A stretch of 63,011 nucleotides of DNA, filler included, from Reticulomyxa filosa (taxonomy: Eukaryota > Protista > Foraminifera), in assembly GCA_000512085.1 (NCBI GenBank). It is 23 parts of 23 records of this genome, joined end to end, with 100 filler letters (N's around TTAATTAATTAA, not from the genome) between each part and the next. Parts side by side here need not be neighbours in the genome. Positions count along the whole stretch, not along the records: positions 44,942 to 52,713 come from ASPP01021208.1; 22 more parts are not named here. One strand, written 5' to 3'. Below the pieces are notes generated by a model. It saw only the letters and a list, made by a program, of their open reading frames with translations. It did no database searches and had not been told where the DNA came from. This document shows, one piece after another, positions 1 to 63,011 of the stretch; the first letter of the stretch is position 1; the number at the start of each line of letters is the position of its first letter. A program made the position numbers and the translations under genes.

Positions 1-87
1 CTCTCTCTCTCTCTCTAGTCGGTTTGTGTTTGCGATGAGTAGATATCTCCTCCAGAGCAAGGGCATCTTCACTCGGATGACAGCGAA

Positions 88-732
88 ATGAAAGATCACT
101 TAAGCAATTTGCATCCATTTGAACGTGGCAGCACGTTGTCCGCCAATGATCTTTCGCATACCTTTGACTTGAATGATCTGCGTGCTGAATATTATCACTA
201 CCATCCCAACGGCCAAGCCAATGCTTCACCACCTGAAATCCGGTTAAGTCCGTCTCCGGAAATGGAACATGGTCCTCATGTACCAAACCCCAATAACGCC
301 TCTGCGATGGCTATTAATGCACACGCTGCAACCTCTCACAAGACAGCAACTCCTTCTCAGGGCAATGGAAACTCCAATATCAAAGCAAGTGGTGGTAGCA
401 AAAGAAAACTGGTTGAACACTCGCAAACTGATGTTCTCAAAAGATCCGCACAAGGCAATACTGCTGCCGTGGATCAATCATTTTCTACTATGTTTTTGGG
501 CTCGACCAAAGTTATTAATAGTCAATTCTTAATCCGTTTGGAGGAAGAATATGGAGAAAATGTTGCATGCGCTATTTGTATGGACGTATTTGCAAAAGGT
601 GATATTATGGCTCGATTATTATGTGGGCATTTTTTTCATAAATCATGCTTGGTTGCATGGTTATTGAAAAGTCCTACTTGTCCGAATTGTCGGGAACACG
701 TTGAAAAATTTTCCAAAGTGTCATTCTTGTAA
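88..732 (+). CDS. RING-H2 (C3H2C3) finger E3 ligase-like protein, 5' end uncertain
   Basis: C-terminal CAICMDVFAKGDIMARLLCGHFFHKSCLVAWLLKSPTCPNC fits RING-H2 spacing; preceded by a disordered region. Confidence 0.88.
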   Translation: MKDHLSNLHPFERGSTLSANDLSHTFDLNDLRAEYYHYHPNGQANASPPEIRLSPSPEMEHGPHVPNPNNASAMAINAHAATSHKTATPSQGNGNSNIKASGGSKRKLVEHSQTDVLKRSAQGNTAAVDQSFSTMFLGSTKVINSQFLIRLEEEYGENVACAICMDVFAKGDIMARLLCGHFFHKSCLVAWLLKSPTCPNCREHVEKFSKVSFL

Positions 733-1276
733 AAAAATTTTTCCCTCCTTTCTTTTTTTGTGGCTGTATTTTCAACTTTTTGTTGTGATGTGGAAGAATA
801 ACAATCTAACAAAGCTCTCATCTGATAGTGATATGAGAGTTTTGTTGTTTTGCATCGATCAAAAATGAAGTCCAATAGATTTTTAGGGCTTTTTAAGTTG
901 ATGAAGCTAAAAACACTTTTGTTTTGGATTTCTTAATATTGTTTCACCCTTCCTGTTTTGAAGTTCTGGTAACTTTCAATATCAAAGAAACAATTACTTT
1001 TCAACAAGTGCCTTACCTCAGATTATTGTTTACTATTTCTTCCTTTGGCAATCAAAATTTCAAATCAATTTTCTGACAGAAATTGGAAAAGTAAAGCATT
1101 CATACAGCCAAGGAAAAAAAAAAGCAAAACAAAAACATTGGGCAATATCAAACAAAAAAAGCAAACAACGTTTTATACAATTTAAAACGCCATTCCCATG
1201 TTTGTTTGATCATCTGATTGTTTTGGCTAGGAAGTTTTGATACTTGCCAACCCAATCAAACGAAGAATGTCGGATT

Positions 1277-2460
1277 TTAGAACGAAATCTCGTTTTCAAT
1301 GTATTCAAACAAGTTCTTTCTGTATTGTGCAGAAGTACGTGTATAATGGATAACCTCTTGTCTGGTTTTGTTATCTCCAAGTTTATCCAAATCAAAATCT
1401 AATTTAGCTTGCAATCCATTGCAAAAATTTTCCAAAGTTCCTTGTTGTTGTTTAAACAGCTGGGAATTGATTTTTTGGTCCATGAAAAAGGCAATTGGAT
1501 AGGTCCACGCCAACACGTGCCAGCATTGAATTGCCTCTTGTACTGCCTCCAACAAAAAGTTGGCTTCATTCAATCGCCATTGGAATTTGTTTGACAATTC
1601 ATGCATACGATCATGAGTTCGTGTCAACTAATTCAAAGAGCAGTCAATTGTTTTGATTTATTCAAAGAGCAAGGAAGAAGAGGGAGGGGGGGGAGAGGAG
1701 AAAAAAAGGGAATATTAAATAAATGAAAAAAAACTCCAATTTTTTTTTGTGTTACTAAAGAGATGTGATAAAATTGTAAGAAAGAAATGAACCTCTTTTT
1801 TGGCATGGTTGGAAGACTTGACATGAGAATCAAATCTCGTCCAATGGAATTCATATCGTTCCAACTCATTAACAGCATTTTCTGATTTTTTATCTTCATC
1901 ACTCTGCTTTCCTTCTGCTTTTTGCTTGTCGTAGATATTGCACTGGTAATATCCACCAGTGTTGCTGCCGTGATCCTTCCAATCTCCTTTGCAGAGCCAG
2001 CAAAATTCATGGCCACAACCACCAACATTTTTTCGGCACTTTTTTTATTTTGTATTTTGTATTTTGTATTTTGAAAGTGTGAATTATTGTAAACGGTATT
2101 GTTTACCAAAAAAAAAGTTTTGTTTTTTTTTTTTTTGTTTGTTCATTTATGTATGTATTTTTGAACAGAGTATTGATTGGCTAAACAGTCATATGATTGC
2201 ACCCTTGATTTTTTCAATCGGCACACTACACTTGGGACACTTTTTGGTTTTGGCCAAGATCCACTGCAAGTTTTCAGCTTCATCACTGTTCTTAGCATTC
2301 CATTGTCTGGCCACTTCGCACGACGCAGGGAAGTGTGACTCTTGTTTGCACGCCCAGCAAAAGCGCAGCCCGCAGCTCTTGCACTCCACCTCCTTTGCGC
2401 CTCCACTGCTGGATGAATACATCATATCGCAGTTTTTCCCAGGGCAAAAGGCATAATCTT
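1277..2460 (-). CDS. Ariadne-family RBR E3 ubiquitin ligase, 3' part (IBR, RING2, Ariadne domain), spliced
   Basis: IBR CKSCGLRFCWACKQESHFPASC; RING2 TKKCPKCSVPIEK(NQGCNHMT)|CRKNVGGCGHEFCWLCKGDWKDHG..GGYYQCNIY; Ariadne-domain LERYEFHWTRF and CWHVLAWTY. GT-AG introns at about 2186-2039 and 1793-1628. One base is missing from the A-run at 2209-2214. Confidence 0.9.
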
Positions 2461-2543
2461 TACTGCACTGTCACGTTCCTCCCCCCCCGTGAGTCACATT
2501 TGTTTTGTGTATTTACACTTGCACATATACATATACATATACA

Positions 2544-2643
2544 NNNNNNNNNNNNNNNNNNNNNNNNNNNNNNNNNNNNNNNNNNNNTTAATTAATTAAN
2601 NNNNNNNNNNNNNNNNNNNNNNNNNNNNNNNNNNNNNNNNNNN
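2544..2643. other. Artificial contig-joining spacer (N44-TTAATTAATTAA-N44), first of 22
   Basis: Identical 100-bp spacer with stops in all six frames at 2544, 5085, 6211, 7998, 10425, 13224, 14373, 17055, 19995, 21576, 23666, 26904, 33650, 34860, 36075, 37612, 41022, 43485, 44842, 52714, 56689 and 61156. Confidence 0.98.
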
Positions 2644-2659
2644 AAAAAAAAAAAAAAAG

Positions 2660-3236
2660 GTGATTCAAACACTGAATCTTGGAAAGTGGCGTGGGTTTGA
2701 ACGCGGAAGCCAATTGACACACAACTTTTGGTCCCCTCAACTGCAGCTGCAGCGCCAACGGACACGCGTGACGTCGCTGGATGACACGTCGATGGACCTG
2801 CTGCTGCTGCTGGACTTGGGCCACGGACTGCCGTTCGACGACCTGTGGGTGTCGGACGCGATCGCGCTGTTTGAAAAGTACGAGAACCTGCAAGTGTTGG
2901 GTGGGTTCAGTGGACTGATCGGACAAGGGAGTACGTATGGGGACGTGGAATGGAAGGAGCAGCGGCCGTTGATGCCTGAAACAAGCGAAAGCAAAAATAA
3001 TAACAATAACAATAACAATAACAATAACAATAACAATAACAATAACAAGAATAAGAATAAGAATAAAAATAAACAAGATTCGATCGAGTATAAATTCAGG
3101 CGAGATCAAAGCGAGTTGGAGGAGTACGATCAAGCTAATTTGTTGTACACAAAGATGTTAGAATTGAAACACGTGTACTATAAACACTTTGTCATTCGCA
3201 AGATGAATGGCGAAGAGGAACTACGAAGAAAGAGTG

Positions 3237-3273
<37 letters not shown>

Positions 3274-4200
3274 TGAACAAAAAGGGGAAGAAATGCTATC
3301 GTACGAAGAGTTACAATGGAAACAACGTGTTGAATATATTCTCAATGCTCGTAACATTGAGTTAACAGACTTCTTCTTCAACTATCCACGCCATGGCATT
3401 CTGGTTCGGCCTGGCGCTTGGGACGCTTGCTTGGATGCGTTGCGCGCCACTCTCAGCGTTCGCTTCCGTGCTTGGACAGAGTACGAAGGACTCCCCGAGT
3501 TCTATGGCGTCGGACTGCTCCCGCGCTTGAAACCCATCCCCTATCAGACTCGCATCAAGTCCTTCCGACATAGCGATGTCTTTGCACACGATTGGGTGCC
3601 CTTCATGTTCATCACCGCAGTCAAATTCGGACCCATCTTTGTTCGCAAACAGTGGTGGTTCGATACTCTCTTGCCTCGTCTCACCTTGGCTCAACATCAC
3701 TTCCCCGAACATCATCTCGATCAATGGCTCGATGTCGAAATTTCGTTGCATACTTGGGCTGCTGGCGGGTGTGTTTCTATTTTTTTTTTAATAATATTTG
3801 AATACACATATACATATACATATATATATGTATTTTTTGCAGACAAGTTGGCCTATATAACGCTGACGGGTTTCAGTTTGATCGCAACTTGTTTGAGGCT
3901 GAAATTCGCAGGGATGCTCATTTAGATCACAACTTCCAAGAATTTCGACAAACACACCCTTTGGCTAATCATCGTGATTGGGATGTCTTCAACGTCACCA
4001 TGCTGCTTCTGCTCAATGAACAAGAACTGAACAGTCCTCATCTCTCTGTACAGCTCAAAAATACGGCCAATAATTTACGAGACACCACTGCCGTTAGATA
4101 TGCTCTGCAAAACTTGCAGGAATTGGGTGAATATGAGAGGTTGTTCGACCCTCGTATCCAACACATGATTGATACATGGAAACCAAATATTGTAAACTAA
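2660..4200 (+). CDS. GT-A fold glycosyltransferase (GT2-like), 5' truncated, with poly-Asn inserts
   Basis: PFMFITAVKFGPIFVRK and DVEISLHTWAAGG|QVGLY resemble GT2/GT27 C-terminal motifs. Intron 3769-3842 (GT..CAG) joins ORF 2660 in frame to ORF 3889-4200. Confidence 0.6.
2996..3272 (+). repeat. (AATAAC)n/(AAT)n microsatellites encoding poly-Asn
   Basis: Visible tandem repeats at 2996-3070 and 3237-3272; similar tracts at 26840-26903 and 33636-33649. Confidence 0.9.
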
Positions 4201-5026
4201 AACTGACTTCACACTTATTATTATACATTTCCTTTTTTTTTTCTTCTATCTCTTTTTCTTTTTGCAGAATGTGCTTTTTTTTTTGGGACTCCTTAAAAAA
4301 AAATAACCCAATTCATTTCCAAATATTTCACTTTGTTCATTATTGAGTTTTTCTTTCGACAAGGCTCACCAACAATTTATGGTACACAGAAAAAGTGTTC
4401 ATTTTAATTCCTTTTATTTCTTTTTTCTGCTAAAAGTTTCTTGTCTTCATATCAACAAAAGGGGCCGAGTTCAGTTCCGAGATGAGCAACAACCTATGGA
4501 CTTGGGTATGATTTATTTATATTGAGGTAATTTTGTCGAAATCTATTCTTTTTTTGTTGATGATTGTCAAATAGACGAACAGAATTGCCCTTCATCACCT
4601 TGTTTGTCAGCTGACACAACTTTTGAGCCTCTGCTGAGTGTTTCCCTAAATGAGGAGCCACAACAATCAATCCTCGATTCCAGCAGCAACTCAAAACGTC
4701 TGTTCTAACACATCTATCCTTTTCTTGTTGTTTGTGGATCCAAAAAACCTGCTATAACCATGTCTGTGTTTTTTTTTCTTTTTCCCCTGCCGCTTCGTGC
4801 AAATAATAGAAGGCGCTGATACTATCCTGTGTAATAGCGTTTCAGCTCCACAACAAAAGAGCAAAATAAAGTTTCAATTCAAAGCATCCCCACACCTTCC
4901 AGGTAGACATAATGTGTTGTTTTAAAAAAGAAAAAACTTTTTGGGAAAAAAAGATGTTATACCATTTTGATTGGGAGACTTTTTCGTTTTACACTTAATT
5001 TTTTTTTGGGTGTATGGGAAGAGAGG

Positions 5027-5064
5027 AAACCCTTTCGGTTCCAACGTTGGAACCGAAAGGGTTT
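5027..5064. repeat. Perfect 38-bp palindrome
   Basis: AAACCCTTTCGGTTCCAACGTTGGAACCGAAAGGGTTT is its own reverse complement; it lies 20 bp from a contig end. Confidence 0.95.
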
Positions 5065-5184
5065 GAATTCCGGGTTTTTAAAAANNNNNNNNNNNNNNNN
5101 NNNNNNNNNNNNNNNNNNNNNNNNNNNNTTAATTAATTAANNNNNNNNNNNNNNNNNNNNNNNNNNNNNNNNNNNNNNNNNNNN

Positions 5185-5850
5185 TTTTCCATTGATCTGA
5201 TCCTTTGATCAATGGCCATTGAAAAGATGATTGTGCTTTCTTGCCTCTTTTGACGAGGATAATGCATCTTTGGGTAAGGAGACATCGTTAAGCTAGTCTT
5301 CAAATTGTCGCGGTTACTTGGACACATCGCCCGGTCGGTACGGGATAAATCATTTTCACAGGCTCTTCCTTTTTTTTATTTTCCTTACTTTCATCCAATT
5401 TGCTCACCACCTCCAATCATGTCGCTTGTTCCGGAAATGTCTCAATTTTCACCTTTGTCTTGTCGTAAGTTCCATCGGCATTCACTTCCATCAATCGTAA
5501 AAACTTTGAATATATGATAATGTATTTCTCATGGCTATACTTTTTATCACATTACCATATATATGTACATATATGCACATACACATGCCCTTCCAAAAAT
5601 ATAAAACAATAAAATAAGACAAACATAAGTTTGTTCCACATTAATAGATCTTCCTCGGAAATTCTGGGCCACGTACGCAAGTAGATTCCATTGGTCAATA
5701 TGCAGCCATTCATGTGCCAACTCTTTCTTCAACTGCAAAGAGGTCTTCTGCGTCAACGAACTCGATATTGTCAATTGGACCTTGGACCTGGTCTTGACAC
5801 ATGACGAAAATGCAAGTTTCAACTCATTCTTACTATGTCTTCGTCCTTTT
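5185..5850 (-). pseudogene. Degenerate coding remnant, possibly with a ubiquitin-like domain
   Basis: TSLQLKKELAHEWLHIDQWNLLAYVAQNFRGRSINVEQT loosely resembles the UBL pattern T..LK..I...LIFRGR.L....T; the downstream exon has stops and frame changes. Confidence 0.25.
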
Positions 5851-6490
5851 AGTTAATTTGCGATTCAAAAAAAAAAAATTGTCATGTCCTCTTTTTTTTT
5901 TCAAATCAAAACTTTCTTATTGTAAGCAGTATATTTGTACTATTTCAGTGATATTGGATATCAAGTCTAACACTCACTTACTGATTTTTGAATACCACTT
6001 TCTTGTATTGCTCTCATTGTTTGTAGAGACGCTTCTTTCAACATTTTAGACAATTCAGTTATCGATTAGTCACAACCAACAAATACTTCATAACTATTTA
6101 AGAAAGCTGCAACCAGGACAGCAATTTACAAGAGGATGAGAAGAGAATGAGAAAAGATTTAGAAGGAATTTCACCTTTCGGTGAAAGTTTCCATATTGCA
6201 GTAAGACTGCNNNNNNNNNNNNNNNNNNNNNNNNNNNNNNNNNNNNNNNNNNNNTTAATTAATTAANNNNNNNNNNNNNNNNNNNNNNNNNNNNNNNNNN
6301 NNNNNNNNNNAAAAAAAAATGCATTCAATATTGTCATTATCGTGATCAGACTCAAATTCATCACTCCATTTACCAATCACTGCGTTAACTTTGCAACAGG
6401 TTACAAAAGAATGGACACTTGGCTAAGCATTGTGTAAATGGCGACATCACGTCCTTTTAAATTTGCTGGAGTGGATTTACCTTCTTCCAC

Positions 6491-7650
6491 CTAGTGTTCA
6501 GTGTAGTAATGATAGAACACTATGAATACTGCTTTGTTGTCCCATCGTTCATTGTTATTTATATCATACACATTTCCGGACATCAGTCTTTTAATTTCTT
6601 CAATGACTCGATAGTCATTTGCCATTGTAATGATTAAATCTACAATTTCTTGATGGAGATCTAGTTTAAACAGACCATGTACGCATTGTGCTAATGTTTC
6701 AGCCACCTTTGTTCAATTCAGTGAGTGTTGTTAATTTGTTTTTAACTTTACAAAGTAAAAAAAAATAAATCCTCAAAACTAGTTTGTCGTTCAAAGACAT
6801 CGATGATGTTTCAATTTTTGATGTAGCTTTAAAGTATTTGAGGTCATCTTGGAACAATGTCGGAATAATCAAATTGAAAGCAATCATAACGCGTCGTCAT
6901 TTGGTGAAAGTTTTAATTTCGTGAGAAATGACAGTGTAAAACGCCAGCCAATTCATTTGATGTGCTAAGTCACTTTTTTCTTCTTGGGATAGATTCCACT
7001 CAACATTTTTGCCTTCAAATGATAATATCAAACTCACACCTTCGAATCATTCTTCTGTTGGTAATGATAGCAGCAATGTCTCAAAATGTCCCTTTTGATA
7101 CTTTGTGTCAACATTAGCTTAAAAAAACCGCATTCACATCAGACACAATTTTTTTAAATATTAAAAAAAATGTAAAGAACACAACCTGCTTCATACACTA
7201 AAAACTTATAAGGCAATGCGGTAATGTATTTAATGTGCATAGCTAACTCAAATCGGATTTTTTCTAAGATCATGTTATTGTTGAGTTAAGCCAAAAATTT
7301 TTCAGAACAAACTGTCCAATGCTAAGCTCGACTCCCGTGTGCACCTCTTTGTCCATCTTAGTTTCTGTTCCATGCCCGTAAGAACTCTCAGTGCTTATCT
7401 CTATGATCTTGGATAGTACTTTGTCTTTTATGGGGAATGTCAATGGGTTCGCAAAGTCTCCCAGAGAGGGAACCTTCACAATTGGGAAGTCTATATTTTT
7501 GTCATTAGTCTATTCGTTTACTCTAACGTTTATGACTTTCTTTAACTCGCTTTGCTCCGGCAATGAAACGTGTCTGAAAAACCACACGAAGCTATCAAAA
7601 GCATTAATAAATTCTCATCTTCGAGTATATCTCACATGTTCTTGTCTAAT
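6491..7650 (-). pseudogene. 2OG-Fe(II) oxygenase (prolyl-4-hydroxylase-like) pseudogene
   Basis: SSYGHGTETKMDKEV, YKFLVYEAG..GFFKANVDTK..GHFETLLLSLP, WLAFYTVISHEIKTFTK*RRVMIAFNL match the family pattern YKLLxY..GFFxxHxD...FGTLVVxLP...AFYxDxxHExxxVTxGxRxxLxYNL. In-frame TGA at 7047-7049 and 6897-6899; HxD reads NVD; the intron acceptor near 7130 appears lost. Confidence 0.8.
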
Positions 7651-10073
7651 TTCTTTTTTGTGAAAGGAATGTTGTATTGTTTTTTTTTTTTTTGGTTAGG
7701 ACGCTTCCTTTCTTAGTTTCCTTTCGTTCAGAGCAATTTCTGGGCATGTGACCGAGCTATATCACTTTTGCTTTTCCGTTTGGTAATATAAATATTTTTA
7801 CTTAAATCTTTTAAAAAAAGTTATAGAATAAAACTATTTGTACATTTAATAAAATGTATTTTTTAAATAATGTTTTTTAAAGTGTAAAAACATTGCATAC
7901 TTAAATTTTTTAATTTCTTTCAAAGAATTAACAAATAAACTCATATGATATTAAAAAAAAATTAAGAAAGTTCTAACTGTTCAATTTAAAACAAAATNNN
8001 NNNNNNNNNNNNNNNNNNNNNNNNNNNNNNNNNNNNNNNNNTTAATTAATTAANNNNNNNNNNNNNNNNNNNNNNNNNNNNNNNNNNNNNNNNNNNNCAG
8101 AAAAGTCTGGTCCGGTGAGTAAGGAACTTTCCCTGCGAAAAGAAGTTTACGACTACGAATTCCTACTCTACAGCTGTGTTGAAAAAGGTATGCTACAATT
8201 CTGTAGTGATGTGTTGACACGACGAGATTGTCATAATATTAAGTGACTTATCAGCATGCAGTAGAATATAGCAACTCAGATTTATGAATACCATCAATGT
8301 GACAACAATGCTGCCTTTCTTTTTTCATTTTTTTTTAAAGAAATAATATAATTTATTGCAGATAAAGTTAAATTAATCATTTTCTTTTATTATTTTAATT
8401 GAAGATTAAAAAAAAAAAAAGACAATCAATTTAAACTTTTTTTTTATTATTTTGTGACAATCTTATCCAAATAAAATGTCGTTTTACTAATCCCAATTAT
8501 TGTTTCAAACTATTCACACATTATCATTACGAACCATAAAAAGATAATCAATTTACTTTTTTTTTATTAATATTGAACATTTTCTTGTTTAATATTTTGT
8601 GTTATTTCCTGCATCAAATTCTCCTTCACAACATAGTACTGTCGCAATCTTATTGCATACACTTGATCTTTATTGAGTATTTCTCAATTGTCGAGAAGAA
8701 TATTATGTTCATTCTTATAAATAATTCTTTATCAGGCTTGTATATGTATGTTTTGTTTCTATTATTGTTATTGACAGTACTAAACGAGTTTTTTTTTGAC
8801 TAAACAAAAAAATCAAGTCCTAGCTCTTTTGTTCGTTTTATTGCAGAAACATTCTCTTGTCGTAGGCTTCCAGTAATATTGCGTTGTCTTCCTTTTTTTT
8901 TCACATGTGGTGTTTATGATTATGTTTTTCAGCCGAACAAAGAAAACGTTAGACAATTTACTATATGCTGCAATCCAATAGCTATAGTTTCAAAAGACTG
9001 AAGAACAACCAAGCAAAATGATTTGTGACAAAAACGATGAGATAATGTAGAATTATACACATTTGTTGCAATCCAAGCACGTCAACAGGTTTAAACAAAA
9101 CTAGTGGCGTTGTAGTGATTGTGATGGACTTTGTAGTTACGCTAACGTTCAAAAGAAGCGGTATGATTGGAACGTTAAATGAAAGCCTTTTTAAATTTGA
9201 TTTTTTATTTTTTTTTTATTTTTTGTTTTTTTTCTGTTGATTGGAAATTTTTCAGAATGTAGCGTGAAACTATATTTCAATTCGAACAATTTCGGTTAAT
9301 GTTACAATTATAGCTCTAACATCAATATAAAAGTGAACATACTAATGTAAAATTCATGAAATATTGACAATTGCTTCGTTTTATTTACATTATAGTAGTA
9401 TGTAATAATTTAATAAAATTATTTTTAATTATGTTAGGTTTTTTTAAATTAATATTTATATAATATTATACATATACTGAATCACTAATGGTAGATTTGT
9501 TTATGATATGCTATTATCAAACTTGTCACAGTGAAAATAATAAAACATCGAATAGTCGAATATTAAATTGGTACGTCCGATAGATAAATATAACAGTTTA
9601 GATTACATAAAAAGCAATAATTATTATATTAATTTATCTATGGTTCATTTGCGGGTCCAATTCATGCATGCAAATATTGTCTTTTTTTTTCAACAATAAA
9701 AAATTATTTTATTTGTCCTTTTAAATACAAATTTTCTTTTCTAAGGTGATAATTACACTAATCATTTTGAAAGTTATCATATTATGTGTTTTTAGGTGTG
9801 TTGACAAAACAAGGAACTCTTTAATAGTCCGAACTCTCCCTTTTTAGGTTGTTTCCATGGACACTGACATTAAAGTTACAAGGACAATATTGTCTTTTTT
9901 GTTGTTCATTTTTCCTAAAATAACTCGCATTAATCGAATAGGTCAGTGATAAATCTGAGACACATCAACACAGCACGACAGAACCAGGTAAGTGTTGCAT
10001 TAGAACTTTGTTCATTAAGGCAAATAACTCAACTAAACAAATAAGCAAATTAAAAAAAAAAGAGAGTAAAAAA

Positions 10074-10386
10074 ATGGAAGAAAAGACGACAGCATTGCAA
10101 AAGGGCATAATGGAGATTGAAAAAGTGAAGAAAGCAAAAGGCGAGAAATGGGATGAAAAGCAAATGATATCATTTTATTTTAACACATTCGGATTCACAG
10201 AGCAGCTCTCTAAGCCGCAACAGCCTGTGCTCGTTTTAGGTGTATATATTTTGAAGCACATCTCACCATTCAAAGATTTGTGGCATCATACAACAAATGG
10301 CTCTGAACCTCTTATCTCATTAGACGCATGTGCCAATTTTCTGGAAGAGATTGAAAAGTCATATTGCAACAATCCATGTTTCCAAT

Positions 10387-10424
<38 letters not shown>
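10074..10424 (+). CDS. Class I cyclic-nucleotide phosphodiesterase, partial (start of catalytic domain)
   Basis: FNTFGF...PVLVLGVYIL...ANFLEEIEKSYCNNP followed by T|gt, consistent with the PDEase FL..IE..Y..NPYHN motif being interrupted by an intron at the contig end. The H residues themselves are not in the window. Confidence 0.65.
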
Positions 10425-10574
10425 NNNNNNNNNNNNNNNNNNNNNNNNNNNNNNNNNNNNNNNNNNNNTTAATTAATTAANNNNNNNNNNNNNNNNNNNN
10501 NNNNNNNNNNNNNNNNNNNNNNNNTTATAAAAACAAATCAAAACAAATATCTCCCCCCAATGAAAAAAAAACAG

Positions 10575-12702
10575 CTCAAGAAATCAATGAAAGGTTTATG
10601 AACGAGAGATGACTTGCTAGTGCGATGTGTGGTTGGACGCAGTGAGATTGACCTGCGCGATATAATAACAACGTTAAATGCGAAATTTGGCGAAGGCAAA
10701 ACGCTGGTGCAATGGCTGCGAGACGATACTTTCGGGGAGTATGCAAAATGCTGTTGGCGTTGTGCAGGTTCGATCCGTCCATGTCCGCGTCGCGAATGAG
10801 TCTACTCAATCAGCAAATTCTCCTTCCTTCTTCTTACTCCTCTTCCTTATCCCCTTTGGCGGCGGAAGAAGCCAAAAAACTCAAAGAAGAAAAGGAACAT
10901 TAAAAGAAAAAGAAGAAAAAGAAAAGGTCAATAAGCATAAGTAAACGTGGGATGAGCAATTGACTACTTCGCCAACTGTTGTTTTAAACCCTCACTTCGA
11001 TGCTGACTTTGCTGCTCAACTCTTTGCAGACATAATTTTTCGTCTAAAAAAAAAATTTTTTAAATACATATATTTTTTTTTGCAAAAAAATTTTTAAAAA
11101 AAAAGACGGACAATGAGATGGATCGGTTGAAAAAAAAGACAAAAAGGGTGACTTGAAAAAGTTAAAAAAATAACTAATAGCAGTGATGATATCGATAACG
11201 AACTTGCAATGCCAAGAGCTGATGCAAAAATTTGTGACAACAGCAAAGAACCTGAAGGTGTCTTTGGAAAGTGCCATCCACACTGCCTTGGGGAAGCGAG
11301 TGAAGACGACATCAATCCTTGTGACGATGTTGACGCCGACTGCAGATTACATTGCCCAAATGCTTCGCGATGGATTAAAGCAGCTGCCATTGCTGATCGA
11401 AGTGATCTGCACGTGCACCAACCAGCACGACATGCTGCAAGAAGTGCACAAGGCCACGAAGAGCAAGAAGAATCTGAACTCGATGCTGTCCACCATTTTG
11501 AAAGCAAATCGTCTCGAGTCCTCGCAAGTCAACGTGGCCGAAGCCATCCAAGACGCTACGCTGCTGAAACCGCAAAGCCCGATCCCCACGTGTGGGAAGT
11601 GTTCTTTGTCACCAAGAGTCTCTATCACATTCAAAAAACGTCTGAACTGTATGCTACCATGTCTGAACTTACGTTAAGTCACAAACCAATTTTTTTTTTT
11701 TTATTTAAAAAAAAAGTGGATGATAACATTTGAGATGTCAAAAAAAAGATTGATATCAGTTGCTCAAAAAGTGTTGGGCAATAATTCATTTTTAGCGCAG
11801 AAACTATTTTCCAAATGGCTTTGAATCGCTTTGAATATTTTGCATTGACGTTTTTTTTATTCAATAAAAAAAAAGGGGGAGGGGATTAGTAAAGAGTTCA
11901 ATTTTTTTTTTTTTTGTAGTTGCATTCTCTTTTTTGTAAGTTGTTATCTAAGTTTTGCAAAATTGCAAATGTAAAAACACAAAAAAAAAAAAGTTGAGAG
12001 ATTCAATGAAAGTGGTTGTATACAAAGCGTATATGTTGACGCTCGTATTGGTGCTGCGAAGCGAAATGGGCATGGGCGAGAACCAGCAGGAGTTTGACAA
12101 GAGTCCGCAACACACGAATAACAAGACATTGCTGCAATGGTTGACGACGACTTGACTGGCAGCTTTTTTGTCCGCTTGTTGCGCTTGGCTAGCCTTTACG
12201 CAACCAAAGACGATGGCAACGACAGCGACACCGAGTACTCGGCCATACGACAAACAACAGTCGACCCACATGCCATCAGTGCTGCCAATGCATCGCAGGC
12301 GTCACTTTTGGACAGCGTTGCCGAAAATGAGCATGAACAAGACGATAATGATGATGATAATGATAATGAAGATACGCAAACCAATGGAAGCGAAACGGCC
12401 AACGACACGGAGACTGAGCAGATGATGTGAAGGTTAGAATAAGTGCCGAAACTGATAATGAAGTCGAGACACCTACAACGACGACGAGTCCAATGGCCAG
12501 TGCTACCTTCGCCACGCCAAAGACGACAAGACAACACGATCTGTCTTCAAATGCCAGTGAAAACTTGAGCACTGGCTCCGACATCGATCACGAACTCTCA
12601 GGCAAAAAGTCTCTGACGATCACCACTATTGCTGCTACCTCTCCTCTGCTTCCACTCTCATTGTCTCGCCAACTGCCTCCACCCATACCACTACTAGCTT
12701 GA
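10575..12702 (+). pseudogene. Annexin-family pseudogene with at least five repeats (two cores) and an acidic Ser/Thr tail
   Basis: LKKSMKGL*TRDDLLVRCVVGRSEIDL..GKTLVQWLRDDTFGEY(fs)MLLALC; MLTPTADYIAQML; LIEVICTCTN; ANRLESSQVNVAEAIQDA; LRDSMK..LVLRSEMGM..KTLLQW(fs)DDDLTGSF. TGA at 10599 plus several frameshifts and stops. Confidence 0.82.
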
Positions 12703-14472
12703 GGGGTGTCGCTCATTTATCCTTTGATCCCAATGCACTCACCGCCTTTGTAAAACAAAAACTTTCTCCTGGGTTATTGACAAAATGTGGTCGCGCATGG
12801 ACCCCAGCAAACTGGCGAAATCAATAAAGAAGATCTCTTGGTTTCATTGATTGTCACTTGCTCGCTTTTTCATGCCTTCGTTGCTAAAATTATCTAGTTT
12901 TTTTATACACATACATTCAATTTTAGTTAAACTAAATTATTTATAGTTGATCAAAAAGTTCAGCATGTGTGCCCCTCCATTATATTAACAAAAAAATAAT
13001 CACAGATTCGTATTTTACGTACTCGAATTAGGTATCGTACAATCAGTTTGCACATATTTTCAAGTTAGGACAGCATTATCCAAAGCTAGTAGCAAAAGTC
13101 TTCATTTGCTCTAGATTTGCTCTGGAAGCATTTCATTCGAGATTTCTTCATTTCTATTTGTCGTAGAAACAAACCAAATACACCGTTGGAAAGCTAAAAA
13201 AAAGCAAATGAAACAAAAGCAAANNNNNNNNNNNNNNNNNNNNNNNNNNNNNNNNNNNNNNNNNNNNTTAATTAATTAANNNNNNNNNNNNNNNNNNNNN
13301 NNNNNNNNNNNNNNNNNNNNNNNTAAAGAATGCACAAAAATACATGAATTTACTACTGGTAGCAAGGACAATGCAAAAAAAATAACTAAATTTCCGATAG
13401 TTATTTATGGTTTTAGCAAACAATTGGCAGAACTTTGTCTACAATATTTAATAAATTACAATTCTTGGAAAATAAACAAACAACCAATGGCAATATATAC
13501 TGAAGCATCAAACAATGCAAACAAAAAAGAAATTGGGGTATTAACAAAACAATGCTCATTTGATTGCATAAAATAAATAAATAAATTTAAATTGTATTTA
13601 CAATAAAAAAAATTTTTGAAAACAGAGTAGTTTGCAACAAATTAAAATTTAAAGAAAATTTGTTTCACTTTTATAAAAGTTGAAGAGAAAAAATGATGCA
13701 ACTAACTCATTTACCGATATGTGTTTATACTTTCAAAAAAAATTACGAAACAATAATAATAAATCTCATTACAAAAGAATTGGAGCCATTTGATTTTTTT
13801 TTGCTAAAAAAACCAAAACAACAGACTACATCATAATTGGAATAATCAACAATATTTGAATTTGTCTTTTGACAAGAATTGCGATATGTTAACAAGTACA
13901 ATACTTTTTCCCAAATTTGATTGTTTTGAATATTTTTTTTATTTTTACATTTTAAACAAAGATACGTTTATTACGAAAGAACAAGGCTATAAATATTTTT
14001 ATTATCAGTTACATTTGTTGATCTAAATATATCAATTTTGCTTTCAAAGAAATAAATAAGCACAAAATATTTAGTAACAAGAAGTCTTCATAGTACTCTT
14101 TTTTAAAAAAGAAAGAGTGTTTAAAACAACCAATCTAAATCACAACAAATTAAATTTCTTGTTTTGAAAAAAATGATATTACTATTGTTACTGTAACGCT
14201 TTCACATAATGATAATCATTTTTTAGTATTGTGTGTGTTTATTTCCATTAATCGTTGTTTTTTTATTACTTGATAACAATTCCATTGTTCAGATAAACTT
14301 ATCCAATTTCTTGGGTTTTTTTTATGTTCAGTGGTAATATTAATTATTGTTTCCAATTTGAAAATTTTTGTTNNNNNNNNNNNNNNNNNNNNNNNNNNNN
14401 NNNNNNNNNNNNNNNNTTAATTAATTAANNNNNNNNNNNNNNNNNNNNNNNNNNNNNNNNNNNNNNNNNNNN

Positions 14473-14852
14473 TTGAATTTGTTTGTTGTTATCAATATCC
14501 CATACACGAACTGTTCGATCTGATGATCCAGAACAAATGATTTTTTGATCATCAAATGTTGAATAATCAATACTCCGCACAGTTTCGGTGTGTTTAGTGA
14601 ATGTATTGATTAATTTGGATGATGAACAAAACTGATCAAGCGTGAGAGTGCATACCTATGTTAAATAATGATTACAAGTAATAACAACAAATATATTTTT
14701 TTCATTACATGAAAAGACAAGAAACAAAACATAACATAATCAACAACAATTTTGCCAAGATCATGAGCCCATCCGAATGTAATGTGTAACCTTCGAATCC
14801 ATTGTTGAACGATTATCTGGACCTCTTTTTCTTTTGGCTGATTCAATCATCA
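14473..14852 (-). CDS. Expanded-family WD40 repeat protein, 5' part
   Basis: KEVQIIVQQWIRRLHITFGWAHDLGKIVVDY|intron|SSSKLINTFTKHTETVRSIDYSTFDDQKIICSGSSDRTVRVWDIDNNKQIQ; truncated by the contig end. Confidence 0.85.
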
Positions 14853-15319
14853 TGAAATAAATACAATTAAAACCTAAAGACAAACAAGGCTTGAACAAAA
14901 CTTACCAACGCTAGTTCATTGCTGAAAGTGGTCATTCTTTTGATCTCTCGACTTTTTTTAAAATGAGTACACATTCTTTTCAATTTCTTTTGATTTTTCT
15001 CTTGGAATTGCTTCAGATGATATAAGATGAAAAAATGTTTGAACCTTTTTTTTTTAACATCAAAAATGGGGGTAGTCACGCAGAAAAACTTTCTTTTCTG
15101 AAAAAGTGTGTCAAATGTAATATATTGACAGTCAATCATTTCTTTTTCATTTTATTGCAAAGAAAGATATCATTGAGATGAGTTGCTCTGTTTATTTATT
15201 GAAGCAGTCTTTTTTAAAATGTGTGCATCTCAGGATGGCTTTACTTTTTTCTATCTCTTATTTTTTTTGTTATTTAAAATGATTTATTATTCAAAACAAA
15301 GCTCAAACATGAATTGGAG

Positions 15320-15830
15320 TTATTCAATTTGCACTTTAAAATATTTAAACTTCCAAATTAAAAAATAAATTGAAATTGGAAGAAATAAAAAGCATTTGAA
15401 TTGAAAAATTTGAAAATAAAAAAATGCAATGAAATTATTAAATGGTTTTGGATCAATTTTTTTGATATCATCCGATGATAATTCAATACCATAAATTGCA
15501 GTTATCCCTTTTTTACTTTTATTTCTATAACTTTGGTTTCCTCCAATATATGTGACAGTACCAAAAGTTTGTTTCAATTAATTTGGATGATATTGAGAGT
15601 GGTAGCTCTGACAAAACGAGCTTCAAGAAATTCTGTTTTTTCCATTTTCTCTCGAACATATCAATGAACAAAAGTTCATTGTGAATGCAGATAGTCAAAT
15701 TTATCTACAATCCTTTTGATAAACCATCGAGAAATAGCAGTATTATTAGCAATCATAACACTATTCTATAAAAAAAATTATATTATTTTTTTTTTAAACC
15801 AAATATCTCCAATTTCTGTATTTTCCATTT
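15320..15830 (-). pseudogene. Degenerate CAP-Gly-like remnant
   Basis: FGTVTYIGG....IYGIELS resembles CAP-Gly GTVRYIG...WxGIEL; the surrounding frames are broken. Confidence 0.35.
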
Positions 15831-16650
15831 TCTTTTGAACACTTTGCTCTTTTTTGAGTGCAATTGATTTCCATTTGGTCGTTGGCAACTTGTTTGCAAA
15901 TCAAACAAATAAAGTCGTGAATGATCTCCTGCTTGTCCTTGCTTTTCTCTTCTTATCTTATTATTAAAATATTATAATGAATGAAATGAAAATCAAATTA
16001 TTTCTGCAAATGAGATAAGTCAACAAAGAGATAATGGATGTTATTCATAAAATATTTTATTTGTGTTTATTTGATAAAATATTGTATATTTAACCGTATT
16101 AATGTTGCAAAAATTCTCTTCACAATGGTCTATACTACAAATTATCGCATCCCAAGAGTTGCGTTATCATCTAAAGAAACATTAATCTATCAAATATTTT
16201 TTAAATATATCATTTATGAAATTTATGTTTAAGCAGTTTTAATGTTTCAAAGTCGAATATTTAAATTTTTACTCTTCAAGTTTAGCAAAGCAATAATCAA
16301 TTTAAAAACAAAAATAAACACATGTAAAGTTTATAAAAGTTATGTCAAATTAAACTTTTCGTTTCAACATCAAAGTTCCTTTTTTGTTTTCAAACATTCT
16401 TCAAAATCTACAAAACACTATTTTCAAAGTTTTTGTTGAAATCTTTTAAAAAACTTGTATATTCAATTTTGCACAAATTTTTAAAAAAAATTTCTTGTTT
16501 TTATCGAAAAAACAATTACATGCATTGTTAAAATCATATTTCATGTTGCCAAAAAATATTTTTGAAAACCCCTTTCATTACTCTTGAGAAAAAAAAAGCT
16601 AAATATCATCCATTTCACATCATCAAAAGCGACCTTAAGCAAAAAACAAA

Positions 16651-17054
16651 ATGACAACTCTTATCAATGAGAAGCAAACTTTAACACAATTAGCGTTGGT
16701 AAGCTCTATTACAAGCTTTCAGAAAGTTTATTGCATTTTTTCTTTTGTTTTATTTGTCGTATATAATTTGTGATTCAAACAGTCTGAAGAAGAAAAAATT
16801 CAATTAATCATAAAACATTGGATTCGAATATTGAAAATCAAATTAGGATGGATTCATGAATTTGACAAACTTGTTGTCAATTACGTTAGTTCATTTTTTT
16901 TTTTCATTTCATCAATCAAAATATTCAAATGTTTATTTAACATAGATATCTACTGTTTTCATGTTTGAAACATTTCGTTCATCATCCAAATTAATTAATA
17001 CATTCACTGGACATAGAAACATCGTGTGGAGTATTGATTATTCAACATTTGATG
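16651..17054 (+). CDS. Expanded-family WD40 repeat protein, 5' part
   Basis: MTTLINEKQTLTQLAL|SEEEKIQLIIKHWIRILKIKLGWIHEFDKLVVNY|ISTVFMFETFRSSSKLINTFTGHRNIVWSIDYSTFD; clear paralogue of 14473-14852. Confidence 0.85.
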
Positions 17055-17258
17055 NNNNNNNNNNNNNNNNNNNNNNNNNNNNNNNNNNNNNNNNNNNNTT
17101 AATTAATTAANNNNNNNNNNNNNNNNNNNNNNNNNNNNNNNNNNNNNNNNNNNNTTCATTTTAGAAAAAAAGTAAAAACTAAAGAACAAATTAAAGGGAT
17201 CTTTTTGTTAAAAAAAAAATTGAAGTACATTGCAACACTTTTCTCACTTGTATTGAAA

Positions 17259-18619
17259 ATGGAAGCGTCCGAAGAAAAAGAACTGATCCGTTTTTTGAAC
17301 GAAAATAAAATGAAGATGGCGTCAGATGCTGCAGATAAGCTTTTAGCACATCGTGTAACTTTTCAAGATTTATTGAACTACCGAGAAAAAGAAATCGAGT
17401 TTTGACTTTGTTATTACTTTTTTAAAAAAAAAAAAAGCACCAAAAAACAAAGGGAAAGTTGTAAAAGCATGAAAGTGAATATATTGAGCAGCATTGACAT
17501 ACGAAAGATATTAAGAAATACTCCAGGCAGCCGTTGTTATAATGACGCCAATCACGAAAAGATAGTTATCTCGACGGTGATATTAAATGATGATGACCAA
17601 TCACAATTGGAAAAAATGTTTGAAGAAGCTAAAAAGTTATCAGAAAAAAAGAAAAGATTGGAAGAAGAAAAGGAACTGATAAAAGAAAAAGGACTACGTC
17701 AAAAAATGGAATTATCTAAAATTGCTGACGAACTATTATCAAAAATATCGCAATATAAAAAAAAAATGTTGTGTGGTATTGACTTATTGATGAAACAAAA
17801 ATGTAAAGATTTAGATAACATTGTTGATCAATTAAAACAAAAAGAAGTACAAATGAATGAATGGCACAATAAATTTAATCAAGTAGCAGCAAATGTTAAT
17901 ATTAATACTATCGAACGAAAAAAAGATATTTCAAATCTAATTCAAGAAATAGATCATTTGTTAAACAACGTAGACACAACTGATCCAATTCAATTTGATT
18001 TTTCTGTTGATTTTCCATTGGATCCAATTTTGCAAGTTAATATATTTGGTTTTTGTCTTTTTGAAAAAAAAACATGATTGTTTTGAATAGTTCCATAATA
18101 GTCTTGAATTTGCATTGCCTATTGCATCACACGATTTGCAAAGTGATCAAATTAGTATTCATAACGAAAGAGAAAATAAAAACCAAGACAACATCCAAAC
18201 AGAATTGAAAGTCGACGCGATTCATCCTCAAATTCAACAAAAAAGTATTATCAGTTAAATTTAAAAAAAGTCAATATTATATTAGTTAATGATTTTGTTT
18301 AAAAAAAAAAAAGGTGATCAACTCTTCGAATGTAAAGACTGCAGTCTTAATTTTATCAGCCAAAAGAATTTGAACAGACACATTAAAACGCACAATGGTT
18401 AACTTTGTGAATTTGTATTATATAAATATTGCTTATTTGAACATCACAAACAACAGGAGAAAAACCTTATCATTGTAATTTTTGTCATAAATTATTCTCA
18501 CAAAATTGCAACCTGTCCAGACATGTTAAAGTTAATATTCTTTTATGAAATATTTTTTAACATAATTAAATTGATGAATTTTATAGACTTGTCGTGCAAA
18601 GTCAGAAAATCATCAATAA
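17259..18619 (+). CDS. SAM-like/coiled-coil protein with two C-terminal zinc fingers (C2H2 + C2HC), multi-exon
   Basis: Late exons not shown in the ORF track: FECKDCSLNFISQKNLNRHIKTHN|GEKPYHCNFCHKLFSQNCNLSRHVK|TCRAKSENHQ*, including a TGEKPY-like linker. Central heptad-rich region; GT-AG introns at about 17399, 18036, 18245, 18398 and 18530. Confidence 0.8.
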
Positions 18620-18653
18620 ATTTTTTTCATCAAGTTTTTTTTCGAAATTTGCA

Positions 18654-19677
18654 TTATCCATACGCATATTTCTCAATTGTAAATAAAAACAGTTTGTCCA
18701 GTGAAGTTGTGTCTTGAATTATTTTGAGCGTAGCTCTTTTTTTAAACGATTCTCCTTTGCGGATATAAAATTGCTTTTTAGTAAACGATATATATTGAGT
18801 ATCTCCACGACTACCCACTGGAGGATACAACATCAGAGTTTCCAATAACGCACATTCTGTGTATTTCATTTTTTTTTTTGCAAAGTGAGTCACAAATACT
18901 TCCTTTGGAAGAAGGATATTTAAAAAAGGGCAACGCCAAAAGTTCAATCGAAACACGAAACTCATCTGATGCCTGGTGAAAAGAAATATTGGATTGCGAA
19001 ATGTAATTGATTTCCTTGAGAATTTTTTAATAATGGCTGGTTTGTTTTCAATTATATAAAAGAACCACGACAGCAGCGCCCTCGTGATATACATCCCAGC
19101 AATTGTCATATTCAAAGAGATCCAATTCAATAGATATGGTGAATAAACACTGATGAATATATACATATGCATATACATAGATGTATAGCTTATCCATATA
19201 CGTATAATCTTTAGTGGATCAGACATAAAAATTCCATCACCTTTATATGTGCATATGTATATGTACGTATAAAAAAAATAAATTAAGAGATAGAAGTTTG
19301 TCAAAAATTTTGTTATTTATTTAAATAAATAAGACTTAGTACCGTCTTTCTCTTTGGATAGCACCTTTTTCAAAGGACTCGAACTCTCTGTTAAACATAA
19401 ATTTAAGTATGCCAGAGCCTGTCGTCACCAAATTACATTGATGCATCGGCAACGACAGATTGATTATTGTGAACTTGGTTTTCACAAATGTGTAGTAGCA
19501 ATAATTGTGGAAACACTTGTTATTGTACCCCTCTTCGATAAATGGCATATGTCCCAACAACGCTGACTCTGGCGCGTTCAGGTTTATTATGTTGAGGTGC
19601 TTCTTTGGTCGAAATGCCACATACAATGCTGCGCCACATATCGCAGTTGCTGCCGCTGTACCCGCCAGTAAACCCAT
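18654..19677 (-). pseudogene. Cytochrome P450 pseudogene (CYP86/704-like features), internally deleted
   Basis: N-terminal anchor, LLGH, F.FEKG, GDGIFMSD; I-helix AGMYIT (for AGxDTT); K-helix LETLMLYPPV (ExxR lost). No FxxGxRxCxG heme motif seen. Confidence 0.8.
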
Positions 19678-22229
19678 CTTCACTGTCTGCAATAACGGTA
19701 ATGAGATTTTTTTTTTTTTTGTCAAGTTTTTTTTTCATTTGACAAAATTTCTGTCAATTTTATTATTTTTCAAAAAAATACATTTTTTTTTGCAAAATGG
19801 AAAACGTTCAGCTGGTGCAAAGTTTTTTTTTCTTTTGAGAGCCCCATCTAATTGAGAAATGCAATCCGTTAGTGACATGAGATTGAGTTTACAAAGAGAC
19901 CTTATGGATTTCGCATAGTTGTGGATGATAACAACAAGAATGCGATAGTGAATGCAATTTTGGAAAGGGAATTGGACGAGCACTTGTGTACCGGNNNNNN
20001 NNNNNNNNNNNNNNNNNNNNNNNNNNNNNNNNNNNNNNTTAATTAATTAANNNNNNNNNNNNNNNNNNNNNNNNNNNNNNNNNNNNNNNNNNNNAAGTCA
20101 GGCATTAATTACACAAATTCACTAAGCAGAATATCGAATGCATCAATCAAATGAAAACTTGTTAAACTTGCAAATACACATTTATTTTGATTTTTCGTTC
20201 AAAAAAGAAAGTACAGCTCCATTTTCAGGATGAACATGAAAATCACAAGGTTAAGGTAAGGATTTTTGTGTCACAGACACTTCTTTTTGAAAACAGAGTA
20301 GTCAGTAAGAAAAGATGAAAGATAAGAAATAAAAAAAATGTGACTATCCCCTTTTTTTGGCACCTTTTTCAACAGAATTTTAGTTTTTGCTCTTTTTTTA
20401 TATTTAAACTTGATAATTTGCGTTATTTTGTTTAAAGTACACTTATTAATTTCTTTTTTAAACTTATTCAACTGGTACAGCATTTTTTTTTGATTCATAT
20501 GTCGATTTTCATGTGTGATTTTCAGATTAACACAATTGCATATCAGCTTTTTTCTCAGTAGAAACAATTGAGTCAATTAAATCTAGCTGAAATATTGTCA
20601 GAAATTCACTTCACTTTTACTAGATATAGCAATAATTATTTCGAATACAAAAAAGCAACAAATATTCCAGATAAATCTGTGATCAATGTTATTGAGTTGA
20701 AACAGTAACATTGTTTGTGTTTACACTCTGAACAATTACTTTTTTTTTTGGAAATAAAGGTGTTTTCAACAAATGAAATATATTCGTTCTTTTTTGCCAA
20801 GTACAGCTAAACAAAATTTTGAACAATAAACACTTCTTTTTGTAAAAAAAGCCAATGAAATTGTTGATTACGTAGTGATTGCATTATGTGTAGTATTTTT
20901 GTTAATATGTTTGGACTACTTTGCGTGTAATCTACTGTACAGTGATATTTTGAGTGGAAATGGGTTGCATTTAATGTTTTTTTTTCTCAATATTATGCAG
21001 CGTATTCACAAATACTTTATTTTTTAGTTTGTATGCTGTTTGGAAAAAATGAGATTCAAAACAAACTTGCCAAACATGAATCAATTCTCACTACTGTGAG
21101 ATATTGCCGAAATATCAAATAGATATGTATTGACACATAGTATTGCAAGCCAACAAACCTTAAAAAATCAAACAGTTTTTTTGGACAAAGATCAAATACC
21201 ATAAGAAAGCTGGAAAGAAGTCCCGCAAACAAGTAGCAAAAGAAGATGAGAGATGCTGCACAAGAAAATACAACCATCTGTTTTTTGTTTTCAAAATAGA
21301 CAGCAAACAAAAAAAAAGATGAAAGATAAAAAAATAAAAAAAATGGAACTACTTCCCTTTTTGAGCACCTTTTTTGTTGTTATATTTTTTGATAGAATCC
21401 ATAACTTTGAATCTTTTTTTGTATTTAGAATTGAAATTGAATGTTGTTCTCTTGATAGTACGCTTATTTCTATTTTTTTTTTTTAACATGTTTAATTTGG
21501 CAACAATTTTTTAAGTTACATATCAATTGTTGTATGTCAAACATACACTCAATTTTGATATTTAGATGACATCATNNNNNNNNNNNNNNNNNNNNNNNNN
21601 NNNNNNNNNNNNNNNNNNNTTAATTAATTAANNNNNNNNNNNNNNNNNNNNNNNNNNNNNNNNNNNNNNNNNNNNGAAACAAAGGAGAAAGAAGTAAGTT
21701 GTGAAGAAAGTTTAGCATACTGGGGTTTCATCAGTTCCCAACTCTTTAAAAAAACATTAACGCAACTTTTTCAATTTTTTTAAAAACAAAAAAAATAAGA
21801 CACATCATTCAATGCTTGCGCTCAATCAAATCAAACAAGTTTGATATCACCTTACTTTAATCAAACGTCTCAAAAAAAAAAAATGCAAGATATTTCAAGT
21901 GTTGTGTTTTTTGTATAATCGAGCACGATTTTTTTTTAGTAATTCATGATAGAATTTTTTTCTGTTTCGGACAATTTGATATAGAAGAAAGAAAATAGTC
22001 TTTTAAAATATTTTTGCTTAAATCGTTTGTTTTAAATTTTATTTGTAATTTGCTAGTAGTGCTAATTCAGTACTAAAGCCTCTGTTGTTGAAAATTATAG
22101 TTTACATAATTTTTTTGTTTAAAAATTCGTAATAAATTCAATAGTAAGCAAATACTTTGAAATATGTTGATAGCACTTTAAAAAAAAAATTTACAATGTT
22201 CAATTCTCAATAAACAAACTGAAGCTTAC

Positions 22230-23520
22230 TTTGTAGGATTCAAAAATTCTTGGATTTCTTTTTGTAAAGCAAAATTTGGATAAATTTTAAGGTCTACATC
22301 CTCAATCAAAGAATAATAATTTGGTATCGTTCTATATTGATCAGTAATTGATTTTTTTTGACCATATAATGCAATTACTGGCTCTTTCATAATTAATTTG
22401 GATAATGGGCATATATTTTCCTGGAATAAATTGGTTTATGATATATTTTCTAGAAATTTTAATGAAAGAGTCACATACTATATTAGAGCCATTTTGATCC
22501 ATAAAACGAAATTTATTCATCAACTCTTTGGCTTTCATGTGTAGTAAATTTATTCTGCTAATTTGATTTTGTTCATTAATTTCACTACAGTTTGTCATTG
22601 TTATTTTTTAAAAATTCAATGTATGTCCAAGAAAAATGGCAGTATATTGTGGATTCAATTTATAACATCTTTTTTCAAATTCGTCATAATTTTTTTAAAT
22701 CAAATTATCATTTTCTTCCAATAACATTTTTAGTTTATAATTCAATGTATTAAAATTCTCCAACTTTTTTTCATTAGAATCAAAAATTTGTTTGATTGAA
22801 TTAACGCTACAATTTTGAAACATTAATTAATTCTGATATTTCAAATAATTTTTCTAAATTTATAATAAAATGTACTTTAGTGTTGCAATCAGATCCACCA
22901 ATAACATGAACACATGAATAATCATTGTTCAAAATTGCAAAATATGAAGACGATTTGATTGGTAATTTGATGTTGCATTTGTCCAATGTTCTACTTTTCA
23001 TTGAATATTTATAAACACTATCTATATATTCTATTTTAGTATTATCTATTCCTCCAAATAAAAATATGAAATCATGAATAGATACAAATGAATTAAAAGT
23101 GATATCAAATTTAACATAATCCAGTAATTGTTCATAATCAAAATGTCTGCTTTTTTCGTCATATTTTATTAATAATACTTTGTAATCACAAAATAATATA
23201 AAATTATTTTCCACTTTTTCATTGTTATCTGTCAAATGAATAAAACAATCATAGTTAATTACATTATTGTCCATTATGTTGATACTTATGCAATCCATTG
23301 TATTTAAATCGATAACTTTAATAATACACAGAGGATGAACAATAAATAATAAATCATTATTTATTGCACCTAGCAATAATCTCGCACCAATTAAATTTTC
23401 TTCTTCTTTTCTAATGACATGATTTTCGTAAAGTCTTATCCAATTATTGAAATATATGCTCCTTTGCATTAATACATTGCCCCTCAAATGACAATAAATG
23501 CACTTCACCATCACTTGCAC
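22230..23520 (-). pseudogene. Kelch/beta-propeller expanded-family protein, degenerate
   Basis: GARLLLGAINNDLLFI, FIFLFGG..DSVYKYS, VHVIGG Kelch-like motifs; the flanking parts are broken by stops and frameshifts. Confidence 0.7.
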
Positions 23521-23785
23521 ATAAACGAAATAACCTTACTTCGAAATTTTTAAAATTTATTTGAAAAAATCATATTTTTCACTAGAAAAAACTTACCATA
23601 AAACCAACTTCATATTTAAAAACTTCAAGATTAGTAAATATTTTTTAGGTTTAAATCTTTATTTTNNNNNNNNNNNNNNNNNNNNNNNNNNNNNNNNNNN
23701 NNNNNNNNNTTAATTAATTAANNNNNNNNNNNNNNNNNNNNNNNNNNNNNNNNNNNNNNNNNNNNCCCCCCCCCCCCCCTCCTCT

Positions 23786-24361
23786 CTATCTCTTCCTTGC
23801 TTGTGGCAAGTACTTTGGCATGATATTTTTCCCTTGTCTCAAAACTGTGTCTGAAGAAAGCGCTTCACATAAAACAGCAACGACAATTGCTGATATTTCT
23901 TGACTTATTTCCATAGAATTGGTTTCAATATCGCCATATTCCATTATCCAACTTATGCCGCTATCTTTTTTTTTTTTTGCATTCACGTTTTTTTTTGAGT
24001 TATACATAATAAAGCCGACCCTGCAAATATGTTTGTTTTGTGTTGCAAAAGGACATTTGTCATGCTGGGTATGGAGTTCAACGATATCACGCAAAACCAT
24101 CAATTGCACATTCGATGGCAGACGTCCCAAAAAATGCGCTTCACCACCGATTTGCTTCCACACTTTCCAAAATTCCTTATTTTTATTTCGTTTGTTTTAG
24201 TTTGCACAAAGGGATGAACCACTTGTCAAAATGACACAAAAATTTCGAGTACAAACTTGTGCTATTTGAAAGGAACCAATTGTCAATAAAACACTGTCAG
24301 TTGGTCCTTTATCCACATTGGCCAACAACTTCCAATTTGAATAAAGTCTTAATTGAGACAT
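23786..24361 (-). CDS. Divergent eIF4E-like protein, 3' truncated
   Basis: MSQLRLYSNWKLLANVDKGPTDSVLLTIGSFQIAQ|EFWKVWKQI..RLPSNVQLMVLRD...IVVAVLCEAL aligns by eye with eIF4E LQNRWAL...LRLISKFDTVEDFWALYNHI..LMPGCDYSLFKD...LLCLIGESF. Intron 24256-24176. Confidence 0.55.
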
Positions 24362-24806
24362 TGACAAATTATTCTGTTTCCGATAACTAAAAATTAACGT
24401 TTCTTGTGTGGTGTTCCTCTAGCCTCCTTCTTTTTCCTCGTTTCTTGTTTCCTTTTCTCAAAGCTGCTCATTCAAATATTTTAAACGAATAAAGTAAATG
24501 TAATTTTTCCACGTATTATATCGTCACTGTATAAATGTTGATTTTGCTCAATTCAATATTCTTACTTTTGAAAATGATAAGTTAAAAAATTTGAAATGTA
24601 AAAAAGACGGAAGCTATTTTGGTATTTTTGGGCTGTCGAGTTGTATATTCAAAGATCTCCCTTTTGGATGAGAAGAAGGAAAAAATTTAATGTTGGTATA
24701 AGCAATAGCAATTACTACAAAAAGGATTGCTTAGTAAAGGGTCTTGCCAAGTGAATGTGGGATTTTTTTTTTTGAAGAAGACATTATCATTGCAGTTGGT
24801 TTGACG

Positions 24807-25652
24807 ATGTCAGCAACCCCTTACTGGGGAAAAGTTGATAGTACAGTTGACTGGTGCGAGCCAAATTATGTGGTTTCTCCCTACATTGCTGAGTTTTTCA
24901 ACACCGTGTCTCATGTTCCCACTCCATTCTACATATCTGCAGGCATATTTTATACCTGGAAACTGGCCTCAAAGGAGTGGCGTTTTGTGTGTGCGTTTGC
25001 GAGTGTGATATTGGTTGCCATTGGAAGCATAGCCTTTCACGCGACATTGCGCTACGTTGGTCAGCTATTGGACGAGCTGCCTTTAATGCTAACCAATTAC
25101 AGTCTTTTGTATTGTGTGTTGTGTTGCAAGGCATCGCCGACAATGAGTCAATCTGAAAAATGGAAAGAGCGTATTTGGATTGGCCTATTCTGTATGTTAG
25201 GATGTATCCAATGTGTAATCTACATCGTATTGAAATGGTATGCGGTGTTTTTCATTAGCTATGGATGTCTCTTAATTGGCTTATTGCTATACTCGGTTTC
25301 TACCATTCGAGATGCCATGGGCAAAACACATCCTTCGTTTTTGTCCATGAAATTATTCAAATACGCATGCATTACATATGGATGTGGGTTTGCATTGTGG
25401 TGCATCGAAAATACATTTTGTAAAAAAGTGCAATCGTTCCAACTGCATGCATGGTGGCATGTTTTATCTGGTGCGGGGTCCTATCTTTATATTTTGAGTA
25501 TGATTGCGCTGCGTAGTCACTATTTGAAACGTCAGACCAATTTGCAGTTTCTTCACTTGTGTGGCATCCATGTGTCAGTGCAGCCTGTTGTCGTGTGCAC
25601 ACAAGAGAAGGAGGATTGCACTGCAGTGGCAGACAACAGAAAATCTAAATGA
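24807..25652 (+). CDS. Alkaline ceramidase (ACER3/YPC1-like, CREST superfamily), intronless
   Basis: YWG..STVDWCEPNY, IAEFFNTVS, GSIAFHATL, QLLDELPL, QLHAWWHVLSG; about 7 hydrophobic helices. Confidence 0.95.
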   Translation: MSATPYWGKVDSTVDWCEPNYVVSPYIAEFFNTVSHVPTPFYISAGIFYTWKLASKEWRFVCAFASVILVAIGSIAFHATLRYVGQLLDELPLMLTNYSLLYCVLCCKASPTMSQSEKWKERIWIGLFCMLGCIQCVIYIVLKWYAVFFISYGCLLIGLLLYSVSTIRDAMGKTHPSFLSMKLFKYACITYGCGFALWCIENTFCKKVQSFQLHAWWHVLSGAGSYLYILSMIALRSHYLKRQTNLQFLHLCGIHVSVQPVVVCTQEKEDCTAVADNRKSK

Positions 25653-26034
25653 TTTTATTTTCATGTCTTATTATTGTACTGTAAATTGCAATTTTAAAAT
25701 GTCATCGGTTGTTACACCGCTTCTTTTATGATATTGTTGTTTTTTTATTTACTCTTTTTACTTACTGTGTTTTTTCAAAATTGTTTGTCAATTCCTTTCA
25801 AAAGGAAAACAACTCCGATTGAAAAACAGAGCATATAATCTTAGCACATAAAATCACTTTCGATGTGTATTTGAATACTCAGGCTGGCCCCTTTCGAACT
25901 GTAAAGTTTTTCCATGCTACGTTCATCGAGAAATCCTATCCATATTGATTTTTTTGAATTTAACATTGATATTATTAGCTATTAGCGACATCATCCTAAA
26001 ATAATAACATAATAAACTAATAATAATAATAATA

Positions 26035-26868
26035 ATGCAACGACCAGAGGAGTTTTTGGCAAAAAGCTCCATAGAAGAATTTCAGACGTATGTGGAGAAA
26101 TTGGAGGACATAGAATGTACTCGTTTGCATCTAGCATTGAACGATCTCATAAAAAAAAAATCCAACAACGAGTTACCACGTATGCTATTTTTCTCAACCT
26201 TTACCTTCTTTCTTTGGTCCCCTCTCTTGCATTCCTCTCTTTTACCGGAAATTTTGGGTTTGATAGAACCCTTTTTTTTTTTTGTTCCGAGAAGGAGGAG
26301 AAGATTGAGGGAAAGACAAGAAAAAGAAGCATTATCCAAAAAAAAAAAGAAGAAAAAAAGAGTACACAGAATGAATGCACATACACATACCATAGCCTCT
26401 CCTCTGTTAAAAAAAATGAGCAAAAAAAAAAAAAAAGGAAAATAGTGTGTGTATATAATGAACAACAACGTCAGTGACACGCGCAATATCGGACACGAGG
26501 AATGAAATACCAGGTAGGGAAAAAGCGAAAGGGAAAGACCCGAGCCGACATTCGAAGCGAAGAAGAGCGAGATCAGTAACGAATCAAAAGGCGGAAGAAA
26601 CGAATAGCAGTGACAAATCGCCAAAGAAAAAAAAAAAACAAAAAAAAACAACGAAAAGCAAATCAAAAAAAAAGCATAAAAAAGTGAACCCAAGCAACGG
26701 TGAGCCTAGCATTGCCGCACAAGATGCAGACGCAAATGCACATGAAAAGAATATTTGGGATGATATTTCATCACTGTCGAGTTTGCATTTGAGTGATAGT
26801 GACAATGGAGGGTCAAATATTAAAAAAAAAAAGGATATCAATAGTAACAACAATAATAATAATAATAG

Positions 26869-26903
<35 letters not shown>
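26035..26903 (+). CDS. Hypothetical Lys/Asn-rich protein, spliced, 3' truncated
   Basis: Coding-like first exon MQRPEEFLAKSSIEEFQ... and a K/S/N-rich exon at 26474-26903; no family recognised. Confidence 0.5.
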
Positions 26904-28006
26904 NNNNNNNNNNNNNNNNNNNNNNNNNNNNNNNNNNNNNNNNNNNNTTAATTAATTAANNNNNNNNNNNNNNNNNNNNNNNNNNNNNNNNNNNNNNNNN
27001 NNNTAACAGTAGATTATACTTTTTCTCCCATCTCTCTCCCGCTTTTCGTTTGTTTTTTTTGTTTTATTTTTTTTTTTTTTTTTGCTTTTTTCTTTTTTGT
27101 CTTTATTTGATTTGTTGTTAATTTTTTATTTTAATTTTCTTTTTTTCCCCACATTGTTTAGGTGTCAACACTACGTTGGTAGTGGGAGTTGAAAAAAACC
27201 TTGCCAAAACATCACCAAAAAAAAATTTAGTTAAAAACTTAGCAAACAAGCACAATATTCTTTTCTTATTGGTGAAAATGCTGATCCTTCAATAACTATG
27301 TTTGTGAATTGAGCTTGTTTGTGTGTTTTTATCAGCCTTTGTGGCTTCGTTGTAATGTTGAAAAACATAATATCAATGTGATGGCTTCGTTTTGTTTCAG
27401 TTGGTTTTTTTGGTTTTTTTGCTGTTTTTTTCTTACTTTCATTTCCGTTTGGTTTTTGTTGTTTTGTTTTGCTGTTGTTTCTTTTTATTCGGTGGCAGAT
27501 ATCCCATCTGCTCGATGTGGGTTTAAGGCACGTTTTCCTTACCGTCACATAACTAGCAATTTCAAAGCATTCCAAACTTGAGTAAACGACAGCCACCGAA
27601 ATAAAAAAAGTATTTATTTTTTTAAAAGATTTGTTTTATTTTAAAAAAATATATGTTTCTTGTAGTGCTCAATTCAACAGCTTCAAAACAAGAACTAAAG
27701 AGAAAAACTATTAATACTTTATGTTTTAAGCAAATATGAATGCAGAGAATTAATAAAAACGACAGATCTTTACTTAATTGTGATAAATGGTGCTATTGAA
27801 ACAAAGGTACATAAATTGCGTGGATTGATTCAATACTGTTGGGTGCTACCAACTTGATTTTAAAGAAGAAAATATTGTGTGGAGCTATTTCATTTAAAAT
27901 GTGTTTTAATTGAACAGTTATTAGCCAAATAAATGTTGCTTTTGGTAACGCGAACTTTTCCCCGAAACGTAAGGGGGAAAATATCATCAATTCTCAAATT
28001 AAAAAA

Positions 28007-29727
28007 ATGAGATTTCGTTTACCTGTTCAATTTGACTCATTACAACAAGATACAAAAATAATAGTTTCTTCTAGTACTGTTATAGATGATAAATCTTACC
28101 TTCCAAAGAAGCGCCGAGGGGTCAGAGCTGAAACTGTCATGTTTGTCGTGTTCTTGACTTTAACAATTGTGTTTGGTGTAATAATACTGAATACGGACTC
28201 TGAAGGAGACGAATCCAGCGTCCAGAATTTGAATAAGTTTATTGAAGCCAAAAAGCCCGAGTGGGCATTTGGCAACAAAGAGGACATTATTGCGAAAGAA
28301 CCGAGTGAGTATACAAAAGACGATAATAACAAATGGCCAGAGCGGTTAAAAGTGGAGTGAATATATACAACTCTGACACTTTGATGAAGAAACAATTTGA
28401 AATGTGTTATATAACAGCCAGACAGCAATACAAATAGATATAGAAAAATATATGTGATTTGACATGTAATGTTCTATTGGGAAAAAAAATAAATGAAGAA
28501 TAGTCCTTTGGCCAGAAATCCTCGTTACCAAGACGTAGATATTGTATTGCTATATCGATCAACAATATTTGGAGGGAGTCCCGAAAACTCATTTATAAAG
28601 AACGATTTTAAGACGTATACGTGTAACATTACGAATGAGAAAACCAATGAGATTTGGCAAAGCAATGTGAAAGTGTTGTTGACAGCCGATGAGACACTGA
28701 GCAAGTACGCACACAGTTGCATCTATCATGGAGCCGATGTTCGATATGGACAGCGCATTGTAACAAAAAAAAAAGAGGGTGAGCCAATTTTAATTTATCA
28801 CACAATGGAGTCCCCTGCGTTGACAAGTGTATCATTGGCGGATGAGTCCACGGCAAAACAATTTCATTTGTTAATGAGCTACCATTTTGATAGCGATATA
28901 TTCTTGCCATATATCGGACGAGGGACATTACGATTGTTAATGGACAAGCTTATCCTTGTACCTTTTCAGCAAAAAAATGCACAGTATCCGCTAGCTTGGA
29001 TCGGAAGCAATTGTGATGCACAAAATGGACGACAAGATTATTTGCGGTCTTTGTTCCAGCACATCCCAACACATAGCTATGGCAGATGCTTAAACACAAA
29101 TAACCTTTCGGTGTGCAATATTTTATAGTTAACCCTTGTCTAGAAAGAAAAATTAAAAATTAAAAAAATAACCACTCTCTTTCCATAATAAGAGTGGACC
29201 TACATACGTATACAATACTTATTATATGAAAGGCCAATCGAGGCAGTGGTGCAATGTCAAAAATTATCTCACAGTACAAGTTCTATATTGTCATGGAAAA
29301 TTCCAATTGCAAAGACTATATCACTGAAAAATTGGGTAGTGCCATCATTTCTTCGACTGTCCCTGTCGTTTTCAGCGTCAACGGTACCACTCCAAATTAT
29401 GACAGATATATGCCCAAACATTCGTATATTAATGCCTTTGACTTCCCCTCTTCACGACATTTGGCAGACTTTCTATTGAAAGTTAGCCAAAATGAGACTT
29501 TGTATAATAGCTATTTGTGGTACAAATTTGAGGCACTCAAGTCCACTGAGAGAAAGGAGCAAATCTGGAACGAAGAAATATTGCCGAGATATCTTCACAA
29601 AGAGACCCATCTTCATTGGTGCAGAGCTGCCAACAGTGTATTCAACTTCCTATTCCACAATAAAAATAAAACTTTGCACGCTGATAAATCTTGCCAACGC
29701 AAAAATATTATGAGTGAGTTCATTTGA
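28007..29727 (+). CDS. Alpha-1,3/4-fucosyltransferase (GT10), type II membrane protein
   Basis: Single N-terminal TM; TMESP, LMSYHFDSDI, WIGSNC, HSYGRC and the signature YKFYIVMENSNCKDYITEKL. Introns at about 28345-28503 and 29111-29232 restore the frame. Confidence 0.95.
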
Positions 29728-31150
29728 TGTGTCATTATTATTTTAAATTTCAAGAGTTATTGCATTTAATAAAAATTGTCTTGTAAGTAAATTCCAAATA
29801 TTTCAACTTATCAGCATTTTTCTTCTTCGTTGATGGGATTTATTCAATTTTATATGAATATACAAATTTTCCTTTTTTTTAATTATCTACTTATCTAATA
29901 ATAATAAAATAAATTATTTTAAACATTTAATACAAATTAATTGTACATCTTCATTGCTGAACTTTAATGATTAACAACATGAGATTGTAGAATAAGTTCC
30001 TACTATAAACGACAAACAAAGTTATACAAACAAGTATCTCATTATTGAAATTTGAACGAAAATGTTTTGTTATTACAAAATAACAGATTAAATAAACGTT
30101 GCTACATTGAGAAGAGCTTCAAAGATTTCGAATTTATATATACAAACTTTGCTGATTTCCATGATCCAGTGTGTCTATAAAATAAATTATTTTATTTTGA
30201 TTTTTCAATGTTATATTTTCTTAACAATCAGAGTTTTTAAGTCAAGTAATGTAATTCTTTAACTTTTTTTCAAAACCAAACACTTACATTGTTCTCTTTC
30301 ATTTAAATTCATTACTTTTTCCAAAAATGTAATTTCGCAAACTTGTTGATTGGTTTTTAAAAAATTTTTCAAGGAAAATAGCATACACAATCTGAGAATA
30401 GCAATTCACATTGATAGTCTGCGCATTTGTTTATGAGTCGAGTTTATTATATATAACTTTTAAAAAGACATAAACAAATTGACATTTGAATATCATTGTT
30501 AAATGCATAAACATAAATATTTATATGTTATTTAGAAAAAAGTAACAAAAAATATTTTTAATTTTATATATAATATTTTTATCTTTTTTCTTGTGATCAA
30601 AGTCTTTCATTGCATTCGTTAATAAACGTTAGGTACAGTAAACTAGAATAATTGAATTACTTTCTTTTCCAAAGTAGCAACAATGACTAAAAGTTTGTAA
30701 ATCATTTGATTATTGTATATGTCTGCAACTACAATTTTCATTGTCTTTTTGTGTAAATGGAATGGCAGTCGATTTGATTAAACTATACCAATCATAATGT
30801 CCAATCAATTGTAAGATATAGTAATCTTAGTCTAAACTAAATATGTTTTTAATTACAAGTAATTCGTATTTAAATATAAATATTTTATTTCTTTCTTTTT
30901 TAATTTTTGTTTTAAATTTTATATCTTTATTATGTTGTCTTCAATAGTATGATGAAAATTTTGTAATAAATCTTTCGTAAGACAATATACGTTTATGTAT
31001 ACCCTTTTCGCATACTGTGTGTATTTATTTATAAAAATTTTTACGCAAACATTTGTATGCGTAGTATGTATATATTATATATATAAGTGTAAGATTATGA
31101 GCTTAAAGGCACAACGAGCTGAAAGACTCTATGATATTAACTACACGAGC

Positions 31151-31230
31151 CACACATAACTCTTCAGCGCGACACATAACTCTTAAGTGCAACACATAAA
31201 TCAATTGACAAACATAACTCATGAACTCAA
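31151..31230 (+). repeat. Degenerate ~20-bp tandem repeat with an ACACATAACTC core, about 4 copies
   Basis: cacacataactcttcagcgc / gacacataactcttaagtgc / aacacataaatcaattga / caaacataactcatg. Confidence 0.7.
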
Positions 31231-31922
31231 CAACACTTAAATATATAATTTTTTTACAATACATACCCGACTACTGGTCGTATAATAGTATAAAATTTTA
31301 TCTTCGTTATCTTCTGTTACTTCATCGTCAGCAATCACTTCTTTCAATTTGCGTTTGGTTTTTTCCTTTTTCGTTTTTGTATTCGCGTTTGTGTTTGTGT
31401 CCATGTTGATGTTTGTATTAATATTCTTATTCTTGTTTATGATTGTCTTCTTGTTTGTGAATTTTTTTGTATTAGTGACAAGTTACTTTCGTATTATACT
31501 TAAGTTATCATCACTATTCAAACACATACTTTTCTTCGTTTTGGTGTTTTTACTTATTTGTCTATTTTCTTAAGCCTTTTTGTTTTTTGTTGAAATTCGC
31601 CGAAAGTGATCTTCTAACCGAACACAGTCTTCTTCAATAGAAACAGTTTTTCCATGTACTGACAACACTTATGCAAGTGCTTTGATGCTTTTGGGAAAGA
31701 TTATATTATTAACTGATATCCAAAATTGTCTAGCAATTATACATATTTGTTTGCAACATTGAGCGTTGTACTTGCAAGCAGTACAATGAACTTTCAAAAA
31801 GAAGCACAAGCTACAAGTGTTGACACGCTCACTTTGTTAGCCTTTGCAAAAAAAAATTTAGAAGACTGCGTTGCTACTATTATTTTTAAAAATTTATTTG
31901 AATTTTCATAAGAGTATTACCA

Positions 31923-32636
31923 ATGACAACTCCAAATGTGCCTTACCAACCGAACGTACCTTACCAACCAACTGGTCCAACAGATATAGTGCCTGACCAA
32001 GCGCACGTAATAGTTTACGAGCAAGTCCCCCGATCGTCAGTCGATATCATGTGGGAGCGACGGCACGCGATCTTGGCAAGACTACACGGAAAAAGCTGCT
32101 GTCTTTGTTTTTCATATCCTACTGGCATAAGTGCGTGTTACCTTTTTTTTTTTTTTTGCTTTTTGTTTTTGTATTGTTGTGATCATTTTCAAAGCAGTTA
32201 CGGTTTTTTTGTTTATTTGTATGGTGTGGTCTAAAATTTGTTAGAGGTTTTATCAGCTTTTCAGATCATTATGTGGATTATGTCGAGTATCGTAACCCTG
32301 GTAGACGGCATGTGGTGGATGTGGATAATCACCTTGTTGGCGACCGGCATGTGCTACTTTGGTTATACTGGGGCAGACAAACTTGAGGAACAACGCCTGA
32401 AATATTACCTTTTTTATTTGATTACCGTCGCGTTTGTTTACATTACTATCGCGATTTTGTATGCTGTCACTGGGAATATGTTAGGGATTCCTGGGTCTGT
32501 TATATCCCTTCTTTTGGTGTTGTATTGGATCTACGTTGTTAGGGATTTCATGCACGTTATTCATGAGGTTGACCACGGCACTGGTGGGCTGTTGGCTCAG
32601 CCTCATCATCATGGTCATCATGAAAATTATCATTGA
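31923..32636 (+). CDS. Four-TM membrane protein (LAPTM/DUF4728-like) with His-rich tail
   Basis: SCCLCFSYPTGI followed by four hydrophobic segments; intron 32131-32244; ends HHHGHHENYH; N-terminal PNVPYQ repeated twice. Confidence 0.65.
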
Positions 32637-33072
32637 AGTGTAAGATGTAGTACTGTGTTTGTGTGTAGTTATGAATAATTTCACTTATAAGTAGTCACTC
32701 GATTTCCGTTTTAAATAATTGTTACAAAGTGGAGTAGCTTTTCGATCCAATAAAATAGTTTCTCATATTTGTTGTAGCACCATAAGAGGTTGAGATTTAG
32801 GGATTGTGCTTATTTTTGCTTATCTTTCATTTTTAGGTAAACTCGATATAAGGTTTCAATTGATCCAGAGACGGAAGATATAACAAGCCTTGCTAGAGCA
32901 AAGAAGAAAATTTGAGTCGAGCGGAAAATATAGACAAACAAACAAAAGAAAAAACGTTTTTAGAATATGCAATGTCCGTTGTTCTTAAAGACAGTGTTGT
33001 TCCATCGTGTTGTACGTCATAAGAGTTTTTTTTTTAAAGCGCGTCATATATCTATAATATCTCTATATCGTT

Positions 33073-33649
33073 ATGACTATGGCAACTGAAGAAGCTAACA
33101 ATCCAGTTCCTGTTGTTTCTGGCACAGTAATTTTTATTTATTTGTGGTTGCTTTGTGATCACCGTTATTGAAACAAACAAAAACAAATCATACAGAGATC
33201 ACGCAAATCGTTGTCGATTGACGAGCTCACATCCCGTCTGGAAGACATAACAGGAGCAGAGGACATGGAGGATAGCCATGACTCAAAAGAGAACCAAGGG
33301 CATCCGGAGAGCGGAGCAGTTCAAGATGTAGGATCTTTGAGTGAAAAAGAGGACCGGAATATAGAATCAAGCAAGACAAAAGAAGCAGGAGACACGTCGA
33401 AGCCTCCAACAGGCGAAGAGGAAAGCAGCAAGAAAGTGGAGCTTGTGACAGCGATCAACACAGCAAGCGCGCCACCGGATTTATTGAGCGTGGGCAATGT
33501 GACAAAGGGGGCAGCAGAAGGACAGAGCAATACGGGCAGTGTGGACAGTAATGGCGATCTCAATAGCAATAGCAATAATACTACTACTAATAACAATAGT
33601 ACCAATGCTAATAAAAATGACAATGGCAACGACAATAATAATAATAATA
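33073..33649 (+). CDS. Hypothetical disordered acidic/Asn-rich protein, 5' part
   Basis: MTMATEEANNPVPVVSGT|RSRKSLSIDELTSRLED...; phase-0 intron 33127-33195. Confidence 0.6.
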
Positions 33650-33749
33650 NNNNNNNNNNNNNNNNNNNNNNNNNNNNNNNNNNNNNNNNNNNNTTAATTA
33701 ATTAANNNNNNNNNNNNNNNNNNNNNNNNNNNNNNNNNNNNNNNNNNNN

Positions 33750-34844
33750 CAAAACAGAAAAGTAAAAAATGTTGAATTGGTGAAATTCACAGCACGTGGA
33801 CTCTTTTTGACGGATGATATAAATGTGGCTAATCTGCCTTCACAAACACTTGCACGGAATAAGCTGCTGATACTGGTTGGTACAGACACCATTTGTCGAG
33901 GGATCGACTTTCCAAATGTAAATCTTGTGGTCAATTACAATTTCCCACCGAACGCAGTGGAGTACTTGCATCGCTGCGGGCGAACAGGACGAGGGGTCAT
34001 TCGCAATCGCAATCGCGACAGCAATGAACATACCGCATTTGAGAAAGTGCTGTCCTTTTTCAATGAGTACAATATCGATTTGGCGTGGAATCTGCAGATT
34101 GCTTTGGTCAATCAACATGAAACTATTTTAAACCAACAAAAAACATTGGATCGCGCAAAATCGGATGATAACACCAGGAACGACGCAAACGCTTCTTTTG
34201 AAAAAAACGACAAAAGAAATGCATCTAATGTCGGCATCAGGTCCGTTCGTTTCGCAGATTACTTTTGCAATAAGCATGAGCGTCTTTCTGAGCTCAATCG
34301 ATCCAAAGTGAAAATGTCCCGGCCTCGATATCATGAAAAAAAGGTTGATTTGGGTCGAGTCGACTTTGAAGACTGTGATCCGGCCATTCATGAAATTTTG
34401 AAAGAACGCGTGCAGGAATTGATACAAACAAGCCCCAAGGCCTCATCCGCGGGACGTTCACCTGGTAATAATCGTCATCAAAATAGAAAAGCGGATAGTA
34501 AAGAGTCACAGAATGATAATAATGATGGTAATAATGATGCGGTCGACAAGGAAGAGCCGACACCGGAAGAGCGCATTGGTGAAATTAGGTTTGAAGAAGA
34601 TATTAGAGAGCAATCCAAGGTTCAACAAGCAAAACGCATGTACTTGAAAAAAGCGAAAGATGAAAAAAAGAAAAAAAATACGCCTTTGCAAAAAAGAAAA
34701 GGTACTACCAAATATGATATTGATGAATTGTTTGCAAGTGGTAAATTTCCCAAGTGGGCTAGAAGGGTGCCTTTCTATGAAACTGATATCAATTATTCCT
34801 CATCCAACGAAGATGACACTGACAATAACAACTCCAAACGATAG
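33750..34844 (+). CDS. DEAD-box RNA helicase, C-terminal RecA domain and tail (5' truncated)
   Basis: Motif V LVGTDTICRGIDFPNVNLVVNYNFP and motif VI YLHRCGRTGR. Confidence 0.9.
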   Translation, partial: QNRKVKNVELVKFTARGLFLTDDINVANLPSQTLARNKLLILVGTDTICRGIDFPNVNLVVNYNFPPNAVEYLHRCGRTGRGVIRNRNRDSNEHTAFEKVLSFFNEYNIDLAWNLQIALVNQHETILNQQKTLDRAKSDDNTRNDANASFEKNDKRNASNVGIRSVRFADYFCNKHERLSELNRSKVKMSRPRYHEKKVDLGRVDFEDCDPAIHEILKERVQELIQTSPKASSAGRSPGNNRHQNRKADSKESQNDNNDGNNDAVDKEEPTPEERIGEIRFEEDIREQSKVQQAKRMYLKKAKDEKKKKNTPLQKRKGTTKYDIDELFASGKFPKWARRVPFYETDINYSSSNEDDTDNNNSKR

Positions 34845-34998
34845 ATTTTTTTCACTTAANNNNNNNNNNNNNNNNNNNNNNNNNNNNNNNNNNNNNNNNN
34901 NNNTTAATTAATTAANNNNNNNNNNNNNNNNNNNNNNNNNNNNNNNNNNNNNNNNNNNNTTCCATTTGATTCAATCAAAACAAATTTTTTTATTAAGA

Positions 34999-36074
34999 TT
35001 ATCCCCAAATATAAATTAAATTATTTTTTGAACCATAACACAAATTAATACCACAACAACTATCATTATTGCTTATTCTATTCTTTTTTAATTGTAGAAA
35101 GTTAAGACATAATATTTCATTATATTCATCATCACTTCCATTGATCGCATACAATTCATTCTTGTTTATGGTATTATCATTTGATCCAGAACATATTACC
35201 ACCAACTTCATTATTACTTACTACAAATGGTGAATAGTCAACAGCACATACAAAATTTGTATGTCCATTGAATGATTGAATATGTTGATCAGATCGAATA
35301 TCTCACAAACGAATACTTTTATCATCTGATCCAGATAATATTGTATTTGCACCACCACTAATCACTAATTCATTTGATCTATATTTTACACTTCTGATTT
35401 TACTGTTGTGTCCTTTAAAAAGCAATACATTGTTTTGTTATCTCAATCTCCCATGTACTAACAGTTATATCAAATGATCCAGAACAAATTGTATCCAATG
35501 CTATTACTTTTATTGTTATTGTTATTACTTTGTAATGGTGAAATATTAACACAATAAGCAATATTTTCATGTCCATTGAAAACATGTAATGATTTGAAAT
35601 GTTTCTACATCTCATAAACGAATGTTTCTATCCCACGACGAAGGACAAATAATACTATGACAATTGTTATAATGATGATATTCTGAAAATTTCACACAAC
35701 ACAATTCAGATGAATGTTTATCAAATGATTGAATTTGTTGATTGGTCTCTATATCACATACATGAATTGTTGTATCATCTGATCCAAAACAAATAATTGA
35801 CCACCATTGAATGTAAAGTAATCAATACTATTCACCCAATCTGTATGTCCAGTGAAAGTTTTGAGTAATTTGGATAATGAACGAAACACATCAAATGTGA
35901 AGAAGTTAGTTGCCTGTATTATGTTGTGAACAATGAAATATCTTGTTATTGAATAAAACAAAACAAACAAACTTAGCATATTTGACAACAAGTTTATCAA
36001 AATCATAAATCCATCCTAATTTAATGTTTAATATTCGAATCCAATGTTGAATAATTATTTGAATTTCATCTTCT
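34999..36074 (-). pseudogene. Expanded-family WD40 pseudogene
   Basis: EDEIQIIIQHWIRILNIKLGWIYDFDKLVVKY, KLLKTFTGHTDWVNSIDY, ICSGSFD, LSGSDDKSIRL*DIRS, ending LCYGSKNNLIYIWG; many stops and frameshifts. Confidence 0.85.
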
Positions 36075-37754
36075 NNNNNNNNNNNNNNNNNNNNNNNNNN
36101 NNNNNNNNNNNNNNNNNNTTAATTAATTAANNNNNNNNNNNNNNNNNNNNNNNNNNNNNNNNNNNNNNNNNNNNCAGTCCAATGGATTAAAATAATTGAC
36201 AAAAAAGTAAAAGAGAACCTGGACTGTGTTTCGTTGTTGCCATCATAAGCATCACTGTCTGCGCTTGATATCACCACATCCATTAAGAAGCTTCAATTGA
36301 GGATACACTATGCGAAAGTAGTCTATGAATAGGATTGCACAAAGCCACCACTTGCAGATGCGAATAACCATTTTAAAACGAAAGTAAAATTGACATAATG
36401 TCTTTTTACTTTTTAAAATATATCCAATGCATTATCCTCAAAATCTTCTTTTTATTCAGCATCATCATCCAATTCCCCCTATCTTCATTTTCTTTTTTGC
36501 GAAACTCCAAGCCAGTATCACAAGCAAACATCATCTACCAAATTGAGTCACGATATCGGAAGAATAGTCCAATGTGAGAGTGGCTCACTCAATCACCATA
36601 CAACATCATATTCTTCTTTGTCTTTCTTTTCTTTGGCCAATTCAGTCGCTGCTGTCGTTGTGATACCGCAATGTTGATATCGTTTCGTTTCCATTTTACG
36701 CGATATTATCACGTCTTTTTTTTTTTTCCTTTCTTCTTGACGAAGCTTACCTTTGTAGTTGTATAGCGCCAAGATCCAGATCGTCAACGATTAAACTATG
36801 AGAATTTTTGTTCAACGATTCCAATGGCATACAAAATTCGTTCGTTCTCGTCTCCCTTTTGATAGGAGACATACTTTGATCTTGGATAATGATCGTTGTT
36901 GGAAATTTCGCACATCTATTCAACAATTTTTGGATTGACGATACCATGGGGGAATGTACCATTTGTCTTTTCTTTTTTTACTTTTGACGTATTCTTTTTT
37001 GTTGCTTTCTTGAGTACCATCTAACAAGTCTCTCGTGGTCAATAGTCGATACTGGAGGCAGTTTATTAAAGATAGCTTTGTCCACAGACAATACAATAAG
37101 CTATCTCTATCTATTCACAGATTATCAATGATCAATGTTACCTTCAAACTTACTATTCTTCCCATTAACACATGCATGATTTAAAATCCAAGATTTGCGC
37201 ATGTGCGCACGCACACAAAACTAGTTTCGATTGTTGTCATCAGTTTATAAAATTAGATTGCCATTTCCATTACGACAAATTTTCCATTGTTCGTTGGCCC
37301 AGTATATTGCATTTCGACACAACCTTTGCGGATAATTGTTGGCATAGCACAGCGTCAGAGACTTGTGTCTGTTCAAGTTAATGATAAACAAATTCTTTAC
37401 AATATTTTGGGCTACCACTGCCATATTCGTTCAACAATTTCTACTGGGATGCGCTATGATAAGTTAGTCTACGGCCTCGAGTGGCGATTTTGCGCGTTTC
37501 GAGACTTAAAAGAGTAAGTCAATAACCAAGTTCAATAAAACCTGTCAACTTATTATTATTATTATTATTTTTTTTTCTCCTTTAAACAAATCCAACGCAA
37601 TACAGACTTGANNNNNNNNNNNNNNNNNNNNNNNNNNNNNNNNNNNNNNNNNNNNTTAATTAATTAANNNNNNNNNNNNNNNNNNNNNNNNNNNNNNNNN
37701 NNNNNNNNNNNTTTTTAAAAAAAATTTTTTTTTAAAAAAAAAAAAAAAAAAAAA

Positions 37755-38584
37755 ATAAACAACACTCCAAACTGCATAATGCTTTGCCAAAGGTAACAAA
37801 AATGTAAAAAATGTCTCCGTATCTTTGATTTGACTCGTTTGTAAGGTTTGCTTCAGAAATGAAAGCGCCAAAAATTGTGTGTCACAATTAGAATGGTTGT
37901 TGTAGTGCAATGATTGCTGATGCAACAAGTAGTCGAAGATACATTTGGTCTCTGCTGACATTGCTCTGGTCATTGTAATCGGTGTTCCGTTCTTATTGGT
38001 CGGATTGCAATAGCTGATTGCCTCATTCAAATATTTACTCTCACGTAAATGTGTTGGGTTGTTCCAATGACTCATACAATATTTCACCACTGTCTCTGCA
38101 AATGTGTCTTCTTTTTTCATTTCCTTCTTTCCTTCCAACGCTATTGTCAATCTTTTTTTTTTTTACTTTCTTCATCTTCCTCCTCTTCCTCTTCTTCTTC
38201 TTCCTCTTCTTCTTCCTCTTCTTCTTCCTCCTCTATTTCTACTTCTTCTTCTTCTTTTTCTTTTTCAAAGTTACTTAACACCTTTAATAAAAATATCGAG
38301 ATTTCCTCTGTACTACCCATTTTCGTCTCATTTTTGTCGACAGTTGCTACCATTTCTCTTGACTGCTCCATCAGATATTTCACAAACTTGCTCATTGATT
38401 CTTTGATGTGTGAATCATAAAACATCCGCAAATTTTCCGCTTCTTTGCTTACATTGTGTCTTCGCAAAAAGTCCACAAAGTTTTCAAAGGTAAACTTTTC
38501 AACATTATAAGTTTCCAATAAATGCGAATGAATTGTGTTTATTAATAAAGTGCCAGGAGAATTATTTCTCAGGCCTAGAGCCAT
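37755..38584 (-). CDS. Hypothetical protein with poly-Glu tract, 3' truncated
   Basis: ORFs 38147-38584 and 37656-38150 join if one A is added in the run at 38153-38164. Confidence 0.55.
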
Positions 38585-38938
38585 TTCAAGTGCAGTTTTG
38601 AACGTTTAAGAGCAACACTTTTTGAAAAAAAACTTTACTGTGAAGAACGATTTGCTGTTGCTCTGTATTTCAACGCAAAGCACAGCAGTTTGTCACGTGC
38701 AAAACAAACATTGGTTAATTTTAAACATTACTTGTAAAAACAAATTTTTTCTTATTTTTCATTTTTTGGTTTTTTACATAACAATGAATTTTTTTGTTTT
38801 TTTGTTGTTTGTATATCTCAAACTTTTAAGATTGCTTGATGGTTTATTAGGAACTAGTCAAAAAGGGGGAATGGCTTAGTACTCGTTATTTTTATCATTT
38901 TTTTTTTTCCCTGTGGAAGCAATATAAAATTTTGAAGA

Positions 38939-40895
38939 ATGACAACAGAGGAAAACAAAAATATGTACTTATTGGCACCGAGTTTGTCCACTGATTATGC
39001 ACAAAGTTAAATAACTTAATTTTGTCTGTTTTTTTACTGCCAACGGAAAAAAAAAATGCCAAAAAAAAGCCTCACTGCAACATGATTCAAATACGCAACC
39101 AATGATCGAATCATTGGACCAAAGTTCTTTGTCGTCTCATGATGACCAAGAAGATCGAAGACAGGCATTAAGTAACAATAAGCCAAACATGCAGAGTTCC
39201 CTGACGTTTACTCCTCGAGGTATTTGTGAATGTTCCTTTATGTTTGAAATCACCAAGAAAGGGGGGGGGGGGGGAAGGGATGAATAAAGAAGGAAAGGAG
39301 AGAGAAGAGGGAAGAAAAGAAGTGTAAATAGCAATAAATGATACAAAAAGGGGAGTGAATGTGTTTGAACAAAGGCTTGGCGATGTATCTATCGTCTAAA
39401 ATGACGGCCGGATCAATGAAAGGATCGATATTCAATATGATCCTATCAACAGTGGGAGGAGGTATGTTGTCGTTGGCATATGGTGTGAAGCAAGTCGGTT
39501 TGGTGCCGGGACTGTTGTTGTTGATATTCAGCTGTTGGTTGTCCTACTTTACCAACGACTTGTTGTTGCTCACCACGCAGCACATGCCAAAGGGTCAAAC
39601 ATTATCTTTTTTGAATTTGAGTCGCCATTGTAGTCCTGTGTGGGGTGAACGACTGGCAAAGTTTACACAGGGCATGTTGATTGTGCAAATGTTTGGACAG
39701 TTTATTAGTTACGAAGTCGCCTTTGGCGGATTGCTTGACTTGGTCTGGACCGTCGTGGTCAATGACAGTTTTGTGAGTTTTCAACATTCATACGTATACT
39801 GCATCATTCAAATACACAACGCAACACGACATATTACAATCACAAAAAAAAAAACAAGTATTTACGTATATGCAATTCTGATATTCACGTGGGGGGTCAT
39901 ATATCCACTCAGCTTGCTTCGTCAAATGAGTGCATTGCGCTACACGAGTTTGTTTGGGATGATGTGCTCGCTATATTTGGGGCTCGTGATATTGATCGAG
40001 TATTTCATATTGTGCAATGGGGAGGAAATCGATTTAGACTCGAATTCCATTCACACATGCTTTTGGAAAGGCAATTTTCATTTGCCAAATGACGCCATTG
40101 CGAATTATGACGACATGTGGTCGTTTATTAAACGTCTGCTGGTTAGCATTCCCTTGTTTGTATTTGCGTATACGTCTCAACAATTCATGCTGCCTATCTA
40201 TTCTGAACTGAAAAAACCCAGTCGACAGCGAATGCAAAAGGTATTGCAAAGATCTTCTTATATCGTTGTTTTTATTTACATTTGTGCCTCGGGCTTTGGT
40301 TATTTAACCTTCTTAGGTATGTGTCTATGTCCCTCCCCTCCTCTTCCCTCGTTGGCCTTCTTTCTCTCCCATAAAGTAAAATCACATTAAAAAAAAAAGA
40401 TGGCGTTTGTGGCAACATATTACTAAATGACTATAAAAAAATCCTATTGCCGTCATTGCTGCGGTGTCAATATCGACGTCAATGATCCTAACCCAACCCA
40501 TTTGCTCATTCACGTGGCGCACCAATCTCAGTGAAATTGTTTGGAACACAAAACAATTGTCGACGAAAAGCCATATCATTATTACTACTCTTTACACCTT
40601 TTTTGGAATGGTAGTCGCTTTACTTGTCACGGACATTGAAGTGGTATTTGGACTGCTTGGTGCAACCACTTATCCATTGTGTGGCTTTGTTCTCCCCGCC
40701 ATTTACTTTTATTGCATTGTTCCTGCGGAAGCACATCCCACTCGAAGAAAATTGGCCGTGTTACAAGGTGCTCTTGTTGGTATTGCCAGCTTGGGATCTT
40801 TGATTTATCAAATTTACGGGATGTTTGCCCCAACCGGCGATTCGACCAAGTGTCGCAACATGCAAAGTATTCAGTCGTCCAATCTGTTCAAATGA
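38939..40895 (+). CDS. Amino acid transporter, SLC38/AVT (Aa_trans) family, multi-exon
   Basis: GSIFNMILSTVGGGMLSLAYGVKQVG, PLSLLRQMSALRYTS, PLFVFAYTSQ, PIYSELK, GFGYLTF, VFGLLGAT...FVLPA; introns at about 38982, 39220, 39775 and 40317. Confidence 0.92.
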
Positions 40896-42481
40896 ACACC
40901 TTCGGGTTATTTCGCATTTTTAATTCCACTTATTTTTTTGTGCAAAAAATTATATTTTTATGCAATCAGGTATAGTATAAGTAAAAGAATTTGGACGGGT
41001 GACGATCAATCGCTTTTTTTTNNNNNNNNNNNNNNNNNNNNNNNNNNNNNNNNNNNNNNNNNNNNTTAATTAATTAANNNNNNNNNNNNNNNNNNNNNNN
41101 NNNNNNNNNNNNNNNNNNNNNTTAGTGAAGCTCTTCACCGTAGACTCCCCACACTTTCTTTTTATTGAAGCTTGTATTCTGAGCTAAGTTCATTTTGTAT
41201 TACACTTAGTATACTAACTATTTCTATATTCACACAAATTTTACATCCGATAGTGTGTATTGACTTTGTAAGTAATCAAACATTAAATTATTTAAGCGAA
41301 AGTTAATTGTTCAGTAGTATGTGTCAAAGTTAAATCAAACAACTAATCTTTTATTTTTAATAACAATTTCTCCTATTTAAGTAAAATTACGTTTTTTAAA
41401 ATGCAAAGAATGATTTAATAAATATGATTTTACATTTATGCAAACTTGTGTATTCGATTGACAAATGTGTATAATTGTCACTTAGACGTCACATAAAAGA
41501 AACTAAACATCATAAATTGTTCATTTTAGAAGAAAAAAATTTTATGTTTCCTTTGGCATATTATAGTAAACACTATTAAAAAGAAGTTTGCACTTAGCAT
41601 ACACTTCTTTTATGATTTTAAAGAATTTTTTATAAAGAGTTTTTATCCTTAACCTTTTAAAAAAAATTCAATATTTTTTGAAAACAATCCATTATTGCAT
41701 AAATGTGCTTGGAGACCGTATCACGTTACTTTTTGTTTATTTTATTGAACTAAGAGCGTATGTAAGAGTTTTTTTTTTTGTACCGTGTGGAGACCGTATG
41801 TGTGATACATAATTGCCTAAAAAAGTCGAAATCGTAGCATTTGCTTCAATACAAACGAAAATCTTAAAAAATTTGTATGATTCTTTTCGAAGTGAAACAA
41901 TGTTCCTGTTGTAATTTTTGTAAAGAGAAAGTATGAAAACAAAGAGGAGAAATGCGAATGGATATTTTGGCCTCATATTAAAAAAGGTTATTGACAATAC
42001 GCCCTCGTTCTGCTCGAAACCAAACTTGTGCAGATCATCACAAATTGTTGTTGGTTCAAAAAAAAGAAAAAAACAACCCACCAAAAAAGAAGAAACGTTT
42101 TCATTTCTCTTGGCGTTTCACATGAGGCAAGCAAGTAGTTGAATGCCCCCTGAGAGTTTTTCTTTTTCTTGTTTGGTTGTTTTTTCCCAAAAGAACAATT
42201 TTCCCAACTTACACCATTTTTATTATCCTTGTTAATGGAAACAGCAAGATCTGGCTGCACGAATATTTTGGAAAGAAGTTATTGAATATTATTATATTGA
42301 TCTTATCGTCCAGCACTCACTTTTTTTTTTTAAATTCGTAGGACCCCGGATTTTTTTATATTATTTAATGTTATCTTATCTTAACGTTTACTTCGGCTGA
42401 CGGGGGAGTGGTGGCTACAAATAGACGTGATCAAAGATGTTATTTATTTTATGTATAAATAATATGTTTTGTTCCAAATCA

Positions 42482-43431
42482 TTATCCCTCCCCCCTTTCA
42501 AATGAAGAGTATTTCTTAACTTTTTTTATCGACTTTGGTGGTAAATTTCTTCCTTTGAGATCAGGCAGCGGTCGCGAAGGTGGGTCCAGACGTCGGGATG
42601 ACGATTGACTGACGGCATATCGATGTGCACTCGCCGTAGCAGTGTCATTTTTACTCTCATGGATCGAAGTTTCTTTGGTTAGACTAGTGCGAGTGGACGC
42701 TTGGCTTTCCAAAGTCTTTTGCGCTCTGGACATAAACGGAGCCACTTCATTGGGGTTATTCAAGTGCGCCCAATATAAAAACTCTTGCCCGTTGTCTTTG
42801 TATACCACTTGCACTTGTCCAGAAAAGCGATCCATACGACGAATTTGGCCTATTTTCCATCCTGGATGTCTCAATGTAGGATTTAGGTCTATATAATCCC
42901 GTACTTTGATATCCGGGAAGCGCAGGTTAGGTTCTGTTGTTATTGTTGTTATTGTTGTTTTATTTTTATTATTTTATAGTGTATGCGTGCACGAGCGTGC
43001 ATATGTTTTATTTGTTTTATTATTGTTATTATTAAATAAGTATACGATATGTATACGTATAATATATATATATACATATATGTATATGTATATATTTATA
43101 TGCGTATGTTATATTGTATATAATAATTACGTCGAGAAATGGTATCTGCTGCGGCAAATCGGAACAAATCCCTTGTGTAATCACTCCAAACATCCCATTT
43201 ACTATTCCAACCGTCGTAATGAATCTTGAGCATGGACCCTTGCTTTTCCACGACAATTGCTTTCAGAAACCTCCCGACGTCATCGCGATGATCCACCTTG
43301 TCGTCAGGGCGTAGTCTCTCGGCCTCCTTCTCTGTCATGCACTGCACAAATTCCGTGCCTTGTGTGTCTGCAAATGCGTCCGTTTTTCGCAGAGGTTGCA
43401 TCTCTTTTTCTTCTCTCTCATCGTCCGTCCT
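42482..43431 (-). CDS. Tandem MBT/Tudor-like (Royal family) repeat protein, 3' part
   Basis: LRPDDKVDHRDDVGRFLKAIVVEKQGSMLKIHYDGWNSKWDVW...FAA and a second repeat IKVRDYIDLN..GWKIGQI...QVQVVY...YWAHL..EVAPF. Confidence 0.75.
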
Positions 43432-43584
43432 CTGGTTACATTTTTCAAAAAAAGAGAGAGAGAGAGTGTGAGGGGAGGGGGGGGNNNNNNNNNNNNNNNN
43501 NNNNNNNNNNNNNNNNNNNNNNNNNNNNTTAATTAATTAANNNNNNNNNNNNNNNNNNNNNNNNNNNNNNNNNNNNNNNNNNNN

Positions 43585-44841
43585 AGACATAATAGTGCTA
43601 ACAAAAGGATTAAATACAAACGAATCGAAACCAGTGAATAGATTGTCCAAAGAGCAATAAAAAAAAGAATAGTCCGACGGATAGCATTAATAAGATGAGC
43701 AGGATAAAGACATAAAATCCAGTAGCATACACTACAATGACAATGCTGGTAATGAGAAAACTCTTGACTGCATTTTCAATTCCATCACTCGTGTCATCAC
43801 AGCCAAAATTTCTCTCTTGCAAAAAGTAGAAACGCAAAAATCTCTGTCGAACGCGCTGACATAACGCTTGTGCAAAAAATACATAATGACACATCCACTA
43901 TCTTACGACAGGGATGATACAACATTGCCACCACCAAGCCTTTTCCAATACATAAAATATAAATTAATAATATACACATATATGTATATGCATATATAAC
44001 ATGTATAACGATCACAATCACTATAAACTGACAATAAGTCGATACATGACAAAAGCATCCATAATGGACGTGTCAATGTATAGATTGATAACTTGGTTTC
44101 CAAAAAGTCTACTTCAATTTTCATCTTTCTAATTCTTCTCCTTTTCGATGTCTCCACCAACCGACCTTGTTTTGAAAGTTTTTTTTTATTATTATTGTGC
44201 AATATTGGAAGGCTAATCTGGTGGTATAGTCCGAACATTTCAATTGAAGTAAACTTCATATATTTCGGAATAATGTGGTATGTATGAAAGTATCAGCTCA
44301 CCCACTCCACTTTGATGAATCTTTTACTTTGAATTGAGAAAATGAGTCCACATCTATTCATTGGTAAAACAGCAGAATAATTTTTTGATTCACTTTGTAG
44401 AATAGTAACGCTACCATAATCTGAAATATTAAAATATAACAAAAAGTTTGTGCTATGTGTATCATACGTAAAATCAATGTTTCAATCATTTTTACTTTTT
44501 TTTTATTATTTTCGAAAAAAAATACAAAAATTTAATAAAATACAAACCTTGTTGCTATACGTCACTTTATTCATAATTTTCTGAATTGACGTAATAACAA
44601 AAAATTAAATCTTTAAATCAAAGTTTTACCATTTATAATAATTTTCAATAATCACAGTTTCTAATTTGATAATGGCAGCAAATAATCCTTTTGGTGAACC
44701 TATTCAAAACATACAAATAAATTTATAATATAAAAATTAATATATTATCTTATAAAAATAAACAAAAACATACAGGAAAAATGCAACCAAAAAAACGAGG
44801 AATTATTCAAATTATCAGTATCCAAAGACAAAAACACGAAC
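43585..44841 (-). pseudogene. Degenerate multi-exon membrane-protein gene, family unknown
   Basis: Several hydrophobic segments spread over different frames, with GT-AG intron-like gaps and stops. Confidence 0.3.
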
Positions 44842-44941
44842 NNNNNNNNNNNNNNNNNNNNNNNNNNNNNNNNNNNNNNNNNNNNTTAATTAATTAANNN
44901 NNNNNNNNNNNNNNNNNNNNNNNNNNNNNNNNNNNNNNNNN

Positions 44942-45607
44942 CAAATTTCCAAGGCCATTAGGCAATCGCTCTATGCGCATCGACTCTCCTACCATTCGCG
45001 ACATTCGACTGAAAGAAGAAGAATTGGCTCCAAATGGCCATGACGAAGACGAAGACGAAGAAGATGCCAAAGAAAACATGGATGGTCATCACAAACAAAG
45101 ATCTTCCATTATAAACGCTTCCCAAAATAGCAAACTTTTGTTCCAACCACAACTAACCACCCAAGATTTTGAAACCATATTGTATGTTCAACATCTTTAT
45201 CCATACTTATTTTTTTTAATTTTATCATTTTCTTGTTTTTCAAAAAAAATAGGAGCAAATATGTGAAAGATGGAGCAGAATTAGGTTCCTCTGACGTGGA
45301 AAAAGTATTTCCTGATTGCTTGAATGTATTGTATGAGAATGTTAAGAAGGCGTGGGAGAAAGATCATAGCAATCTTCCGATTAAATCGTTGGAAAATTTT
45401 TACTCGAAATATTCCGGAGACAACCTGAAACCACAATGCCAAAAATTCCTCACCGAATTAACCGAGAAAACTCAAAAAAATACCTTTGATCCTGATGTTG
45501 TTTTATCTACATTTAATTCCAGTGTTGTCAACAACTTTGCAGAAAACTTGAGTGTTTTGGTTAAGTCCCAGACTCATAGGCAGTCAGTAATTGGCATGAG
45601 CCAATAG
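44942..45607 (+). CDS. Hypothetical protein, 3' part
   Basis: Two coding-like ORFs joined by an intron at 45182-45252. Confidence 0.6.
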
Positions 45608-46153
45608 ATTCCCAAAATAGAAGATTCCTAAAGAGAAAAAAAATGAAAAGTTTGAAATGTGTAATGGGTTGTCTTTTTCTGTTGTGGGTTTTTGTTGTTG
45701 TCTGGGTGAAAATTATGGCAATCACTTGTTCGAAAATACAACCAAGACAAAAATTAATTGAGAAGATTGTCCTTTTGTATATTTATGCAAGGTGTTTTTA
45801 TTGAGTTGTGAGTTAGAAGAGGTAAAAGTGGGCAATAAACTTTTTCAAATCTGTTTGTTGCTTACTGTTCAGGCGATAAAATTGTTCATTTTTTTAAGCG
45901 CTAAATCTTTTCGCTTTGTTTTGACCAAGTAGTCTGGTTTTTGAAAAGTTGAACTGTTGGAATTTACAAGAAAAAAAGCAAAAAACATGCCAGCAAAAAC
46001 AGCCAAAAAAACACAAACAAATGAAATTGATACAATCAAAAGAAGAAATAAGTAGTTTTGTGAAACAAGAAGCAAATAAATACAGCAACAAGAAATTTAG
46101 CTCTTTTATTTGGTATTATTTTTGATAAATTGAAAAAACTTACTTTTTCACTT

Positions 46154-49120
46154 TCACATGAGATTGCAACCACAACCAATAGAATTGGAAGCAACAGTTG
46201 AAGCTTTCTCACTAAATTTGGTCTGTGGAGAGGGATCAGCGATTCTACCAACAAACCACACTAAGTCATTTTGCGTTGTCAACAAATACAAATCAAATGG
46301 ATAATTGAAAGACTCTTTGACGACACCATTTTTAATAATTTCAACAGGTGTTTCTGGCAATTTTGTTTCTTCGTTAATGTGTTTTGTATAAGCGGGTGTG
46401 AATCCAGTCTCATCCACACATAAGTGAATCTGTTGAATCAACTGTGACATATGCAATCCTCTCTCCTTGGCATTATTACACATTTTGCTAAAATCGGCTT
46501 CAGTTGAATCAAAAGCCACATTTAAGTGTTGTGACTCTTCCAAAAACTGAGCAACGTCCATGTGGGTTACAATGTCCATTTTTGGGATTCGTAAATCAAC
46601 ACATACTTCTTTGCAATTATTAATTAAATCATACACTTCGCCCAACCTAATGAACAAGTATCAAAAACCAATTGTGATAAAGCAAGACAAGACCCAAAAT
46701 AAAATGAAATGAAACTAACGTCAAAGGTGCTTGGCTAAAATCGCAAGAGGTATATTTGATCAAGACCAAAGACAAACTTTGCAACAAGTCGTCATGCAGC
46801 AAATGATAGTTTAAAACAACGCAGCACTTTCCAACACGATTAGCTTCTTCAGCGGTGGCAATGTCATTATAATACAAAACATTGCGCACATCATGCATAA
46901 ACGGAATTTGTTTCAGTTCGCAATCGCAGTGTTCACTTGTAAAGAATGGCAGTTGGAAGGTATCGTCTACATCGAATTCATATTCAAACACACCTTTAAA
47001 ATACAACGTCGACACGCCAATTGATGCCGCGTCATAGTTGATCTCTTCCATCACATGTTCGATCTTGCTATTAGTCTGTCGACCCGCCCATTCATTGATT
47101 TTACGTTGAATTCTCTTATGTTTCGACTCATCCGATAGTGCTGCATGTCGAAGATATCTCTTATTGCATTCCAAGCATCAAACATTAATACGTACACATA
47201 TACATATAAATATGATAATATTTGTAATATAACAAAACTTTAAATGTCTTTGAAAAGCTGGGAGAAATGCTGAAACAACTATCGACCCAAACACATGTGC
47301 CAACATAAAGTTGAGTCATGACCGGTGCATTACTTGCTTTGCGTGATCTTTTGGAAGAGCTAATATCCGAGATTTCAAAGTCGTCAGGAGACTGTTCCGG
47401 CTCTTGGCTCTGCTCTTGACTTTGTTCCTGCTCCTGCTCCTGCTCTTGTACATCATCCGCGATGGGTGATGGGATGACCAAAGAGTGACCCGAGACATGG
47501 CCAAAGGAATCGGCAGTATCGATGGTCAAAGCCGGGGCGTCGATTAAAAATTTTTTGACAGGTTCTTTGTCATTAGTTGCCAAAGGTGTGACTTTATCAA
47601 TCACCGTCGGCAATTGAGATGTGTTTACATTTGGCGTCGGGTCGGATAGTTGTATTTGCAGTGTCTTTATTGCGTTGCCATTTTTTGGCTCTTCCTCCTC
47701 ATCCTCTTGGATGGCCGCAAACACACCGCTGTCGTTGGTTTGAAGATGAGAAGGAGGAGGAATGACCAGATCTTCGGAAGAAGGGACTCGCTCTCTGGGC
47801 TCATGTATCTCCGCTGCTCGTCCAGCCGGTCCATTTCTTTGTTATACTTTTCTTTAAACTGCCGGTTTATGCCTTGTTGCCATAAAAACAGTTGTTTCAC
47901 TTTTTCACGAGATTCCGTTTCCCAATGTCCCATGTCTGTTCTTTTTTTTATTTTTATTTTTTGGTTTATTTCTTTGTTCCCCGCTTTTCTTACGTATACA
48001 AATTTTTTTAATATAATAAAAAAAAAAAAATGTTCCTATGTTACCACCAATAAAAAAAAAAATTATACGTGCGCAAAAAAAAAAAATTTTTTAGGAAGTT
48101 TAAAAAAAAAACACACATACATACATACATACATACAAATGAACGAACAAAAACAAACCCAGATGATGAAATTTGGGCAGTTTGGTAATTAGGGAATCCA
48201 AAGAAGCTTTGGTCCGACCGTTGGCCCCTAACCAGAACAAGCCCAGCATTTGCCACAAGCCAATGGGACAGATGGCGACGTTGGAGAATTTGTATTTGAG
48301 TTTTCGATTGTATTTCTCACTTATCGTGCCTCGCTCGTAATGCATATAATACAGTGCTTTGCGATACATCTCATTGCAAAAGCGATGCAACACCACCGCC
48401 GCAATTGGAAATGGAATCTGCTGTGTCACTCGCGGACTCGTGCGATATTTCAATGCATTGTTATTGTTATTATTATTATTATTATCTTCCATTAATGACA
48501 GACTCTCTTTTGTTTTGTACTCATTGTTCCCTTTTTTTATTGACTTCAATCTGAACTCAAACTTTGCCAAGGCTTTTTGCGCTTCATGGCTTCTGTTTTG
48601 TTTTTTTTGTTTGTTTATTTGTTTTATTATTCGTTTATTGAATTGAATTTATCTTTTTTTTTTTGTTGTTTGATTGATTGTCTTTTTTTTTAGCTTAACA
48701 TTTACTCAACTGGATTGCTCGTCGCAAAGCGGGAACCCATTGCTGAGATGCATTTGGATCTGAGCATAGTAGATAATTTATTGTTCGATTTTTACGCCAA
48801 ATACATATGCTTTGGTGTATTTTTTTTTTTAGTGATTTTGTGTTCTTATTACAGTTTGGACAGTTTCAAAGGAAAAAATGCAATGGAAAAACATATTGCG
48901 TGTACACGGGCTTTGATTCAAATTTGCTGCTTTTCAAGTCGCTTCGGATTGCTTCCAAAATGTCTGTTACTTCTATTCTCGCTAGTATTTTTTCACGTTT
49001 CGTTGGACTCTCGTAAAAACACAACTCGTCATTTGTTAAAATTCCATATGATTTCACAAAGTCACCATCTTTTGGATGATCCAACCAATCTTCATGCAAT
49101 ATTCGAGGTGACGATGGCAT
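46154..49120 (-). CDS. PH domain-serpin fusion with C-terminal CaaX box (about 780-790 aa, 6 or 7 exons)
   Basis: Exons 49120-48906, 48809-48711, 48592-48159, 47935-47239, 47159-46720 and 46646-46154, all GT-AG. PH: ILHEDWL..YGILTNDELCFYE...QQWVPALRRAI. Serpin: NVAICPIGLWQMLGLFWLGANGRT, INEWAGRQTNSKI, LYFKGVF, LRIPKM, ADFSKM, VDETG, FNYPF..LVWFVGRIADP. Ends GCGCNLM*. One frame discontinuity near 47730-47830. Confidence 0.85.
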
Positions 49121-49958
49121 CCCTGACTCGCTATGCTTATAATCTTTTTTCTTTCAGTCTGCTCCCTTTGCACGGGGGGTTTTGACGATTATTTACATTT
49201 AACACAAATTAGCGTGTATCGCAAAGTTAAACATGAATATCAAAGGAAAGTTATTTTGAGTAATTGTAATTAACTTTGACCAAAATTTCCAGCAATTTCG
49301 TCATCCGTGATTGGTTTCCAAAGTCGGGGATAAACAACTTTTATTCGTTACGGACGAAAATACATTAGTCAATAAAAATGACAACGTTTTTTCTTTGTCA
49401 TTTTCATTAGTGTCACACGTTGAAAAGGCGGCATAAAAAACCTCACATAACACAAATTGAAAACCAAGCAAACCAAGGTAAATACATACAGTCTAAAGGG
49501 CTTTTCATGTGAACAACGCTTTTGACGCAAAGGTTTTAAAAATTTTAACGCACGTTGAATGCAATCAAATGTTTTCAGTTGAATTATAATTTGTGCTAAT
49601 TGCAATGTTTATTGATGTTTGGTTGCGTAGTGGATAAAAAAACAACAACGAGGAAAGATATGATTGAAGAGAAGTTGTCGCTTGTTTTTCTGCTCCAATG
49701 TATTTAAAAAACCTTTAGGGAAAGTAAAGGTTACATAAAAAAAACTGACGCATATAACCCAAATATAAGAAAAAACGTCTGAAAATTGCATCCAAATCAC
49801 TTGCCAGCACTATTCAACGACAATTCGAGAAATGGAGAAAGAGAATCCAATAGCCGGCGGACAACCATTGCAAGGAGAAAAAGGGAGAATAAAGTGTGAA
49901 AAAAAAAAAAAAAAGGAAAAAAGTACATATACATATATATATATATATGTATATATAT

Positions 49959-51447
49959 TCATATAAACACATTTAACTTGTCTTTGGAGGCGACTTGGGA
50001 ATGACTCGAGCGCAATTCTTCCGCACTGGCACTTGAACTTCGTTGTCGTTCTTGTTTGTCTCTGCCTTTTTCTCTTTCTCTATCTCTGTCTCTATCTCTG
50101 TTTCTATCTTTATCTTTGTCTTTGTCTTTGTCTTTGTGCGTGTCAGTGTCATTTTGAGGAGACAAAGAAGACCTCGGAGGAGCAGCATTGGAGCCGACAA
50201 GAGCGGCAGGGGTTTGTCTTTCGGAATAGTGTGGATGTTCATCATTGGAGGATTTAAAGTCCTGTGGCTTTTTTTCATTATTGTCAAAGTCATTCATTAA
50301 TTCATGCTTCGGACTTTTGTGGTTGTCATTTTCGCTACCATTTTTGGTATTGCCTTCATTTTTGTCTCCTTTTTCTTTTTCTTTTTCTTTTTCGTTTGAA
50401 CGAGACGAGTGTTCCCCTCCTCCTCCTCCTCCTCCTCTTTTTCCGTGATGGTGTCGTGAATCCGACTTTTTCTTTTGACTACGCGATCTGCTTTTACTAT
50501 TGCTTTTGCTTTTACTTTTGCTTCGACTCTTGCTTTTGCTTTTACTTTTGCTTTTGCTCTTGCTCTTGCTTTTGCTCTTACTTTTGCGCTCTTGCTCTTG
50601 CTCGGGCTTCGACTGTTGCTATAACCACGACTGCGACTGCCCACTTGCTTGTTGCTGCTGTCCTTGTTGTGCGAACTGCTGTTTTTATGAGATCGATGCT
50701 CTGCGTGTCTTCGCTTGCGGCTGTTGCTGTTGCTACGGCTTCGGCTTCGGCTATCGCTACGACTGCGAGGAGCGCGACTGCGACTTCGCTCACGAGATAC
50801 GCTACTCTCACTGTCATAACGTCTCCTTCCTCGAGGGTTCTTTTTTTTTTTTTTTTTTGTTTTTTTGATTGGGTGAGTCAGCAAAAAAAAAAAAAAAAAG
50901 GGGTTAGAAAAACAAGGAAGAGAAAGAGGACCAAAAAAAAAAAAAAAAAGTTTGAAACTTTCTTCCAGCAGAATCATAACGTCCAGATCTTTTGTCATTG
51001 CGATTACGGGCGGGCTCGACAATCAATGGCACTCCCAATAAACGCCGGCCAGATAAATGTTCTACTGCCGATTCTGCGTCGCTTGATCGTCGGTATTCCA
51101 CAAAACAAAAGTTCACTTTCTGTTTCACAAACACAATCATCCATTTCATTATCTTTGCAGGCCTTTTTTTCTCTCTCTTCTTCCCTTTTCCTCATCTTTT
51201 GACATAAGGTTAACTTGTCCTCTATCTTTAAAGTCAAAATCTACTAATTGTCCTGTTTGTTATTATTTTGTTTGCTTGTTTGTTTGGGTTGGGCTTGTTT
51301 GTTGCTTCCCTCTTCTCTTTTTTTTTTGTGTATAATGGAGATCTTTTCGTCCTTACCATATTCAGAAAACAACTTTTCAACCTCTCTTGGTGGGACTTTG
51401 TACTTAATGTTTCCGACATATAAACGGGTACTCCTTGAACTTGGCAT
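49959..51447 (-). CDS. SR-family splicing factor (RRM + RS domain)
   Basis: RLYVGNI (RNP2)..LFSEYG|QLVDFDFKDRGQ|KVNFCFVEYRRSSDAESAV (RNP1), then an RS/KS/RD-rich tail; a 1-base frameshift at 50582-50585. Confidence 0.9.
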
Positions 51448-52273
51448 GTTTGGATGGAGGGTGATTCACCAAAAAAAAAAAATGTTAACAGGCGAGCAAA
51501 GCTCAGCGCTTAACAAACATGGCAGCTATTGTTGATGAGAAATCATGCTTCGTTTACTTCCTGCAATGAGCATACACTATCTGCAATATTTTGAATAGCA
51601 TTTTGAACAGTACTACATCTGCTCTTTTTCTTTGCTCTTCGAAAAATTTTTAACTGAATGGCTGTGCTCACTTTGTTTAGTATTGTCATATTGTCATAAA
51701 TAAGGAATCAGCACTTTTTGTTTTTAAACTAGTTGCTTGGTGCTAAGTGTCAATCCATTGACTGATCTGACGTTTTCCCGTTCGTTGCGATGATATGTGT
51801 TTGCGAATTTGTCGTTTTTCAGACATAAACTGTTTTAGTTGTCTTCAAAGGGCTTATTTTGGCTTGTTATATTTGCAAAAAAAGGCGTTGCTGTTCTTCC
51901 TCTTGACTGTGGCTGTACAACACCACCTATGCCAAAATACAAAAACAAAAAATGGAACTAAGCTCGTCCCTGGACACCCCTTCTCAAGGTTCAAATTAGG
52001 TAATATTGGACCAAGCATTTGCCTTTACAAAAATGATAAACAAATTTGGTTTTGATTTAAGGTCACATATTCAACGAACATGACCTAGACAAGTGGGTAT
52101 TATTAAAAAACATATTGTTTGTAAGGAAATACACTTTACTCAAAGCGTCTAATTAACAAAAAGAGAAAACGCACTTGTTGCAGCAAGGCCAGTGCAAAAG
52201 AAAAAAGGTGCAGGAAAGAAGTGAATGAATATTGTTCTAACATCGCACCCTTTATCCATTGAAGATTATAAAA

Positions 52274-52713
52274 TATGAGCGAACTGAACGAGCAATTATT
52301 ATCTGGCAATGGTGGAGCCAGACCTCCACCTCCAGCCCCAGATGGAGAAAATAGATCAAAACACCGGTCTATAGCAGCACCCTCTGGCCATAAACGTGCG
52401 TGTCGCAAAGGAGACAAACTTTTTTTTTTTTAATATAAAAAAGATAAGACAAACAAATTCAAAATGAACCATCTTTGAAACAGAACCACTATCCGACCCT
52501 CGACTACTATTGGAGATGCGTCGCAAGTTTAAGCCATCAGGCGTGCGTCCTCCACCTCCGCCAAAGACAGTGGCCTTTCAGCAAAATCGAGTGAAGCGTC
52601 AAGGATCAGTGCATCAACAAGCACACGTCGTAGCACCCCCATTGGAACTGACAATAGGCTCCAATGGTAGACACCTTTTCACAGCAATCTTAAAAAAAAA
52701 AAAAAAAAAAAAA
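52274..52713 (+). CDS. Hypothetical proline-rich protein, 5' part
   Basis: MSELNEQLLSGNGGARPPPPAPDG..|EPLSDPRLLLEMRRKFKPSGVRPPPPPK; intron at about 52396-52483. Confidence 0.5.
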
Positions 52714-52813
52714 NNNNNNNNNNNNNNNNNNNNNNNNNNNNNNNNNNNNNNNNNNNNTTAATTAATTAANNNNNNNNNNNNNNNNNNNNNNNNNNNNNNN
52801 NNNNNNNNNNNNN

Positions 52814-52834
52814 ATAATGATGATGATGATGATA

Positions 52835-52865
<31 letters not shown>

Positions 52866-53385
52866 CGACGACGATGATAATGATTATTATGATGATGAAA
52901 ATAACAATGACGAAGAAGAATTACTTCCGTCATTGCAACTTGACTCTGACTCAGAATTGTACGCACAACCAATTCAACATGTACGTGAACCAATTAAAAA
53001 AACTAGTGCTTCTTCATCTCTAGAGGGGGACGATGCTCATGAAAAGAAATTTTCTGTAGAGTCGTCTAAATCGCAAAAGAAAAGAAGCAAACGCTCAAAT
53101 ACTCAAAGAACTACCAAAAAAATAAAAAAACCAAAATCATCTAAAAAAAAGAAAAGCAAAAAATCCTCACCCAAAAAGTCTCGTAAACGTTCTTTTTCTG
53201 AAATGCACTCCGATTCTCCTAGTCTAGAAACTTCCCACAAACCAAAGCGACGCTCACTTGCACAAGATGCAAATAGTACAAGTGATCGATACTTGAAGCC
53301 TTTGCTTGGCAAACATAACCACTCTTCAAATAAAAAAGATCACAAAACTAATATTGATGATGACGAGCCTTTTGAAATTTTTTGA
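52814..53385 (+). CDS. C-terminal acidic/basic low-complexity tail of a probable nuclear protein
   Basis: (GAT)n poly-Asp in frame with the Lys/Ser-rich ORF 52933-53385, which has NLS-like clusters (KKSRKRS, KPKRRS). Confidence 0.6.
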
Positions 53386-53949
53386 GGCTTCTTTCTTTCT
53401 TCTGTTTTTTTCTCCTTCGCAACATATTTGTTCCATGGTTTTTGCGTTTGTTGCTTTTCAAGAAATAAAAGTTTGTCCAGAATTTTGCGTTTCAAAGATA
53501 ATTGCTTTTCCAATCCAAATGAAGTTTATATTTGTGGCCGAACCTATTATTGCCCCAGAGTTAAAGAAAAAAAAAATTAAGATAATGATAAAATTACTGT
53601 CACGAATCACGTTATCTGATGAAAGTGCAATTGTCTGACAAAACGATCCATAGAATTGAAATTGAAAAGACAAATTGAAAGCTGTTCTATGTTTTTTTGT
53701 TCTTTTAAGAAAAAATTGAAGTAAAACAATAAAAAAAACGAACGCTTAGGCAGGTAATGTTCTGGTCAAAAATTGTCATCCTACAAGTTGAAACTTGGAA
53801 TTTACTCAAAACAAAACAAAAAAGAGAATTCGGTTATCCACACGTCCTCTTATCTATCCTTTTTTAAAAGATATAAAGTTGTAAAAAACGACTCTTTCTT
53901 TTTTTCTCGCTCGTTTGCCCCTTCCTTTTTTTTTTCCTCATCAATGAAT

Positions 53950-55720
53950 TCAGCGCTTGTCATTGACAGAAAGGACAATGTCATAGCAAGTAGTATCTTG
54001 TGATTCCACGCAATACCATTCTCCTTCCTTTTTGCTTCGAATGTCATTTCGAAGTTGGAACAGCATTTGATGGAGTGAGCGTACCCCTTTGGACGCAGTG
54101 ATGGCATCTTTGAGACATTCGCTAAACAAGGAAGAGTTAGAGACAACATGACCTTTGGTAGTGGACCAAACCGTAAGGAACCCATCATCATTGTGTCCAT
54201 AATATGCGCCTTTGGAGCTGTTGCTTTTTGTCCTTCCTCGCATCGATACAGGATAAGAAGCGGGAAAATTGGACCCACGAACAATGTCAACAATAAACAC
54301 CTTGGGACAATCTTTCAATGACTCCATTTTATTACAATCAAACTGTGTACGAATTTGGTCAATTCCTAACGTTTTGCCATCACTTGTCACCAACGCATCT
54401 CCGATGTCCCCATGTCCACAAATGATCACCACTACTGCATCGTAATTGTTCGTATTTTTATACAATTTGTGTTTCAAAATCATCTCATCGAAAAACTCTT
54501 GCACATCTTCTTTGCTCATTTGATCTGATTTGTTGCTTATGAAATCATAACGCAACTGCTTTTCGAATATTTCTTTGAAATTCACCATGTCATTCTCCCT
54601 CACATTTACGATATTGTCATAGTCACTACTGCTGTTGTACTCGCTAATCCCAATCATCGCTACCAACGCGTTCTTCACCACTCGGACATTACTGCCCAGG
54701 GAAGGAGAGAAAGGAGCAGTTAACTGCTGGAATAATGCTGTAAATGGCTACAATTAGACCCCCCTCCCAAAGTCAAACATTGTAAACGTTCAAATCCTCA
54801 ACTATTTTCCATTTCAAATTGCAACTTAAAAAAAAAAAAAAAGAAAGGGGACATCACCTGAACCGACTCTTTTTTTTCGTCGTTATCTTGTGTTGCAGGT
54901 TCCACAAGTTGATTTGGTTTTGTTTGTCGCGACAGTAATTCTTTTACTTTTTTCTATAACGAAGCGAGAAGGAAAACAAGATGGTAAGTATTACAATGAA
55001 TATATAACATATATGAAGAAGGAAGAAAAAAATGACCTCAAGAAGTAAAAATCGTTGTGGATGTTGATTGGGGATACCCAATAGAGTTTGCAAATTGTCA
55101 ACCAAAGGTTCGTATTTGTCCAGAGCGTCTTTCAACAAACCCATGTGGAAGTTGATTTTGGAGCGATTGTGTTCGTCCTCGTTGTGCTGAACCAAGACGT
55201 CTGTGCAGCCATATTTATAAAAGGAGCATTTTTTGGGTAGCAATGAACACGTTGTTTCCAAATGTGTCTTCAATTCTTTCACTTTGCCTATAAATTCACA
55301 CATTTCTTCTGTACTATTATAACCTTCCCAATTTCTCTTCGATTTTCCTTGTACGTCGGTTCCATCCATCATCAGGTGATACTGGCGGGGACATACCACT
55401 CGGAAGTTATCCACTCTCTTTCGAACCACGTTATTTTTCATATGTTTGCAATTATCGTGCGTATTTTTCGAGGGACATTTGTTCCCATGTTCTGTCAGAT
55501 ATTTCTTCAAACACTCTTCTCCCACTATCAGAAACTCTTCACTGTCCGTATGTTCGTCACATGTCAATTCCATCGCGTTTTTTGCTATGTGTCCACAAAT
55601 CAAACAGTAATCACTTTCGGCCGGATTTTCTTTGCCCAGCCATATTATCCAATCTTTATCATAGCAGTGATTTGTTGCCATTTGCTTCCCTTCTTCGTCT
55701 TCGCTCGGAAATATAATCAT
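53950..55720 (-). CDS. RING/TRAF-type zinc-finger-caspase-like (peptidase C14) fusion protein
   Basis: Exons 55720-55037, 54953-54858 and 54747-53950 join in phase 0. N-terminus: CLICGHIAKNAMELTCDEH..GEECL..KCP and TRAF fingers (HLETTC..CSFYKYGC). C-terminus: ALVAMIGISEY, VIICGHG, LKDCPKVFIVDIVRG, and a p10-like DGFLTVWSTTKGH..SLFSECL. Confidence 0.9.
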
Positions 55721-56909
55721 TTTTTTCCTTCCTAATGCTTTAAATGTTTGTTCTGATTTTCGACTCCTTTTTTTCCAAAAAAACCTTTGCTTTTTACAAT
55801 TGTTGCTGCAGTGCGTGAATCTAACGGATTTGTTGAAGTATAATCAATATAGGAAATAACGGATTACAAAACTTTACAAGTGAAAAACTCTGCTGGAGAG
55901 ACTGCTATTTTTAAGAAAATTTAATTTTACTGCCAGAATACTTTAACATCTTCCAACATTTAAATTATTTCGAAGTATGCCGTTTATCAGCTTAAAAACA
56001 TAGCTCTAGTGAGAACTCTTTATGTGATTAAGACGGTCAATTCTCATGAATCCTCTTTGCCTAAAACTTGTGTTGTTTCTTCTTCATTTATGCTTTGGTA
56101 TTTATTTTCGTTTTTCATATGCTGTCTTGAGTTGGAATTTTGTTTCAGCAACTAATTTTCTTATTTTTGAAATAAGTATAACTTCTTCGAATATATGTGT
56201 TGATTTTATTTTATTGTTACTGGGCCTAGTTTTTGGATAACTTCGAATGGACAAATACATTTCAGCTGTAATTTTGCTTTATTTCTGACTCGTTGATCTC
56301 CTACGCTAAATAGCACTTTTCCTTCAACACTGAATGAATGTTGTAGTCTATTTTTGTTTTCAAAACGTATTAGCTTTGAATCGTAATTGATTGTGATCTT
56401 TGTGCTTATTATCGTAAGTTCTTCAGTTTGTTTTTCAGAATTGTTTAAAATTACGTCCTTTTTTGTATTTGGCTTTTGTTGTGATAAGCAATCCTAATTT
56501 GCTATAAACTAATATGAAAATTTGTTTCAATATTAATTTATTTGTGCTTGTCATTGCATATTGTATTTTTAGTTGATTTGACAAAAATATTTCATAAATC
56601 TGTCAATTATTGTCATAATATGCTTATATACATACAGTAGGTTGCAAAGAAAACTGAACGCCTAAAACATATCTTATGATGATAATTGNNNNNNNNNNNN
56701 NNNNNNNNNNNNNNNNNNNNNNNNNNNNNNNNTTAATTAATTAANNNNNNNNNNNNNNNNNNNNNNNNNNNNNNNNNNNNNNNNNNNNGGGGGGGGGGAG
56801 GGAAAGGAAAGAAAAAAAAAAATCTATTGGTATACATGTATAAATAAAGACAAACATATAATATATACGTATATATGTATATGCATATGTATACGCATGT
56901 GAAGCACAG

Positions 56910-58129
56910 GACTTGAAGAACATATGGAATATAGAGATGGAAACAAATACTGAGCGGGTGACAGATTGGGCAGAGTTGTTGGAATTGAAGATGATAAACC
57001 CGAATGTGGAACAGAAAGAAAGTGTGACGAAAAGTGCCGAGTCCGATAAAAGTCAACAAGCCATGCCACAAAGAAATGTATTAACTATGTATTTATCTTT
57101 GCCATTGCGCTCATAGCACTTTTGAAATATACGTACCCCTTTTTGAAAATATCGTAATGCGTGCCTGCTTATTATTACATTGTCTGTATATGTGTGTGTG
57201 TTTTGTTTTTTTTTTGAAATTGAATGAAAATATAAGAGTGTTATAAGTGCAGAGAATATCACTCCGTCGGGCGAAGCACAGACGGTGACAAAGATAGTGA
57301 ATACGAATTCGAAGCAACATATAAACTCTTTGCAGAAATCGGGAATCCAGGAAATGCTGAAGCAAGTGAAAGAAGAGGTTTGGTGTCATGAAAAAAGTGG
57401 GTGGTTTAAAAAGGCTCGCAAAAGTGATGGCACAATCAAATTATGCGAATTTGTCGTTAACAAAGGTGAAACGTTGGACTTGACCGACGGCAAATTTGCG
57501 AAGCTGACCATCGAACAAAAGGAACAATTGAGGATCGCGTTGTCATTTCAAAGTCTTATTTCGCATTGGAACAATCGCAGTCGATTTCCTTCCTTGGGGC
57601 CTCTTTTGGAAGGGATTCAAAGTTGTGTTGTTGTTGTTTGTTTTTTTTTGAGAGTAGGGAACCATTATCATCATCATTATCATTTAATGGTGTTAATTGA
57701 TTGCTTCCATGTCAATACCTTGACAATACTACAGATATATCATTAAGCAATAGTGGAAAGGAATTTGGGGTGCAAGGCATGCAATGGATCGCGGAAATAA
57801 TCTCCAGCCGACATTGTCTTGTCGACACTGTTACAATAGAAGGTGACTGTGGTTTGAACGACTCGTGCTTAGAAGTTTTAACCAACACTTTCAAATGCGG
57901 ACGAGAAGGCATCCCACAAGAGAAAATCAAACACCTGAAATTGCGCTTTTTAAGCTTGCACGGACAATTTGGAGATGCTCGAATCTTGAATTCAATGCAA
58001 GATAATCTACTCAATCCCGCTTTTACTAACATCCAAGAAATTTCAATCAACTCAAAAGATTGTTATCGCTTTCGTTCCAAGGAGGACGTCGACAATTTGC
58101 AAGTTTCCAATAACTTGGACGACTTTTGA
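56910..58129 (+). CDS. RNI-like leucine-rich-repeat protein, 3' part
   Basis: LDLTDGKF, ISLSNSGKEFGVQGMQWIAEII, GLNDSCLEVL, LRFLSLHGQFGD, IQEISIN; introns at about 57078-57252 and 57623-57735. Confidence 0.6.
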
Positions 58130-58703
58130 ATAAACTTATTATTGTTTTTTTTTTCTGTTTTTATTTCTTTTTTTTGTTTTGTTTTTGTCTTTTGCAACTC
58201 TCAGTAAATTGATTGTTCCAATGCTTGGAAGAGAAACTTAAAAGGACACTCTTTTCTAGCCTTTCGGATGGAAGGTATATTTTCAATCACTTTTGTTTTT
58301 GTTTCTATCTTAAATCGGTTTAAAAGATGAACAACTCTACACAAATTCAATTCTTATCTTTCAAAAACTAATAGTAAGATGGTTCAAGAAAGGTATAGTA
58401 ATGACTAAAATAACCAATCTAACATTTTTTTCTTTACATAATGCCTTTGCATATTTAAAAATGGAGGGCAAAATTGCTTAGGATATAAGAAAGGGTATAA
58501 ATGCTGATTGGCATTAATGCTATCATTTTGTAAAAGATTTACTTGCTAGTTTTATTGAAAAAAAATGAAAACAAGTAATTTGCACGATTTAAGCACAATC
58601 ATTGTTGCCACATATGCAGCGAATATATGTTTTGATCCTGATCCCTTTTGCCTCCTACACAACAATGCCTTCATTTCAAAGGTTCATCTTCCTCTTTTTT
58701 GCA

Positions 58704-58991
58704 TTAATTGGTTTTTTTTTGTTTTTGATTGGTGTAATCTCCACTTAAATCAAACATTGTTTGATTGGACAATGATTCTTTAATGACAACACACGCAAAA
58801 AAGCTCATAACAAATGCCACAAATGTGATACCAGCTATCACCAAAATTGAAAGTCCACTTTTTTCAAAGTTGTAGTCTCTTTGTTGGTCTTCTTGTATGA
58901 CCGGCAACAGGATTAACGTTATTGTGAAATAAGCCAACAAAAATATTCCAAATGTGAATAATATTGTACCAATTTGATTGTCAATTGACAT
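58704..58991 (-). CDS. DPM2: DPM2-like dolichol-phosphate-mannose synthase regulatory subunit
   Basis: 95 aa, two TM helices; DNQIGTILFTFGIFLLAYFTITLILLPVI parallels DPM2 [29 protein letters not shown]. Confidence 0.6.
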   Translation of the reverse strand: MSIDNQIGTILFTFGIFLLAYFTITLILLPVIQEDQQRDYNFEKSGLSILVIAGITFVAFVMSFFACVVIKESLSNQTMFDLSGDYTNQKQKKTN

Positions 58992-59474
58992 TTTTTTAAA
59001 TAAGATCCCAATCTAAAAAGTTTTTCGGAACAGGACCCTCGTCATTACGCGCCCAGTTTTTAAGTGCAAAATAAACAGTTGAATTTTTTAAAAAAGTTTT
59101 AATTGCTTAAAACACGTACATATGATCAATTAATTTAACAGTGACTTAATTAAAACAAGATTAATTTGTACATCGCAATAGAACAGAAATGCTTGCACCT
59201 CCATGTAATTAATAAATGCAAATCATTGTCAATATTTTTTTGAGAAATCTTTTTTTAATGATCAATTCTAAAAATCAAATTAAATAAACTAAAAAAAATT
59301 TTCATAAAATTTTCAATAAATAAAACTAAATTTCTTTTTAAAGTATATTTTTATAGCTAGTCTTTTTTATTCTAACAACTATAAAATTCAAGTAAAAAAA
59401 GTTCTTTCTATCAGATATAAATTGATATTATTTGTCTTCTTAAAAAAAACAATAGAATGCAGAATAATTCCACA

Positions 59475-59800
59475 GTAAGAAGATGAAAATGATATTACAA
59501 TAATTATTAAATATTTGATTACTGCATAAATTTGGATGGACCAAATATTTTGACAAAATTTGTCAATTACGTTATTTTATTTTATTTTTTTTAAACAATA
59601 AAATATTAAAATATATAATACTTTTTCCATTATTAATTTGTTCGTGTAAAATCTAAATTACACAAGATTTTTTGTTGACACAATAATGATAATCAATTCA
59701 TTTGTACTGGGTCAGATTATACCACAGTCCAGGTATGTGATTTAACAACTAAAAATCAAACTTAATTATTCGATGGAAATTTAAAAGATCTTCGCAGTAA
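59475..59800 (+). pseudogene. Highly decayed copy of the expanded WD40 family
   Basis: EDENDITIIIKYLI..KFGWTKYFDK and NQFICTGSDYTTVQVCDLTTKNQT*LFDG. Confidence 0.65.
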
Positions 59801-60182
59801 CAAGATATCAATACATACTAAATGATATAGAGAATTTCAAATTAACTTATAGATGATTGATGCAAAATAAAGTTAAGATTTATGGTAGTATCGCAGCCGA
59901 TACAATAGAGTAATCTTTTGTATTATATCCCCCTATTCAAGGTAAATTGTTCGCGAGTTGTTGGCGTTGTGTCAAGTTTAGCCTTGGATTTGTTTAAATG
60001 TAGTTTTTGTGAAAATTTTCCATAAGATTTATTAAAAGGTATATATCTTCGAACACAACAACGTGACAAAAAAATGAACAATAAATCCCAGTGCAAAAAA
60101 CCTACAAAAGATGATAGCAACGAATAAATCTCGCATTTGCGCTATTTCTTGTCCCTCAAGTAAATTGAAATAATTTGTTTAA

Positions 60183-61085
60183 CTAGCACCACGTAAAAAT
60201 TTTGCCACTCTTGTCACAAGAAGCAACCCCTCCTCGGCCGTGCCAAGTAACATAAGTGATTTCATCAGAATGTTCATTTAAGCAGTGAAGCAGCTCTCCA
60301 GTTTTGGAGCGCCATAAAAAGAGTTGATATTTGTTGTTTTTATCTTTGGTTTGAGATCCACCAACAATATATTGCCCATCAGCACTGTAAGAAGCACCGC
60401 CAGAGGTTCCAGTGAACTTGTATTCTTTGTGAGTAATTTCCAAAAGTTTCTGGGACGCTTTTCGCAAATCCCAAATCAGCAAACGCCCATCTTTGCTACC
60501 GGTGAGAACATGGATGCCATCGGGTGGCGAAAATTCGACATGATTGATTTGAGAAGGTTTAGTTCATCCAATCGGAACACTTCTTTTTTCTCTTTAAACC
60601 CAAAAAAGCGCACACACCCGTCCAAGTGTCCACTGGCAAGTAGCCCTTCATCGGAAGAAGTGGTCAAGCAATTGACGCTGGACCCCACTTGCATGTTGAT
60701 CAGACACGTGCCTTTTTCCGTGTCCCAAATACGAATGGAGCGATCTAAACTACCGGAAATGAGTTTTTTGGAATCGGGATTGAACGTAATGGTCGTAATG
60801 GTGTTGTTATGTCCGTTATACGTCTTCACATGTCGCTGCGTTCGAACATTCCACAAATGCACAGAACAGTCTGTCCCCGCCGCGGCGACATAGCCTCCAC
60901 TGAAGGAAAAGCGACACGTGATGGCATTGCCTTGCAGACCTTGGAACTTGCACAGCTCTTGTCCGAGGTTACAATTCCATAGCTTTACCTGCTTATCACC
61001 GCCGACACTTACCAATCGCGAGCCACTCGGATCGAACTGAATGCAAGATACTTGATCGCCATGAGCAATCCACGACGTCGATTTC
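60183..61085 (-). CDS. ATG16: ATG16/TipD-like seven-bladed WD40 domain, 3' exon
   Basis: AHGDQV, GGDKQVKLW, GHNNTI, SGSLDRSIRIWD, GSSVNCL, SGHLDGCVRFF, SADGQYIVGGS and terminal SCDKSGKIFTW follow the ATG16 propeller order. One base is missing near 60558-60561. Confidence 0.75.
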
Positions 61086-62139
61086 TATACACATTAAAAA
61101 AAAAGGGGACATTTTTTTTTTTTTTTTTTTTGGAAAAAAGGGGAGGGAAGAGGAANNNNNNNNNNNNNNNNNNNNNNNNNNNNNNNNNNNNNNNNNNNNT
61201 TAATTAATTAANNNNNNNNNNNNNNNNNNNNNNNNNNNNNNNNNNNNNNNNNNNNTGATATCCCGCGCGGGATAGTTAAGTAAATTTTTTTTCTTTGTGT
61301 GTTTATTTAAAAAAACAAATATGAAAATATACTTATAATACTATATAGAACAAGATCAACCAATTTATTCGCACGGACCAGCAAACAATTGAATCGGGAT
61401 CATGTTTAGCAATGTGTTGGCTCAACGAATTGACTAATTGGTATACAAGAAGCAACTCACAATTACATCACCAATTGTATCATTGTTCAACTTTCGGTAT
61501 TTTTGGTCTGTCGCCCAAAGCTCAAAAGTGGATTGTTTGTGCAAGTTCACAAATCAATATAATACATATAATCGATTTAAAATGACAAGGATCGACCAAA
61601 TGCAAAGGAAAGGCAGCTTTATTTGAAGGTATGTACTACTTTTATCATATTTTCAGTTGTTGTGATATATTTTAACCAAAATAATGTGGAATGGATTATT
61701 TCATTGTATGATGATTTACCTTAGGTTTGGAATGAAAGAGAGAAAGAGAAAGAAGAGCAAGAAAGAGTAAATTAAGAGAAGGGAAAGAAACAATAGTATT
61801 AGTGGATTATTTTCAAAAATATGAACATATCAAAAGAAGGAAGGAGACAATGTGAATGAAAGATGGTCGGCACAATAAATTCCTTAAAAGTGCTTATATT
61901 CGTTTTACGAAAACTGTGAGTGGTTATGGATGATATTTATAAAGCGAAATACAAGTGACAATGAATTATCATGTACTTGTAATCACGCAATTTGATTGTT
62001 TTTTTCAATGTAAAAAAACTATGATTATCGTCGTCAAGCAGACTGGCAGGAAATGATTTGCTTTATTTATCCCAATGCCCTTGAAAGAAGATTAAAGTTA
62101 AAAGAACATTGATTATTTTTTGTCTTTTTTTTTCTAAAA

Positions 62140-63011
62140 AATTTGAATTAATTTATTGTTTGTCGTTTTTGTTTTTACAGCAACTGGAATATGAAAGTCC
62201 ACAGGCGGTGGTGGTATCTGCAGAAGAAGAAGAACAAAAACAAGACACGTGCAAACAACACAGAAAACTAATGTAGTGACTCTTCCATGATAAATTGCAG
62301 CAACACCGAATAGTACCAATGCGAAAGACACATGAAGAAGTTAGACTGTGAAATAATCCTGGTCCAACTACAATATTGGAGATACAATCTCCAATCAATC
62401 AAACACAAATGGTGGATCTTTTACAGGGCGACATGTAAGCCAAGAAAATAATAATCATCATTCCCACAACTCAATACACATCTCGTCCTTGTGATAACAA
62501 AAATGAATGACTATTTGCGTTCTGATCACTCCATTTGCAAAATACATGCACAGCCCCTCCACCGTAAATACAAAAGTGATGCATCATTCTGTGTCGAAGC
62601 AATGTTCCTCCATCCAGTACTCGAGATAAAGCTGCAGCTCAACACATTCAACAATAACAAAATGATTATATTTAATGCGAATAAAAACAAGGCCACAAAT
62701 ACTACCTTTTAATCGATTTCAATCCATTTTATTGCAATTGTCGTCATTGGGCACTTGAGATGACATCGATGTCATGGTTTAGCCTTGGAGTCACTGTTGT
62801 ATCAATGCAGCTTCTATTTCTTCTTTGCTGCTTGCATTGGCTACCAAAGACGCTTTCGGTCGCATCATCGATGTTTGATCTTTATTGTAAAGCCTGCTAT
62901 TACCGCACCAGCAGAAGAAAAGCAAATACACATACCACGACCTTCACAAATCATAACAGTCCATTGTCAAATCGTCAAAATCAGAATGATAAAAAATATC
63001 CAAATGAAAAA
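62140..63011 (-). pseudogene. Probable MFS-type transporter pseudogene
   Basis: Serial TM-like segments (GAVIAGF, KVVFVALFLFALNIII, IGDCISNIVVGPGLF, FALVLFGVAAI) broken by stops and frameshifts; the family assignment is tentative. Confidence 0.4.

Follow-up and report, generated by a model that had tools for sequence, protein, structure and literature searches.

We describe here a gene of the foraminifer Reticulomyxa filosa that joins an N-terminal PH domain to a divergent serpin and closes with a C-terminal CaaX tail. It was found on the minus strand (49120→46154) of the window, by which we mean the whole stretch of DNA analysed (63,011 nucleotides, filler included). Both folds are present, their fusion and the terminal Cys are conserved in relatives, and the hinge of the reactive-centre loop is non-canonical. 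In our view this is likely to be one real gene, belonging to a small family of foraminifer type and encoding a cytosolic, membrane-tethered and non-inhibitory PH-serpin-CaaX protein; the product is probably of this kind because uncultured relatives share the same design.

Gene model

The sequence-only reading had joined six fragments into one gene through phase-compatible GT-AG introns, and all of these elements were recovered on the minus strand (Table 1). The six exons, labelled 1, 2, 3, 4/5 (a single exon of 697 nt), 6 and 7, are separated by five AT-rich GT-AG introns of 73–223 nt, with a GC content of 19–29% in all five introns versus 36–48% in the exons. The splicing proposed here is deduced from homology, and the intron sizes match the published intron statistics of R. 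filosa (PMC13746701).

The PH halves (exons 1–2) are followed by the linker, the divergent serpin (exons 3–7) and the tail GCGCNLM-stop. The summed exons amount to 2375 nt plus the stop codon, i.e. 2378 nt or 3n+2, and the gene is therefore one base short of a whole number of codons, as had been noted before. The N-terminus (MPSSPRILHEDW...) contains no hydrophobic stretch typical of signal peptides, in agreement with the earlier remark that no signal peptide is evident.

Table 1. Features of the PH-serpin-CaaX gene, in window positions
Feature	Position	Strand	Description
Exon 1	48906..49120	-	ATG at 49120-49118; PH N-terminal half, β1-β4; phase-2 donor GTACAC
Intron 1	48810..48905	-	96 nt, GT..AG, 29% GC
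Exon 2	48711..48809	-	PH C-terminal part: β6-β7 and C-terminal helix with the signature Trp, ...QQWVPALRRAI
Intron 2	48593..48710	-	118 nt, GTTGAG..AG, 19% GC; connects PH domain with linker and serpin
Exon 3	48159..48592	-	Lys/Asn-rich linker (including an N9 run), then serpin helix A, s6B, helices B and C
Intron 3	47936..48158	-	223 nt, phase 1
Exon 4/5	47239..47935	-	697 nt: helix D (frame A), acidic insert, s2A and helix E (frame B)
A-to-B frame-change zone	47670..47841	-	requires +1 nt, or loss of 3k+2 nt
Intron 4	47160..47238	-	79 nt, phase 0, GTTTTG..AATAAG
Exon 6	46720..47159	-	serpin helix F, s3A, s4C, s3C, s1B-s3B
Intron 5	46647..46719	-	73 nt, phase 2, GTTAGT..TTAG
Exon 7	46154..46646	-	s6A, helix I, s5A, reactive-centre loop, s1C, s4B, s5B (FNYPFD...GRIADP), 25-aa tail, TGA stop
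Reactive-centre loop	46310..46411	-	hinge E-T-G-F-T-P-A-Y-T-K (P17-P8); 39 residues, P17 to PF of s1C
C-terminal tail	46157..46177	-	G-C-G-C-N-L-M: CaaX box C-N-L-M, second Cys two residues upstream

The two folds, the reactive-centre loop and the tail

Pfam and PDB searches were run exon by exon, as was the modelling of exon 1, with the PH domain scanned as halves. Against PF00169, exon 1 matches profile positions 3–58 (E = 0.16, 13 bits), and the homologue of exon 2 in the metagenomic relative L004 matches positions 72–104 (E = 0.052, 14.5 bits). Both matches are below the cut-off of 25.1, and they are colinear and complementary. Because the PH domain had been named in advance, we used the per-model p-values, which are ~6e-6 and ~2e-6 (E-values divided by 24,736 models). 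The look-alikes of exon 1 in the ESM Atlas are all PH domains, the best of them being PH clusters (0.91–0.93). The AlphaFold (AF2) model of exon 1 alone shows the four strands of the first sheet (pLDDT 79.8), and among its best 50 PDB matches in Foldseek nearly all are PH domains, with an rmsd of 1.6–3 Å over ~50 residues. In PH domains the β-sandwich is closed by a C-terminal helix bearing an invariant Trp, and this Trp is found in exon 2 (QQW) and also in L004 (HDW). Queried by sequence with exon 1, the PDB returned no PH match; the assignment is accordingly based on the profile, the language model and the fold, and it bears out the N-terminal PH domain of the sequence-only reading.

That reading had further taken the domain to bind phosphoinositides, which would pin the protein to the membrane at both ends. 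We regard specific phosphoinositide binding as unlikely, even if the PH fold is present and many of its best structural matches do bind these lipids (Akt1, BTK, PLEKHA7). High-affinity phosphoinositide-binding PH domains carry a basic K-Xn-[KR]-X-R signature in β1-β2, whereas this stretch of exon 1 (residues 7–30) is net acidic, having two K/R versus five D/E and no [KR]-X-R where β2 begins, and this leaves the proposal unsupported. Specific binding is, moreover, a property of only a minority of PH domains. The PH domain may still act as a second membrane tether, and recognition of a protein partner, or weak lipid binding, would be more likely than specific phosphoinositide sensing.

The serpin fold is recognised far beyond chance. 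Exon 6 matches PF00079 with E = 2.2e-13 (50.6 bits, cut-off 27; profile 120–204), exon 7 with E = 6.8e-12 (45.7 bits, same cut-off; profile 258–370) and exon 3 with E = 0.024 (profile 20–52), and the three profile segments follow the order of the gene, which upholds the ordered set of serpin motifs reported earlier. The relative P0003, 38–40% identical to exons 6 and 7, matches the same profile with E = 1e-25 (91 bits), and its AF2 model (pLDDT 76, pTM 0.75) finds serpins in Foldseek with E = 2e-14 (PAI-1, conserpin, Hsp47). The best PDB sequence match of exon 7 is MENT (E = 4e-4).

In inhibitory serpins the hinge has Glu at P17, Gly at P15 and Thr or Ser at P14, P12-P9 are occupied by small side chains (Ala, Gly, Ser), and the length of the reactive-centre loop is tightly fixed. 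Neither this hinge consensus nor a conserved loop length is seen in the window or in its relatives. When aligned with MENT (ETGFTPAYT in the window versus EKGTEAAAAT), the window hinge retains P17 Glu and P15 Gly, and has Phe at P14, Pro at P12 and Tyr at P10. The hinges of the relatives have E, Q or P within P14-P10 (E or Q at P14, Pro in P12-P10). Counted from the hinge Glu as far as the s1C PF, the loop has 39 residues in the window and 23–27 in the relatives, and it is not conserved across the family; by the same count, the loop of alpha-1-antitrypsin has about 29. Given that the inhibitory hinge is absent and that the loop varies between 23 and 39 residues, the serpin is probably non-inhibitory. 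It is conceivable that it is instead a working inhibitor at the membrane, controlling a cytosolic serine or cysteine protease of the subtilisin, calpain or metacaspase type: P17 Glu and P15 Gly are retained, the serpin core motifs are conserved, the best sequence match, MENT, is an intracellular inhibitor of the clade B type, and some serpins with unusual hinges do inhibit. We consider this quite unlikely in view of the window residues at P14, P12 and P10, of the charged or Pro residues at P14-P10 in the relatives, and of a loop length that varies where inhibitors keep it fixed.

The C-terminal tail was found as described by the earlier reading, with its stop codon, at 46177-46154, and its Cys motif is conserved across the family. 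Substrates of CaaX prenylation are cytosolic proteins with a Cys at -4, an aliphatic residue at a2 and an X by which the enzyme is selected. The window protein has a Cys at -4, Leu at a2 and Met at X, in a protein devoid of signal peptide; CaaX boxes with X = Met belong to the farnesyltransferase class. A Cys lies among the last four residues of all seven family C-termini, and it is invariant in the family alignment (C160), where the tails otherwise differ in length and sequence. Four of the seven C-termini have a canonical CaaX box (CNLM twice, CVVL and CLIQ), while the remaining three end in the non-canonical CWSF, CCNY and CCF. P0036 (assembly GCA_024449935.1) ends in C-S-C-V-V-L, with the same Cys spacing as the window, and the tail of P0003 is predicted by AF2 to be disordered. 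Judging from these motifs, the tail may be both farnesylated and palmitoylated.

Integrity of the gene and its relatives

The one-base defect could be placed inside exon 4/5, between 47841 and 47670: frame B is open from 47841, and frame A meets a stop at 47669-47667. At its N-terminal end this exon aligns in frame A with L003, an R. filosa paralogue, and with L004; at its C-terminal end the alignment is in frame B. Between the two is an acidic, low-complexity insert of ~170–200 aa (32 D/E versus 14 K/R), which is probably disordered. A mini-intron was considered as the cause of the defect and is not favoured: 53 GT..AG options of length 3k+2 would keep the frame open, and those sparing the conserved residues of helix D have a GC content of 47–57%, compared with 19–29% in the five supported introns.

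The defect is probably an indel of the draft assembly. The locus could also be a recently inactivated pseudogene, in which a real frameshift would halt translation at 47667, once the PH domain and helices A-D of the serpin have been made; the defect is present in the assembled sequence, no convincing mini-intron restores the frame, and at least one truncated copy of the 3' end of the gene (L002) exists in the genome. To this we likewise attach a low probability, because the 510 codons past the frame change are still open in AT-rich DNA, and the downstream part retains every conserved motif of the family as well as the CaaX box. The defect falls, besides, in a low-complexity insert of a draft assembly (N50 3.6 kb; PMC13746701), where a single-base error would be plausible.

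The model of a single PH-serpin-CaaX gene, as opposed to a splicing mirage, is supported by comparison with L004, on which it rests. In this relative the C-terminal half of the PH domain, the linker and the N-terminus of the serpin share one uninterrupted ORF of 238 codons, which sustains the earlier claim that PH and serpin belong to one gene. Exon 2 aligns over all of its 32 aa with residues 20–51 of L004 ORF1 (E = 2e-5) and exon 3 with residues 119–202 (E = 8e-13), so that both fall in order on this single ORF, and the position of intron 2 is read through. At intron 1 the spacing agrees (FEGK-xx-LAIW and FESK-xx-ICIW), and it is the spacing alone that does so, the similarity of the exon-1 tail to L004 residues 1–19 being non-significant (790 of 2000 shuffles score as well). 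The N-terminal half of the PH domain is known from the window alone, as L004 ends there at its contig edge.

The remaining introns are also mirrored in the family. Intron 3 keeps its position and phase in L004, giving D-M-G-x-W in both. At intron 4, the two flanking exons adjoin exactly on L004 ORF2, where exon 4/5 ends at residue 108 and residue 2 of exon 6 aligns with residue 110; L017 and L004 are uninterrupted at this position, at which L003 carries an intron. Intron 5 shares position and phase with L004 and position with L003, and is read through by P0003/L001 and L017. Exons 6 and 7 fall on P0003 in the order of the gene, exon 6 with 40% identity to its residues 1–129.

It is very improbable that the locus holds two genes, a small stand-alone PH protein (exons 1–2) and a serpin-CaaX gene whose first codon would be an in-frame ATG that exon 3 has ahead of helix A (MEDNNNN...), since, despite that ATG and a stop five codons past the intron 2 donor in the unspliced PH frame (...AIQLSKC-stop), the homologous parts of L004 lie in one 238-codon ORF, intron 2 is phase-compatible, GT-AG and 19% GC, and 34 more codons are open upstream of the exon 3 Met.

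The nearest relatives of the window gene are RFI_24076 and RFI_03706, both of R. filosa, and a contig of this species shares 79% identity with the non-coding flank. Depending on the method, RFI_24076 (P0001) is 83–85% and RFI_03706 (P0002) 40–45% identical to exon 7. Both have a Cys tail that is window-like or related, and L003 has the intron positions of the window. RFI_03706 and RFI_24076 are annotated solely as fragments, of 164 and 119 aa respectively, without the N-terminus, which shows that such genes have been split or truncated in the annotation of R. filosa; the L003 gene runs off the start of its contig and is split into two models. L002 (RFI_24076) was discarded as an informative paralogue: it is a 1.2-kb truncated copy of the 3' end with a 91-nt gap and internal deletions, its protein lacks three residues of s5B, and it carries no information on the N-terminus.

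Word-indexed protein searches with the exon-6 ORF and with the L004 ORF spanning the PH-serpin junction gave no match, and the product of the window gene was itself absent from the databases searched in this way. A metagenome scan with the family alignment retrieved only generic serpins (24–28% identity) and did not add a family locus whose N-terminus is complete.

Proposed role and comparison with known systems

The product would have ~790 residues, comprising the PH domain, the Lys/Asn-rich linker, a serpin whose helix D and s2A are separated by a long acidic insert, and a short, flexible CaaX tail. Since it has no signal peptide, the protein would remain in the cytosol. We predict that the CNLM Cys receives a farnesyl group, after which the tail is trimmed and methylated, and that the other Cys, two residues upstream, is palmitoylated in a Ras-like manner; the lipidated tail would hold the serpin body at the cytosolic face of a membrane. 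With a non-permissive hinge and an unconserved loop length, the serpin most likely does not act as a suicide inhibitor of proteases; it would rather serve as a membrane-bound binding or scaffold module, comparable to the non-inhibitory roles of Hsp47, MENT and maspin in other compartments.

Going a step further, we tentatively suggest, while considering it less than probable, that foraminifera possess a serpin-fold family that is permanently lipid-anchored in the cytosol and bears an N-terminal PH domain. Bound to the membrane, its metastable body would work as a conformational switch or as a scaffold rather than trapping proteases, for instance in reticulopodia, where membranes and organelles move very fast.

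Serpins are among the best-studied protein folds and, to our knowledge, are regarded as soluble single-domain proteins of body fluids, the secretory pathway, the cytosol and the nucleus. The sequence-only reading knew of no described PH-serpin-CaaX architecture, and none turned up in the papers searched. If the proposal is correct, this family would provide the first natural case of eukaryotic serpins that are both multidomain and lipid-anchored, placed on the cytosolic surface of membranes, a context for which the papers searched hold no description. They would extend the range of uses known for the fold past the inhibition of proteases, offer a natural test of how a metastable fold functions under membrane tethering, and represent a lineage-specific invention in the poorly known cell biology of foraminifera.

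A precedent for the fusion of a serpin with a targeting module is found in the multidomain bacterial serpins. The long, prokaryote-like matches P0010, P0023 and P0028 have N-terminal extensions of 200–350 aa before the serpin, with ~30–40% identity over the C-terminal half; their hinges are Ala-rich and inhibitory. Multidomain bacterial serpins differ from the window protein in having signal peptides and extracellular anchoring modules, and neither a PH domain nor a CaaX box.

The tail resembles those of H-Ras and N-Ras, where a CaaX box is combined with a second, palmitoylation signal. In common with the H-Ras C-terminus (C-x-C-a-a-X), the window has a Cys two residues upstream, an X = Met class box and a flexible tail. 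In contrast to the Ras proteins, the cargo is a serpin and not a GTPase, lipidation is a prediction, and three relatives have the non-canonical endings given above.

Concerning the fold, the closest systems are intracellular serpins of the clade B type and non-inhibitory serpins (MENT, maspin, ovalbumin and Hsp47), which, like the window protein, have a serpin fold without signal peptide. MENT is also its best PDB match by sequence, and in structure the family model (P0003) matches Hsp47, PEDF and other serpins. These four are single-domain, soluble proteins of the nucleus, cytosol or ER lumen, whereas the window protein adds a PH domain and a prenylation signal, and its helix G/H region is shortened. 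Ovalbumin, maspin and Hsp47 share with it a hinge that departs from the inhibitory consensus, and in MENT, too, there is a functional insertion close to helix D; the insert of the window serpin is acidic, ~170–200 aa long, and lies between helix D and s2A.

Gene structure and relatives

The DNA piece carrying the gene (44942-52713) is eukaryotic and AT-rich (37% GC). Between the coding blocks lie five GT...AG introns (96, 118, 223, 79 and 73 nt), whose GC content (19-29%) is well under that of the exons, and the phases are compatible at all five junctions, as the sequence-only reading had proposed for its six spliced fragments. Our recount also agrees with its exon sum, one base short of a whole number of codons (2375 nt plus the stop; 2378 = 3n+2). 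The upstream neighbour (50300-51447, minus strand) resembles an SR-type splicing factor. Downstream, two convergent ORFs (97 and 124 aa; 44973-45607, plus strand) have no match in Pfam, and could be the exons of a gene not yet characterised.

Coordinates of the PH-serpin gene and of features upstream of it
Feature	Position	Strand	Details
Start ATG	49120	minus	
Stop TGA	46156-46154	minus	
Exons 1, 2, 3, 4/5, 6, 7	49120-48906, 48809-48711, 48592-48159, 47935-47239, 47159-46720, 46646-46154	minus	six coding blocks
Neighbour RRM, first exon	51447-51247	minus	PF00076 E 1.4e-5, profile 1-34
Neighbour RRM, second exon	51149-50907	minus	PF00076 E 4.4e-5, profile 37-66
Neighbour low-complexity region	51022-50300	minus	Arg/Ser- and Lys-rich; after RRM
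RD/RE/KD-repeat ORF	50297-49959		
Hexamer-based tandem repeats (TGCTTT)n, (TGTCTC)n	50489-50603, 50057-50137		in neighbour's low-complexity coding region

Single exons served as queries in all searches, profiles and folds of this gene. An exhaustive HMMER search with exon 7, the last exon, retrieved just four close relatives among 1.84 billion representatives, the remaining 35 matches at E < 1e-3 being for the most part ordinary serpins, and a profile search added two further relatives. These proteins are RFI_24076 (P0001, 85% identity to exon 7) and RFI_03706 (P0002), both from R. filosa, the environmental P0003 and P0040 (JGI samples) and P0004 (ENA metagenome), and P0036 (assembly GCA_024449935.1).

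The ENA metagenome contig L004 is decisive, at the level of sequence comparison, for placing PH and serpin in one gene. Its ORF 3-719 is a single unbroken frame that holds the PH C-terminal half, the linker and serpin helices A-C; its residues 20-51 match exon 2 (E 2e-5), and its residues 119-202 match exon 3 (E 8e-13). This ORF and exon 3 stop at the same exon boundary, with an intron in the same phase, across which D-M-G-x-W is read in both genes. A second L004 ORF covers exons 4-6, with the end of exon 5 at its residue 108 and residue 2 of exon 6 at its residue 110, and intron 5 has the same position and phase in the two genes. L017, another relative, has uninterrupted sequence where introns 4 and 5 would fall, as has P0003 (locus L001) at intron 5, and the R. 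filosa paralogue L003 has introns where introns 4 and 5 sit. Given this read-through and these common intron positions, separate PH and serpin genes would be highly improbable, and the comparison upholds the single spliced gene proposed earlier. Junction 1 is less well supported than the others: its spacing is as in L004, the similarity of the exon-1 tail alone is not significant, and the argument there is PH domain continuity.

The missing base lies inside the 697-nt exon 4/5, not at any junction. The frame read at the start of this exon runs into a stop at 47669-47667, and that read at its end is open from 47841, the change being confined to 47841-47670, within a low-complexity acidic insert (32 D/E versus 14 K/R over 170 residues) located between helix D and s2A and about three times the length seen in L003 or L004. 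The R. filosa genome is a draft assembly (scaffold N50 3.6 kb; PMC13746701), and an assembly indel is the likely origin of the defect. A real, recent frameshift is improbable, as the 510 codons past the frame change are open and every family motif is retained. An atypical intron is less probable still: 53 GT..AG excisions of length 3k+2 would leave the frame open, but those sparing the conserved helix-D residues have 47-57% GC, unlike all supported introns (19-29%).

Locus L002 (8011-9222 of R. filosa ASPP01020687.1) is a truncated copy with only the 3' end of the gene and about 600 bp of downstream flank, at 79-92% nucleotide identity. It lacks 91 nt covering intron 5 and the exon 7 start, its protein lacks three s5B residues (YLL), and, annotated as RFI_24076, a hypothetical protein of 119 aa, it is probably a pseudogene fragment. 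The paralogue RFI_03706 (L003, 1-1384 of R. filosa ASPP01003416.1) is truncated by the contig start, and its locus is publicly annotated as two gene models (253 and 164 aa), split at the counterpart of intron 5. L017 (JGI 3300030741) shows a frame shift at 300-430, in serpin s2B/s3B, where ...RYYDGKK and DYHLKNTDLLDRLSLVLVKR are read in different frames; since introns 4 and 5 are absent there, its source may be mRNA, or a relative with few introns.

Serpin and PH domains

The Pfam Serpin profile PF00079 matches exon 3 (E 0.024, profile 20-52), exon 6 (E 2.2e-13, profile 120-204) and exon 7 (E 6.8e-12, profile 258-370), colinear with gene order. P0003, which has natural continuity from helix F to the C-terminus (PF00079 E 1e-25), gave an AlphaFold model (pLDDT 76, pTM 0.75) that Foldseek matched to serpin structures (E 2e-14; 389 matches with E <= 1e-3). 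Profile matches of its exons, and the predicted fold of P0003, place the window protein in the serpin superfamily, as had been claimed. The closest solved structure by sequence is that of MENT, an intracellular serpin.

The N-terminal PH domain was the weakest of the earlier claims, and four lines of evidence, on half-domains, agree in pointing to it. PF00169 has sub-threshold matches in exon 1 (E 0.16, profile 3-58) and in the exon-2 homologue of L004 (E 0.052, profile 72-104), the two half-matches being complementary and colinear; because PH had been named beforehand, we used the per-model p-values (~6e-6 and ~2e-6, respectively). Look-alikes of exon 1 in the ESM Atlas are PH clusters (scores 0.91-0.93), and the 10 best named all belong to the PH family or clan. 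Folded alone, exon 1 forms four strands (mean pLDDT 79.8), and PH domains make up nearly all of the 50 best PDB matches (PLEKHA7, evectin-2, Akt1, BTK, dynamin), with probability ~1.0 and rmsd of 1.6-3 Å over ~50 residues; the E-values reach just 0.05-0.3 because the query is half a domain. Finally, exon 2 encodes a C-terminal helix bearing the PH signature Trp.

In the exon-1-only AlphaFold model, residues 51-64 (48929-48970) form a helix, TDILEAIRSDLKSS, at the canonical PH β5 position, which may be a half-domain folding artefact or a true insertion between β4 and β5. Acidic residues outnumber basic ones in the β1-β2 stretch (5 D/E, 2 K/R), which is without the basic motif that marks phosphoinositide-specific PH domains, and we therefore do not accept the phosphoinositide binding that the sequence-only reading had assigned to the protein.

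Reactive-centre loop, lipid signal and proposed role

In inhibitory serpins, hinge composition and loop length are both constrained, and the window serpin departs from that class in both. Aligned with the MENT hinge EKGTEAAAAT, its hinge ETGFTPAYTK retains P17 Glu and P15 Gly, with P14 Phe, P12 Pro and P10 Tyr; in relatives, P14 is Glu or Gln and a Pro falls within P12-P10. Counted between the hinge Glu and the s1C PF, the loop has 39 residues, versus 23-27 in relatives, and the strands flanking it are strongly conserved across the family. Judged by these sequence features, the family appears, on balance, to be non-inhibitory.

The protein ends in G-C-G-C-N-L-M-stop, exactly the tail first described. 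A Cys is found among the last four residues in 7/7 family C-termini, despite tails that differ in length and sequence: canonical CaaX boxes in the window protein and P0001 (CNLM), P0036 (C-S-C-V-V-L) and P0004 (CLIQ), and non-canonical ends in P0003 (CWSF, in a tail predicted to be disordered), P0040 (CCNY) and P0002 (CCF). Met, Gln or Ser as the X of CaaX leads to farnesylation and Leu to geranylgeranylation, and a Cys near the box is the usual second, palmitoyl, signal. The window protein is thus predicted to be lipidated.

The PH-serpin-CaaX architecture is conserved; the location and activity of the protein can be proposed conditionally. It would be a cytosolic protein fixed to the cytoplasmic leaflet through C-terminal farnesyl and palmitoyl groups, whose N-terminal PH domain may touch a protein partner, or lipids weakly, and whose serpin body may act as a binding or scaffold module rather than a protease trap. 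The literature searched, on serpins in connection with PH, CaaX, prenylation or Reticulomyxa, contained neither a PH-serpin nor any serpin that is prenylated in nature, in line with the sequence-only reading, which knew of no description of this architecture. Among known systems, fused serpins occur in bacteria, where the long matches P0010, P0023 and P0028 bear N-terminal extensions, and the C-x-C-a-a-X spacing of the H-Ras C-terminus is also present in the window protein and P0036.
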